This document shows, piece after piece, positions 1 to 64,000 of a DNA stretch of 64,000 nt (position 1 is the stretch's first letter; each line of letters starts with the position of its first letter). The notes under the pieces are model-generated. The model was not told the origin of the DNA, ran no database searches, and saw nothing but the letters and a program-made list of their open reading frames with translations. The translations under genes were made by a program, and so were the position numbers. Origin of the DNA: an uncultured Pelagibacteraceae bacterium (GTDB taxonomy: Bacteria > Pseudomonadota > Alphaproteobacteria > Pelagibacterales > Pelagibacteraceae); the NCBI GenBank assembly GCA_902523125.1, contig CABYYA010000004.1, forward strand, positions 3,421 to 67,420, given 5' to 3'.

Positions 1-473
1 AGACCTAAAGCTACAGGATCCTTAGAATTCAAATTATTAAAATTCCAATAACTCTTATTTCTAATCGATGTAACAGAATTTTTTGTCATACCGATTAATT
101 TTGCGATTTGTGAATCTTTTAATTGTGAATAATGTTTAATTAACCATAAAGCAGAATCTGGTTTATCTTGTCTTTTGGATAGAGGAATATATTTTTTGTT
201 TTTTTTTTCAGAAAAAGATATTTCGACATCAGTATTTTGAATTTGTAAAGGTCGGCTTTCATCTTTTGCAGATAAATTTATTTCATCTCTTGTGAGCTGA
301 CCAGCAATTATAGGATTATATCCCTTAATACCTTTGGCAACTTCTCCATCAGCTATGCCCTGAACTTCAACTACATGCAGCTTACAAAACTCTGCAATTT
401 GTTTAAAAGTTAAGGTGGTGTTTTCTACAAGCCAAACAGCCGTAGCCATTGGCATCAATGGTGCATTAGACAT
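1..473 (-). CDS. DUF1013 family protein (TrcR-like transcription regulator), truncated by the window edge
   Basis: Not in the ORF track. Manual translation from ATG at 473 gives MSNAPLMPMATAVWLVENTTLTFKQIAEFCKLHVVEVQGIADGEVAKGIKGYNP, a typical alphaproteobacterial DUF1013 N-terminus. Lies directly downstream of rpmE. Confidence 0.85.
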   Translation of the reverse strand, partial: MSNAPLMPMATAVWLVENTTLTFKQIAEFCKLHVVEVQGIADGEVAKGIKGYNPIIAGQLTRDEINLSAKDESRPLQIQNTDVEISFSEKKNKKYIPLSKRQDKPDSALWLIKHYSQLKDSQIAKLIGMTKNSVTSIRNKSYWNFNNLNSKDPVALG

Positions 474-476
474 TAA

Positions 477-701
477 TTATTTTTCACTTTTAAAGTTTTG
501 AAATTTTTTGTTAAATTTACTTATTCTTCCTTTGTCCATCAATTTTTGTTTTCCACCAGTCCAGGCAGAATGAGATTTTGGATCAATCTCTAATTTTAGT
601 AAATCACCTTCTTTCCCCCAAGTTGATTTAGTTTCAAATTGAGTTCCATCAGTCATCTCAACCTTAATTGAGTGATAATTTGGATGAATTCCCTTTTTCA
701 T
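477..701 (-). CDS. rpmE: 50S ribosomal protein L31
   Basis: [10 protein letters not shown]...[14 protein letters not shown]...[10 protein letters not shown]; Cys-free alphaproteobacterial type. Confidence 0.96.
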
Positions 702-736
702 TTGGAGACTTATAACAAAAGTTTTTTCTAAAACAA

Positions 737-1480
737 TTAAAAGTTACTTAATATTTTGATGAATTTATCGTTAATATTTGGACTTGACGCTATCACATTT
801 AAATTTTTATGATTATGGAGGTCAATATCATTAATCACACCTCCTGCCTCTAGCAGGATAATTAATCCTGCCGCAATATCCCAAAGATTAAGGTTGTTTT
901 GACAGTATCCATCGTATCTTCCAGAAGCAACATAAGCTAAATCTAAGGCTGCACAACCAGATTTTCTTGTAGAAATTTCACTTATAAAACTATATTTCTT
1001 TCCACCTGTTGCAAACAAACACTCTGATAATTCATTTTTTTTAGAAACTCTAATTCTTTCATTATTAAAAAAAGCACCATTATTTTTTTCTGCATAAAAC
1101 ATTTCATTTTTTATAGGATCAAAAATTAAACCAGATTTAATTTCATTATTAGATAATAAACCAATCGATATAGCAAAATGAGGTATACCATGTAAAAAAT
1201 TTATAGTTCCATCTATAGGATCAATAATCCAAGTATTTTCTGTGTCTTTGTTTTTTTTAAAACCAACCTCCTCACTCAAAATTGAGAAATTGGGTTTAGC
1301 TTTTTTTAACTCATCTATGATTATTTTTTCAGCTTTTAAATCTGCGTTAGTAACAAAATCTAAGGGCCCCTTTTTTTTTACTTGTAACTTCTCAATTTCA
1401 CCAAAATCTCTTATTAATATTTTTGATGCTTTTTCACAAGCTTTGATCATAATATTTAAATTAGCAGAAATTGAGTTCAT
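737..1480 (-). CDS. suhB: Inositol monophosphatase family protein
   Basis: [19 protein letters not shown] and WDIAAG motifs. Confidence 0.92.
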
Positions 1481-1482
1481 AA

Positions 1483-2043
1483 TTAATTTTTCTTAATATA
1501 TTCAAGATTTCTTGTATCTATAATTACCTCATCACCAGCTTCAATAAAAGGAGGCACTTGAATATTTAAACCATTAATTAATGTTGCTGGTTTATACGAT
1601 GACGAAACAGTTTGCCCTTTTAAAGCAACATCAGTCTCCTCTATTTTACATACAACTTGTTTTGGTAGATCTACTGAAATAGGTAGTGCATTGTAAAAAC
1701 TGACAGAAACTTCTAGATTTTCAGTTAATAATTTTCCTTTTTCACCAATTAAATCTTTTTTTATTTCAATTTGTTCAAAAGATTTTGGTTCCATAAAAAA
1801 ATAGTTATTTTCATCTTCATATAGATAGTTATAATTCGTTTCATCTAATGATGCTTTTTCAACAGTTTCACTTGATCTAAATCTTTCATTTAATTTTGTA
1901 TTTTTATTTAAACTTTTCATTTCAACTTGTGCAAATGCACCCCCTTTACCAGGCTTAACATGTTGAGTTTTAAGCACTTGCCACAAATCATTTTTGTGTT
2001 CTAACAACATCCCAACTCTAATTTCTCCAGCATTTATTTTCAT
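1483..2043 (-). CDS. efp: Elongation factor P
   Basis: HVKPGKGGAF, SYKPA and QVPPFI motifs. Confidence 0.97.
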   Translation of the reverse strand: MKINAGEIRVGMLLEHKNDLWQVLKTQHVKPGKGGAFAQVEMKSLNKNTKLNERFRSSETVEKASLDETNYNYLYEDENNYFFMEPKSFEQIEIKKDLIGEKGKLLTENLEVSVSFYNALPISVDLPKQVVCKIEETDVALKGQTVSSSYKPATLINGLNIQVPPFIEAGDEVIIDTRNLEYIKKN

Positions 2044-2654
2044 TTTAATAACTTAATTGCTTCTTTTGGTTTTAATTTATCGTTATTCCAAATGTAGCCT
2101 GAAATAGCTAAAAAGTTTGCTTTATTCAATAAAAGATTTTTATAATTTCTAGAATTAATGCCACCAATAACTACTACAGGAGTTTTTGTGATTTTTTTGA
2201 CTTTTCTAAGTAAATTAATAGAGGCTTTGTATTTTATTTTTTTGGTTTTCGAATTATAAAAAGCTCCTAGGGCTATGTAATCAGCTTTATTTTTTATTGC
2301 AATTTTTGATAATTTTACAGAGTTATGACAGGTAGCACCTATTATCTTATTGCCAATCAATTTCCTTGCTTTAATAATATTCATATCTTTTTGACCTAAG
2401 TGACAGCCATCTGCATTTAATCTTCTCGCAACCTGAACATCGTCATTTATAAGAAATTTGACATTAAATTTTTTACAAATTTTCCTTATTTTTTTACCAA
2501 TGATGATTTTTTTTTTAAGAGTTTCTTTTTTAAGCCTTAGTTGAAAAAAACCAACTTTTTTTTGTTGAAGAACCTTTGTTAAATCTTGATAGAAAGACTT
2601 ATTGATTTTGGTTGGCGAAATGAGATAAATGAATTTTTTTTTGTTAATTCTCAA
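2040..2654 (-). CDS. thiE: Thiamine-phosphate synthase family protein
   Basis: FQLRLK, INDD, GCHLGQKD and VIGGI motifs; alphaproteobacterial fba-thiE-efp synteny. Confidence 0.85.
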   Translation of the reverse strand: MRINKKKFIYLISPTKINKSFYQDLTKVLQQKKVGFFQLRLKKETLKKKIIIGKKIRKICKKFNVKFLINDDVQVARRLNADGCHLGQKDMNIIKARKLIGNKIIGATCHNSVKLSKIAIKNKADYIALGAFYNSKTKKIKYKASINLLRKVKKITKTPVVVIGGINSRNYKNLLLNKANFLAISGYIWNNDKLKPKEAIKLLK

Positions 2655-3651
2655 GTTCTCTAGACCATTTACCCTGAGCAGCTAATGTATTCATTTTTGC
2701 TCTCTGGTTAAAAATTTTTTGAGTTCCCTCGATATTTAATGTGTCCTGGGACCAAAATTTTAGTGCGCTTTGTTGAAGAGCTCGTCCATAAGAGTAACTC
2801 ATTAAAAAGTTGGTATCATTGTATTTACTAATTAAATTTAAATTTTCTGTTGCCTCTATTTCTGATTGACCACCAGATAAAAATGCTATTCCTGGTACCT
2901 CTGATGGAACAGAATTTTTTAAACATTTAAGAGTTAACTTTGCCACCTCCTCATTTGATATTTTGTTTTTACATTTATTACCAGCTAAAATCATATTTGG
3001 CTTTAATATAATTCCTTTCAAATCAACTTTATGTAAGATTAATTCTTCAAAACATCTTTTTATTACTTCAGAAGTCTTTTCATAACATTCTTTCGCTGTA
3101 TGCTCACCATCCATCAAGACTTCAGGTTCAACGATTGGAACCATATTACATTCTTGAACTAATGCAGAGTATCTAGCTAATGCATGTGCATTAGATTGGA
3201 TTGAGAGTTTACTTGGATGTTCTTTTGAGATGTTATAGACACCTCTCCATTTTGTAAACATGGCTCCTAATTTATAATATTCTTTTAATCTTTCTCTTAA
3301 GCCATCCAAACCCTCGGTAATTTTTTCATTTGGTGAACCAGCTAAAACTTTTGCTCCAGTATCAACTTTAATCCCTGGGGTACTACCCATATCAGAAATT
3401 AATTCTGGGATTTTATTTTTTTTTGATGTTATTTGTTTTATTGTTTCATCGTATAAAATTACACCTCCAATATATTCAGTCATACCAGTCGCACTAAATA
3501 ACGTTTCTCTAAATAATAAACGGTTTTCAGCTGTTGATTGAACTTTAACCGACTCTAATCTTTTAGTCATAGTTGCAGTACTCTCGTCAGCTGCAAGAAT
3601 ACCCTTTCCGTTATTAAGTATTTTTAGCGCTATGTTATTTAATTCAGACAT
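2644..3651 (-). CDS. Class I fructose-bisphosphate aldolase
   Basis: GKGILAADES, FTKWR, PIVEPEV, LKPNM, FLSGGQS and SYGRALQ motifs. Confidence 0.95.
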   Translation of the reverse strand: MSELNNIALKILNNGKGILAADESTATMTKRLESVKVQSTAENRLLFRETLFSATGMTEYIGGVILYDETIKQITSKKNKIPELISDMGSTPGIKVDTGAKVLAGSPNEKITEGLDGLRERLKEYYKLGAMFTKWRGVYNISKEHPSKLSIQSNAHALARYSALVQECNMVPIVEPEVLMDGEHTAKECYEKTSEVIKRCFEELILHKVDLKGIILKPNMILAGNKCKNKISNEEVAKLTLKCLKNSVPSEVPGIAFLSGGQSEIEATENLNLISKYNDTNFLMSYSYGRALQQSALKFWSQDTLNIEGTQKIFNQRAKMNTLAAQGKWSRELEN

Positions 3652-3652
3652 T

Positions 3653-4831
3653 TTAGTTTAAAGCTTTTATACCAGGTAACTCTTTTCCTTCAAGATATTC
3701 TAAAAATGCTCCACCGGCAGTTGAAACAAAATTAAAATTTTCTACTAATTTAATTTTATTGATAAGAGCTATCGTATCTCCACCTCCTACAACTGAGTAA
3801 ATTGAATTGTTCTTATTTTTTTTTATGATAGCTTTTGCAATATCGTAACTACCATTAGCAAATTTTGGATTTTCAAAATAACCTGCTGGTCCATTCCAAA
3901 GAACTGTTTCACTATTTTTAATTATACCTTTTATTTTATCTAATGTCTTTGGACCAATATCCAAAATGATATCATCATCTTTGATATTATCTAGTTCTCT
4001 AATTTGAGGTTCATCATCTAAATTTTTTCCAATCAAAACGTCCTCTGGTAAAATAATTTTACAAGAATAACTTTTTAAAGTTTCAAAAATCTCCTTGATC
4101 ATTAGATCACAATTTTCTTCTTTAATTGATTTACCTATTTGATTACCTTTATATTTAATAATGTTATTAGCCATTCCACCAACAATGATAATATTATCAA
4201 ATTTAGATATTAAATTTTTGATTATTCCAATTTTTGTAGAAATTTTTGATCCCCCAATAATACAAGTGATCGGTTTTTTGATTTCTGTTGTAACTTTTTT
4301 TAAAGCACTAATTTCTGTTTCAAGTTGTAATCCAGCAAAAGATGGGAGAAATTCAGTAATTTTACTCACAGAAGCGTGCGCTCTATGAGAGCAAGAAAAA
4401 GCATCGTTTACATATAAATCAGCGAGTTTAGCTAAATGTTGTGCAAAGTTGGTGTCATTTTTTTCTTCCTCTTTGTAAAATCTAATATTCTCTAAAAAAA
4501 TTATTTGATCGTTTGGATCTTTAAATAAATCCTCTTTTTTTAATTTAAAAATATCTTCTTTTACTAATCTAATTTTTTTATTTATTTTATTTTCAATACT
4601 TTCACAAATTGGTTTTAATGAGAGATCTGTAATTACCCTACCTTTTGGCCGTCCTACGTGAGAAATTATTATGATCTTTGATTGTTCTTTTATTAAAAAA
4701 TCTATGATTGGAATAATCTTGCTTATTCTTGTCTCGTCAGTAATTAGCCCATTTTTTAATGGGACATTTAAATCCAACCTTAACAAAACTTTTTTTTTAT
4801 TAAGATTTTTCTGATCTTTTATACTGTTCAT
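3653..4831 (-). CDS. pgk: Phosphoglycerate kinase
   Basis: RLDLNVP, SHVGRP, LENIRF, NDAFSCSHRAHAS and STAGGAFLE motifs. Confidence 0.97.
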   Translation of the reverse strand: MNSIKDQKNLNKKKVLLRLDLNVPLKNGLITDETRISKIIPIIDFLIKEQSKIIIISHVGRPKGRVITDLSLKPICESIENKINKKIRLVKEDIFKLKKEDLFKDPNDQIIFLENIRFYKEEEKNDTNFAQHLAKLADLYVNDAFSCSHRAHASVSKITEFLPSFAGLQLETEISALKKVTTEIKKPITCIIGGSKISTKIGIIKNLISKFDNIIIVGGMANNIIKYKGNQIGKSIKEENCDLMIKEIFETLKSYSCKIILPEDVLIGKNLDDEPQIRELDNIKDDDIILDIGPKTLDKIKGIIKNSETVLWNGPAGYFENPKFANGSYDIAKAIIKKNKNNSIYSVVGGGDTIALINKIKLVENFNFVSTAGGAFLEYLEGKELPGIKALN

Positions 4832-5829
4832 TAAGAAATCTTATGAAGATATTCGGCTATATCACACATCCTATTTGAAAAACCCCATTCATTATCATAC
4901 CATGCTGAGATCTTTCCCATATTTTTACCAACCACATTTGTTAAACTTGTATCAATAATTGATGAGGCAGGATTATGATTAAAATCAATAGAAACAAGCT
5001 TTTCTTTCGTGATTTCAATTACTTTATTTTTTTTACTAAAATCCTCAAATGCTGAATTAATTTTTTCTATGTTCACATCTTTTTTTGTACAAAAAACAAG
5101 TTCAATTAATGAAACATTCGGAGTTGGTACTCTCATTGCGACACCTTCTAGTTTTCCTTTAAGAGATGGAATTATTTCACCTATAGCTTTAGATGCACCA
5201 GTCGAAGTTGGGACGATTGATTGACTAGCAGATCTAGCTCTCCTAGGATCCTTATGTGAATTATCTAAAATTCTTTGATCACTTGTAAATGCATGTATGG
5301 TAGTCATAAAACCTTTCTCAATTCCAAAATTTTCATTTAAAACATGAACCACTGGCGCCAGACAATTTGTTGTGCAAGAAGCAGCAGAAATAATTTCATC
5401 TTCTTTATTTAATTCAGACTCATTTACTCCAAAGACAACAGTTTTATCAGCGTTTTTACACGGAGCTGAAACAATTACTTTTTTCGCTCCATTATTTAGA
5501 TGTGGTTGTAATTTATCTTTAGAATTAAATTTTCCAGTGCACTCAAAAACATAATCAACACCATATTTCTTCCAATCAATTTTATTTAAATCAGTTTCTT
5601 GACCAAAAGAAATTTTGTTTTTATTTACAACAAGATTATTTTCATCATAGCTTATATCAGCTTTAAATTTTCCATGGATTGAGTCATATTTTAAAAGAGT
5701 TGAGCATGTCTCAGAATTTGTTCTATTATTAATATGCATAATCTCTATTTTTTTGTTCCCTTCATAAATAGAGCGAAGAATCATTCTTCCTATTCTTCCC
5801 ATTCCATTGATACCAATCTTAATTTTCAT
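4831..5829 (-). CDS. gap: Glyceraldehyde-3-phosphate dehydrogenase
   Basis: [20 protein letters not shown] and WYDNEWG motifs. Confidence 0.97.
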
Positions 5830-7757
5830 ATTTTTACTTTAATTTTTTTTACAATACTCTCAGAATTTAACTCAAAGTGGTCATAAATTTTTTTATAAGG
5901 TGCGCTTTTTCCAAAGTCGTTAATTCCAAAATTTAATCCATTTGTACCCGTATATTTTTTCCAATAATTCGTTTCAGAGGCTTCTATAGATACAACTAGT
6001 TCAGTTTCGCCTAATATTTTTTTTTTGTACTCTTCTTTTTGATGATCAAAAATTTTTTGACAAGGCATTGATATGATTTTGGAATAAATACCATCTGTGG
6101 CTAATTTATGACCCACATCATTTGCTAAACTTGTTTCAGACCCAGTTGCTAAAATTGTTACACTTATATTATCCCCGGTTCTCAAAACTTCATAAGCGCC
6201 CAAAGACGATTTATTTTTGAGAGAATTTTCAAGTCTAATAGGATTGACACCTTGTCTGGTTAGTGAAATTACACTTGGAGTATTTTTACTTTCAAGAGCT
6301 AATTGCCAACATTCAAAAGTTTCAATGGTATCCGAAGGTCTAAAAACGTTTAAATTCGGAATAGATCTTAAACTTGTTAATTGTTCAATTGGCTGATGAG
6401 TTGGGCCATCCTCTCCTAAGCCAATAGAATCATGCGTAAATACATAAATGACTCTTTGTTTCATCATCGCAGCTAATCTGATAGATGGTTTACAATAGTC
6501 ACTAAATATTAGAAACGTTCCACCATAAGGAGTCAGGACACTGTGTAAGGCTATACCATTCATTATTCCACACATAGCGTGCTCTCTAACTCCATAATGA
6601 ATATAATTTCCTGCAAAGTTATCTGGTTTTATTATTTTATGATCTTTAGTTTTAGTATTATTTGATCCAGCTAAATCAGCCGAGCCACCAATTAAGTAAG
6701 GAAACTTTGTTATAATGTTTAAAAATATTTCAGAAGATTTTCTTGTAGCAATAGGTTTTAGATTTTTAAAGTATCTAATTTTTTCTTTTTCAATTAATTT
6801 TTTAAATGAATTAAAATTTTTAAAATTTGGAAAGTTTATTTTATTTTTCTGAGCTTTTTGTGAGGCCTTTTTCCCTATTTTTCTCCATTCACTTAACAGC
6901 TCAGCTGGAATCTTAAAAGGCTCATATTTCCATTTTAGTTTTTTTCTTACAAGTTTTATTTCCTCATCACCTAATGGACTTCCATGAGATGAAGCCTTAC
7001 CACCTTTGTTTGGAGATCCATAACCAATTGTAGTTTTACATGAAATAGCCATAGGTTTTTTTGATTTATGTGCTTTTTTTAAAGCTTTGGATATTTCTTT
7101 AAAATCATGACCATTAATTCTTAAGAAGTTCCACCCGTAGCTCTTAAACCTTTTTTCGTGATCATCTGAAACAGCTAAGTTAGTGGGACCATCAATTGAG
7201 ACAGAGTTATTATCAAATAATAAAATAAGATTATTTAATTTTAGATGTCCAGCTAAGCTCAATGACTCGTGACTAATACCTTCCATTAAGCATCCATCTC
7301 CAGCAAGAACATAAGTTTTATGATTGATCTTTTTTTTCCCTAATTTTTTTTTTAAAATTTCTTCTGATATTGCAAACCCAACTGCATTTGAGACTCCTTG
7401 TCCCAATGGACCTGTAGTTGTTTCAATACCAGTATTTGGATGATATTCAGGATGACCAGCACATATGGAATCCAATTGTCTAAAATTTTTAATATCATTT
7501 AAAGAAACACTTTTGTAACCAGTTAGATAAAGAAGAGAGTAAAGTAACATTGAACCATGCCCAGCAGAAAGAACAAATCTATCTCTATTAATCCAGCTAG
7601 GATTTTTTGGATTAAATTTTAAAAAATCTTTAAAAAGTACTGTAACAACATCTGCCATTCCCATCGGCATTCCAGGGTGACCTGAGTTCGCTTTTTGAAC
7701 AGCATCAATTGAGAGAAATCTAATACAATTAGCTAATTCTTTATAAAATTTACTCAA
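5826..7757 (-). CDS. tkt: Transketolase
   Basis: [27 protein letters not shown] and [15 protein letters not shown] motifs; TTG start. Confidence 0.97.
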
Positions 7758-7810
7758 ATTTATCCTGTCTAGACTTAGAAGATTCTATTTAATAATATAA
7801 ACATATATAT

Positions 7811-8134
7811 ATGAATTCTATTCTTGAAAAAGAAAAAAAGCTTAATATTGCATTAGCGAAACTAAAAAATTTAAACCTAAAGGATCCAGACATAAAAAAA
7901 AATATTGAAATTCTTGGAGAACAAAAAAATCAATTAGAAATTGAAAAATCAGAATTAGAGAAAAAATATAAAACTTTAGTGAATGATCATGATAATTTAT
8001 CAAGAAAATTAGAGGAATTACAAAATAGAGAAAAAATTGAAGAAAAAAAAAGATTAGAATTTTCGGAAAAAATAGATGAATTAAATCAAGAAACCAATAC
8101 TTTAATGGATGAAATCGATAAATGGCAAACGTAA
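7811..8134 (+). CDS. Coiled-coil protein, probable ZauP-like (DUF4164-position) partner of ZapA
   Basis: Heptad-rich E/K/L composition; overlaps the zapA start and is divergent from tkt, as in other alphaproteobacteria. Confidence 0.6.
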   Translation: MNSILEKEKKLNIALAKLKNLNLKDPDIKKNIEILGEQKNQLEIEKSELEKKYKTLVNDHDNLSRKLEELQNREKIEEKKRLEFSEKIDELNQETNTLMDEIDKWQT

Positions 8135-8568
8135 CTATAAAATTTAATGGCAAAGAGTTTTTGTTGTCGTGTGATGATGGACAAGAGGAACATCTTGAAG
8201 AATTATTAATTCAAATCAATCAAAAGTTTAACGACTTAAAAAATGATTTAGGAAATATCGGTGAAAATAAACTTTTACTTATTACTGCAGTTAAAGTGAT
8301 GGATGAATATCATGAAACCAAAAAAAAAGTTGAGCAGAAAAAGACAGAATTAAAAGAACTTTCAAATAAATTTAGAGAGTTAAAATCATTAGTCTATGAA
8401 TACAGAGATAGAAAAGAAGAAGAAATTAAAAATTTAAATAAAAATCACATTGAACTAAAAGATGAAATTGAGCAAAGTCAAAAACATTATGAAAAGTTAA
8501 TTGATACCGCTACTGATGAAATTTCAAATTTTGTTGAAAATGCAAATACAGATAAAGTATCTCGATAG
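8122..8568 (+). CDS. zapA: Cell division protein ZapA
   Basis: MANVTIKFNGKEFLLSCDDGQEEHL N-terminus, followed by a long coiled coil. Confidence 0.88.
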   Translation: MANVTIKFNGKEFLLSCDDGQEEHLEELLIQINQKFNDLKNDLGNIGENKLLLITAVKVMDEYHETKKKVEQKKTELKELSNKFRELKSLVYEYRDRKEEEIKNLNKNHIELKDEIEQSQKHYEKLIDTATDEISNFVENANTDKVSR

Positions 8569-8574
8569 AATTTC

Positions 8575-9108
8575 GTGAATAAATCTCAAATTAGAAAAAA
8601 AATCCTAAAAATAAGAAAACAAAAAAAGATTAAAAAATTTCTTTTTAATTTTGATTCAATTTTGAATATTTTAAAAAAAAAAAATGTCTCAGGTAAAATA
8701 ATTGGTAGTTATTACCCATATAATTATGAAATAGACATTTTACAAATCTTAGAAAAATTTGAGAAGAAAAAATTTATTATAACATTACCCAAAATAAAAA
8801 AAAAATCACAAATGAGCTTCTATCAATGGTCAACAAATGAACCTTTGGCTATAAATAAATTTGGAATACCAGAACCAATTTCAAAAATGATAAAATATCC
8901 AGATGTTTTGTTAGTACCCCTTGTAGCGTTTGATAAAAATTTCAACAGAATTGGCTACGGTGGAGGATTTTATGATAGGTATATTAAGAAAGTTAGAAAA
9001 CGAAAAAAAGTTCTAACAATTGGATTTGCCTACTCTTTTCAAAAAGTAAAAAAAATACCTACTAATAATTATGATATTGGATTAGATTTTATTATAACAA
9101 ACAAATAA
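8575..9108 (+). CDS. ygfA: 5-formyltetrahydrofolate cyclo-ligase
   Basis: LVPLVAFD and RIGYGGGFYDR motifs. Confidence 0.93.
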   Translation: MNKSQIRKKILKIRKQKKIKKFLFNFDSILNILKKKNVSGKIIGSYYPYNYEIDILQILEKFEKKKFIITLPKIKKKSQMSFYQWSTNEPLAINKFGIPEPISKMIKYPDVLLVPLVAFDKNFNRIGYGGGFYDRYIKKVRKRKKVLTIGFAYSFQKVKKIPTNNYDIGLDFIITNK

Positions 9109-9114
9109 TTCTTT

Positions 9115-9918
9115 ATGAAAATTTTATTTTTAGGTGATGTTGTTGGATTATCAGGATGTAGAAAGATAACTAAAGATCTATTAGGACAGATTCAAAAAAA
9201 TAATATCGATTTTGTAATTATAAATGCTGAGAATGCTGATGATACTGGCGTTGGTTTGACTAAAGAAATTTGTCAAAATTTTTTTGAAAATGGAGTTGAT
9301 GTTATTACAACTGGAAATCATGTTTGGGATCAAAAAGGCATAATGAATTTTATTGACAAGGAAAACAGACTATTAAGACCAAAAAATTTATTTGAACCTA
9401 CTCCTGGTAGAGGATTTGAGATTTATAAATCAAAAAAAAATTACAAGGTGGGAGTTTTAAATTTGATGGGAAATGTTTTTATGAAAAAGTGTGATGATGT
9501 TTTTAAAACTTCAAAAGATTTTTTAGAAAAATATAATTTAAAAAAAGATTATGATTTTCTAATTGTTGATTTCCATGGAGAAATAACAAGTGAAAAAAAT
9601 GCTATCGGTCATTATTTTGATGGAAAAGCAACACTCGTTGTTGGAACTCATACCCACATACCTACTAATGATGCAAGAGTTTTAAAAAATGGCACTGCTT
9701 ATCAAACAGACGCGGGAATGTGTGGAGATTATGACTCAGTTATAGGTATGAATAAAGATAATTCTATTAATAGATTCATGAAAAAGGATTCAATCAAACA
9801 TTTTCCAGCTGATGGAGAAGCTTCTTTGAGTGGAGTTATAGTAAATTGTAATTTAGAAACTGGCTTAGCAGATAGTATCGATAGTTATATATTTGGAGGT
9901 CTTTTAAAAAATACTTAA
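9115..9918 (+). CDS. YmdB-like metallophosphoesterase
   Basis: LGDVVG, NAENA, TTGNH, DFHGEITSEK and GTHTH motifs. Confidence 0.92.
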   Translation: MKILFLGDVVGLSGCRKITKDLLGQIQKNNIDFVIINAENADDTGVGLTKEICQNFFENGVDVITTGNHVWDQKGIMNFIDKENRLLRPKNLFEPTPGRGFEIYKSKKNYKVGVLNLMGNVFMKKCDDVFKTSKDFLEKYNLKKDYDFLIVDFHGEITSEKNAIGHYFDGKATLVVGTHTHIPTNDARVLKNGTAYQTDAGMCGDYDSVIGMNKDNSINRFMKKDSIKHFPADGEASLSGVIVNCNLETGLADSIDSYIFGGLLKNT

Positions 9919-9926
9919 TTCTTTTT

Positions 9927-10649
9927 ATGGCAGGACATTCTCATTGGGCAGGTATAAAACACAAAAAAAGTAAAGCCGATAAACAAAGATCAAAAATCTT
10001 CTCTAAGCTATCTAAAGAGATTACTGTAGCAGCTAAGTTAGGTGATAAAGATCCAGCTATGAACCCAAGATTGCGTTCTGCTATGCAAGCTGCGAGGTCA
10101 GCAAATATGCCTAAAGACAATATAGCGAGAGCTATAGATAAGTCCTCAATGAGCAATCAGTCAAATTTTGAAAATTTGAGATATGAAGGTTTTGGTCCTG
10201 ACAGAGTTGCTGTTATAGTTGAGACTTTAACTGATAATAAAAATAGAACCGCTTCAAATATAAGAACAATTTTTCAAAAATCAGGAGGAAGTTTGGGAAC
10301 TCAAGGTTCAGCATCACATAATTTTTCTCAATTAGGAGTAATTAAAATCGATAAAAATGAAATTTCGGATGAAAATATATTAGAACTTGCTATTGAGGCT
10401 GGTGCAAATGAGTGTAAATCGGATAAAGAATTTCATGAGATACAGTGCTCAATAAATGATATTTACAATGTTAAAAAAGAGCTGGAGAAAAAAATAAGTA
10501 ATTTTATTTCGACAGGAATAGAGTGGGTGCCTTTAAATGCAATTGAAATTTCAGAGGAGAAAAAAAAGGAGCTAATTAATTTTTTTGAAATATTGGAAGA
10601 CGATGATGATGTGCAAAATATTTATTCAAATGTTAAATTTTCAAACTAG
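9927..10649 (+). CDS. yebC: YebC/PmpR family protein
   Basis: MAGHSHWAGIKHKK, YEGFGP, TDNKNRT and DDDDVQNIYSN motifs. Confidence 0.95.
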   Translation: MAGHSHWAGIKHKKSKADKQRSKIFSKLSKEITVAAKLGDKDPAMNPRLRSAMQAARSANMPKDNIARAIDKSSMSNQSNFENLRYEGFGPDRVAVIVETLTDNKNRTASNIRTIFQKSGGSLGTQGSASHNFSQLGVIKIDKNEISDENILELAIEAGANECKSDKEFHEIQCSINDIYNVKKELEKKISNFISTGIEWVPLNAIEISEEKKKELINFFEILEDDDDVQNIYSNVKFSN

Positions 10650-10658
10650 ATATAGAAT

Positions 10659-11150
10659 ATGCTTATAATTGGTATAGATCCAGGTATTTCGGGCTCAATT
10701 TGTTTTTTTAAAGATGGAAGAATTCTTGAAGTAATTGAAATGCCAGTCATGGCAGAGGGTAAAAAAAATAAAAAACAAGTTAACGGTGCCCAAATTTATA
10801 ACGAATTTTTAAAAAGAATTAATAAAAAAGAGGATGAAATTAGAGTTGTTATAGAACAAGTTTCTGCGATGCCAGGACAAGGCGTAACTAGTATGTTTAA
10901 TTTTGGTCAGTCTTTTGGGATTTTAAAAGGGATTTGTTCTGCAATGCAATTACCAATGTTTTTCGTAAGACCAGCTAAATGGAAAAAATATTTTAATTTA
11001 ATTAATTCTCAAAAAGATGCTAGTAGAACAAGAGCAATTGAAATATTTCCCTATTTTTCAACACAACTCTCAAAAAAAAAAGACTCAAACAAAGCTGATG
11101 CTATTCTAATCGCAAGTTTTTACTATGAAACTTACCAAAAAGAAGATTAA
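10659..11150 (+). CDS. RuvC-fold Holliday junction resolvase, MOC1/phage-like subtype
   Basis: IGIDPG, VVIEQV, GVTSMFNFG, PAKWKK and KKKDSNKADAILIA motifs; occupies the ruvC slot after yebC. Confidence 0.8.
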   Translation: MLIIGIDPGISGSICFFKDGRILEVIEMPVMAEGKKNKKQVNGAQIYNEFLKRINKKEDEIRVVIEQVSAMPGQGVTSMFNFGQSFGILKGICSAMQLPMFFVRPAKWKKYFNLINSQKDASRTRAIEIFPYFSTQLSKKKDSNKADAILIASFYYETYQKED

Positions 11151-11202
11151 TTTGTAACTTTTGAAGTCAAATTCATGACACAATTAAGTGTGAGAAGACC
11201 CT

Positions 11203-11877
11203 ATGGAAGCTGATATTTCATCTCAAGCAGTCGGACTTGCATCAAGCGCTGATTTTTCGCTTATGAATTTATTTATAAGAGCGGACATAATTGTAAAATC
11301 AGTCATTGTTATTCTAATTGCATGTTCAGTTTATTCATGGGCAGTAATAATTGAAAAATTAAAATTATTTAAAAAAATAAACCAAAGTTCAGAAGAATTT
11401 GAAACTAAGTTTTGGAATTCAAAATCTGCAGAGTCTTTTTACAACAATCTTCCAGGAAATGTAAATGATCCAATGTCTCTTATTTTTAAAGACGCTATGC
11501 AAAATCTTCTTAAAAGAAGATCTAAAACAGATTTAAATGCTAGAATGACTGCTATGTTAGAAACTGGGATAGAAAAACAAATGTCTAAAATTACAAAGGG
11601 ATTTACTTTTTTAGCAACTGTTGGATCAACGGCACCTTTTATAGGATTATTTGGGACTGTTTGGGGTATAATGAATTCTTTTCAATCTATTGCAATTTCA
11701 AGGAATACTAGTTTAGCAATTGTAGCGCCTGGAATTGCTGAAGCTCTTTTTGCTACGGCATTAGGTTTATTGGCAGCTATTCCTGCAGTAATTGCATACA
11801 ATAAATTTAATAATGACTCTCTAAAATATTCGCAAAAGTTAGAAAACTTTTCTAAAAGATTCTTAACTATTATCTAG
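11203..11877 (+). CDS. tolQ: Tol-Pal protein TolQ
   Basis: LATVGSTAPFIGLFGTVWGIM and APGIAEALFATALGL motifs. Confidence 0.95.
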   Translation: MEADISSQAVGLASSADFSLMNLFIRADIIVKSVIVILIACSVYSWAVIIEKLKLFKKINQSSEEFETKFWNSKSAESFYNNLPGNVNDPMSLIFKDAMQNLLKRRSKTDLNARMTAMLETGIEKQMSKITKGFTFLATVGSTAPFIGLFGTVWGIMNSFQSIAISRNTSLAIVAPGIAEALFATALGLLAAIPAVIAYNKFNNDSLKYSQKLENFSKRFLTII

Positions 11878-11878
11878 A

Positions 11879-12295
11879 ATGGCATTTAAGTTTAATCGTT
11901 CATCAAAAGAACCAATGAGTGAAATAAATGTGACACCATTTGTAGATGTAATGTTGGTCTTACTAATTATTTTCATGGTGACTGCACCTTTATTAACAGT
12001 AGGAGTTCAGGTTGATTTACCAGAAAGTTCAGCTGACTCGCTCCCAGAAGAGCAAGAACCTCTAACTTTAACTATAAATTCAAAAGGTGAAATTTTTATT
12101 CAAGAGTCAAAAGTTGAGTATGAAAAAATCATCGCAAAAGTGTTAGCAGTCTCAAAAAACCGGACTGATACCAGAATTTATGTGAGAGGGGATAAAACTA
12201 TTAATTACGGTAGAGTCCTTGAAATTATGGGATTACTTTCTGGCTCAGGATTTACAAAAGTAGCTTTAATTTCAGAACCATACAAAGAAAGGTAA
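11879..12295 (+). CDS. tolR: Tol-Pal protein TolR
   Basis: EINVTPFVDVMLVLLIIFMVTAP and RGDK motifs. Confidence 0.95.
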   Translation: MAFKFNRSSKEPMSEINVTPFVDVMLVLLIIFMVTAPLLTVGVQVDLPESSADSLPEEQEPLTLTINSKGEIFIQESKVEYEKIIAKVLAVSKNRTDTRIYVRGDKTINYGRVLEIMGLLSGSGFTKVALISEPYKER

Positions 12296-12302
12296 TTTTT
12301 TT

Positions 12303-13112
12303 GTGAACAGGAGTATTGTAATTTCCTTTGTTTTACACCTATTTGTTATTTTTTTAACAGCAATGAGCCTTCCTTTTTTAGCAAAAAAACCAATTGATCT
12401 TCCTCCAATTGTTTCAGTAGAGTTAATTCAAATAACTGAAAAAACAAATATTCCATTTGCACCTAAAGCGAAAAAAATAATTGAAAAAGTAAAAGAAAAA
12501 GAAAAAAAATTAGTATCAGAACAGGCTCCACCTAAAAAAGTTAAGAAAACTAAGCCTGATGCTATCCCAATGCCAGAGGACAAAGTAAAGAAAGTTGAAA
12601 AAATAAAAGAAGACAAACAAAACCCTGAAAAAATTGACAATGAAGTAAAGCAAGTTTCTGAATTTGAAAAGGAGGAATTATTTGACCCAAATAATATTGC
12701 TGCTTTGATTGATAAATCTAAAGAGAGCAAAGCAGAGACTTTAAAGAAAAATCCTGATTTAAGCCAAGACCAAAATAAAAATTTTGAGAATACAGGACTA
12801 TCATTAAGTGAAGAAGATGCATTAAAAGCACAAATTTTTGGTTGTTGGAGTATTCCACTTGGACTACCATATAATGAAAATTTACTTGTCAGAATAAAAC
12901 TTGAATTAAAACCAGATGGGTCAGTTATTAAGTCAGAAATTTTAGATCATGCTAGGATGAATAAGCCAGGACAAGGATTTTATAAAGTATTAGCAGAAAG
13001 TGCTTTAAGAGCTATTAAATTGTGTCAGCCTTTAAGAGTTCCTAGCACTGGTTATGAAAGATGGAAGGAATTACAGTTAAATTTTGATGCAAGAGAAATG
13101 TTAGAAGGTTAG
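12303..13112 (+). CDS. tolA: Tol-Pal protein TolA
   Basis: N-terminal TM with SxxxH, K/E/P-rich linker, C-terminal CW..P...AESALRAI domain; position between tolR and tolB. Confidence 0.85.
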
Positions 13113-13128
13113 TATAGAAAATAAAAAA

Positions 13129-14469
13129 ATGAAAAATTTTTTAATAACTTTAATTATAATCTTAATACCATTTAAATCATTTGGTCTGATAGAGGTTGAT
13201 ATAACCAGAGGTAATCTAAACCCATTACCAGTTGCAGTTTCTCCATTATCTATTAATGAGGAATCAAGAAAAAATTTTGAGAATATTCTTAAAAAGAAAA
13301 ATATCGGCTCAGAAATATCATCAATTGTAGAAAATAATTTAAAGATTTCAGGTTTGTTTAATCCTTTAAATAAAGATGCATTTTTACAAGAACCAGATAT
13401 TGCAAATTTAAAGCCAAGATTTGAAGATTGGAACTTAATTAAAGCTCAGGCTTTGATCACTGGAAAAGTTAGTTATGTTGAAGAAAAACTAAGAGTAGAA
13501 TTTAGATTGTGGGATGTGCTAGCGGGCAAAGAAATGATGGCACTAGCATTTACAACTGTTCCAAATAATTGGAGACGTGTTGGTCACATAATAACAGATA
13601 AAGTCTATGAGAGATTAACTGGTGAAAGAGGTTATTTTGATACTAGGATTATTTATGTTGCAGAGGAGGGACCTAAAACTCAAAGAGTAAAAAAATTAGC
13701 TATCATGGATCAAGATGGTGCTAACAACAAGTTTTTGACATTAGGAAATGAACTTGTTTTAACTCCAAGATTTAATCCAACAAGTCAATTGGTAACTTAT
13801 CTTTCATATTTTAGAAATTTACCAAGAGTTTATTTACTGGACATTGAAACAGGAACCCAAGAAGTTGTTGGAGATTTTCCGGGTATGACCTTTGCACCAA
13901 GATTTTCTCCAGATGGAAAAAAAATAATAATGAGTTTTGCTAAGGATGGCAATTCTGAAATTTACACAATGGATTTAGAGAATAGAATAGTTGAAAAAAT
14001 TACAAATCATCCATCTATAGATACATCACCATCTTATTCTCCAGATGGTAAATTTATTTCTTTCAACTCTGACAGAAGTGGTTATCAACAAATTTACGTA
14101 ATGAAGAGTGATGGAAGTAACGTTAAGAGAATATCTTTTGGTAAAGGAATTTATGGTACCCCAGTTTGGTCCCCGAGAGGAGATCTAATCGCATTTACAA
14201 AATTACATAAAGGAAAATTTTATATCGGCGTGATGAGAACTGATGGAAGTGGCGAAAGATTATTAACTGAAAATTTTTATCAAGAAGCTCCATCTTGGTC
14301 ACCCAATGGAAGAGTATTGATTTTTTATAGGGAAACAAAAACAGATTCTAGGGGTGAGGGTTTTTCTGCTAAATTATGGTCTATAGATTTAACTGGCTAT
14401 AATGAGAGACAAGTTCCTACTCCAACTGATGGATCAGACCCATCATGGTCATCTTTATTAAGTAATTAA
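13129..14469 (+). CDS. tolB: Tol-Pal beta-propeller protein TolB
   Basis: Signal peptide, repeated P.(F/W/Y)SPDG motifs, GYFDTRI. Confidence 0.96.
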
Positions 14470-14555
14470 TAATTAATTCGCTTGATTTTTAGCCTTGAAA
14501 GATCTAATTAGTTGTGAAAAACTAAGTCTAAAGAAATATTGATCAAGGAGTAATA

Positions 14556-15035
14556 ATGAAATTAAGCAAAATTCTAAAAAATGGATTTTTAATAGCGTTT
14601 GCGTGCTTAGCACTTTCTGCATGTGCTACATCAAAGAAAACTACAGGGCAAATGCAAGGCGATGTCTATACTGGAACAGATACAGTTGAGTACTTAGCTT
14701 CAGGTGTTCCTGATAGAGTATTTTTTGCAACCAACGAGTCGGTTCTAACTACAGCTTCTAGAGAAACTCTTAGAAAGCAAGCTGCATGGTTAAGAAAAAA
14801 TTCTAAAATTACAATTGTTTTAGAGGGACATGCTGACGAAAGAGGAACAAGAGAATATAATTTAGCATTAGGTGAGAGAAGAGCTAATGCAGCTAAAGAT
14901 TATTTAATGACTTACGGAATTTCTTCTGACAGAATTTCAGTTTTAAGTTATGGTAAAGAGAGACCAGTAGACTCTGGGTCAAATCCACTAGCTTGGTCAA
15001 AAAATAGAAGATCTGTAACAGTTAAAGCAAATTAA
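14556..15035 (+). CDS. pal: Peptidoglycan-associated lipoprotein
   Basis: Lipobox LSAC; EGHADERGTREYNLALGERRA; AAGGAG Shine-Dalgarno. Confidence 0.97.
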   Translation: MKLSKILKNGFLIAFACLALSACATSKKTTGQMQGDVYTGTDTVEYLASGVPDRVFFATNESVLTTASRETLRKQAAWLRKNSKITIVLEGHADERGTREYNLALGERRANAAKDYLMTYGISSDRISVLSYGKERPVDSGSNPLAWSKNRRSVTVKAN

Positions 15036-15052
15036 ATATTCAATTAACATTT

Positions 15053-15093
15053 AAGACCTCTTAAATTATAATGATTTAAGAGGTCTTTTTTTT
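15053..15093 (+). terminator. Rho-independent terminator after pal
   Basis: 14-bp stem AAGACCTCTTAAAT/ATTTAAGAGGTCTT, 7-nt loop, then a T run. Confidence 0.88.
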
Positions 15094-15121
15094 GCCATTA
15101 TTTTAAAGATAACTTAATTGA

Positions 15122-16111
15122 ATGAAATACTTTAAAGAATTATTGAAATTCAGATTTTTTTTTTTATTTAGTCTTTTAGTTTGTTTCCCTTCTTTCGCTG
15201 ACAATCATAATATTTACGATACATTAGAGTTGATCAAAAAAGATTTAAAAACTCTTGAAAAAGCTGTTTATTCAAATTCAAGTGAATTCAATAACACTAA
15301 TTCAGTTTCATCAAGTGTTGACAGTAACTCTGAGGATGTGCTTACAAGACATTTGTTGAAATTATCTGAAATTGAAAATCAATTTCAGGAACTTACTAAT
15401 AAATTTGAAGAAATAAATTTTAAACTAGATAAGTTATCAAATAGACTCTCTAAAGTTCAATCAGATAATCAACTTAGATTTCAAGATTTAGAAACTGCTC
15501 TATCAAATGGTGAAACTATAAATTTGACTTCAAAAAAAAGTTTAGAATCTAATACAGAAATTTTACCAGGCTCATCTCAACCACAAGACTTAGGGTCAAT
15601 ATCTTATAAAGATAATTCTACAAACGATACGACACAAAAAATTCAATCAGTTGAAACGACTGCCACAATCGTTACAGAGACATTTCAAGCAGAAGAAAAA
15701 ATTTTACCAAATCTTTCGGCACCTGAACAATATGAATTTGCAACAAGTTTTTTAAAAGTTGGAGATTATCCAACTGCTGAAAGAGCATTTAGAGAATTTG
15801 TAATTTCAAATCCTGATCATAAATTGGCAGGTAACGCACAATATTGGTATGCTGAAACATTTCGAATAAGACAACTATATACTGATGCTGCCTCAGCTTA
15901 TTTAGAAGGTTATCAAAAATACCCAAAAGGAGAAAAAGCTCCTATTAATTTATTAAAGCTAGGTGTATCAATGATACAGATTGGAGAAAAAGATCAAGGC
16001 TGTAAAATGATAAGTGGTGTTGAAAAACAATACCCAGACGCAAATCAGTCTGTTATTCAAAAAGCAAAGTATGAGTCTCAAAAATTTGAGTGTAAGAAAA
16101 AAAATTCCTAA
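15122..16111 (+). CDS. cpoB: Cell division coordinator CpoB (YbgF)
   Basis: Signal peptide, coiled coil and C-terminal TPRs (AGNAQYWYAE, KAPINLLKLG); follows pal. Confidence 0.88.
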   Translation: MKYFKELLKFRFFFLFSLLVCFPSFADNHNIYDTLELIKKDLKTLEKAVYSNSSEFNNTNSVSSSVDSNSEDVLTRHLLKLSEIENQFQELTNKFEEINFKLDKLSNRLSKVQSDNQLRFQDLETALSNGETINLTSKKSLESNTEILPGSSQPQDLGSISYKDNSTNDTTQKIQSVETTATIVTETFQAEEKILPNLSAPEQYEFATSFLKVGDYPTAERAFREFVISNPDHKLAGNAQYWYAETFRIRQLYTDAASAYLEGYQKYPKGEKAPINLLKLGVSMIQIGEKDQGCKMISGVEKQYPDANQSVIQKAKYESQKFECKKKNS

Positions 16112-17099
16112 AATCTATAAATCAAAACTTTTAAATCAAAAAGTAAATAAAATTTTTAAAAAATTTGAAAAGTCATTCAAAATAGATACTAATTTTATAG
16201 TTGCAGTGTCTGGAGGTGCAGATAGTTTGGCTTTAGCTTTTTTAACAAAAGTATACTCTTTAAAAAAAAACTTAAATCCAAGGTATTTTATTGTAGATCA
16301 TAAGCTTAGAAAAGAGTCTACTTATGAGGCCCTTGAAGTAAAAAAAATTCTTAAATCTTTAAAAATCAATTCTCAAGTTCTTGCTTGGAAGGGAAAAAAA
16401 CCTACGAGTAATATTCAATCCTTAGCCAGAAGTAAAAGATATGAGCTTTTATTCTTTAAATGTAAAAAACTAAAAATTAGCAACTTAGTCTTAGGTCATC
16501 ATGTAGATGATTTAATTGAAAACTTTTTTTTAAGAATGGCTAGAGGAAGTGGTTTAAAAGGACTCGTATCACTTGGGACAAATACTCAAATCCAAAATAT
16601 AAATTTAATTAGACCTTTGATAAAATTTGACAAAAAAGATTTAATATTTTTATCAAAATTTATATTTAATTTTTACGTAGATGATCCAACCAATGATGAT
16701 ACTAAATTCAATAGAATTAAAGTTAGAAACCTAATTAAGGATTTTGAGGATTTTGGCCTTGATAAGAAAAAATTTCAATTAACAATTGAAAATTTAAAAA
16801 AGTCCGACCAATCAATAAAGTTTTATGTTGAAAAGAATAAGAAAGAGAACTCGATTTTTAACTATAGAAAAAATGAACTTATATTAAAAGAAAACTTTTT
16901 TGATAATTCACATGATGTTATTTTTAGATCTTTATCCGATTTAATTCATTTAGTGGGAAAAAAGCCTAATTTTGTGAGAGGTAAAAAAATTGAAAGTATT
17001 TTGAATAAAATTAAAGAGCGTAAACTAAGAAAAGAAACATTAGGAGGATGCGTCATTAAGATGGTAAATCACACTGTGATTTTAACAAAAGAAGGGTAA
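16071..17099 (+). CDS. tilS: tRNA(Ile)-lysidine synthetase
   Basis: AVSGGADS, DHKLR and GHHVDD motifs; start moved to ATG 16071 (MSLKNL). Confidence 0.92.
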   Translation: MSLKNLSVRKKIPKIYKSKLLNQKVNKIFKKFEKSFKIDTNFIVAVSGGADSLALAFLTKVYSLKKNLNPRYFIVDHKLRKESTYEALEVKKILKSLKINSQVLAWKGKKPTSNIQSLARSKRYELLFFKCKKLKISNLVLGHHVDDLIENFFLRMARGSGLKGLVSLGTNTQIQNINLIRPLIKFDKKDLIFLSKFIFNFYVDDPTNDDTKFNRIKVRNLIKDFEDFGLDKKKFQLTIENLKKSDQSIKFYVEKNKKENSIFNYRKNELILKENFFDNSHDVIFRSLSDLIHLVGKKPNFVRGKKIESILNKIKERKLRKETLGGCVIKMVNHTVILTKEG

Positions 17100-17106
17100 A
17101 AATAGA

Positions 17107-17134
17107 CTTGTTAAATTTATAATAATTCTTATCT
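17107..17134 (+). promoter_or_regulatory. Putative sigma32 (RpoH) promoter of ftsH
   Basis: CTTG-N17-CTTATCT matches the alphaproteobacterial heat-shock consensus CTTG-N17-CYTATNT and ends 7 nt before the ATG. Confidence 0.6.
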
Positions 17135-17141
17135 TATAGTC

Positions 17142-19043
17142 ATGAATCTTAAAAACTTAGCAATGTGGGCAATAATCGTTTTTTTAACGATTGGTCTTTA
17201 CAATATGTTTAAAAATCCTCAAGCTAACATTAAAAGTTCTAATCAAGTTATTTTCTCAGAATTTTTAGAATCTGTAGAACAAGGCGAGGTATTAAAAGTT
17301 GAGATTCAAGGAAACAACATAAACGGTGTATATGCAAATGGGAAAAATTTTAAAACTTATTCACCAAATGATCCTAATTTAATTGAAAAACTTTCAGAGA
17401 AGGGTGTAAGTATATCTGCTGCACCTATAGATGAAAAGATGCCTTCATTATTTGGTGTCCTACTCTCATGGTTTCCAATGTTATTGTTAATAGCAGTTTG
17501 GATTTTCTTTATGAGACAAATGCAAGGTGGAAAAGGTGGAGCGATGGGCTTTGGAAGATCTAAAGCAAAAATGATGAATGAAATGAAAGGCAAGGTAACC
17601 TTTAATGATGTTGCAGGAGTAGAAGAGGCTAAAGAGGAAGTTGAAGAAATTGTTGAGTTTTTAAAAGATCCAAGAAAATTTAGTAGGCTAGGTGGAAAAA
17701 TACCTAGAGGTGCACTTCTTGTTGGTCCTCCAGGAACAGGAAAAACTTTATTAGCAAGAGCAATCGCTGGTGAAGCAGGTGTTCCTTTCTTTACTATTTC
17801 TGGTTCAGATTTTGTAGAAATGTTTGTTGGTGTAGGAGCATCAAGAGTTAGAGACATGTTTGAACAAGGAAAAAAAAATTCGCCTTGTATAATATTTATT
17901 GATGAAATTGATGCTGTTGGAAGAAGTCGGGGCGCAGGTTTAGGTGGAGGTAACGATGAAAGGGAACAAACTCTAAATCAACTTCTTGTTGAAATGGATG
18001 GTTTTGATACTAACGAAGGTGTCATAATAATTGCAGCAACAAATAGACCCGACGTTCTTGATCCTGCATTACTAAGACCAGGTAGATTTGATAGACAAGT
18101 TGTGGTTTCTAATCCAGATATAATTGGAAGAGAAAAAATCTTAAAAGTTCATGTTAAAAAAATCAAGATGGCTCCTGATGTAAATTTGAGAACAATAGCA
18201 AGAGGAACTCCAGGATTTTCAGGCGCTGATCTTGCTAATTTAGTAAATGAGTCTGCATTGTTAGCGGCTAGAAAAAATAAAAGAATTGTTACTTTAAATG
18301 AATTTGAAGAAGCTAAAGATAAAGTAATGATGGGAGCTGAGAGACGATCAATGGTTATGACTGAAGATGAAAAGAAATTAACAGCATACCATGAAGGTGG
18401 ACACGCTTTAGTTTCATTTAACATGCCTATTTACGACCCGATTCACAAAGCAACGATTATACCAAGAGGACGAGCTTTAGGTATGGTAATGAATTTACCT
18501 GAAAGAGACAAACATGGTCACTCAATAAAATATTTGAAGGCAAGACTAGCGGTATGTTTTGGTGGAAGAGTGGCAGAGGAAGTAATTTTTGGAAAAGATA
18601 ACATTTCAACTGGAGCAGGTGGGGGAAGTGGCTCAGATATCAATCAAGCAACTCAACTTGCTAGAGCTATGGTAACAAAATATGGAATGAGCGAAGAAAT
18701 GGGCCCAGTTGAATATGGGGAAAATCAAGAGGAAGTTTTTTTAGGAAGATCTGTAACTCAAACACAATCAGTTTCTGAGGAAGTAGCTCAAAAAATAGAC
18801 AAAGAGATTAGAAAATTAGTTGATGAGGGGTATAATAAAGCAAAAGAAATCTTAACTGAAAAAGTTGATGATTTACATAAAATTGCAAAAGCTCTTATGA
18901 CATATGAAACATTAACAGGTGAAGAAATAGAGAATATAATTACTAAAAACCTATATCCTGCTGATAAACAAGATTTAAAAGTTGATGATGATAAGAATTC
19001 TTCTTTAGGTGCCATGGGACTTAAACCTAAGATTGTTCATTAA
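17142..19043 (+). CDS. ftsH: ATP-dependent zinc metalloprotease FtsH
   Basis: Two TMs, [18 protein letters not shown] region, HEGGH. Confidence 0.98.
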
Positions 19044-19048
19044 TTTTA

Positions 19049-20107
19049 ATGCTTAGATATTACACAAGAGTGTGTAATTTCTACTACGGAAAAAATTCAA
19101 AGAAATTAGTTAATAATAAAAAATCTATTCCACTTAATGGAGTCAAAGAAATTTCATTTGATCAAATAGAGATAATAACAAGAAATTCAAAAAAAAAAAT
19201 TTTTATTAATCAATTAAAACATTTGCCTAAATTACTTAGAAAAAAAATTAATTATGATTTAAGAAAAATTAAATCCAAAAAAAAAAATTTTTCAAATTTT
19301 GATTTCAAAAAAACACCAAATATTTTGGGAGTATTAAATTTAACACCTGATAGCTTTTCAGACGGTGGAAAATTTAATACAAAAAAAAGGGGAATTAATC
19401 ATGCGTTTAATTTAATAAACAGCGGTGCAAATTTGATTGATGTTGGCGGTGAGTCGACACGTCCAGGGTCAAAAGCAATTAAAGAAAATTTAGAATGGCT
19501 AAGAATTAATAAAATTTTAAAATCATTAATCAAAAAAAAAATACCAATTTCCTTAGACACGAGAAAGTCTAAAATTATGAGTAAGGGAATAAAATTAGGT
19601 ATCAAATTAATTAATGATGTTTCAGGATTAGAATTTGACACTGAAACTTTAAATATATTAAAAAAATACAAAATACCATTTGTAATTCAACATTCACAAG
19701 GAACACCAGATAATATGCAAAAAAAACCCAAGTATAAAAATGAGTTATTAGACATATACGATTTTTTTGAAAAAAAAATAAAACTTTTAAGATCGAAGGG
19801 TATCAAACATGAAAAAATTATTCTAGATCCCGGTATAGGTTTTGGAAAAAATTTGAAACATAATATGAGTTTGATTCGCAATATTTCTATTTTTCATTCT
19901 CTTGGTTTTCCTATACTTGTAGGCAATTCAAGAAAAAGATTTATTAAAGAGTTATCAGGAAAAAATGATAGTAAATTAAGAAATGGGGGAACAATAGCAT
20001 CATCAATATATCTTATGATGCAAGGTATTCAAATTTTAAGAATTCATGATGTTAATGAAACAATACAAGGCTTAAAGATCTTTAAAAGTATAATAAATAA
20101 TCAATGA
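19049..20107 (+). CDS. folP: Dihydropteroate synthase with an N-terminal extension
   Basis: GVLNLTPDSFSDGG, GGESTRPG, DPGIGFGK, SRKRF and RIHDV motifs. Confidence 0.95.
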   Translation: MLRYYTRVCNFYYGKNSKKLVNNKKSIPLNGVKEISFDQIEIITRNSKKKIFINQLKHLPKLLRKKINYDLRKIKSKKKNFSNFDFKKTPNILGVLNLTPDSFSDGGKFNTKKRGINHAFNLINSGANLIDVGGESTRPGSKAIKENLEWLRINKILKSLIKKKIPISLDTRKSKIMSKGIKLGIKLINDVSGLEFDTETLNILKKYKIPFVIQHSQGTPDNMQKKPKYKNELLDIYDFFEKKIKLLRSKGIKHEKIILDPGIGFGKNLKHNMSLIRNISIFHSLGFPILVGNSRKRFIKELSGKNDSKLRNGGTIASSIYLMMQGIQILRIHDVNETIQGLKIFKSIINNQ

Positions 20108-21435
20108 AAAAAAAATATTTTGGTACTGATGGTATTAGGGGAGCTACCAACAGTGAAAATATTAATGGAGACATGTTTTTTAAATTTGGCCTAGCTAGTG
20201 GAACATATTTTAAATCCCAAAAAAAAAGAAAACAAATTGCAATAATAGCAAAAGATACAAGATTATCTGGATACACTTTAGAACCAGCACTTGTATCAGG
20301 ATTGGCATCAGCAGGGATGCATGTATATACTTTAGGACCTTTACCCACAAATGGTTTAGCAATGCTAACAAAAGGCATGAAGGCAAATATGGGAATTATG
20401 ATTACAGCTTCTCACAATCCTCATAACGATAATGGATTAAAACTATTTGGACCTGATGGCATGAAACTATCAGATAAAATAGAAAAAAAAATTGAAAGCT
20501 TAATAGATAAAAAAATTACCAAAAATCTCTCGAAGCCTGAAAAATTGGGTAGAGTAAAAAGATTAGAGACAGGTACAAATGATTATATCAAGATATTAAA
20601 AAAAAATTTTACTAAAGAATTCAATTTAAGAGGACTTAGAATTGTAATTGATTGTGCGAATGGAGCAGGTTACAAAGCTGGACCAGAATTATTAAAATCA
20701 TTGGGAGCTAAGGTGATTGCAATAGGAGTTAATCCTAATGGATTAAATATTAACAAATATTGTGGTTCTACATTTCCTGAAAAGATAAAATCTGCAGTTA
20801 AAAAGTATAAGGCTCATATAGGTATTTCACTAGATGGTGATGCAGATAGGATAATTATGTGTGATGAAAAAAGTAACATAATAGATGGCGACCAAATTAT
20901 CGCTGCATTAGCAACAAGGTGGAAAAATAAAAAAATGTTAAAAGGTGGGGTTGTTGGAACATTAATGTCCAATTATGGCCTTGAAAAGTATTTCAAAAAA
21001 AAAGGAATAAAATTTATACGTGCTAATGTTGGTGACAGATACGTAAAAGAGGTAATGCAAAAAAATAAGTTTAATTTAGGCGGAGAACAATCAGGACATA
21101 TTATTCTTGGTAAATTTGCAACTACAGGAGATGGTTTACTTGTAGCCCTGGAGTCTTTATTTGCCATTAGAAAGGGAAAAAAAGCCAGTGAATTTTTTGA
21201 AAAATTTAAGAAAACGCCACAATTACTTAAGAATATTGAAGTAAAAAATAAAAATATAATCAATAAAACTGAAGTTAAGAGATCTATTAAGCTAGCTACA
21301 AAATTAATAAAAAATAATGGTAGAATTCTTGTAAGAAAATCAGGAACAGAGTCTAAAATAAGAATTATGGGAGAAAGTGAAAATAAAAAACTTCTTATTA
21401 AATGTGTTAATATTATTTTGAAAAAAATTAGATAA
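20104..21435 (+). CDS. glmM: Phosphoglucosamine mutase
   Basis: YFGTDGIRG, TASHNP, DGDADR and GGEQSGH motifs. Confidence 0.96.
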   Translation: MKKKYFGTDGIRGATNSENINGDMFFKFGLASGTYFKSQKKRKQIAIIAKDTRLSGYTLEPALVSGLASAGMHVYTLGPLPTNGLAMLTKGMKANMGIMITASHNPHNDNGLKLFGPDGMKLSDKIEKKIESLIDKKITKNLSKPEKLGRVKRLETGTNDYIKILKKNFTKEFNLRGLRIVIDCANGAGYKAGPELLKSLGAKVIAIGVNPNGLNINKYCGSTFPEKIKSAVKKYKAHIGISLDGDADRIIMCDEKSNIIDGDQIIAALATRWKNKKMLKGGVVGTLMSNYGLEKYFKKKGIKFIRANVGDRYVKEVMQKNKFNLGGEQSGHIILGKFATTGDGLLVALESLFAIRKGKKASEFFEKFKKTPQLLKNIEVKNKNIINKTEVKRSIKLATKLIKNNGRILVRKSGTESKIRIMGESENKKLLIKCVNIILKKIR

Positions 21436-21436
21436 T

Positions 21437-24419
<2,983 letters not shown>

Positions 24420-24471
24420 AGTTGTTCTCTTAGACAGTTTATCTAATTAATATTAAAAATTTTTCAATGTT

Positions 24472-25452
24472 TTATTTACCTACATTTCTGAGTGTTTTTA
24501 GTATTATTTGAAGATCATTTGGTAAAATTGAGTTAAAAATCATCTGCTTATTTTTTTTTGGATGTAAAAAGCCCAATGTTTTAGCGTGTAGAAATTGCCT
24601 ATTTAATTTCATTAAAATTTTTTCTAATGATGGCTCTATATCTTTAAGTTTTTTAAACCTTTTTTTATATTTATCATCACCAACTATACTGTTACCTAAA
24701 TAATTCATGTGAACTCTTATTTGATGAGTTCGACCTGTCTCTAATTTACACTCTAACAAACTAAAAGTTGGAATATTTTTGTTTTCAAAAATTTCTAAAG
24801 TTTTGTAATTTGTAATTGCTTTTTTTCCTTTAGTGTTACTAACCTCCATCATTTGTCTATTTTTTGAGCTTCTCTTAATAAAGGTTTCTATTTTACCTTT
24901 AGATGGTCTAACTTTCCCCCAGATTAATAATTGGTAAACTCTTTGGATCGTATGTTTATTAAACTGATTAGAGAGGTGTTCGTGAGTTTGATTATTTTTT
25001 GCAATAACAATTAATCCAGACGTATTTTTATCAATTCTATGAACTATTCCTGGTCTTAGTTCACCTCCAATATTAGAAAAAGAATTTTTACTATAATTCA
25101 TAAGTGCATTTACGATTGTATTATCAAAATTACCCGCACCAGGATGCATTACTATTCCAGATGGTTTATTTAAAACAATTAAATCTTTGTCTTCAAATAC
25201 TATATCTAAATTAAACTCATAAGGTTTTAAGGAAGCTTTTTTTGGTTCAGGTATAACCAATTTTATTTCATCATTAAAAAAAATTTTTTTCGATGGATCA
25301 GTTATAACTTTATTATTTACTCTTAACTTATTATCAAGAATAAGATTCTTTATTCTTGTTCGACTAATAATGTCTTCTCTCTTTTTAATGAAAATATCAA
25401 CACGGAGTTCATTTTCAGTCTCATTAACTATCAAATTTATTTTTTTTTCCAT
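24472..25452 (-). CDS. rluD: RluA/RluD family pseudouridine synthase
   Basis: S4 domain, GIVHRIDKNTSG and GRTHQIRVH motifs. Confidence 0.9.
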   Translation of the reverse strand: MEKKINLIVNETENELRVDIFIKKREDIISRTRIKNLILDNKLRVNNKVITDPSKKIFFNDEIKLVIPEPKKASLKPYEFNLDIVFEDKDLIVLNKPSGIVMHPGAGNFDNTIVNALMNYSKNSFSNIGGELRPGIVHRIDKNTSGLIVIAKNNQTHEHLSNQFNKHTIQRVYQLLIWGKVRPSKGKIETFIKRSSKNRQMMEVSNTKGKKAITNYKTLEIFENKNIPTFSLLECKLETGRTHQIRVHMNYLGNSIVGDDKYKKRFKKLKDIEPSLEKILMKLNRQFLHAKTLGFLHPKKNKQMIFNSILPNDLQIILKTLRNVGK

Positions 25453-25475
25453 AAAATGATATATTAATATGATAT

Positions 25476-25552
25476 GCGCTTGTAGCTCAACTGGATAGAG
25501 CGCCTGACTTCGGATCAGGAGGTTCTGGGTTCGACTCCTAGCAGGCGCACCA
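25476..25552 (+). tRNA. tRNA-Arg (anticodon UCG)
   Basis: Acceptor stem GCGCTTG/CAGGCGC, D loop with TGGATAG, anticodon arm CCTGA-CT-TCG-GA-TCAGG, GTTCGAC T loop, encoded CCA. Confidence 0.95.
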
Positions 25553-25553
25553 A

Positions 25554-26345
25554 TTATTCACCCATATTTATTAATGTCCCTTTTATTCTCGCTTTTAAAA
25601 AAGATAGATAAAACAATCCTATTCCAAAAATTAAATAAATTAAATTTAATAAATAAGCTTGTTTTATATTTTCATAATCTACTATACCATTTATCAAAAT
25701 ATTTCTTGTTTCATCAAAAATGTAGACTAGTGGTAAGCCCTTTGCAATTATTTGGAAAAATTCAGGGAGGATATCTATTGGATAGTAGATACAGCCTAGT
25801 GGCGCAAGTAAAAATAATGATGACCAGGCTATATTTTCAAAGGATGGTCCGAATCTCATTAAACCTGAGCTGACAAATAAACCCAGTGTAATTCCAAATA
25901 TATATAAACTTAGAAATAATATAAGTAGTGGAAAACCCAATTTTAAAATTGAAACTCCAAACAATGGAGATGTTAAAATTATTGCAGGTACTAAACCAAT
26001 TAATGTTCTTATTAAAGCGGTAAAAATTAATGATATGATTATTTCTTTGAGCTTTAATGGAGCGATAAATAAATTTGTAAAATTTCTACTCCAGATTTCC
26101 TCTAAAAAAAGCATATTAAAACTTATGCTAGACCTAAAAAGAATGTCGTAAAGAATTGCGCATGTAAGAATTATTCCAAGTGTATTATTGTAGTAATCAC
26201 TATAAATTGAAAAAAATTTGGAAATAAAACCCCAAAGAATAATTTGTATTGTTGGCCAATAAATCAAATCTAAAACTCTTGGCAAAGAACCTTTGATTAA
26301 ATAAAAGTGTCTTAAAAAAAGGCCATACATTTTATTTAAATTCAT
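25554..26345 (-). CDS. ABC-2 type transporter permease
   Basis: About six hydrophobic segments; YYPIDILP motif; coupled to the adjacent ATPase. Confidence 0.88.
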   Translation of the reverse strand: MNLNKMYGLFLRHFYLIKGSLPRVLDLIYWPTIQIILWGFISKFFSIYSDYYNNTLGIILTCAILYDILFRSSISFNMLFLEEIWSRNFTNLFIAPLKLKEIIISLIFTALIRTLIGLVPAIILTSPLFGVSILKLGFPLLILFLSLYIFGITLGLFVSSGLMRFGPSFENIAWSSLFLLAPLGCIYYPIDILPEFFQIIAKGLPLVYIFDETRNILINGIVDYENIKQAYLLNLIYLIFGIGLFYLSFLKARIKGTLINMGE

Positions 26346-27070
26346 ATTAAATCTCTTGTAAGTTTTAAAAAAACTTCCTCCATATTTTTACGCCCGTGTT
26401 TTTTTATTAATTCCCCAGGGGTTCCTTGATCAATAATAGATCCTTTATTCATCATAAGCACCGAGGAACATAGTCTTTCAACTTCAGACATGTTATGTGA
26501 AGCAAGGAGAATAGAAGTTTCTTTTTCTTTTTGGTATTCTTCTAAAAAACTTCTAACAAAATCTCCTGTTTCAGGATCTAAAGATGCAGTTGGTTCATCA
26601 AGAAGAAGAACTGATGGATCATTAATTATAGATTTAGCTAGACTGACCCTATTTTTTTGACCAGAGGAAAGTTCTCCTGTTATTTTATTAATGAATTCAT
26701 TAAGCCTTAATTTTTCACAAAGATAATCAATTTTGACTTCAAGTTCTTTTACATCATAAAGTCTTCCATAAACTTCTAGATTCTGCTTTACGGTCAATTT
26801 TTTTGGTAGTTCAATATATGGTGAAATAAAATTTAATTTATTCAACAATTCAACTCTTTGTTTTTCAATTTCAACGCCATTTATTAAAACCTTTCCTTTA
26901 GTAGGTTTAAGTAAGCCAAGGATCATACCTATTGTTGTAGTTTTACCACATCCATTAGGTCCAAGAATTCCAATAATTTCATTTTCATTTACTTTGAAAG
27001 AAATATTCTGAACAGCTTCTTTTGAATCATAAGTTTTTGATAGATTAATTATTTCAAGAGGAATAGTCAT
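26342..27070 (-). CDS. ABC transporter ATP-binding protein
   Basis: GPNGCGKTT, LSSGQ and LLDEPT motifs. Confidence 0.93.
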   Translation of the reverse strand: MTIPLEIINLSKTYDSKEAVQNISFKVNENEIIGILGPNGCGKTTTIGMILGLLKPTKGKVLINGVEIEKQRVELLNKLNFISPYIELPKKLTVKQNLEVYGRLYDVKELEVKIDYLCEKLRLNEFINKITGELSSGQKNRVSLAKSIINDPSVLLLDEPTASLDPETGDFVRSFLEEYQKEKETSILLASHNMSEVERLCSSVLMMNKGSIIDQGTPGELIKKHGRKNMEEVFLKLTRDLI

Positions 27071-28002
27071 TAAAATTTTGAAGCCCTTAATAATCTATCA
27101 TTAATAGTTTTGCCGATTCCTATATTTGGGATTTTTTCTACAGCTATAGATTTGTAATTATCTTTTTTTATTATTCTTAAAATAGTGTAGAGATTTTTTG
27201 CAGCTTCTTTTAAATCACCTTTTTTTGATAAAAAATAATAGTTCGTTTTGTTAATCTTACTTTTTTTAATTAGTAAAAAAGCCTCATCTTTTTTTATTTT
27301 TTTAACATTGAGTCTAATCGGGACTCCGGGTGAATAATGGATTCTTAATTGTCCAGGGGCTGAAATCTTGGAAGGATTTGTATTTATTGAAATTTTTTTC
27401 TTCAATATCTTTTGGATAATCCCAACTTCTAAACCACCTAATCTTAAAATTTTTGGTTTTTTTCTGAGATCAATAATTGTAGACTCAACTCCAACCGAAG
27501 ATCTTCCACCTTCAAGTATATACTTAATTTTTTCTCCAAAATCGTCTTTTACATCTGAAGAAGTCACCGCACTAATCCTTGAAGAAATATTTGCACTAGG
27601 TGCTGCGATAGGAAATTTTAAATGTTTCAATAGAACTCTTGCCACAGGATGTTTTGGAAATCTTACTGCAAGAGTATTTTTTTTATTTGTTGCAACTTTC
27701 GAAATTTTTGATTTTTTTTTTTGATTTAAGATAAATGTTATTGGCCCAGGACAAAATCTTTTATATAATTTTAGAAAATCATCATTTAAATCACAATCAT
27801 CTTTTAATTTTTTTAAATCATAATAATGAATAATCAGAGGATTATTCGTTGGTCTTTTTTTTAATCTAAATATTTTTTTACACGCTGTATCAGAATATGC
27901 ATTCCCAGCAATTCCATAAACAGTTTCGGTAGGTATAGCAACACACTCTCTTTTATTTAAGAGATTCCTGGCTTTTTTAATATTTGCAAGATTAATTTTC
28001 AT
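27070..28002 (-). CDS. sua5: Threonylcarbamoyl-AMP synthase (Sua5 type)
   Basis: PTETVYG, KKRPTNNPLI and APSANIS motifs, plus a C-terminal Sua5 domain (APGQ..HYSP, DRL.RA). Confidence 0.93.
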   Translation of the reverse strand: MKINLANIKKARNLLNKRECVAIPTETVYGIAGNAYSDTACKKIFRLKKRPTNNPLIIHYYDLKKLKDDCDLNDDFLKLYKRFCPGPITFILNQKKKSKISKVATNKKNTLAVRFPKHPVARVLLKHLKFPIAAPSANISSRISAVTSSDVKDDFGEKIKYILEGGRSSVGVESTIIDLRKKPKILRLGGLEVGIIQKILKKKISINTNPSKISAPGQLRIHYSPGVPIRLNVKKIKKDEAFLLIKKSKINKTNYYFLSKKGDLKEAAKNLYTILRIIKKDNYKSIAVEKIPNIGIGKTINDRLLRASKF

Positions 28003-28022
28003 GTATTATTTGAGAGTATTAT

Positions 28023-28277
28023 ATGAAAGATAAAAATTTACCAAATGATTATAATTCATTATCTCTTGAGGAATTAACCATTGAGGCAAATAAGATGATT
28101 GAAGAATTAGAAAATCAAAAGGATTTAAGAAACTCTTTAGACAAATATCAAGATTTAATTAAACTCAATAATCTAATTGAGAAAAAATTTCAAAAAAACA
28201 TTAAAGAAATAAATGAGAAAACAAAAGAAAAGATATCCAAGATTAATCAAAAAAACTATGCAAAAAAAATTAAATAA
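28023..28277 (+). CDS. xseB: Exodeoxyribonuclease VII small subunit (divergent)
   Basis: Small helical protein in the conserved xseB-ispA-dxs order. Confidence 0.65.
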   Translation: MKDKNLPNDYNSLSLEELTIEANKMIEELENQKDLRNSLDKYQDLIKLNNLIEKKFQKNIKEINEKTKEKISKINQKNYAKKIK

Positions 28278-29130
28278 AATTGCAAATGATACAAATTTGT
28301 TTTTAAGAAAATTTATTGCCAAACAAAAAAAATCAAATTTAATAGTTGCAATGAAATACGGTCTTTTTTCTGGAGGAAAAAAAATAAGATCAAAAATTTT
28401 AATTGATGTTGGTTCTCTATTTAAATTAGATTATAAAACACTTATCGTAATTGGTGCTGCAATTGAATGTATTCATTCGTACTCACTAATACATGATGAC
28501 TTACCATGTATGGATGATGACTCTATAAGAAGAGGCAAACCATCAGCGCATATTAAATTTGGAGAAGCTACCGCAGTTTTAGCTGGAAATTCACTTTTAA
28601 CAATGGCTTTTGAAATTTTAAGTCATAAAGACCTAAGAATTCATGAAAAAACTAAGATTGATTTGATTAATAAAATTTCTGAAAGCTCAGGCCATCTTGG
28701 AATAGCAGGAGGACAATATTTAGATTTAAACTATGAACGTAAGAAAATTTCTCAAAAAAAGATTGAGGAGATGGAAATTAAAAAAACTGGAAAACTTTTT
28801 AGTTTTTGTTGCGCAGCACCGCTAATAATTAAGAAAAAAAACAAAAATGATATTAAGAAATTTGAAAATATTGGTGCTGACATAGGTTTGTTATTTCAGG
28901 TCGCTGATGATTTGATTGATTATAAAGGAAGTTTGCTTGTTGCTGGAAAAAAAACTGGTAAGGATAAAAAAAAAGGAAAAGCAACTCTAATTAGTTTACT
29001 AGGATACAAAAATACTATTAAATATGCTAATAATTTAATTTTGGGAATAAATAGTAAATTAAAAAAATATGGATCTAAATCAAGAAATTTGTCTGAAACA
29101 TTAAATTATATTTTGAATAGAAATAAATGA
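28258..29130 (+). CDS. ispA: Farnesyl/geranyl diphosphate synthase
   Basis: [21 protein letters not shown] and QVADD motifs; start moved to ATG 28258. Confidence 0.93.
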
Positions 29131-31040
29131 AAAAAAAATATGAACTATTAGATAAAATTAATTTTCCATCAGATTTAAAAAAATTACCTGAGTCAAAATT
29201 ACAAAAAGTTGCTGATGAATTAAGAGAGGAAATGATTGATGCTGTATCAGTGACTGGTGGTCATCTTGGAGCAAGTCTTGGAGTTGTAGAATTAACCGTC
29301 GCTTTACATTATATTTTTAATACACCCAATGATAAGTTAATCTGGGATGTGGGTCATCAGTGTTATCCACATAAAATTTTAACAGGCAGAAAAGATAGAA
29401 TAAGAACTCTAAGACAAGGAAATGGTCTTTCTGGTTTTACAAAAAGATCAGAGAGTGAATATGATCCATTTGGTGCAGCACACAGCTCAACATCAATTTC
29501 ATCAGCGCTAGGTATAGCAGAAGCAAACAAACTGTCTAATAAATCAGATAATGTAATTGCAGTAATTGGTGATGGGGCGATCAGTGCAGGAATGGCTTAT
29601 GAAGCTATGAATAATGCTGGGGCCTCAAAAACTAAGATGATCGTAATTTTAAATGATAATGATATGTCAATTGCTAGACCGGTAGGAGCAATGAGCACTT
29701 ATTTAGCAAAAATTTTTTCAGGAAAGATTTATTTTAGTTTAAGAGAGACTATTAAATTAATTATGTCAGCTTTTTCAAAAAGATTTAGTGCTAAGGCTGG
29801 TAAAGCAGAAGATTTACTTCGATCAGCTGTGACAGGTGGAACTTTGTTCAGTTCACTCGGATTTTATTACATTGGCCCAATAGACGGTCATGATTTGAAT
29901 TCATTAATTCCAATTTTAAAAAATGTTAGAGACTCTAAGCATGAAGGACCAATTTTAATTCACATTAAATCAAAAAAAGGAAAAGGTTATACTTTCGCAG
30001 AGGAGGCAAAGGACAATTATCATGGAGTATCAAAATTTAATGTAAAAACTGGTGAACAACTTAAGAGTGCAAGTAAATTACCATCGTATACGAAGGTTTT
30101 CGCAAACACCTTAATTCAACATGCTAAAAAGGACAGTAAAATTGTAGCTATCACAGCTGCAATGCCCGATGGCACTGGTCTTGATATTTTTCGTAAAGAA
30201 TTTCCAGATAGGACTTTTGATGTTGGGATAGCAGAGCAACATGCGGTTACATTTGCCGCAGGTTTAGCTACCGAAAACTTTAAACCCTATGCAGCTATTT
30301 ATTCCACTTTTCTTCAAAGAGCTTATGATCAAGTAGTCCATGACGTAGCAATTCAAAGTTTACCGGTTAGATTCGCAATAGATAGAGCGGGACTTGTTGG
30401 GGCCGATGGACCAACACATGCTGGAAGTTTTGATACAACATATTTAACTACTTTACCAAATTTTATTGTCATGGCAGCAAGTGACGAAGCTGAGCTAGTA
30501 AGAATGATAAATACATCAACCGAGATTAATGATAGACCTTGCGCATTTAGGTATCCAAGAGGAACAGGATTGGGTTTAAATTTGCCTTCAATAAATGAAA
30601 AAATTGAGATAGGGAAATCAAAAATTATCAAAGAGGGAAAAAAATTAGCTATCCTTAATTTTGGAGCTAGATTGAATGAAACTTTGAAGGCTGCAGAAAA
30701 TTTGTCAAAAAAAGGTGTGCTAATAACAGTTGTTGATGCAAGATTTGCAAAACCTTTAGACGAAAATCTTATTTGGCAATTAGCTACAACTCATGAAGCG
30801 ATCATGACTATTGAGGAGGGTTCAATCGGTGGTTTTGGATCTCATGTGGTAAATTTTTTGACAAAAAAAGGGTTAATGGACTCTAATTTAAAATTTAGAT
30901 CATTAACGTTACCAGATATTTTTATTGATCAAGATACTCCAGACAAAATGTATAAAGTGGCAAATCTTGATTCAGTTTCAATTGAGGAAAAAGTTTTAGA
31001 TTTACTAAATTCCAATATAGTTTTGAAAAAACAAAATTAA
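29127..31040 (+). CDS. dxs: 1-deoxy-D-xylulose-5-phosphate synthase
   Basis: [19 protein letters not shown]...NDN and [13 protein letters not shown] motifs. Confidence 0.97.
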
Positions 31041-32119
31041 CCACACTGAGCTTTGTGTAAAAGATAATGATCTAATAAAACACATGCCAGCATAGCTTCA
31101 CCTACAGGCACAGCTCTAATGCCCACACAAGGATCATGTCTACCTTTTACTGATATACTTGTATTCTTTCCAAATTTATTGATTGTTTTTCTACTTTTTA
31201 AAATTGAGGAAGTTGGTTTTACAGCAAAAGAAACAATTATTTCTTGACCTGAAGAAATGCCTCCCAGAATACCTCCAGCGTTATTAGATTTAAATTTTGT
31301 TTTTTTTCTATTTTGAGAAATTTCATCTGAGTTTTCCTCACCTGACAATTGAGCAGAGTTCATACCTGAGCCAATGTTGACACCTTTTACTGCATTTATA
31401 CTCATCATAGCTGACGCTATATCAGAATCTAATTTTGAATATATAGGTGCACCTAATCCAGCGGGAATACCATTTGCTCTTACTTCGATGATCGCCCCGC
31501 ATGACGATCCAGCTTTTCTAATACTTAACAAGTATTTTTCCCAAATTTTTAACATTGATTTATCTGGGCAAAAAAATGGGTTTTTAGAAATTACTTTATT
31601 ATCCCATTTATTAGTATCACATCCTAGTATTCCAAGCTGGGTTACAGCTCCGGTGATTTTAAATTTTTTTCCTAATTTATTTTCTAAAACTTTTTTTGCC
31701 ACAGCACCCGCTGCAACTCTTGTAGCTGTTTCTCTTGCAGATGATCTACCACCACCTCTGTAGTCTCTTATTCCATATTTCTTAAAATATGTAAAATCAG
31801 CATGTCCTGGTCTAAATTTATCTTTAATATCGTTATAATCCTTTGAACGCATATCCTCATTGTAAATTACTAATGATATTGGCGTCCCAGTCGTTTTTCC
31901 CTCGAAAACTCCTGAAAGAATTTTAACCTTGTCTCTCTCTTTCCTTTGAGTAGTAAATTTAGATTGCCCCGGTTTTCGTTTGTTTAATTCTTTTTGAATA
32001 TCATCTTCTTTTAATGGTATTAATGGTGGACATCCATCGATAATACAGCCAATAGCTGGACCATGGGATTCTCCCCAAGTTGTAAAACGAAAAGACTTTC
32101 CAAAAGTGTTAAATGACAT
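31037..32119 (-). CDS. aroC: Chorismate synthase
   Basis: GESHG, RPGHAD, RSSARET and GRHDPC motifs. Confidence 0.97.
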
Positions 32120-32152
32120 TATTTATATTGTATAGATTATTTTGTTAAAATT

Positions 32153-32779
32153 ATGAATCAAAAAAACTCACTTGGGCTTAATAAATGCTTCTTAGATCTA
32201 GATAATCCATTTGAATTATTTCAAAGATGGTTTGAGGAGGCTAAAAAAAAAGAAATTAATGATCCAAATGCTTTAGCACTTGGTACCGCAAACAAAGCAG
32301 GTATTCCTTCAGTAAGAATGGTTTTACTCAAAGGGCACAGTGAAAAGGGATTTGTTTTTTATACAAATTTAAATAGTCAGAAAGGAAATGAAATTAAAGA
32401 AAACCCAAGTGCTACAATGTGCTTTCATTGGAAAAGTCTACTAAGACAAATAAGGATAGTTGGAACATTGAAACAAGTAGATAATCAAACTGCTGATGAG
32501 TACTATAACTCCAGAGCATATGATAGCAGAATAGGTGCTTGGGCCTCAAAACAAAGTAGTATTCTCCAAAATAGAGATGAACTTTTAGATGCTTTAGAGA
32601 GTTATAAAAAAAAATATAATGACAAAGAAAATGTACCAAGACCAAGCCACTGGTCTGGCTGGAATTTAACACCTTCCACAATTGAATTTTGGTTAGATGG
32701 AGATAATAGAATACACGAAAGATTAAAGTATTCTTTAGATAAAAATGGTAGTTGGATAAAAAGTCTTCTAAGTCCCTAA
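32153..32779 (+). CDS. pdxH: Pyridoxamine 5'-phosphate oxidase
   Basis: RMVLLK, FYTN..SQKG and EFW...RIHER motifs. Confidence 0.95.
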   Translation: MNQKNSLGLNKCFLDLDNPFELFQRWFEEAKKKEINDPNALALGTANKAGIPSVRMVLLKGHSEKGFVFYTNLNSQKGNEIKENPSATMCFHWKSLLRQIRIVGTLKQVDNQTADEYYNSRAYDSRIGAWASKQSSILQNRDELLDALESYKKKYNDKENVPRPSHWSGWNLTPSTIEFWLDGDNRIHERLKYSLDKNGSWIKSLLSP

Positions 32780-33789
32780 AAATCTCTAGACAAACTAAAT
32801 GAAGTTAAATTTTCAAGAATATTTCTCTCATTACAATCTTTAAATATCGATAACGAGTTTGATGCTAAATTTATATAATGATTTGCTTTTTGATAACATT
32901 CTTTAATAATTTCATATTGTTTGATTAAAGATAACGTATAATTAAAGTCACTTTCATCTCTACTTTCTTTTAAAAAAATACCTTTAAGACTTTCCTTTTC
33001 TTTAAGAGTTGCTTTTTGAAATAATAATATTATTGGCAGAGTAATTTTCCCTTCATAAAAATCTTTGCCAATTTTTTTTCCAAATAATTTTGACTCAGAA
33101 TTGTAATCTAAAGTATCATCGGCTATTTGAAATGTTAATCCCAAATTCCTTCCATAAAATTCTAAAGCTTCTTTTTCTTTCGATGTCATATCTGACAAAA
33201 TTGCACCAACCTTGGTAGATGCAGCAAATAATTCAGCAGTTTTTGCAGAGATTATTCTTAAATAAGTTTCCTCCAACATATCTACCTCACCTCTATGCTG
33301 TAATTGAAGAACTTCTCCTTGAGCAATCTTTGAGGAAGTTGAGGATAATAATTTTAAGACCTCAATATTTCCATCATCTACCATCATTTCAAAACATCTG
33401 CTAAGCAAATAATCTCCAACTAAAACTGAAGAATGGTTATCCCAAACTTTGTTTAAAGTTTCTCTCCCTCTTCTGATAGATCCATTATCTATTACATCAT
33501 CATGCATTAAAGTTGCAGAGTGAATAAGTTCAACACAAGCAGCTAAATTAATATCTCTAGTTCCTTTTGAATATCCACATAATTTTGCAGAACCTAGAGT
33601 TAGTAAGGCTCTTAATCTCTTTCCACCTGTATCAAGGTGATAGTTTGTCATTTTTTGAACTAAGTCTACGTTGCTTTCTAATTTAGACTTTATTTTTTCT
33701 TCAACTAACATCAATTTATCTTCAACTGAATTTTTAAGTTGAAAATATGAATTATTAATTTTGTTTTTTAATTGTACTACACTTCCCAT
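32776..33789 (-). CDS. ispB: Long-chain polyprenyl diphosphate synthase
   Basis: GGKRLR, HDDVID...RRG and FQIADD motifs. Confidence 0.9.
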   Translation of the reverse strand: MGSVVQLKNKINNSYFQLKNSVEDKLMLVEEKIKSKLESNVDLVQKMTNYHLDTGGKRLRALLTLGSAKLCGYSKGTRDINLAACVELIHSATLMHDDVIDNGSIRRGRETLNKVWDNHSSVLVGDYLLSRCFEMMVDDGNIEVLKLLSSTSSKIAQGEVLQLQHRGEVDMLEETYLRIISAKTAELFAASTKVGAILSDMTSKEKEALEFYGRNLGLTFQIADDTLDYNSESKLFGKKIGKDFYEGKITLPIILLFQKATLKEKESLKGIFLKESRDESDFNYTLSLIKQYEIIKECYQKANHYINLASNSLSIFKDCNERNILENLTSFSLSRDF

Positions 33790-33902
33790 TAGTTCAGCAA
33801 ATTAGTATAATAAGTTGCTTTTTACACTTATCAATTGACGCACCTAAATCTTCAATTATAAGGTGTCTTTATATTCATAAAAAAATTCTATAAATATTAA
33901 AA

Positions 33903-34709
33903 ATGCTATCTTTTTTTAAAAAGAAAAAAATTATTCCACATATTAAGCTGAGTGGTGTCATTGGCAATGTAGGGAAATTTAAACAAGGTATAGATTTTTC
34001 TGGACAAGAAGAGATTATCTCAAAAGCATTTTCTGTTAAAAAAGCACCATGTGTCGCTATAACAATAAACTCTCCCGGAGGTTCTCCTGTTCAATCACAT
34101 TTAATTTATAGCCTAATCAGACAAGAAGCAAAAAAAAACAAAAAAAAAGTAATAGTTTTTGCTGAAGATGTAGCAGCTTCAGGTGGATATCTAATAGCAT
34201 GCGCTGGAGATGAAATTTATGCGAACTCAAGTTCAATAATAGGCTCGATAGGAGTAATCTACTCTTCTTTTGGTTTTACAGAATTAATAAAAAAAATAGG
34301 TGTTGAGAGAAGAGTACATACTGCTGGAAAAAATAAAAGTACGTTAGACCCATTTCTAGATGAAAAAAAAGAAGACATCGAAAGATTAAAAAAAATCCAA
34401 TTAGATTTACATAAAGATTTCATAGAAGTGGTTGAAAAAAGCAGGTCATCAAAACTTAAAAAATCTGAAGTAGAATTATTTTCAGGTGAATTTTGGTCAG
34501 GTAGAAAAGCAAAAGATCTTGGCTTGATAGATGATATAGGAAATGCAAATCAGATATTAAGAGAAAAATTTGGAGAGGATGTTGTTATTAAAAAATTCGA
34601 AAAATCAAAAAGTTGGCTTAGTAAAAAATTATCGTCTTCAAATGACCATGTCGATCAATTAGCAAATATATTCGAGGAAAAATCAGTTTGGCAGAAATAT
34701 GGCCTCTAA
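33903..34709 (+). CDS. S49 family (SppA-like) peptidase
   Basis: INSPGGS, AASGGY and GSIGV motifs. Confidence 0.92.
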
Positions 34710-35580
34710 AAAGAATAAAAAAAAACCAAAATTTCAAACTTTCCAAGATACAATTATTAATCTTCAAAAGTTTTGGAGTAAAAATGGATGTGTAATTTTA
34801 CAACCTTATGATATGGAAGTTGGAGCTGGAACATTTCATCCAGCTACTACTTTAAGATCTCTTGGGCCTAAGCCATGGAAAGCAGCATATGTTCAACCTT
34901 CACGAAGACCTACAGATGGAAGATATGGAGATAATCCAAATAGACTTCAGCATTATTATCAATTTCAAGTTATAATAAAACCCTCTCCAATTAATATTAA
35001 AAAACTGTATTTAAATAGTTTGTCGGTAATAGGAATAAATCATAAAGAACACGATATTAGATTTGTTGAAGATGATTGGGAAAGCCCAACTCTAGGAGCT
35101 GCAGGTCTTGGATGGGAAGTTTGGTGTGATGGCATGGAAATATCTCAATTTACATATTTTCAACAAATGGCAGGTTTTGAATGTAAACCAGTGTCAGTGG
35201 AGATAACCTACGGCCTTGAAAGAATTTGTATGTTTACCCAGCAGAAAAAAAACGTTTATGATTTAATTTGGAATGATGAAGGTATTGATTACAGAGAAGT
35301 TTTTCATCAATCAGAAAAAGAATTTTCTGCTTATAACTTTGAGTATGCTAATACAGAAAACTTATTTAAAATATTTGACATGCATGAGAGTGAGGCAAAA
35401 TCATTAGTTGAAAAAAATATATCTTTACCTGCATACGATCAATGCTTGAAAGTAAGTCATATATTTAACATATTAGATGCTCGTGGAGCAATTAGTGTTG
35501 CGCAAAGAGCAGAATATATTAGTCGAATAAGAGAAATAACAAAACAAGCTGCTACAATTTGGGTACAGTCGCAAACATAG
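34699..35580 (+). CDS. glyQ: Glycine-tRNA ligase alpha subunit
   Basis: [16 protein letters not shown] and EITYGLER motifs. Confidence 0.98.
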
Positions 35581-35581
35581 A

Positions 35582-37654
35582 ATGACAGAATTTTTTTTAG
35601 AGCTATTTAGTGAAGAAATTCCTGCTGGGCTTCAAAAAAATTTAAGAGAAAAAATTTTCGAAGATTTTAAAAATTTATTTGAGGAAAAATCAATAAGATC
35701 AAAAAAAAATTTTTCTTTTTCAACTCCAAATAGGTTAGTTCTAGTTTTTGAAGGCCTAGATAAACAAATTAAAATAAAATCTAAAGAGATTAAAGGCCCT
35801 AAAACTAGCGCTCCTGAACAAGCGTTGGAGGGTTTTTTGAGCTCAAACAAAATTAACAAAAAGGATTTATTTAAAAAAAAAACCGAAAAGGATGAATTTT
35901 ATTTTTACAAAACTGTAGCAACCACATTAAAAACACATGATTTACTCACTGAATTCATTCCAAAAATTTTGAGTAACTACCAATGGAAAAAATCAATGAA
36001 ATGGGGTGAATTTGATTTAAATTGGGGAAGACCATTAAAATCAATTTTATCAATATTTGATAAAAAAATTGTAAGTTTTAAATTTCATCATTTAGCTTCT
36101 TCAAATTTGACTTTTTTAGATAAAGATTTTGAGGAAAAAAAAAAATCTTTTGAAAATTTTAAGAAATATGAAAAATTTTTTGAAGATAATGGAGTTGTTA
36201 TTAATCAAAATAAAAGATTAAAGATAATCAATAAATCTTTTTTAAAGATATTAGGGAAAAAAGGGTTAAAAATTAATGAAAATCCTAAATTAATGGATGA
36301 GGTTGTAAATTTAGTAGACAGCCCAAATGTTTTATTGTGCAAATTTGATAAAAAATTTTTATCGGTTCCTAAAGAGATTTTGACCCTAACAATGGAGTCT
36401 CACCAGAAATATTTTCCAACATTTAATGACAAAAATGAAATTACAAATGAATTTTTAATCGTAACAAATAAAAAAGACAAAAAAGGTTTCATTAAAATAG
36501 GCAATGAAAGAGTGGTTGATGCAAGATTAAGTGATGCAGAATTTTTTTGGAATAAAGATAAAACTCAAAATTTAGTAAAAAAGGTGTCAGAATTAAAATC
36601 AATGAATTTTTTTAAAGGGCTTGGATCTTATTTTGACAAAGTTCAACGAATGAGAAAAATTGGTGGGATGATTTCAGATGAATTGTTAATTAGTAAAGAG
36701 AAAGTAGAATTGTTAGCATCAATTTGTAAGACTGATCTTACTTCTGATCTTGTTGGTGAATTTCCTGAACTTCAGGGGCTTATGGGAGGGTACTTTTCTG
36801 AATATCAAGGATTTGATAAAGATATTTCTTTAGCTATTTCTGAGCAATATTTACCAATTGGGCTCAATTCAATTATTCCAAAAAAACCATTCAGTGTCAC
36901 GTTATCAATTACAGATAAGATTGATACCTTAGTTGGTTTTTTTGGTATTAACGAGAAACCTACAAGTTCAAAGGATCCATTAGCATTAAGGAGAATTGCT
37001 CTAGGTATTATAAGAACCACTATAGAAAATAGAAAGAATTTGAAAATAAATGATCTTTTGAATTATTCCTCACGCCTTTACGATGACCAGGGATACAATC
37101 TCGAAAACAAAGATTTACAAAAAGAATTAAAAGATTTTTTAAAAGATAGATTTAGATACTATCTTAAAGACAAAGAAATACGTTATGATATAATTGAGGC
37201 AACTTTATCATCATTTTCATTAAATAATTTATTTTCGTCTTTTGAAAAAGCAAAATGTCTTAATAAGGTAATTAACACCCAAATTGGTAAAGACATCAAT
37301 TCAAGTTATAAAAGAGCATCAAACATTTTAGATCATGAGATGAAAAATAACGAAATTGAAATAAATGATACAACTGATCCTGGTATTTTTAAAAGTGATT
37401 TTGAAAAAAACTTATATAAAAAAATTAATGATATTAAAAAATATTATTCTACCATAAACAGTGATGAAAATTGTGAAAAATCATTATCAATTTTAGCTGA
37501 AACTAAAAAAGAAGTTTTCGAATTTTTTGATAATGTAAAAGTTAATGAGGATAATGAAACTTTAAGAAAAAATCGTTTGGAACTTATTAATATGTTATGT
37601 AAAACGTTTCAAAATTATACAAATTTTCGATTTTTAAAGGCTCATAGTGAATAA
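35582..37654 (+). CDS. glyS: Glycine-tRNA ligase beta subunit
   Basis: ELFSEEIP, ARLSDAEFF, EFPELQG and KDPLALRR motifs. Confidence 0.96.
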   Translation: MTEFFLELFSEEIPAGLQKNLREKIFEDFKNLFEEKSIRSKKNFSFSTPNRLVLVFEGLDKQIKIKSKEIKGPKTSAPEQALEGFLSSNKINKKDLFKKKTEKDEFYFYKTVATTLKTHDLLTEFIPKILSNYQWKKSMKWGEFDLNWGRPLKSILSIFDKKIVSFKFHHLASSNLTFLDKDFEEKKKSFENFKKYEKFFEDNGVVINQNKRLKIINKSFLKILGKKGLKINENPKLMDEVVNLVDSPNVLLCKFDKKFLSVPKEILTLTMESHQKYFPTFNDKNEITNEFLIVTNKKDKKGFIKIGNERVVDARLSDAEFFWNKDKTQNLVKKVSELKSMNFFKGLGSYFDKVQRMRKIGGMISDELLISKEKVELLASICKTDLTSDLVGEFPELQGLMGGYFSEYQGFDKDISLAISEQYLPIGLNSIIPKKPFSVTLSITDKIDTLVGFFGINEKPTSSKDPLALRRIALGIIRTTIENRKNLKINDLLNYSSRLYDDQGYNLENKDLQKELKDFLKDRFRYYLKDKEIRYDIIEATLSSFSLNNLFSSFEKAKCLNKVINTQIGKDINSSYKRASNILDHEMKNNEIEINDTTDPGIFKSDFEKNLYKKINDIKKYYSTINSDENCEKSLSILAETKKEVFEFFDNVKVNEDNETLRKNRLELINMLCKTFQNYTNFRFLKAHSE

Positions 37655-40313
37655 GTTAATTCTTAATTTTAAGTCTAAAGATTCAAAAAAAATAAAAAAT
37701 CCAAAAAATTTTTTAGGTGGTAAAGGGGTAAATTTATCTGAAATGGGAAGAATGGGTTTACCAGTGCCGCCTGGTTTTACCATCTCAACAAAAGTGTGCG
37801 AAATTTTTTATAAGGATAAAAAAAGATTAAATTCCAAATTACTTAGCCAAATAAAAAAAGAAATTAAAACAATAGAAAAAGATGTATCAAAAAAATTTGG
37901 AGATTTAAAAAATCCTCTTCTTTTATCAGTTCGATCTGGAGCAAGAGTTTCAATGCCAGGTATGATGGATACAATTCTGAATTTAGGACTAAATGACAAA
38001 ACAGTTGTTGCTTTGGCTAACAAAACATCCAATGGAAGATTTGCGAAAGATAGCTATAGAAGATTCATCCAGATGTACGGAAATGTAGTCATGGGTGTTG
38101 AAAGTTACAATTTTGAGGAATTGATAGAAAATTATAAGTTAACAAAAGGTGTATTGCTTGATACGGATCTCGATGAAGAGGATTGGGATGGTTTAATAAA
38201 TGATTTTAAGAATGTAGTTAAAGAAAAGACTAGTAAAGATTTTCCTCAAGATGTTTATCATCAATTATTCGGGGCAATAAGTGCTGTATTTTTATCTTGG
38301 GACAGCAAAAGAGCGAAAGTTTACAGAAAGTTGAATCAAATTCCTTCTGAATGGGGAACAGCTGTTAATGTACAATCTATGGTTTTTGGAAATATGGGTA
38401 ATGATTGTGCAACAGGAGTTGCCTTCACTAGAAACCCTTCAGATGGGTCAAATGATATTTATGGAGAATATTTGATTAATGCTCAGGGAGAAGATGTTGT
38501 AGCTGGAACAAGAACTCCACAGTACATTACAAAGAAGGCAAAAAAAGAGGCAAAAGTTGATGATGCATCTATGGAAGAGTCGATGCCAGAAGTATATCAC
38601 GAATTATATAAAATTTTAAAAAAACTAGAGACACATTATAAGGATATGCAAGATGTAGAGTTCACTGTTGAAAGTAATAAACTTTGGATATTACAAACTC
38701 GATCTGGAAAAAGAACATCAAAATCTGCAGTAAAAATTGCTGTTGATATGGTTAAAGAAAAGTTAATCAATAAAAACGATGCTGTTTTAAGAGTTGATCC
38801 TAACTCTTTAGACACGCTTTTGCATCCTACTTTAGATGAAAGAAGTTCAATCAAAGTTATAGCAAATGGTCTTCCAGCGTCTCCTGGTGCAGTAAGTGGA
38901 AAAGTAGTTTTCAGCTCAGAGGAGGCTGAAAGGTTAAATGATATGATGCAAGATACAATTTTAGTTAGAGTTGAAACTTCTCCAGAAGATATTCAAGGAA
39001 TGCATGCTGCAAAGGGAATTTTAACTTCAAGGGGAGGTATGACTAGTCATGCTGCAGTTGTAGCTAGGGGAATGGGAAGACCTTGTGTTTCTGGTTCAAG
39101 TGAAATTGAAATTAATTACGATAAAAAAGTTTTTAAAACATCTTTGGCTGAGATCAAAGAAGGTGAAACAATTACTATTGACGGTTCTACGGGAAGAATA
39201 ATTTTAGGTACAGTTCCAACTATAAAACCTGAGATATCAGGAGATTTTTCAAAATTGATGAGCTGGGCTGATAAAATTAGAAAACTTAAAGTACGAACTA
39301 ACTCTGAGACTCCTCTAGACACTAAAACCGCTAGAGATTTTGGTGCAGAGGGAATTGGACTTTGCAGGACCGAACATATGTTTTTTGATGAGGAAAGAAT
39401 TTTATCAGTGCGAGAAATGATTTTATCAAAAACGCTAGATGATAGATCTAATGCTTTAAAAAAGATTCTACCGCATCAAAAAAAAGATTTTATTGAGATA
39501 TTCAAGATTATGCATGGTCTTCCAGTTACTGTAAGATTATTAGATCCACCATTACATGAATTTTTACCGAAATCTGATAAAGAAATTTCTGAAGTAGCTA
39601 ATGTTGTTGGATCAGACAAAAAAGATATTGAAAGCAGGATAGAAGAACTTCATGAACAAAATCCAATGTTAGGACATAGAGGTTGTAGACTTGGCATTTC
39701 ATTTCCTGAAATTTATGAGATGCAATGTAGAGCGATATTTGAGGCTCTTGCAGACTTAAAAAAAAACAAACAAAAATTTGCTTTTCCTGAGATAATGATT
39801 CCTTTAGTTTCAACTGAAGCCGAGATTAAAATAATGAAAGATTTAGTAATCAAAACAGCAAGAAAAGTTCAAAAAGAAAATAAAACAAAAATTGAATTTC
39901 TTGTGGGCACAATGATTGAGTTACCTAGAGCAGCAATTAAGGCTGATGATATTGCGAAACATGCTGAATTCTTTAGTTTTGGCACTAACGATTTAACACA
40001 AACAACCTTTGGAATAAGTAGAGACGATAGTGGTAAATTTTTAAATGATTATATAGACAATAAGATTTTTACTATTGATCCGTTTGTATCCATTGATGAC
40101 GGAGTGAAAGATTTAGTCGAAATAGCGGTTTCTAAAGGAAAAAAACAAAATAAAAAAATTAAATTAGGTATTTGTGGTGAACATGGTGGCGATCCAAAGA
40201 GCATTAAATTTTGTTCAAAAGCTGGGCTTGATTATATTTCCTGTTCACCTTACAGAGTTCCTATAGCTAGATTAGCAGCGGCACAGGCTGAGCTTACGAA
40301 AAATAAAAATTAA
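37647..40313 (+). CDS. ppdK: Pyruvate, phosphate dikinase
   Basis: SVRSGA..SMPGMM, GGMTSHAAVVAR, GTNDLTQ and GICGEHGG motifs. Confidence 0.98.
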   Translation: MNKLILNFKSKDSKKIKNPKNFLGGKGVNLSEMGRMGLPVPPGFTISTKVCEIFYKDKKRLNSKLLSQIKKEIKTIEKDVSKKFGDLKNPLLLSVRSGARVSMPGMMDTILNLGLNDKTVVALANKTSNGRFAKDSYRRFIQMYGNVVMGVESYNFEELIENYKLTKGVLLDTDLDEEDWDGLINDFKNVVKEKTSKDFPQDVYHQLFGAISAVFLSWDSKRAKVYRKLNQIPSEWGTAVNVQSMVFGNMGNDCATGVAFTRNPSDGSNDIYGEYLINAQGEDVVAGTRTPQYITKKAKKEAKVDDASMEESMPEVYHELYKILKKLETHYKDMQDVEFTVESNKLWILQTRSGKRTSKSAVKIAVDMVKEKLINKNDAVLRVDPNSLDTLLHPTLDERSSIKVIANGLPASPGAVSGKVVFSSEEAERLNDMMQDTILVRVETSPEDIQGMHAAKGILTSRGGMTSHAAVVARGMGRPCVSGSSEIEINYDKKVFKTSLAEIKEGETITIDGSTGRIILGTVPTIKPEISGDFSKLMSWADKIRKLKVRTNSETPLDTKTARDFGAEGIGLCRTEHMFFDEERILSVREMILSKTLDDRSNALKKILPHQKKDFIEIFKIMHGLPVTVRLLDPPLHEFLPKSDKEISEVANVVGSDKKDIESRIEELHEQNPMLGHRGCRLGISFPEIYEMQCRAIFEALADLKKNKQKFAFPEIMIPLVSTEAEIKIMKDLVIKTARKVQKENKTKIEFLVGTMIELPRAAIKADDIAKHAEFFSFGTNDLTQTTFGISRDDSGKFLNDYIDNKIFTIDPFVSIDDGVKDLVEIAVSKGKKQNKKIKLGICGEHGGDPKSIKFCSKAGLDYISCSPYRVPIARLAAAQAELTKNKN

Positions 40314-40327
40314 AAAAATCAAATAAT

Positions 40328-41161
40328 CTAGATTTCTAGTTTGAAATCTATAGCTGGGGCACTATGAGTAATGCTCCCGATTGAAATTCTATCTACCCCA
40401 GTCATAGCGATAGATTTTACAGTTTTAAGATTTATATTCCCTGAGGCTTCTGTTTCATAATATTTTTTGACAAGTTTTACACCTGCTCTAAGATTTTTAA
40501 TACTCATATTATCAAACAAAATAGTATTAAATTTAAGACCAATAATCTTTTTCAGTTGCTTTAAATCATCCACTTCAACAGTAATTTTTTTTCTTTTTTT
40601 ATTTTTTATTGCCAATGAAACTAATTCTTTTAAATCAGAACTAGCGATATGATTATCTTTAATCAAAAATTCATCACTTAAATTAAATCTATGATTTGTA
40701 CCACCTCCTAATTTAACTGCATATTTTTGAATAACTCTATAATTTGGTAAAGTTTTTCGGGTACAGCAAATTTTGCACTTTTTTCCAGCTAGTTTTACAA
40801 ATTGATTTGTTTTTGTAGCTATTCCAGAAATATGAGATAAGAAATTTAATGCAACCCTTTCTGCAATCATTATAGAATTAGCTTTACCTTTTATTAGTGC
40901 TATTACAGAATTTTTTTTGACTGTGGACCCATCTTTTTTTTTTAATATAAACTTAATTTTTTTGTCAACTTGCTTAAAAGATTGTTTTACAAATAACAAA
41001 CCTGCAACAACTGCTTTTTGATTAGAAATTATTTTCGCCTCAATAATTTTATTATTATTTATAAGGTTAGATGTTATATCTCCAAAAGGATATAAATCCT
41101 CAGTTAAAGCAATTTTTACTCTGTCTTTGATAAACGTTTCACTTAATTTAATTTTTGACAC
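40328..41161 (-). CDS. nadC: Nicotinate-nucleotide diphosphorylase (quinolinate PRTase)
   Basis: CTRKT, NHRFNLSD, KDNH and EASG motifs. Confidence 0.95.
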   Translation of the reverse strand: MSKIKLSETFIKDRVKIALTEDLYPFGDITSNLINNNKIIEAKIISNQKAVVAGLLFVKQSFKQVDKKIKFILKKKDGSTVKKNSVIALIKGKANSIMIAERVALNFLSHISGIATKTNQFVKLAGKKCKICCTRKTLPNYRVIQKYAVKLGGGTNHRFNLSDEFLIKDNHIASSDLKELVSLAIKNKKRKKITVEVDDLKQLKKIIGLKFNTILFDNMSIKNLRAGVKLVKKYYETEASGNINLKTVKSIAMTGVDRISIGSITHSAPAIDFKLEI

Positions 41162-41167
41162 GAAGTG

Positions 41168-42163
41168 TTATCTACCGATAGCAACCATTTTTTCTACTGA
41201 CAATCTAGCTTTATCAATTGTTTCTTGGTCCATGATAATTTCACCGGTTTCATTTTCTAAACAGTCTAATATTTTTGGTAAAGTAATTTTTTTCATATGT
41301 GGACACATATTACATGGTCTTATAAATTCAACGTTTGGATTTTCAACCTGAATGTTATCACTCATTGAACATTCAGTTACCATCATTACTTTTTTAGGTT
41401 GATTATTTTTAACGTAATTAATCATTCCAGATGTTGATCCTGCAAAATCACTTGCTTTAATAACTTCTGGTGGACACTCAGGATGTGCAATTATTTTAAT
41501 TCCAGGATTATTTTTCCTTATACTCTTAATTTCGTTTTCGTTGAATTGATCATGAACAATACAAATTCCTTTCCATGAGATAATTTCAACGTCGGTTTGT
41601 GAGGCGACATATTTAGCTAAATAGTCGTCAGGTAAAAAAATAACTTTTTTCACACCTAAGGATTTAACAATTTTAACTGCATTAGCAGATGTACAACATA
41701 CATCTGTTTCAGCTTTTACATCAGCAGATGTATTTACATACGAGACAACAGGAACTCCTGGATATTTTTCTTTTAACAATCTGACATCTTTACCTGTAAT
41801 TGAAGAGGATAATGAACAACCTGCCTTCATGTCTGGTAATAAAACCTTTTTATTTGGACTCATTAATTTTGCAGTCTCAGCCATAAAGTGAACTCCAGCC
41901 ATAACAATTATATCTGCTGAGGTTTTTGATGCTTCAACAGCAAGGGCTAAAGAGTCTGCAGAAAAATCTGCAATACCGTGATAAATTTCTGGAGTTTGAT
42001 AATTATGAGCGAGTATTACTGCATTTTTCTCTTTTTTTAATTTATTAATTTTATGGATATAAGGAGCATGGACTGCCCATTCAATCTCAGGCATAACCTT
42101 TGAAATTTTCTTATAAATTGTATCAGTTGCTAATTTTACTTCTTGATTAAAATCCATAAACAA
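41168..42163 (-). CDS. nadA: Quinolinate synthase
   Basis: LAHNYQ, GVHFMAETA, AHPEC and CPHM motifs; the start may be the ATG at 42157. Confidence 0.95.
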   Translation of the reverse strand: MFMDFNQEVKLATDTIYKKISKVMPEIEWAVHAPYIHKINKLKKEKNAVILAHNYQTPEIYHGIADFSADSLALAVEASKTSADIIVMAGVHFMAETAKLMSPNKKVLLPDMKAGCSLSSSITGKDVRLLKEKYPGVPVVSYVNTSADVKAETDVCCTSANAVKIVKSLGVKKVIFLPDDYLAKYVASQTDVEIISWKGICIVHDQFNENEIKSIRKNNPGIKIIAHPECPPEVIKASDFAGSTSGMINYVKNNQPKKVMMVTECSMSDNIQVENPNVEFIRPCNMCPHMKKITLPKILDCLENETGEIIMDQETIDKARLSVEKMVAIGR

Positions 42164-42214
42164 AATTTATCAATTTGAAACCTACTTGTCATTGATTTAA
42201 TGTGGGTCATATTT

Positions 42215-42300
42215 GCGGCCATGCTGAAATTGGTAGACAGGCACGGTTGAGGGCCGTGTGGACCTAGTCCATGAGAGTTCGAGTCTCTCTGGCCGCACCA
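42215..42300 (+). tRNA. tRNA-Leu (anticodon GAG)
   Basis: Acceptor stem GCGGCCA/TGGCCGC, anticodon arm CACGG-TT-GAG-GG-CCGTG, long variable arm, GTTCGAG, CCA. Confidence 0.95.
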
Positions 42301-42308
42301 CCAAAAAT

Positions 42309-43196
42309 TTAAATTTTCAACCATTCAGGTATGAATATTTTAAATGATCCATTTTTACTTTTTAAAATAAGATCTTTATTAAAATTTTCATTAGAAAATT
42401 TTATCAAAGCAAATGGATACTCTTCATTTATCAAAATTTTCCCAATTTCAATATCATTACAGTATACAGTTTCGCCCTCATCGAGCTTTCCATCAATTAT
42501 CTCAACTGGCAATAACCTTTTAGAAAGTTTATTTTTAAGTTTAATTCTAGCGGTGTTTTCCTGTCCTACGTAACACCCTTTTTTAAAATCAATACCATTA
42601 AGTTCTTCAAAATTACACTCAATACCAAATAATTTATTTTTTAATTTATTTAAATTCTTTGGAACAATCCCAAGTTTGTGACTTTGATTATAATAGTCCT
42701 CAATTTTATCATCTTTTAATTCAAGTTTTTTTAGGGACAAATAAAGTTTTTCTAAATTAATTATTAACCTAGCACCCAAATTTTTATTTCTTGGATCTAG
42801 AATTATTGGATCTTCTCTATATCTTATTGTAAAACCAAGAACATCCTTTGAATTATTAATTGATAAATATTTTTTATAACCAAAACTCGCAACAACAAAT
42901 TCATTGCTAAGATTAAGGATTTCCACTTTAGATCTTATTTTATATGAGTTTAATTGTGTTAAAATTTCTTCAGATTGAGATTTTTCACAATCAATAAAAA
43001 AACCTGACTTATGCTTCACAACAATAAATTCATAAAGAAATTTGCCTTGAGGGGTTAATAATGAGGCAAAACAACTTGAGCTATTTGTAACTTTATTAAT
43101 GTCATTGCTAATTAAATTTTGCAAGAAGTCTCTAGCATCCTGACCATTTACATAAAGAATGGCTCTATCTTTTAATATATAAACACTATTATTCAT
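42309..43196 (-). CDS. ygfZ: Folate-binding Fe-S repair protein YgfZ
   Basis: KGCYVGQE signature; start moved to ATG 43196 to avoid overlapping pyrC. Confidence 0.92.
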   Translation of the reverse strand: MNNSVYILKDRAILYVNGQDARDFLQNLISNDINKVTNSSSCFASLLTPQGKFLYEFIVVKHKSGFFIDCEKSQSEEILTQLNSYKIRSKVEILNLSNEFVVASFGYKKYLSINNSKDVLGFTIRYREDPIILDPRNKNLGARLIINLEKLYLSLKKLELKDDKIEDYYNQSHKLGIVPKNLNKLKNKLFGIECNFEELNGIDFKKGCYVGQENTARIKLKNKLSKRLLPVEIIDGKLDEGETVYCNDIEIGKILINEEYPFALIKFSNENFNKDLILKSKNGSFKIFIPEWLKI

Positions 43197-43239
43197 ATTT
43201 GATTGATCGTTAAATTTAATATAATAACTTTTTTTGTAA

Positions 43240-44547
43240 ATGTTAGATCTAATAATCAAAGATGGGCAATGTTATATCAATGGAAAACTAGAGGATAAGG
43301 ATATTGCCGTTAAAGATGGTAAAATATTAAAAATTGGTCAAATATCAGAAGAGGCAAAAGAAGTCTATGATGCTAAAAATAAAATTGCCTTACCTGGCTG
43401 TATAGATACTCAGACTCACTTCAGAGAACCGGGTTCTACAGACACAGAAGATCTTCACTCAGGAAGTAGAGCAGCAGTAGCTGGAGGAATTACAGCGGTA
43501 TTTGAAATGCCAAACACCAAACCTCCAACCTCAAACTTAAAAGAATTTCAAAGAAAATTGGATCTTGCAAAAAACAGAATGTATTGCAATTACGCTTTCT
43601 ATTTTGGTGCTACAGCAGGTAACGTTAGTCAACTCGCTGAGTTAAAAAATTTAGAGGGCTGTTGTGGGATCAAATTGTTTGTAGGTTCTTCAACAGGTAA
43701 TCTCTTAGTAGCACTAGAGGAAGATATTGATAAAGTTTTTCAAAATAGTTCAAAGGTAGTTGCAGTTCACTCTGAGGACGAAGAAATCTTAAATAAGAAT
43801 AAAAAATTGGTTAAAAATGGCGATGTGCACTCCCATCCTATTTGGAGAAGTGAGGAATGTGCAATTTCTTCGACTAGAAGAATAGTAAGGCTAGCAAAAA
43901 AATATAATAAGAAAGCGCATGTACTTCATATTACCACTAAACAAGAAGTAGATTTTTTATCTCAACATAAAGGTAATATTACTTTTGAAATTACGCCACA
44001 ACATTTAACAATTTATGCACCTGATTGTTATGATAAACTTGGAACCTACGCGCAGATGAATCCACCAATAAGAGATAAGTCTCACTATGATCGATTATGG
44101 TATGCAGTAAGAAATAATTTAAATGATACAATTGGCTCGGATCATGCACCACATCTAAAAGTAAATAAAGATAAAGAATATCCTAATTCTCCATCAGGCA
44201 TGCCTGGTGTCCAAACACTTATGCCAGTAATGTTAGATCATGTTAATCATGGAAAATTATCACTCACTCAACTAATAAATCTAGTGTGCGAAAATCCAAT
44301 AAAAATATTTGGGATACAGAACAAAGGATACATTAAAGAAGGATTTGATGCTGATTTTACTATTGTTGATATGAATAAGAAAATAACAATTAAAAATGAG
44401 AATATAGAAAGTAAATGTGGATGGTCACCTTTTAATGATGTTGAATTTAAAGGAACACCTGTAGCAACAATAATCTCTGGTAAAATAAAGATGAGGGATG
44501 GAAAGATTTTAGGTGACCCTGAGGGTACCCCTTTAAAATTTAGTTAA
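43240..44547 (+). CDS. pyrC: Dihydroorotase
   Basis: HFREPG, EMPNT, MNPPIR and GSDHAPH motifs. Confidence 0.9.
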   Translation: MLDLIIKDGQCYINGKLEDKDIAVKDGKILKIGQISEEAKEVYDAKNKIALPGCIDTQTHFREPGSTDTEDLHSGSRAAVAGGITAVFEMPNTKPPTSNLKEFQRKLDLAKNRMYCNYAFYFGATAGNVSQLAELKNLEGCCGIKLFVGSSTGNLLVALEEDIDKVFQNSSKVVAVHSEDEEILNKNKKLVKNGDVHSHPIWRSEECAISSTRRIVRLAKKYNKKAHVLHITTKQEVDFLSQHKGNITFEITPQHLTIYAPDCYDKLGTYAQMNPPIRDKSHYDRLWYAVRNNLNDTIGSDHAPHLKVNKDKEYPNSPSGMPGVQTLMPVMLDHVNHGKLSLTQLINLVCENPIKIFGIQNKGYIKEGFDADFTIVDMNKKITIKNENIESKCGWSPFNDVEFKGTPVATIISGKIKMRDGKILGDPEGTPLKFS

Positions 44548-44872
44548 TTTTTACGGTAAAACTATTAACCAGTATTACACCAACAACAATAAGAAACAGA
44601 CCTGCAATAGCCTGCCAAGCTAAAGTTTGTTTAAAAAAGAAATATCCAAGCAAAGCTATTGTAAATACTCCAAGTCCGCTCCAAGTGGCATAAACAATTG
44701 CAATTGGCAGTTTATCCATAACAAATGTCATCAAGTAGAATGACACTAGATAAAATACTGTTAAGCAAATTGTTGGAATAATCCTGGTAAAGTTTTGCGA
44801 AACAGGCAATAACATTGTTCCAGCTACCTCACAAAATATAGCAATAAGTAAAAAAGAATACGTTTTAACCAT
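44540..44872 (-). CDS. SMR/DMT family small multidrug transporter
   Basis: 110 aa with 4 TMs, conserved TM1 Glu (AIFCEV), YATWSGLG motif. Confidence 0.9.
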   Translation of the reverse strand: MVKTYSFLLIAIFCEVAGTMLLPVSQNFTRIIPTICLTVFYLVSFYLMTFVMDKLPIAIVYATWSGLGVFTIALLGYFFFKQTLAWQAIAGLFLIVVGVILVNSFTVKIN

Positions 44873-46766
44873 TATTTAGTATTTTATTTTCAATCAAGTC
44901 TTGTTTGATCTCATCAAGAATTGCAGGATCATCAATTGTTGGAGGCATTTTATATTCAACATTATCTGCAATTTTTCTAATTGTTCCTCTTAAAATTTTT
45001 CCAGATCTTGTTTTTGGAAGCCTTTTGATAACTATTGCAACTTTAAATGCAGCTACAGGACCAATTTTATCTCTAACCATTTGAATACATTCTTTAGAAA
45101 TTGTTTCATTGTCTTTATCAACACCAGCTTTTAAAACTACTAACCCTATTGGCAATTGTCCTTTTAATTTATCTGCAATACCAAGAACAGCGCACTCAGC
45201 TACTGATTGATGCTCAGATAAAACCTCCTCAATTGCACCAGTTGATAGCCTATGGCCAGCAACATTTATAATGTCGTCAGTCCTAGACATAATCCAGATA
45301 TAGCCATCTTCATCAATATGACCTGCATCATAAGTTTGGTAGTAACCCTCATAGTTTGACATATAATTTTCTTTGTATCTTTGATCTGCATTCCAAAGAG
45401 TTGGAAATGTACCAGGAGGTAAAGGCAATTTAACTACAATATCTCCCATTTCGTTTGGTTTAGCTAAAGTTTGATCTGACTTAATAATTTTTACATCATA
45501 ACCTGGCACTGCTTTACAGGCTGAACCATATTTTGTTTTCATCATTTCAATTCCTGTGCAATTTGAGCTTATTGCCCAACTTGTTTCAGTTTGCCACCAA
45601 TGGTCTATCACTGGAACCTTTAATAAATTTTCTGCCCATTTAATTGTATCTGGATCTGCTCTTTCACCAGCAAGAAATAAACTTTCAAAACTACTCAAAT
45701 CATATTTAGAGAAGAATTTTCCCTCAGGATCTTCTTTTTTAATTGCCCTAAATGCAGTTGGAGCTGTAAATAAAGATTTGACTTTATAATCAGAAATGAT
45801 TTTCCAGAAAGCCCCTGCATCAGGTGTGCCTACCGGTTTGCCTTCAAACAAAACGGTTGTGCACCCTTTAAACAAAGGAGCGTAAACAATGTAAGAATGA
45901 CCAACAATCCAACCGATATCGCTTGCTGACCACCAGATATCTCCTTCATCGATATTGTAAATATTTTTCATTGTCCATTTTAAAGCTACAATGTGACCTC
46001 CAATATCTCTTACAATTCCTTTTGGTGTTCCCGTTGTGCCTGAGGTATAAAGTATGTAAGCAAACTCATTTGAATTCATCTCTATACAGTCAACATCTTT
46101 TGCATCATCAAGTGCTTCATCCCAACTAATTTCAGTAGGTGCATTTAATTTGACCTCATGATCTTTTCTTTGAAATAAAATCATCTTACTTATTTTGTGA
46201 TCTGCTAGTTTGACAGCTTCATCAACTAATGGCTTGTATTCAACGGTTCTACCTGGCTCAAAACCACATGAAGCTGTGACTAGAATTTTAGCTTTGCTGT
46301 CATCTATTCTGCTTGCAAGTTCATTTGATGCAAATCCTCCAAAAACAACCGAGTGTATTGCTCCAATTCTTCCACATGCAAGCATTGCAATGACTGCTTC
46401 AGGGATCATTGGCATATAAATTATTACTCTGTCACCCTTACCAACGCCTTGATTTTTCAAAGCACCGGCAAATTTAGAAACTTTTGATCTTAATTCCTCA
46501 TATGTTAGCTTACTTTTGTTACCTGTGATGGGACTATCATAAATTAGTGCAGTTTTCTTACCTTGACCTTTATCAATATGAACATCTAATGCATTGTAGC
46601 AAGTGTTTGTAACCCCGTCTTCAAACCATTTGTAGAAAGGAGGGTTTGATTTGTTTAAAATTTCTGAGGGTTTTTTAAACCAAAATATATCATCAGATGC
46701 CTCTCTCCAGAAATTCTCTGGATCTTCAATTGATTTTCTATAAATTTCTTTGAATTTATCCGACAT
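44865..46766 (-). CDS. prpE: Propionate/short-chain acyl-CoA ligase
   Basis: YTSGTTGTPKG, DHWWQTET, GHRLS and PKTRSGK motifs. Confidence 0.85.
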   Translation of the reverse strand: MSDKFKEIYRKSIEDPENFWREASDDIFWFKKPSEILNKSNPPFYKWFEDGVTNTCYNALDVHIDKGQGKKTALIYDSPITGNKSKLTYEELRSKVSKFAGALKNQGVGKGDRVIIYMPMIPEAVIAMLACGRIGAIHSVVFGGFASNELASRIDDSKAKILVTASCGFEPGRTVEYKPLVDEAVKLADHKISKMILFQRKDHEVKLNAPTEISWDEALDDAKDVDCIEMNSNEFAYILYTSGTTGTPKGIVRDIGGHIVALKWTMKNIYNIDEGDIWWSASDIGWIVGHSYIVYAPLFKGCTTVLFEGKPVGTPDAGAFWKIISDYKVKSLFTAPTAFRAIKKEDPEGKFFSKYDLSSFESLFLAGERADPDTIKWAENLLKVPVIDHWWQTETSWAISSNCTGIEMMKTKYGSACKAVPGYDVKIIKSDQTLAKPNEMGDIVVKLPLPPGTFPTLWNADQRYKENYMSNYEGYYQTYDAGHIDEDGYIWIMSRTDDIINVAGHRLSTGAIEEVLSEHQSVAECAVLGIADKLKGQLPIGLVVLKAGVDKDNETISKECIQMVRDKIGPVAAFKVAIVIKRLPKTRSGKILRGTIRKIADNVEYKMPPTIDDPAILDEIKQDLIENKILNNG

Positions 46767-46977
46767 AATAAAGTTGATTCGTTAGTTAATTTATTGTGGT
46801 TTTTAAATCACAAATTGTATTTAATTTTAAAAAATGAGTAAAATCAATGTAAATTAATGATAATTATGTCTTCTATTAAGTGGTTTTATTTGGTATTTAA
46901 CCACAACTTTTGCTTGGGGAAGCCTAAGCTTAGTTTATATAAACTAAAGTAAAAACTAACTAAAGAGGGAGTTTTTT

Positions 46978-47754
46978 ATGAAAAAACTTAAACTGTTTGC
47001 TCTAGCAGCTTTAGCCCTAGTGGGTTATGCAGGTGTTGCTAACGCGGCAGACGCAACGATGTTGATGCAAGACGACTTTGTTGGAATATCTTTTTGGATT
47101 ATTTCAATGGGTATGTTAGCAGCTACAGCTTTCTTCTTCATGGAGAGAGGAACTGTTAACCCTGCATGGAAAACATCAGTAACTGTTGCAGGTCTTGTAA
47201 CTGGTATTGCTTTCATTCACTATATGTACATGAGAGAAGTATGGGTTGCTACAGGTGACTCACCAACAGTATACAGATATATTGACTGGTTAATTACTGT
47301 GCCATTACAGATGGTAGAATTCTACTTAATTCTAGTAGCAGTAAGAAAAGCAAATTCTGGAATGTTCTGGAGATTGTTAATCGGTTCATTAGTAATGTTA
47401 ATCGGAGGATACTTAGGAGAAGCTGGATACATCAATGCTACACTTGGTTTTGTAATCGGTATGGCTGGATGGATTTACATTCTATATGAAATATTCTCTG
47501 GTGAAGCTGGAAGAGCTGCTGCTAAAAGCGGTAACAAAGCTCTTGTAACTGCGTTCGGTGCAATGAGAATGATTGTAACTGTAGGTTGGGCTATTTATCC
47601 ATTAGGTTATGTGTTTGGTTATTTAACAGGTGGTGTAGATGCTAACTCACTAAACGTTGTTTACAACTTAGCTGACTTCATTAACAAAATTGCATTCGGT
47701 CTAGTAATCTGGGCTGCTGCAATGAGTTCAGGAGCAGGCGCGAGAGCAAGATAA
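46978..47754 (+). CDS. Proteorhodopsin, blue-absorbing type (Q105)
   Basis: Signal peptide and 7 TMs; RYIDWLITVPLQMVEF (D97, T101, Q105, E108); NLADFINK with the retinal-binding Lys; strong SD AGAGGGAG. Confidence 0.97.
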   Translation: MKKLKLFALAALALVGYAGVANAADATMLMQDDFVGISFWIISMGMLAATAFFFMERGTVNPAWKTSVTVAGLVTGIAFIHYMYMREVWVATGDSPTVYRYIDWLITVPLQMVEFYLILVAVRKANSGMFWRLLIGSLVMLIGGYLGEAGYINATLGFVIGMAGWIYILYEIFSGEAGRAAAKSGNKALVTAFGAMRMIVTVGWAIYPLGYVFGYLTGGVDANSLNVVYNLADFINKIAFGLVIWAAAMSSGAGARAR

Positions 47755-47777
47755 TTACTAAGTAATTAAAATAATTT

Positions 47778-47816
47778 TAGGGCGAGTATGTTTTGCATAC
47801 TTGCCCTATTTTTTTT
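47778..47816 (+). terminator. Rho-independent terminator after proteorhodopsin
   Basis: Stem TAGGGCGAGTATG/CATACTTGCCCTA followed by T8. Confidence 0.9.
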
Positions 47817-47827
47817 GATCCCTATAT
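47800..47827 (+). promoter_or_regulatory. Putative sigma32 (RpoH) promoter of fdx-FNR-GST
   Basis: CTTG-N17-CCTATAT, ending 8 nt before the fdx ATG. Confidence 0.6.
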
Positions 47828-47835
47828 TCAATTAA

Positions 47836-48156
47836 ATGGCAAAAATAACATACATAACTTCCGATAATCAAACTCATACAATTGAGGTGCAAAATGGTCT
47901 TACTGTTATGGAGGGAGCCGTTCAAAATGATATTCCTGGTATCGATGCAGATTGTGGTGGGGGAATGGCATGTGCAACCTGCCATGTTTATGTCAAAGAT
48001 GATTGGTTTAATAAAATCCCAAAAAAAGAAGATGGAGAAGATGATATGTTAGATATGGCATTTGAACCAAAAACAAATAGTAGGCTTAGTTGTCAAATAA
48101 TTGTTTCAGATGAATTAGATGGACTTGAAGTAAACATACCATCTAAACAAGCTTAA
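47836..48156 (+). CDS. fdx: 2Fe-2S ferredoxin (adrenodoxin type)
   Basis: [11 protein letters not shown] and SRLSCQ motifs. Confidence 0.95.
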
Positions 48157-49173
48157 ATGAAAAAAACTGATGCATTAATTATTGGAGCAGGTCCAACAGG
48201 ACTGTTCACTGCTCATCAATTAAAATTAATCGGTTTAGATTGTGAGATAGTTGATAATTTAGATAAAATTGGAGGGCAATGTATCGAACTATATCCTGAT
48301 AAGCCAATTTACGATATACCCGCAGTACCGGAATGTACAGGAAAAGAACTTACTAATAATTTATTAAATCAGCTAAAACCTTTTGATATCAAATTTCATT
48401 TAAGTGAAAGAGTTGAAAAGGTAAAAAAAGAAGATAATAATTGGTTGGTAAAAACTAGCGGCGGTAATTCTTTTTTGACACCAAATGTAATTATTGCAGG
48501 CGGGGTTGGTTCATTTGAGCCTCGAAAATTTTCGCCAAAAGAGTGTGAAAAATTTGAGAACAAATCGTTGTTTTATTCGGTAAAAGATAAAAACATCTTC
48601 AAAGGAAAAACAGTTTCAATTTTTGGAGGAGGAGATAGCGCATTAGATTGGGCTATTGAGTTATCAAAAGAATCTAAAGTTAACTTAATACACAGACGAG
48701 ATGAATTTAGAGGTGCACAAGCTACTGTTGACAAAATGCACGCATTAGTAAAAGTCGGTAAAATAAATCTTTTTACTAAATATCAAATGGCGAATGTACA
48801 TGGGGAACAAATGATAAAAAATATTGATATCAAACATGATAATGATGAAATAAAAAACTTAAAGACTGAATATGTTTTAGGTTTTTTTGGTCTTATTATG
48901 CAACTAGGACCAATTACTAATTGGGGTCTTAATCTGAATAAAAAAACTATTGAAGTAGATACTGAAAAATTTGAGACTAATCAAAAGGGTATTTATGCAG
49001 TAGGTGATATTTGTAATTATCCTGGCAAATTAAAACTAATTTTGTCTGGGTTCCATGAAGGAGCTTTAGCAGCAAGGGCATGTTTCAAATTAGCAAGACC
49101 TAATGAAAAATATAGATTTGAATTCACAACAACTTCAACAAGCTTATTGAAAAGACTTGGAAAAAAAGAGTGA
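48157..49173 (+). CDS. TrxB-like ferredoxin-NADP+ reductase
   Basis: GAGPTG, GGQC.ELYPDKPIYD, GGGDSA and YPGKLKLI motifs; no CxxC. Confidence 0.88.
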   Translation: MKKTDALIIGAGPTGLFTAHQLKLIGLDCEIVDNLDKIGGQCIELYPDKPIYDIPAVPECTGKELTNNLLNQLKPFDIKFHLSERVEKVKKEDNNWLVKTSGGNSFLTPNVIIAGGVGSFEPRKFSPKECEKFENKSLFYSVKDKNIFKGKTVSIFGGGDSALDWAIELSKESKVNLIHRRDEFRGAQATVDKMHALVKVGKINLFTKYQMANVHGEQMIKNIDIKHDNDEIKNLKTEYVLGFFGLIMQLGPITNWGLNLNKKTIEVDTEKFETNQKGIYAVGDICNYPGKLKLILSGFHEGALAARACFKLARPNEKYRFEFTTTSTSLLKRLGKKE

Positions 49174-49799
49174 TAGATCTTTACTCAGCAAATACACCTA
49201 ATGGCAAAAAAATTAGTATTATGCTTGAGGAAATTGGATTTGATTACAAAGTAATCAAAGTTGATATTAATAATGGTGAGCAATTTAAAGGTGAGTTCAA
49301 AAAAATAAGTCCTTTAAGCAAAATTCCAGTAATTATTGATCATAAAAATAAAAAAACGCTCTTTGAGTCTGGAGCAATCTTGATTTACTTAGCTGAGTTA
49401 AGTGGAAAATTTTATAATTCTGAAGAAAGATTAGAAATCAATCAGTGGCTTATGGCCCAAATGGGTTATGTTGGGCCAATGTTAGGACAACATCATCAAT
49501 TCCATCATTATAATCCTGGAAAAAGTAAATTTGGCGAGGAAAGGTTTTTTAAAATTTCTAAACGAATATACAAAGAGTTGGACGAGAGATTATCTAAATC
49601 AAAATATTTATCAGGTGATAATTACACTATTGCAGATATTGGGACATTCCCTTGGATAGCAAGACACGAATGGCATGATATTGGCCTTAAAAATTTTAAA
49701 AATCTTACCAGATGGTACGAGGAAATATCAAAAAGAGATGGTGTAAAAAAAGGATTTGCGTTTATGGATAAAAATGAGTTTCCACCCAAACCATATTAG
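49170..49799 (+). CDS. Glutathione S-transferase (YfcG/YghU-like)
   Basis: TPNG, KIPVI, FESGAIL and YTIADI motifs. Confidence 0.9.
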   Translation: MIDLYSANTPNGKKISIMLEEIGFDYKVIKVDINNGEQFKGEFKKISPLSKIPVIIDHKNKKTLFESGAILIYLAELSGKFYNSEERLEINQWLMAQMGYVGPMLGQHHQFHHYNPGKSKFGEERFFKISKRIYKELDERLSKSKYLSGDNYTIADIGTFPWIARHEWHDIGLKNFKNLTRWYEEISKRDGVKKGFAFMDKNEFPPKPY

Positions 49800-49900
49800 T
49801 TTATTGAGCTAAGCAATCTAAACAAAGAGGCAAAAATTCCATGACCTGAAACCTCTATGGCAAGGACAATGATAATTATCAAAAGTATTTTTGTATCCAT
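49796..49900 (-). CDS. Putative 34-aa membrane microprotein
   Basis: Manual translation MDTKILLIIIIVLAIEVSGHGIFASLFRLLSSIN*; its ATG overlaps the upstream stop (TAATG). Confidence 0.55.
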   Translation of the reverse strand: MDTKILLIIIIVLAIEVSGHGIFASLFRLLSSIN

Positions 49901-50025
49901 TAACTAAATACAATAAATAACAAAATTATCCAAAACAAACCATAATAATAATATATATACTTTTTAGTAAAATAATAAGTTACTGGATTATGAACTTTTT
50001 TAGTTTTTTTCTTTTTTTTAGTCAT
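49900..50025 (-). CDS. Putative 41-aa basic, C-terminally anchored microprotein
   Basis: Manual translation MTKKKKKTKKVHNPVTYYFTKKYIYYYYGLFWIILLFIVFS*; its ATG overlaps the dksA stop (ATGACTAA). Confidence 0.5.
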   Translation of the reverse strand: MTKKKKKTKKVHNPVTYYFTKKYIYYYYGLFWIILLFIVFS

Positions 50026-50572
50026 CTGCGTGAACTTTTTCATCTTTTTCATGTTTTTCTTGAGCAGCAATTGTATACTTTGCGACTGGTCTAGCCATAA
50101 GTCTTTTTAACCCTATAGGCTCTGCAGTATCAAGACAATAACCATAAGTATCTTCTCTAATTCTTGCTAGTGCTTTGTCTATCTCTGAAATGAGTTTAAT
50201 TTGTCTATTTATAGCTTTCATTTCAACATTTTTATCAGTGTAGGAGCTCGCTTGATCTACAATATCAGCTGAAATGCTATTGTCATCTAAACTTCCATTA
50301 TATAAAGCTTCATTATTTGCTCTAACCAAATCTTTTCTCCATTCTTGTAGCTTCATTCTAAAAAACACTTTGTGTTTTTCACACATGTATTTTTCAGTAT
50401 CCTTTGGAATATAAGTCTTAGAAATTTTAATTAAGCTTTTAATTGTATCTTTAGCTTTTGCTACTGTAGTTTTAACAGGTATGATTTTAGCTGCTGTCTT
50501 AATTTTAGTTTTACCGGCAGTTTTATTCTTTGCTTTTACAACTTTTTTTTTTACTTTGTTGGTTTTAGCCAT
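50018..50572 (-). CDS. dksA: RNA polymerase-binding factor DksA with a Lys-rich N-terminal extension
   Basis: DIVDQA coiled-coil tip; YGYCLDTAEPIGLKRLMARP; start moved to ATG 50572, downstream of the promoter. Confidence 0.92.
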   Translation of the reverse strand: MAKTNKVKKKVVKAKNKTAGKTKIKTAAKIIPVKTTVAKAKDTIKSLIKISKTYIPKDTEKYMCEKHKVFFRMKLQEWRKDLVRANNEALYNGSLDDNSISADIVDQASSYTDKNVEMKAINRQIKLISEIDKALARIREDTYGYCLDTAEPIGLKRLMARPVAKYTIAAQEKHEKDEKVHADD

Positions 50573-50594
50573 ATTTTCAAATTGAATTCGAGGG

Positions 50595-50622
50595 AGTATA
50601 TTCAGCAAAATATTGCTGTCAA
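50595..50622 (-). promoter_or_regulatory. sigma70 promoter of dksA
   Basis: TTGACA-N16-TATACT on the minus strand, followed by a CCCTCG discriminator. Confidence 0.7.
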
Positions 50623-50651
50623 GCAACCTTAATTATTGTAATTATTAAGTT

Positions 50652-51971
50652 ATGATCAGTTTAAACAGAAATATAAATAATATATTTTTTATTTTTGCTC
50701 TATCACATTTATTAATTTGGACTGTTGTTCCAACAATAACAAATAAAAATTTACCCTTAGATGTGATAGAAGCATTAGCATGGGGTAGTAATCTAGATTG
50801 GGGTTTTAATAAACATCCACCGGGTAGCGCATTTTTTCCAGAAGTTTTTTTTCAGATTTTCGGCGCTCAAGATTGGGCATATTATTTTTTAAGTTCTTTA
50901 TTTGTAGTTATTTCTTTTTATTTTGTTTTTAAAGTTGCTGATGAGATTTTATCTAGCAAATTATTAGGTCTTTTTTCTGTTTTAATTTTAGAGGCAATCT
51001 ATTTCTATAATTTTACAACACCCGAGTTTAATGTAAATGTATGCCAGCTCCCATTTTGGTCTTTAGTTGTTTATTTTTCGTGGAAAATTTACTCTTCAAA
51101 AGAGATAAGATTATTGGATTGTTTATTAATCGGTCTATTTAGTGCAATAGGATTTTTATCAAAGTATTTATTTGTTTATCTATTAGCATCAATCTTTTTA
51201 CTTTTTATGTATTTAGTATTAATTAAAAAAGATAGAAAATTTGATTTCAAATATTTTATCACTTTAGAAGTTTTTTTAATTTTATTAATTCCTCATTTTA
51301 TATGGTTATATGGTAATGATTTTATCACAATTTTTTATGGCTTAAAAAGAACTGGTGTAGAACTAAGTTTATTAAATCATTTTGAACAGCCAATATTTTT
51401 CTTACTCAAACAAGTAGGAACACTTCTCCCGTTTTTCTTTTTGATTTGGTTATTGGTAAAAAAAATTAAATTTAAGTTTGATATTAAAGATAAAAAGTTA
51501 CTTTTTTTATTAGCCATAAACCTATTACCAATTTTATTGATTTTTATTACTTCAGTAATAATGGGTTCTAAAATCAGAACTATGTGGATGACACCCTTTT
51601 ATTTATATTTTGGAGTAATTTTTATTTATCTTTTGAAATCACAAATTAATGTTAAAAGATCGAATTCTTTTTTATTGGGATTTTTGTTTCTATTTTTTTT
51701 GTCTCCAATTATTTATTCTTACGTATCAATTTCTCAAACAGATAAAAGAACTGATTATCCTGGAAAAGAGATTGCATCTAAAGTTCAATTAATTTGGAGT
51801 AAAGATTTTAATGGTCAAATTCAATTCGTGACTGGAGACGAATGGAAAGCTGGAAATTTATCGTATCACTTAAAATCACGACCAGTTTGGGAAGGAACTA
51901 CCAATACTGAGATATTGAAAAATGCATCACAATTTATTTGTGTTGAAGATGTTTGTTTGGGAAGATACTAA
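50652..51971 (+). CDS. GT-C fold integral membrane glycosyltransferase (GT39/ArnT-like)
   Basis: Many TMs; D..E...WG...DWGFNKHPP and LSKY motifs. Confidence 0.8.
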   Translation: MISLNRNINNIFFIFALSHLLIWTVVPTITNKNLPLDVIEALAWGSNLDWGFNKHPPGSAFFPEVFFQIFGAQDWAYYFLSSLFVVISFYFVFKVADEILSSKLLGLFSVLILEAIYFYNFTTPEFNVNVCQLPFWSLVVYFSWKIYSSKEIRLLDCLLIGLFSAIGFLSKYLFVYLLASIFLLFMYLVLIKKDRKFDFKYFITLEVFLILLIPHFIWLYGNDFITIFYGLKRTGVELSLLNHFEQPIFFLLKQVGTLLPFFFLIWLLVKKIKFKFDIKDKKLLFLLAINLLPILLIFITSVIMGSKIRTMWMTPFYLYFGVIFIYLLKSQINVKRSNSFLLGFLFLFFLSPIIYSYVSISQTDKRTDYPGKEIASKVQLIWSKDFNGQIQFVTGDEWKAGNLSYHLKSRPVWEGTTNTEILKNASQFICVEDVCLGRY

Positions 51972-51985
51972 AATAGGATTATATT

Positions 51986-52855
51986 ATGAAAATAATAATT
52001 TTGACCCCAGTATATAATGACTGGCAATCGGTATATAAATTAACCGATGAAATTAATAGCTTATCATTAAACCAAGATTTTGAAATTTTAGTTTACATAA
52101 TTAATGATTATTCAAATCATGATCGTCCGGACTTTGAAAAAAAATTAGAAAATATAAATTCTATAAAAATTTTTAATATGAAAAAAAATCAAGGACATGC
52201 AAGATGTATTGCCACCGGTTTAAGATATATTTTTGAAAAAGATAATTTTGATTATGTCATTCCAATGGACGGCGATGGGGAAGATAGACCTGAAGAAATT
52301 AAACTTTTTTTGGATCAAATAAAAAAATCACAAGATAAACCTATTGTGGGAGAAAGAATTAAAAGATCAGAAAAAATGATATTTAAGATTTGTTACCAGA
52401 TGCATAAATTTATCACATTAGTATTTACAAGCAAGTCAATTAAGTTTGGAAATTATACCTGTTTACCAAGATCATTTGTTGAGAAAATGATTAATGAAAA
52501 AGCTACTTGGAATAGTTTCTCGGGTTCTTTAAAAAAAATTGAAAATGATTTAATTTCTATTCCCTCTATTAGAGGTAACAGATATTTTGGACCATCTAAA
52601 ATGAGTTTTATCAATTTAATTCAACACTCACTTTCAATTATTAGTGTTTTTAGAAAAACCTTTTTAATTCGTTCAGCATTATTTATAATAATTTATATTT
52701 TGATGATTAAAAGTAATGCATCTATAATCACTGCAATACCTCTTATTTTTTTATTAATAGCTGTTTATTCTGTGTCAAATTTGGCATTAAGAGAAAACAT
52801 GAAGGAATTTAAAAATTGTTTAAGTCAAATAAACGATATCGAGAATATTAAATGA
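51986..52855 (+). CDS. GT2 polyprenol-phosphate glycosyltransferase (GtrB/ArnC-like)
   Basis: PVYND, NDYS, NQGH and MDGDGED motifs; two C-terminal TMs. Confidence 0.85.
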   Translation: MKIIILTPVYNDWQSVYKLTDEINSLSLNQDFEILVYIINDYSNHDRPDFEKKLENINSIKIFNMKKNQGHARCIATGLRYIFEKDNFDYVIPMDGDGEDRPEEIKLFLDQIKKSQDKPIVGERIKRSEKMIFKICYQMHKFITLVFTSKSIKFGNYTCLPRSFVEKMINEKATWNSFSGSLKKIENDLISIPSIRGNRYFGPSKMSFINLIQHSLSIISVFRKTFLIRSALFIIIYILMIKSNASIITAIPLIFLLIAVYSVSNLALRENMKEFKNCLSQINDIENIK

Positions 52856-55539
52856 AAAAAAAAGATCTTTACTATGAGAGAATTCCAACAAAACTTCAAA
52901 GAGAAGATGTTAAATATTTGGGAAGCATGCTTGGAAAGGTTATATCTACTCAAGAAGGTCAGAAATTTTTTAATTTAGTAGAAAAAATCAGAAAATTATC
53001 AAAGGCAAATAAAATAAATCCAAATCAAAAAAAATTAAATATTAAAGTCATAAATGCTATAAAAAAAATCAATCCTCAGAATACTTTCAAATTAACAAGA
53101 GCATTTTCGCATTTTATGAATCTAATTAATTTAGCAGAATTAGTGGATGCTTCTAGAGTTTTAAATGATTATGAAAATAATAAAAAAAAACTACATAAGC
53201 AAAGTATATTTATTGAGGAAATTTTCGAAGATCTATTCAAAAAAAAAAATATTTCGAAGAACACAATATATAATTTAGCAAAAAGCTTAAATATAGGTAT
53301 TGTTTTAACCGCTCATCCTACGGAGGTAAAAAGAAGAACTTCAATTCAAAAATATCATAAAATAATTGAGATACTCGAGCAAAGGGAATTATTAAAAAAT
53401 TTTCCATCAAAATTAAAAATACTTGATAAAGAACTTTTTGATGAATTGACAATTATTTGGAATACAGATGATTTAAAAAGAGTAAGACCATCACCCTTTG
53501 ATGAAGCTAGGTGGGGACTTGCTATAATTGAAGATAGTTTGTGGGATACAGTTCCAAAAGTGTATAGAAAATTAAATTCTATATTTGTAAAAAATATGGG
53601 TAAAAGTTTACCTAAAAATTTTAATCCTATAGTGTTTGGTTCATGGATGGGGGGTGATCGAGATGGCAATCCAAATGTAACTGCTGATGTTACAAGGAAA
53701 GTAATTTTATTATCCAGATGGGAAGCTGCAAAACTTTACGAGAAAGCCCTTACTAAAATAATAAGGTCTTATTCTATGAAAAAATGCTCAAAAAAAATCC
53801 AAAAAAAAGTTGGAAAATCATTTGAGCCTTATAGAGTTTTTTTAAGACCTTTAAGAGATAAAATTCGATTAACTCATAGATCTATCGAACAACATTTAGT
53901 TAATAAAAAACCTTTAAATCGCAAAAAATTAATAAGTTCTCGTGAAGAAATATTAAAACCCTTAAGAGTAGTAAGAGAGTCTCTTGAGCAAAACCAAAAT
54001 GAAAATATAGCTAGTGGAGAATTATTAGATTTAATGAGAAGAGCTAAGTGTTTTGGCATTAATCTAGCAAGACTAGATATCAGGCAAGAGTCTTCTAGAC
54101 ACAGTCAATTGATAAACGAATTTGTACAAAGAAAATATAATAAAAGTTATTTAAAATTTAGTGAAGATAAAAAGATAGAATTTCTAAAAAATCAAATACT
54201 TGAAAAAAAAAGTCAAATTAACGATTTGCAAATAAGAAATAAAGAGAATAAAGAAGTTTGGTCTACTTTTAAGACTCTTGCTAGTGAGCCGAGTGAAAGT
54301 TTAGGAGCCTATGTTATATCAATGACAACCTCAGCCTCTGATATATTATCTGTAGTATTTTTACAGAAGGAGGCAAAAATCAAAGATAAATTAAGAGTTG
54401 TTCCTTTATTTGAAACTTTGGATGATCTTATTAATTCGAAATCAATAATGCAGACTTTATTTTCACAAAAATGGTATAGAAAAGTAATTGATAATAAACA
54501 AGAGGTGATGATTGGGTATTCTGACTCTAGTAAGGACGCTGGAAAAATATGTGCGAGCTGGCATCAGTATAAGGCTCAAGAGGAAATAGTAAGCTTAGCG
54601 AAGAAATTTAAAATAGAGGTAATTTTTTTTCATGGGCGAGGGGGATCTGCAGGAAGAGGTGGTGGACCAATTCAAGCAACTCTTAGATCTTTACCTCCAA
54701 AATCTGTTAATGGTAAAATTAGAATTACTGATCAAGGTGAAGTTATTCAGCAGAAATATGGCTATGAGCCCCTAGCTAATTATAATTTGTGTAGTTATAT
54801 AGGTGCTGTAACTGAAGCTACTTTAAATCCACCACCGTCCCCAAAAAATAATTGGAGAAACCTTATCGAAAAAATGTCAGATATATCTAAAAGTTCTTAT
54901 AGAAAAAACATCAATCAAAGTTCCGAGTTTATAAAATACTTTGAAACAGTCACTCCTCACAAGTCGCTTGGAAAACTTTCAATAGGCTCGAGACCATCAA
55001 AAAGAAAAAATATTGATAATATAAAAAGTCTAAGAGCAATACCCTGGGTTTTTGCCTGGACACAAATTAGACTTATGCTTCCAGCATGGCTCGGAAGTGC
55101 TGAGGCTCTTAGATATTCATATATTAATAAATTTAGAGGAACTTTATTAGACATGGAAAAAAATTGGCCATTTTTCAATTCAATGCTTGATACTTTAGAT
55201 ATGGTAATTGCAAAAGCTGATCCTGAAATATCGAAAATTTACGAGGGATATTTAGCGGATGATAGTTTAAAGAGAGTTGGAAAGAAACTCAGATTCCAAT
55301 TTGATGTTATTAAAAAATTGAATAAGAAAATTACACCTAAAGAGATTGCTGCTATTAGAAAACAATTTAGATCTCCAATTATCGCTAGAAGTATATACTC
55401 TGAGGTATTAAATATTATTCAACCTACCGTGATTAAAAAACTTCAAGTCAATAAAAATCCGAAAAATAAACAATATTTAAACGATGCTTTACTAACTTCC
55501 ATAGCTGGTATTTCGGCTGCAATGAAAAACACTGGTTGA
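52852..55539 (+). CDS. ppc: Phosphoenolpyruvate carboxylase
   Basis: VLTAHPTE, SWMGGDRDGNP, GYSDSSKDAG, FHGRGG, LRAIPW and MKNTG motifs. Confidence 0.98.
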   Translation: MKKKDLYYERIPTKLQREDVKYLGSMLGKVISTQEGQKFFNLVEKIRKLSKANKINPNQKKLNIKVINAIKKINPQNTFKLTRAFSHFMNLINLAELVDASRVLNDYENNKKKLHKQSIFIEEIFEDLFKKKNISKNTIYNLAKSLNIGIVLTAHPTEVKRRTSIQKYHKIIEILEQRELLKNFPSKLKILDKELFDELTIIWNTDDLKRVRPSPFDEARWGLAIIEDSLWDTVPKVYRKLNSIFVKNMGKSLPKNFNPIVFGSWMGGDRDGNPNVTADVTRKVILLSRWEAAKLYEKALTKIIRSYSMKKCSKKIQKKVGKSFEPYRVFLRPLRDKIRLTHRSIEQHLVNKKPLNRKKLISSREEILKPLRVVRESLEQNQNENIASGELLDLMRRAKCFGINLARLDIRQESSRHSQLINEFVQRKYNKSYLKFSEDKKIEFLKNQILEKKSQINDLQIRNKENKEVWSTFKTLASEPSESLGAYVISMTTSASDILSVVFLQKEAKIKDKLRVVPLFETLDDLINSKSIMQTLFSQKWYRKVIDNKQEVMIGYSDSSKDAGKICASWHQYKAQEEIVSLAKKFKIEVIFFHGRGGSAGRGGGPIQATLRSLPPKSVNGKIRITDQGEVIQQKYGYEPLANYNLCSYIGAVTEATLNPPPSPKNNWRNLIEKMSDISKSSYRKNINQSSEFIKYFETVTPHKSLGKLSIGSRPSKRKNIDNIKSLRAIPWVFAWTQIRLMLPAWLGSAEALRYSYINKFRGTLLDMEKNWPFFNSMLDTLDMVIAKADPEISKIYEGYLADDSLKRVGKKLRFQFDVIKKLNKKITPKEIAAIRKQFRSPIIARSIYSEVLNIIQPTVIKKLQVNKNPKNKQYLNDALLTSIAGISAAMKNTG

Positions 55540-55547
55540 TAATTTTT

Positions 55548-56828
55548 TTAGATAGCCCTAATTGTTGGCAGACAATAAAAATCAGCTGTATCTATCTTAG
55601 AAGAATACTGTCTTCTCATATTCCATTTTTTATGAACACCTGCACTTGCAAGACTTAGTGTAGATCTTCCATACCTATAGTTGGTATTGTCAATTGATTG
55701 CATTAGACTTTTTATCTTTTCATCTTTTTCTGATGAAAATAAATTTTTTCTTCCATCGTCATTACGCAATCCTGTAAGCATGACACCCGCTTTTTGATAT
55801 CGATACCCATTTTTGAAAATACTTTCTAAAATTGAGACTGCAGTTTTAACAGTTTCAATACTATTATTTGTTGCAATTGGAAAATCAATTGTCTTTGCAT
55901 TTGAATAATAACCATAGTCTCTTTGAAAGGGACTAGTTCTGACAAAAACTGTAATTGCTTTTGCAACTAAAGACTCTGATCTGATTTTCTCAGATGCGTT
56001 CAAACAATAATTTGCAACTGCCTCTTTTAACTCTTGGAACTTTTCAATTCTTTTTCCAAATGATCTTGAAACTACACAACTCTTTCTTTTTGTTTGTGTC
56101 GTTTCTAAATCAATACACGGTACTCCTCTAAGTTCCATTGCAGTCCTAGAACTTAAAACATTAGAACATTTTTTTATCCAAGTGTTAGATTTGTTCTTAA
56201 GCTGTTTTGCATTATAAATTCCATTCTTTTGATAAAACTTTGTAAGCTGTCTACCAACGCCCCATACATCATTAATTTCAACTTTTTCTAAGATAGGATC
56301 TAAATTCTCAATGCTAATTAAACTTGTTACTCCTGATTGTTTTTTCTTTGCAATATGATTTGCAACTTTACTCAAAGTTTTAGTTTTAGCGATACCAATA
56401 CTAGTTGGAATACCAGTCCACTGTAAAACTGTTTCTCTAATTTCTCTCCCAACTTTTTCAATATCAGAGTCTGGAAAGTTAGATAAATCTATAAATGCCT
56501 CATCAATTGAGTAAACTTCTATTTCAGTATTAAATCTTTTAAGCGTTCTCATTACTCTTCTAGATAAATCTCCGTATAAAGAATAATTTGATGAAAAAAC
56601 TTCAACTTTATTTTTAACAATAATATCTTTTGCTTTAAAATAAGGTTCACCCATTTTAATTCCTAAAGCTTTTGCTTCATTGGATCTAGAAATTATACAA
56701 CCATCATTATTAGATAAAACAACCACAGGTTTTTTTCTTATTCTTGGATTGAATAATCTTTCACATGAAACATAGAAAGAATTACAGTCAACTAAAGCTA
56801 ATTTTTTAGTACGTAGAATGGATGACAT
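55548..56828 (-). CDS. umuC: Y-family DNA polymerase V subunit UmuC
   Basis: DCNSFYVSCE, VLSNNDGC, YSIDE and KAGVML motifs. Confidence 0.95.
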   Translation of the reverse strand: MSSILRTKKLALVDCNSFYVSCERLFNPRIRKKPVVVLSNNDGCIISRSNEAKALGIKMGEPYFKAKDIIVKNKVEVFSSNYSLYGDLSRRVMRTLKRFNTEIEVYSIDEAFIDLSNFPDSDIEKVGREIRETVLQWTGIPTSIGIAKTKTLSKVANHIAKKKQSGVTSLISIENLDPILEKVEINDVWGVGRQLTKFYQKNGIYNAKQLKNKSNTWIKKCSNVLSSRTAMELRGVPCIDLETTQTKRKSCVVSRSFGKRIEKFQELKEAVANYCLNASEKIRSESLVAKAITVFVRTSPFQRDYGYYSNAKTIDFPIATNNSIETVKTAVSILESIFKNGYRYQKAGVMLTGLRNDDGRKNLFSSEKDEKIKSLMQSIDNTNYRYGRSTLSLASAGVHKKWNMRRQYSSKIDTADFYCLPTIRAI

Positions 56829-57202
56829 AAGTCACAACCCCCCAAATAAAAACATCTTCTTCTTCGTTAATTAAAATTCTATTAGAAAAATCTTTAGAAC
56901 CAGATGATAGAAATTTTTTATCTCTTTCTTGAACTAAAGTTTTAACCACAAGCTCATCATGAACATTTGCAATAACCGTTGAAAAGTTTTTTGGCTTTAA
57001 ACTTTTATCAACAACCAATAAATCTCCATCGTTAATTCCAACATCCACCATGGATTTTCCCTGAACTCTGATAATAAAAGTAGCTGGAACATTTTTTGAT
57101 TAAATGCATGTTCAGATCGATGTCTTCTTCGATATAATCAGTGGCAGGTGATGGGAAACCAGCACCAGCTTTATGTAGATAATAAGGAATAGTTAGTTTC
57201 AT
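56806..57202 (-). pseudogene. umuD: UmuD (S24 peptidase), interrupted by a one-base insertion (real or sequencing error)
   Basis: The N-part has AGFPSPA and the C-part has SM...INDGDLLVVD and VK. Removing one A from the run at 57092-57097 restores IKNVPATFIIRVQGKSM. Confidence 0.85.
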
Positions 57203-57217
57203 GTTCTTGTTTTGTTC
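57203..57217. promoter_or_regulatory. Alphaproteobacterial LexA (SOS) box for umuDC
   Basis: GTTC-TTGTTTT-GTTC (GTTC-N7-GTTC) abutting the umuD ATG; TTGACT-N17-TACAAA promoter just upstream on the minus strand. Confidence 0.85.
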
Positions 57218-57324
57218 TTGTTTGTAGCCCACTTATACAATGTAGTCAATAGGTTGTATTTTGAGTCCGTAATTGAATCAAAAGTGAATCAAAACGTGAA
57301 CATCAAAACTATATTTTGTATGCT

Positions 57325-57333
57325 TGTGGATAA
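57325..57333. promoter_or_regulatory. Consensus DnaA box
   Basis: TGTGGATAA, the reverse complement of TTATCCACA, located in intergenic DNA. Confidence 0.45.
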
Positions 57334-57362
57334 CTTCAACCAAGGATAGTTTAAATTATCAA

Positions 57363-57725
57363 ATGAAAAAATTAATTTGTCATTGTGGAGCTGTCGAAGC
57401 AGAAATTAATTTAGATGGAGATTTAGCTAAAGTAATAAAATGTAACTGTTCTATTTGTAAAAGAAAAGGAGCAATCATGTCGATGGTAAAAAATGAAGAT
57501 TTTAAAATTACCAAAGGAGAGGACAAATTAAAACTTTATCAATTTCATTCAAAAATTGCCAAACATTACTTTTGTTCTGATTGTGGGATTTATACTCATC
57601 ACAATCCAAGGATTAACCCAGCAATGACTGGATTTAATGTTGGATGTATTGATGAAATAAATACTTTTGATATAAAAGAAGTTCCTGTAAACGATGGTCA
57701 AAATCATCCATTAGATAAAAAGTAA
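57363..57725 (+). CDS. GFA / CENP-V family zinc protein
   Basis: CHCGAV, CNCSIC and HYFCSDCGI motifs; start moved to ATG 57363. Confidence 0.9.
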   Translation: MKKLICHCGAVEAEINLDGDLAKVIKCNCSICKRKGAIMSMVKNEDFKITKGEDKLKLYQFHSKIAKHYFCSDCGIYTHHNPRINPAMTGFNVGCIDEINTFDIKEVPVNDGQNHPLDKK

Positions 57726-57730
57726 TTTTC

Positions 57731-58653
57731 ATGCAACAATTTAGTTTATGTTTCAGTAAGGTAAAAAAAGACTGTTTAAAGTTCATTAAATCTCAAGAGA
57801 CAAAAGTCGATAAATTTAAAAATAAAGAAAGAATGATTAAATCTTTCTTAATTCCATTGTGTTTTTGGATTAATAAAAAAGCTGATAAAAAAAGACCATA
57901 TTTTGTAGGTTTAGCAGGAGGCCAGGGAACAGGTAAAACTACAATTAGTTCTTTAATCAGAATTATTTTAACTAAATACTTTAAATTAAATGTTTTTAGG
58001 ATTTCAATAGATGATTTTTATAAAACAAGAAAAGAGCGAATAAACTTATCAAAAAGAGTTCATCCCATACTTTTAACTAGAGGAGTTCCTGGAACACATG
58101 ATATAAATATGATGTTAAATTTCTTCAGAAAGTCAAAAAGTAAGAAATTTAAAAGGTTAAAATTACCAACATTCAATAAAGCTATCGATGACAGGTATAA
58201 CAAAAAAAATGGTATGATTTGAAAAAAAGACCAGATGTAATCATTTTTGAGGGGTGGTGTGTTGGTGCAAAATCTGAGAAAAATACCACTTTAAATAAAG
58301 CAATAAATTCGTTGGAGAGAGCAAAAGATCAAAAAAAAATTTGGAGAAAACATGTAAACCATCAACTAAAATCAAAGTACAAAAACTTATACTCACAATT
58401 AAATTGTTTAATTTACCTTAAGGCAAAAAATTTTAGTTTATTACAGAAATGGAGATTAAAACAAGAGAGGAAACTTTGGGTGAAAAGTAAAGCGAAATTA
58501 AAAATAATGAGCAGAGGGGATGTATTAAATTTTATGCAAACTTATCAAAGAATAACCCAAAATATGTTTAGAAATATGCCTAAGTATGCGTCAGTAATAT
58601 TTAATTTAAATAGTAACCATCAAATTAATTCTGCTGTATATAAAAAGAAATGA
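57731..58653 (+). pseudogene. P-loop kinase (GLYK-type glycerate kinase / uridine kinase-like), split by a one-base deletion (real or sequencing error)
   Basis: GGQGTGKTT, SIDDFY and RGVPGTHD lie in the first ORF, and DVIIFEGWCVG in the second. Adding one A to the A8 run at 58202-58209 fuses them (DRYNKKKWYDLKKRPDV). Confidence 0.8.
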
Positions 58654-59945
58654 TTAGGATTATAATTATAATTATAAGCTTTGTGTTTTTAATTAGCAAT
58701 GCTAACGCTGAAACTTTTTCTGCAGCATTAAAAAAAGCTTATAATGACAACAATGAGTTAAACGCTGAAAGAGAAAGCTTAAAAATTTCTGAGCAAGAAC
58801 TGAAAATTTCGATGAGTTCATATTTGCCAACAGCAACCTTAAGTGGAAGTAAAAGCTCAGAGAACACCAATAAGCTAACCAATCAGAACGGAACAGATGC
58901 AACAATTTCAGATGTAGACCCAACTGTTCAATCATTAACAATTACCCAAACATTAATAGATTTTGGGAGAGGTGCTGAGTTAAGTAAAAGTAAAATTGGT
59001 ATTGAATTAGCTAAAGCAAAGCTTTTAAAAAAAGAGCAAGAAATTTTATATAAATCAATTGAAGCTTATACTGGGTTAATTTCAGCTAACGAAAAACTGA
59101 AGATTAATAGATCCAATGTTAATCTGTTAGATCGACAGGTCGAAACAGATAGAATTAGACTTGAGCGAGGAAATATATCCTTATCAGATGTTGCTCAATC
59201 TGAGTCTTCTTTAGCTGGAGCACAAGCAAAATTGATTCAAGCTGAAAACGATTTTTTAACCAGTAAGCTAAATTATGAAAATGTGATTGGTACTATTAAT
59301 GATACAGAGGTACTAGATAAATCATCTATCGTAATAAATAATTTGCCGAATGAACTAAATTCAGCAATAGAGATATCAAAAAATGGTAATCCAGACTTAA
59401 TTATAGCTCAACTTGAGTATGAACAATCAAAAAAAGATACAACTAGCGCAAGATCTGATTTAGCTCCAATGGCGACCTTATCTTTTGATAGATCAAAAAC
59501 AGATGATCTAAGTTCTACCTATGACGAAAAAGAAAAAGACACTTTAAAAGCAACTGTCACATGGCCATTTTTCTCAGGCGGTAAGAATTACGCAAATTTG
59601 AATAAAAATAAAAGTTTGGAGACACAAAAAAATCTTCTTTTAAATAATATGATCAAAAAAAATCAAACAAATGTTGCTAGTGCCTGGTCAAATTATCAAT
59701 CAAATAAAAGTCTACTTAATTCAGTAAGAGCTCAGGTAAATGCTGCAGAAATTGCAAACGAGGGAATTGTAGCTGAATATAATAGTGGCTCAGACAGAAC
59801 TACTTTAGAGGTTATTCAATCTAATTCTTTATTATTGAATGCTCAGATTTCGTTAGCAGACTCTGAGAGAAACTATATTCTTTCGCAGTTTAATCTTTTA
59901 AAATCTATCGGGTTGCTCAATAGCGGGTATCTTAAATTAAGATAA
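58650..59945 (+). CDS. tolC: TolC family outer membrane protein
   Basis: Signal peptide; duplicated outer-membrane efflux protein repeats (YLP/LAP, RTTLEV). Confidence 0.88.
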   Translation: MIRIIIIIISFVFLISNANAETFSAALKKAYNDNNELNAERESLKISEQELKISMSSYLPTATLSGSKSSENTNKLTNQNGTDATISDVDPTVQSLTITQTLIDFGRGAELSKSKIGIELAKAKLLKKEQEILYKSIEAYTGLISANEKLKINRSNVNLLDRQVETDRIRLERGNISLSDVAQSESSLAGAQAKLIQAENDFLTSKLNYENVIGTINDTEVLDKSSIVINNLPNELNSAIEISKNGNPDLIIAQLEYEQSKKDTTSARSDLAPMATLSFDRSKTDDLSSTYDEKEKDTLKATVTWPFFSGGKNYANLNKNKSLETQKNLLLNNMIKKNQTNVASAWSNYQSNKSLLNSVRAQVNAAEIANEGIVAEYNSGSDRTTLEVIQSNSLLLNAQISLADSERNYILSQFNLLKSIGLLNSGYLKLR

Positions 59946-59988
59946 TATTTAGGCTTTTTAGGTTCAAATAAATAAGTCTTGCCAATGA

Positions 59989-60003
59989 GAACAAAATGTG
60001 TAC
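59989..60003 (+). promoter_or_regulatory. LexA (SOS) box of recA
   Basis: GAAC-AAAATGT-GTAC (GAAC-N7-GTAC), overlapping the spacer and -10 of TTGCCA-N16-TACATT. Confidence 0.85.
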
Positions 60004-60053
60004 ATTTATAAAGGTGATTCGAGTGACAAAAATATTAAAAAAAGAGGCAAAAA

Positions 60054-61202
60054 ATGACTAAAAATAACTTAAAAGTAGTTAAATCTACTAAAGACAAAGA
60101 TTTGGATAATAAAGAGAAAAATAAAGCTTTAGACGCAGCAATCAGCCAAATCACAGATAATTTTGGAAAAGGTTCTGTAATGAAGCTTGGTGAAAAAAGA
60201 GCAATGGATATCGAGTCGATATCTACAGGTTCTTTAAGTTTAGATTTAGCTTTAGGAATAGGCGGTTTACCTAAAGGAAGAATTGTTGAAGTTTATGGAC
60301 CAGAGTCTTCTGGAAAAACAACATTAGCATTACAAGTTGTTGCTGAAGCTCAAAAAGCTGGTGGAATTTGTGCATTCGTTGATGCAGAGCATGCTTTAGA
60401 TCCAGTTTATGCAAAAAAATTAGGTGTAAATACTGAGGAACTTTTAATTTCACAACCAGACGCAGGCGAGCAAGCTTTAGAAATAGCTGATACACTAGTA
60501 AAATCAGGCTCTATTTCAGTTATCGTAATTGACTCTGTTGCAGCTTTAACTCCAAGAGCTGAAATTGAAGGTGAGATGGGTGATCATCACGTTGGTCTTC
60601 AATCAAGATTAATGAGTCAGGCTTTAAGAAAATTAACTGGTTCAATTTCAAATACCAACACTATGATGATTTTCATTAACCAAATCAGAATGAAAATAGG
60701 AGTTATGTTTGGAAGTCCTGAAACAACATCAGGTGGAAACGCACTTAAGTTTTATTCATCTGTGAGAATGGACATTAGAAGAATTGGTGCCATCAAAGAT
60801 AAAGATGAAATCATTGGTAACTCTACTAGAGTCAAAGTAGTTAAGAATAAAGTTGCACCACCATTTAAAGTTGTTGAGTTCGATTTAATGTATGGAAGAG
60901 GAATTAGTAAAATGGGTGAGTTAGTAGACCTAGGTTCTAAAGCTGACATTATTGAAAAATCAGGAGCATGGTATGCTTACAAGGGTGAAAAAATTGGGCA
61001 AGGAAGAGAAAACGCTAAAGTTTATTTAGCTCAAAATCCACAAGTTGCTGCAGAAATTGAAATGGCAATTAGAGAAAAAGCAGGTGTGATTTCTAAAAAA
61101 ATTGAGGGAAATCCGTTAAGTCCTGAAAAAATTGAAAAAGAGAAGAAAGTAGCAGAAAAAGAAGAAGCAGAAAAAGAAGCTACTTCTCCTAAAAAGAACT
61201 AG
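60054..61202 (+). CDS. recA: Recombinase A
   Basis: [15 protein letters not shown] and GGNALKFY motifs; SD AGAGG. Confidence 0.99.
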
Positions 61203-61226
61203 AATTAAAGGTCATCTTTAAATTAT

Positions 61227-61251
61227 AAAGGCGCTTATTATAAGCGCCTTT
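61227..61251 (+). terminator. Hairpin, probable terminator after recA
   Basis: AAAGGCGCTTA-TTA-TAAGCGCCTTT; only a short U tract. Confidence 0.6.
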
Positions 61252-61301
61252 CCCCCTTATCGTTATCTAGACATAGAACAAAAAAGCTGTATTTTAAAAA
61301 T

Positions 61302-63968
61302 ATGGCAGACAAATCATTAAATGAAATAAGAAGTACTTTTCTTAAATACTTCGAGAAAAACGATCATAAGATTGTCGAGTCTAGTAATCTAGTGCCAAAC
61401 AATGATCCAACATTGATGTTTGCAAACTCTGGAATGGTTCAGTTTAAAAATGTATTTACTGGTTTAGAAAAAAGAGATTATCAAAGGGCAACTACTTCAC
61501 AAAAATGTGTAAGAGCAGGTGGTAAGCACAATGATTTAGAAAATGTTGGTTATACACCAAGACACCATACTTTTTTTGAAATGTTAGGAAACTTTTCTTT
61601 TGGAGATTATTTCAAAGAAAGAGGAATTGAACTTGCATGGAACTTAATCACCAAAGACTTTGGTTTGGATAAAAACAGAATTTATGTAACTGTTTTTCAT
61701 GAGGACGATGAAGCTTTCAATTATTGGAAGAAAATAGCGGGTTTTAGCAATGATAGAATAATTAGAATTTCAACATCAGATAACTTTTGGTCAATGGGGG
61801 AGACAGGACCTTGTGGACCTTGTTCAGAAATATTTTATGATCATGGTGATCATTTAAAAGGGGGCTTACCAGGAACTAAAGATCAAGACGGAGATCGTTT
61901 TATTGAAATTTGGAATCTAGTTTTCATGCAATATGAACAAGTTTCAAAAGATAAAAGAATAGATTTACCAAAACCATCTGTTGACACAGGGATGGGGTTA
62001 GAGAGAATTGCAGCTCTTTTACAAGGTACACATGATAATTATCAAACTGATCACTTTAAGAAATTAATAAGCTCCATATCTGACGTAACTAAAGTGAAAC
62101 AAGAGGATAAAAATATATCCAGTTTTAGAGTGATAGCTGATCACTTAAGAGCAAGCTCATTTCTTTTAGCTGAAGGTGTTCTTCCTTCAAATGAGGGTCG
62201 TGGATATGTTCTTAGAAGAATTATGAGAAGAGGAATGAGACATTCTCATTTGTTAGGATCAAAAGAACCAATCTTTTATAAAACTTTCGACACTTTAAAA
62301 AAAGAGATGTTAGGAAATTATCCAGAGCTTGAGAGGTCTCAATCTTTAATCAAAGAAACGCTAAGGATGGAAGAAGAAAAATTTTTAGTTTTACTTGATA
62401 GAGGTATCAAAATTTTAAATGATGAAATTTCAAAAATAGATAAAGTTTTACCTGGTGATGTAGCATTCAAATTATACGACACCTATGGTTTTCCATTAGA
62501 TCTTACAGAAGACATCTTAAAGAATAAATCATTAAAAGTTGATCATAAGAAATTTGATGAATTGATGAGAAAAAGTAAAGAACTTGCAAAAAAGAACTGG
62601 AAAGGTTCTGGAGATAGTTCTGAGGAAACAATATGGTTTTCAATTAAAGATAAAGCTGGTCCGACAGAATTTTTAGGTTACGAGTTTAATCAGTCTGAAG
62701 GAATTGTATTAAATTTAATTAAAGATAATAAAGAGGTAAAATCTTTATCTACTGGTGAAGAAGGGATGATCATTACTAATCAAACTCCTTATTACGGTGA
62801 GTCAGGAGGACAAATCGGAGACAAAGGAACAATCGTTTCTGGTAATTCTATTTTTGAAGTAGAGGATACACAGAAAAAACTTGGAGACTTATTTGTTCAT
62901 TATGGATCTTTAAAAACTGGAGAAATAAAGATTGGCGACGTAATTGAAATGAAAATAGATGTTGAAAGAAGAAATAATTTAAAAGCTTACCATTCTGCTA
63001 CACACTTACTTCACGAGTCATTAAGAAGAACCTTAGGTAAACATGTTATGCAAAAAGGATCATTAGTTGCTCCAGACAGATTAAGATTTGACTTTAGTCA
63101 CATGAAACCAATTACTAATGAAGAGTTAGAAACTATTGATAAGTTAGTTAATGAATATATTTCAAATAGTTCTGAAGTTACAACAAGAATTATGACACCA
63201 AAAGCTGCAATCGAAAAAGGTGCGCTAGCTTTCTTTGGAGAAAAATATGGAGAAGAAGTTCGTGTGGTTTCAATGGGTAAGGAAAAGGAAGCATACTTTT
63301 CAACAGAGTTATGTGGAGGAACGCATGTCAAAAATACTGGTGATATTGGAAAATTTAAAACTGTAAGTCAATCGTCTATCGCTGCAGGTGTTAGAAGAGT
63401 TGAAGCCCTAAGAGATAAACAACTTGAGGATTTTATTAGGAATAAAGAAAAATTATCAACTTTATCCACTCAAAAAGATGAAGAAACGATTAAAGATTTG
63501 TCATCGCACATTATCAAACTTGGAGGCAAACCAAATGTTGATAACAAAGATTTAAAAGAAATCATAAAAAATCTTTCACGACAACTTGAACAACTAAATG
63601 TTAGTTCAGTTCTTCAAGATAAAACTAAAAACATTATTAAAGATGATAAGATAAATAATATAAAAGTTAGATTTCAAAAAGTGCGAGATTTACCTCCTAA
63701 AGATTTAAGAAAATTAGTTGATAATGGTAAAAAAGAATTAGGTGATGGTATTGTAATTGTTTTTGCAAGCAGTGAAGACAAGGTTGGCTTGGCAGTTGGT
63801 ATTACCAATAAATTAGTCGATAAATATGATGCAGTAAAATTTGCAAAATTAGGATCAGAGACAATTGGTGGAAAAGGTGGCGGTGGTAGAAAAGATTTTG
63901 CTCAAGCAGGAGGTCAAGATAAGAGCAAAATTGATGAAGCTATTGAAAAAATTAAGTCCTTAATTTAA
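61302..63968 (+). CDS. alaS: Alanine-tRNA ligase
   Basis: DPTLMFANSGM, HHTFFEMLGNFSFGDYFK, HSATHLL, ELCGGTH and GGKGGG motifs. Confidence 0.98.
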   Translation: MADKSLNEIRSTFLKYFEKNDHKIVESSNLVPNNDPTLMFANSGMVQFKNVFTGLEKRDYQRATTSQKCVRAGGKHNDLENVGYTPRHHTFFEMLGNFSFGDYFKERGIELAWNLITKDFGLDKNRIYVTVFHEDDEAFNYWKKIAGFSNDRIIRISTSDNFWSMGETGPCGPCSEIFYDHGDHLKGGLPGTKDQDGDRFIEIWNLVFMQYEQVSKDKRIDLPKPSVDTGMGLERIAALLQGTHDNYQTDHFKKLISSISDVTKVKQEDKNISSFRVIADHLRASSFLLAEGVLPSNEGRGYVLRRIMRRGMRHSHLLGSKEPIFYKTFDTLKKEMLGNYPELERSQSLIKETLRMEEEKFLVLLDRGIKILNDEISKIDKVLPGDVAFKLYDTYGFPLDLTEDILKNKSLKVDHKKFDELMRKSKELAKKNWKGSGDSSEETIWFSIKDKAGPTEFLGYEFNQSEGIVLNLIKDNKEVKSLSTGEEGMIITNQTPYYGESGGQIGDKGTIVSGNSIFEVEDTQKKLGDLFVHYGSLKTGEIKIGDVIEMKIDVERRNNLKAYHSATHLLHESLRRTLGKHVMQKGSLVAPDRLRFDFSHMKPITNEELETIDKLVNEYISNSSEVTTRIMTPKAAIEKGALAFFGEKYGEEVRVVSMGKEKEAYFSTELCGGTHVKNTGDIGKFKTVSQSSIAAGVRRVEALRDKQLEDFIRNKEKLSTLSTQKDEETIKDLSSHIIKLGGKPNVDNKDLKEIIKNLSRQLEQLNVSSVLQDKTKNIIKDDKINNIKVRFQKVRDLPPKDLRKLVDNGKKELGDGIVIVFASSEDKVGLAVGITNKLVDKYDAVKFAKLGSETIGGKGGGGRKDFAQAGGQDKSKIDEAIEKIKSLI

Positions 63969-64000
63969 TTTCTTTTTTAAATTATTATCAATTTCATCTA
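63960..64000 (-). CDS. C-terminal end of a convergent gene, possibly NADP-isocitrate dehydrogenase
   Basis: The minus strand reads ..DEIDNNLKKKLN*, resembling the alphaproteobacterial Icd C-terminus; only about 12 codons are visible. Confidence 0.4.
   Translation of the reverse strand, partial: DEIDNNLKKKLN

Follow-up and report, generated by a model that had tools for sequence, protein, structure and literature searches.

Two small hydrophobic proteins, probably of separate SAR11-restricted families, encoded behind dksA in a Pelagibacteraceae genome

Results

Gene arrangement between dksA and the glutathione S-transferase gene

The window, meaning the whole stretch of 64,000 nucleotides that was analyzed, contains dksA on the minus strand and a convergent gene for a glutathione S-transferase (GST). 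The apparently empty gap of 218 bases between the two genes is fully tiled by two minus-strand open reading frames, sORF1 and sORF2. The features of the locus are as follows.

49170..49799, plus strand: GST gene, convergent (Pfam GST_N, 1e-14; GST_C, 4e-10)
49796..49900, minus strand: sORF2, 34 aa, ATG at 49900, TAA at 49798-49796
49900..50025, minus strand: sORF1, 41 aa, ATG at 50025, TAA at 49902-49900
50018..50572, minus strand: dksA, 184 aa from the ATG at 50572 (Pfam DksA_N, 5e-13; zf-dskA_traR, 7e-8)
50595..50622, minus strand: promoter-like TTGACA-16-TATACT upstream of dksA (consensus scan, 11/12; a pattern match only)
50652..51971, plus strand: PMT_2-type (GT-C) membrane glycosyltransferase gene, divergent from dksA (Pfam PMT_2, 5e-25)
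51986..52855, plus strand: GT2 glycosyltransferase gene, 14 nt past the PMT_2 gene (Pfam Glycos_transf_2, 3e-11)

The 3' end of dksA, whose stop occupies 50020-50018, reads ...GCA GAT GAC TAA. Within GATGAC lies the start codon of sORF1 (50025-50023), and the overlap of the dksA stop with the sORF1 start is ATGACTAA. The stop of sORF1 and the start of sORF2 overlap as TAATG, in which the last A of the stop is the A of the sORF2 ATG (49900). At the other end, the GST stop TAG lies at 49797-49799, and TTAG is common to the convergent stops of GST and sORF2. The first-pass annotation had described two minus-strand frames of 41 and 34 aa tiling this gap, with the same three overlaps; translation confirmed the coordinates, and the overlaps were as described. 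The composition that it had given also held for both peptides: sORF1 is rich in Lys at its head and in Tyr in its middle and ends in a hydrophobic tail, and sORF2 has a hydrophobic helix followed by an amphipathic tail (Eisenberg muH 0.62).

An RNA explanation of the gap was rejected. Rfam, searched on both strands with E values up to 1, gave no family at the sORFs and one chance miRNA match inside dksA, and a pattern scan found no terminator-like sites in the stretch of dksA, sORF1, and sORF2.

Both frames are under selection as protein-coding sequence

To estimate how often such an arrangement arises by chance, the 230 nt (23% GC) were shuffled 20,000 times with dinucleotides preserved. Any ORF of at least 41 aa appeared in 4.9% of the shuffles, and a single ORF of at least 34 aa in 12%. 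Two ATG-initiated ORFs on the same strand, each of at least 30 aa and with at least 90% covered, appeared in 7 of the 20,000 (0.035%). Since single ORFs were common in the shuffles and the tiling was rare, it is the tiling, not the length of the ORFs, that is unusual.

Homologs in relatives gave a frame-specific signal. The dN/dS comparison was run as pN/pS, and the summed ratio was 0.39 in frame for sORF1 versus 0.97 and 1.34 in the shifted frames, and 0.32 in frame for sORF2 versus 0.58 and 2.97; the in-frame values are thus not near 1. The shifted frames of the homologs carry many stops, and variability peaks at the third codon position. In some pairs the synonymous sites were saturated while the peptides were nearly identical: pS was 0.71 and pN 0.01 for sORF2 between loci L027 and L029, and pS was 0.87 and pN 0.05 for sORF1 between L023 and L030. 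Substitutions in the hydrophobic segments were conservative exchanges among I, L, V, and F. Among loci carrying the pair, the sORF1 frame was open in 10 of 10, although the homologs differ in length (37-43 aa). The sORF1 stop overlapped the sORF2 start in all ten, with ATGA or GTGA at six loci and TAATG at the other four.

A chance origin, in which both ORFs would be accidental open frames in the non-coding 3' region of dksA, could draw on the 12% frequency of single ORFs in such AT-rich DNA and on the absence of Pfam, NCBIfam, or PDB matches. It is, however, hard to reconcile with the rarity of the two-ORF tiling in the shuffles, with the frame-specific conservation at saturated synonymous sites, and with the retention of the peptides in unrelated genomic contexts. 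The lack of an Rfam match and of a terminator-like site also speaks against such a non-coding region, and we regard a chance origin as extremely improbable. Because of the frame-specific purifying selection, the conserved peptides, and the conserved overlap coupling, sequence comparison indicates with high confidence that sORF1 and sORF2 are genuine protein-coding genes. The proposal that both ORFs are real genes was thereby borne out: they show in-frame purifying selection, and both frames and their peptides were kept in same-genus genomes.

SAR11 bacteria are among the most abundant organisms of the ocean. Their genomes are so streamlined that retained DNA should pay its way, and the two conserved microproteins are therefore likely to be useful.

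Two separate families with different distributions

The sORF1 family (alignment A2; 37-52 aa) has the consensus MKKK.SK.NSISFLFAKKYIYxYYPFFWIILLLYLFLK, with eight invariant columns: F19, K21, K22, I24, Y27, Y28, W32, and L35. Its layout is a poly-Lys head, an aromatic belt (KKYIYxYY..W; KKYIYYYY..W in the window), and a hydrophobic C-terminal helix. The window peptide matched the family profile with an E value of 2.6e-21 and carries the hallmark of the family, a Lys-rich head and the F-x-K-K-x-I-Y-x-Y-Y...W block. The hydrophobic C-terminus ends 0-2 residues ahead of the stop in the family, and the same holds for the window peptide. The profile search detected one sORF1 copy per genome in 78 of 150 genomes of the genus; outside the genus, it matched in only 2 of 164 genomes sampled from the other 18 genera of the family. 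Gene finders rarely call sORF1: a collection of 5.8 billion sequences held only four called sORF1-like proteins. The ESM Atlas contains the window sORF1 letter for letter, with nothing usable on its identity. The exact window peptides of both sORF1 and sORF2 were absent from a collection of 15 billion proteins.

The sORF2 family (alignment A1, 21 members; 31-42 aa) has the consensus ..KNKK-IILIIxIILxIELSGHGILASLxRLL..., in which I15, E16, S18, G19, and G21 (I-E-x-S-G-x-G) are invariant and R28 is nearly so. Members were defined by a basic head, a hydrophobic helix of about 15 residues, the I-E-x-S-G-x-G motif, and an amphipathic helix with a conserved Arg or Lys. The window peptide shows this pattern, with MDTK as the basic head, ILLIIIIVLAI as the helix, and IEVSGHG...R. 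The profile search found sORF2 as a single copy in 100 of the 150 same-genus genomes; about 40% of the high-quality genomes of the genus that were searched, many single-contig ones among them, gave no match. Its profile matched 74 of 140 genomes of the same family, several genera included, and none of 60 genomes of the second family of the order. Six-frame searches, which covered 200 genomes of the same family from 19 genera, found sORF2-like open frames in 10 of the 19 genera, and sORF1-like frames directly upstream of sORF2 in several same-genus genomes.

An exhaustive HMMER search over 1.84 billion representatives returned 63 sORF2 clusters, all of SAR11-like composition. Many of these cluster sequences bear spurious N-terminal extensions introduced by gene callers. 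The sole name attached to sORF2 matches was 'hypothetical protein [Candidatus Pelagibacter sp.]' (e.g. MDC3053840.1), and the clusters that matched in the ESM Atlas (0.79-0.81) were all unnamed 'hypothetical protein' entries. Both families are under purifying selection, in single copy, and present in most genomes of the main surface genus, yet unnamed.

Three longer proteins containing sORF2 sequence were considered as evidence of gene fusion. P0053, in which sORF2 is fused to the N-terminus of GT2, was rejected as a probable indel artefact, because it lies on a polished contig with fragmented neighbouring genes. P0048 (a DctM tail joined to an sORF2 tail) and P0050 (another head, which we take to be TatC-like, joined to an sORF2 tail) are likewise unverified chimeras.

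Among the 150 same-genus genomes, 71 had both genes, 29 had sORF2 alone, 7 had sORF1 alone, and 43 had neither; these counts are descriptive only, as the genomes are kin and many are incomplete. The genes were adjacent in 56 of the 71 genomes with both and unlinked in the other 15. Since they lie apart in 15 of the 71 and sORF2 occurs without sORF1 in 29 genomes, an obligate pair is unlikely. Prediction of a complex between the two proteins, made with both family alignments, gave a score of 0.04, which counts neither in favour of binding nor against it.

Both proteins are predicted to be membrane-associated

Structure prediction with AF2 and the sORF2 family alignment gave a helix at residues 3-17, a four-residue break at S-G-H-G, and a second helix at residues 22-33, with a mean pLDDT of 89.5. 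The hydrophobic moment of sORF2 was 0.10 for the first helix, which is uniformly hydrophobic, and 0.62 for the second; strong amphipathicity of the second helix (muH about 0.6) was found in the window peptide and in two other variants of the family. For sORF1, AF2 gave a head that is Lys-rich and disordered, followed by a single long helix (residues 14-40; pLDDT 75). The Kyte-Doolittle maximum over 15 residues was 2.9 for sORF2 and 2.2 for sORF1. The last ten residues of sORF1 vary in sequence, yet they are always I, L, V, F, or Y, and this variable but hydrophobic tail bears the signature of a lipid-facing segment.

These models and profiles suggest that sORF1 and sORF2 are most likely small inner-membrane proteins. 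In sORF2, the first helix would serve as a membrane anchor and the second as an interfacial helix, and the invariant Glu with the small-residue turn might form a packing or contact site. The aromatic belt and hydrophobic C-terminal helix of sORF1 would make it a tail-anchored membrane peptide with its lysine head in the cytoplasm. The placement of the lysines inside follows the positive-inside rule. With 15 residues, the hydrophobic helix of sORF2 is short for spanning the bilayer, which counts against the membrane reading.

The position behind dksA is not conserved

Gene order was compared at 40 further same-genus sORF2 loci. The most frequent order, found in 22 of the 40, was dksA< PMT_2> sORF2> GT2>, in which sORF2 occurs without sORF1. 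The arrangement of the window, PMT_2< dksA> sORF1> sORF2> GST<, was found in about 12 loci, and carB> sORF1> sORF2> in 4; the remaining few were otherwise arranged. The pair also lies behind a GT9-like gene or a PhyH gene in other loci. In other genera, the gene before sORF2 encoded a DctM transporter, a glutathione peroxidase, an rpoH-like sigma factor, a DEAD-box helicase, or an M24 peptidase, and at the sigma factor and peroxidase loci the start of sORF2 overlaps the stop of the upstream gene, as read from the coordinates. None of the loci fetched from other genera had sORF2 next to dksA. Four complete genomes lack both sORFs, and in these dksA and GST lie about 10 bp apart.

The first-pass annotation had inferred a dksA operon whose small membrane proteins might link the stringent response to the envelope. 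In its favour, overlap coupling of the pair to the dksA stop is seen in the window and recurs at about a third of the sampled same-genus loci, a promoter-like site precedes dksA, and the genes are not separated by a terminator-like site. The synteny comparison across relatives, however, found the dksA linkage in that third of the same-genus loci only: sORF2 is more often placed between PMT_2 and GT2 (22/40), the pair is also found behind carB, GT9-like, and PhyH genes, a lone sORF1 stands before an arginase-family gene, complete genomes keep dksA without either sORF, and sORF2 was never beside dksA in the loci from other genera. What stands of the operon proposal is the close packing behind dksA in this genome, which makes co-translation plausible; conserved linkage does not. 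The link between the stringent response and the envelope through dksA was not upheld, given the dksA genes kept without the sORFs and the several other contexts of the sORFs, and we consider a functional operon of this kind quite improbable. A tempting connection is thus corrected as unsupported by the synteny result. Because contexts vary and dksA is retained without either sORF, comparison of gene order suggests that a small relocatable gene or pair has most likely been placed behind dksA in a lineage-specific way, and that the position is not a functional tie to DksA.

Where sORF1 is unlinked, the genes behind it encode an arginase-family protein and an aldehyde dehydrogenase, and the arginase-family gene starts within an overlap with the sORF1 stop. 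In genomes without sORF1 at this site, a homologous run of ATG plus lysine codons is itself the start of the arginase-family gene. Since the homologous start is used by the arginase-family gene where sORF1 is lacking, sORF1 looks like an insertion there.

An alternative is a selfish or toxin-like cassette of small peptides that moves between sites, in the manner of type I toxins or the entericidin pair. The peptides are short hydrophobic helices, presence and absence are polymorphic at the precise junction of dksA and GST, several alternative insertion sites occur within one genus, and the lysine-run start of the arginase-family gene looks like an insertion site of sORF1. Type I toxins such as Hok, TisB, Ibs, and Ldr have an antisense or overlapping RNA, often occur in several copies, and are toxic on overexpression. 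The sORFs are strictly single copy in every genome that has them and gave no Rfam match on either strand, and neither flanking repeats nor an antisense RNA signal was seen at the locus. Purifying selection has also acted over the long term and across genera, and sORF2 has no lipobox or Cys. A cassette of this kind therefore appears very unlikely.

The PMT_2/GT2 module as a candidate partner of sORF2

In the loci with sORF2 between PMT_2 and GT2, the genes are tightly packed. Of 20 such loci, 13 show an ATGA overlap of the PMT_2 stop with the sORF2 start codon; 12 show an overlap of the sORF2 stop with the start of GT2, and in the rest the gap to GT2 is no wider than 4 nt. PMT_2 is adjacent to sORF2 also in one locus of a second genus (L007). 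In the window, sORF2 lies about 750 bp from the PMT_2 start, across the divergent dksA relative to the majority arrangement, and the 14-nt junction of PMT_2 and GT2 is empty. The window GT2 shares 53% identity with the GT2 encoded behind sORF2 at locus L006. In genome G041, as in the window, PMT_2 and GT2 abut with no sORF2 between them. Since PMT_2 and GT2 occur without sORF2 in the window and in G041, and about 40% of high-quality same-genus genomes lack sORF2, the module does not need sORF2. The link is confined to two genera, and sORF2 has unrelated neighbours in other genera.

Small subunits of membrane glycosylation machines are known: OST4 acts with the GT-C enzyme STT3, and DPM2 and DPM3 with the GT2 enzyme DPM1. 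The sORF2 protein resembles them in having about 35 aa and one helix and in being encoded between, and overlapping, the genes of a GT-C-type enzyme (PMT_2) and a GT2 enzyme in 22 of the 40 loci. The resemblance is an analogy only, and it differs in that some genomes have PMT_2-GT2 without sORF2 and in that sORF2 is located elsewhere in other genera. The most likely role of sORF2 would be that of a small subunit that assists or anchors a larger membrane protein. Judging from synteny, the best candidate partner would be the PMT_2/GT2 envelope-glycosylation module, a link that is possible, if rather doubtful. Synteny has at least supplied a concrete candidate.

Probable expression by coupling to the upstream gene

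No purine-rich stretch resembling a Shine-Dalgarno sequence was found ahead of the ATG of either sORF1 or sORF2. Coupling from dksA is the simplest explanation of their expression, because both ATGs overlap the preceding stop and there is neither a Shine-Dalgarno sequence nor a terminator-like site. In addition, since no terminator-like site and no spare DNA lie behind dksA, co-translation with dksA is plausible. In this genome both proteins would most likely be made from the dksA mRNA by termination and reinitiation, with dksA as the likely source of ribosomes and transcript, and TTGACA-16-TATACT is a candidate promoter of the dksA-sORF1-sORF2 transcript.

In summary of the locus, our preferred reading, to which we assign a probability of roughly 0.8, is that sORF1 and sORF2 encode two genuine small hydrophobic proteins of two separate, unnamed, SAR11-restricted families, that their placement behind dksA is lineage-specific, and that they are likely coupled to dksA here. 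The coupling is of wider interest, as a change of host gene with the overlap always kept is a clean natural example of how a promoter-less microgene survives in a compact genome.

The stop of sORF1 overlapped the start of the next gene, as ATGA, GTGA, or TAATG, in 14 of 14 loci read, with TAATG in the window. This holds whichever gene follows, and it raises the alternative that sORF1 is mainly a regulatory uORF and not a stable membrane protein: as a sensor of the nascent-peptide or leader type, or as an adaptor for coupling, it would control the gene overlapping its stop, which is sORF2 here and an arginase-family gene elsewhere. Translation of a short ORF controls a downstream gene through peptide-dependent stalling in TnaC, SpeFL, and MifM, often together with an RNA switch. 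With a length of 37-52 aa, sORF1 would have much of its chain inside the ribosome tunnel when translation ends, as arrest peptides such as TnaC and SpeFL do. Conservation is highest in the block FAKKYIYxYYPFFW, 10-25 residues from the C-terminus, and long A runs encode the N-terminus. The overlap fits the geometry of the TnaC, SpeFL, and MifM systems, but neither RNA structure, attenuator, nor terminator-like site was found with Rfam and the terminator scan. The last ten or so residues, variable but hydrophobic, follow the pattern of a lipid-facing helix and not that of a tunnel-contact motif. Moreover, genes in this genome are generally packed with overlaps, and the arginase-family gene uses a homologous start in genomes without sORF1. 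Many conserved uORFs have been reported in SAR11 genomes (PMC6429828), which is in line with a regulatory role, yet such a role as the main function of sORF1, although a rival to be taken seriously, seems unlikely to us.

A more speculative extension, for which we see little probability, combines relocation with translational control. In this scenario sORF1, with or without sORF2, would be a relocatable 'plug-in' microgene without its own promoter or ribosome-binding site. It would insert at gene boundaries with lysine runs or A-tracts (the dksA stop, the carB stop, and the start of the arginase-family gene) and borrow the translation of its host gene. Its overlapping stop would then let ribosomes move on, and the microgene might serve the downstream gene as a nascent-peptide checkpoint. 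If true, it would bring together gene mobility and translational control in a group known for almost no mobile elements.

Relation to known small proteins

Searches of Pfam and NCBIfam with both peptides and both family alignments gave only sub-threshold noise (Ac81, YobH, Lysis_col, DUF5989, and CcoS), and a search of the family profile against PDB sequences gave nothing meaningful. DUF5989 (PF19451) resembles sORF2 in size, basic head, single hydrophobic helix, and a C-terminal motif containing Gly and Ser. It matched 1 of 21 sORF2 members, with an E value of 0.21 that did not reach the Pfam cut-off of 27 bits, and its model had no match at this locus in the genome of the window; sORF2 is therefore not a member.

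Bacterial small accessory subunits of the inner membrane, such as AcrZ, KdpF, CydX, and MgtS, have 30-50 aa, one hydrophobic helix, and no enzymatic domain. Proteins of the AcrZ type are often missed by annotation and are often overlap-coupled inside an operon or at its end. The sORFs are like AcrZ, KdpF, CydX, and MgtS in size, hydrophobic helix, and overlap coupling, but they share no sequence similarity with them, are confined to SAR11, and change neighbours within one genus. As far as we found, both families are undescribed, and small overlap-coupled membrane proteins missed by annotation are of a well-known kind.

Stav et al. (2019, PMC6429828) reported conserved motifs of the sORF and uORF type from the SAR11 strain HIMB5. 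The motif list of that study has no dksA, GST, PMT_2/GT2, carB, or arginase context. Compared by context and description only, the HIMB5 peptides, which are Ser/Lys-rich, of a PPDT type, or Lys-rich plus a terminator, differ from the sORFs (PMC6429828). A survey of marine small proteins (PMC12856327) gave no usable detail on SAR11 families. The HIMB5 motifs and the sORFs are nevertheless alike in coming from the same group of organisms, in being short conserved ORFs in apparently intergenic DNA, and in varying at the third codon position.

Mosaic similarity around the sORF pair

Positions 48157-51971 of the window were compared with locus L004 of one complete relative, G073. Protein identity was high in the block formed by GST and the two microprotein genes (sORF1 100%, sORF2 97%, GST 97%), whereas it was lower outside the block, at 84% for the FNR-like gene, only 82% for dksA, and 75% for PMT_2. 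This difference in protein identity suggests recombination breakpoints on both flanks of the GST-sORF block.

sORF1 was also found unlinked from sORF2, directly 5' of an arginase-family gene, in four loci (L080:1479-1600, L082, L083, and L084), where the junction of the two genes was an ATGA or GTGA overlap. Since the arginase start in genomes without sORF1 at this site is a homologous ATG-plus-lysine run (L133 and L134 for comparison), sORF1 looks like an insertion of ~130 nt right behind the start of the arginase-family gene.

Proteins and ORFs associated with the sORF pair

In three called metagenome proteins, the C-terminal half of sORF2 was joined to another protein. P0048 is a candidate chimera with a DctM tail, and P0050 is a candidate chimera with another head, which we take to be TatC-like. 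In P0053 (L130:2501-2962), sORF2 was joined to the N-terminus of the glycosyltransferase GT2; this join is probably an assembly indel because the adjacent genes on its contig were fragmented.

In some genomes, an ORF of 429 aa was inserted beside the sORF pair or dksA (L027:223-1512 in G164; also L129). It had no Pfam match but showed weak similarity to the PMT_2 protein; a second membrane protein of GT-C-like type, divergent from PMT_2, may be encoded here.

DksA and the prpE-proteorhodopsin intergenic region

50018-50572, minus strand, dksA, with the Pfam DksA_N domain at residues 69-138
46767-46977, long intergenic region between prpE and proteorhodopsin

The DksA protein of the window carries an N-terminal extension of ~65 residues, high in Lys, Ala, and Thr, ahead of DksA_N. 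Its zinc finger retains a single cysteine out of four, with C-L-D-T ... Y-T-I-A-A replacing C-x2-C ... C-x2-C. The protein thus has the appearance of a DksA that works independently of zinc and bears a basic tail resembling histone H1.

The intergenic region shares its gene context with 'HRC-1'. 'HRC-1' is a candidate cis-regulatory RNA motif with 956 examples in a SAR11 survey, positioned with PrpE on one side and a bacteriorhodopsin-like protein on the other (PMC6429828).
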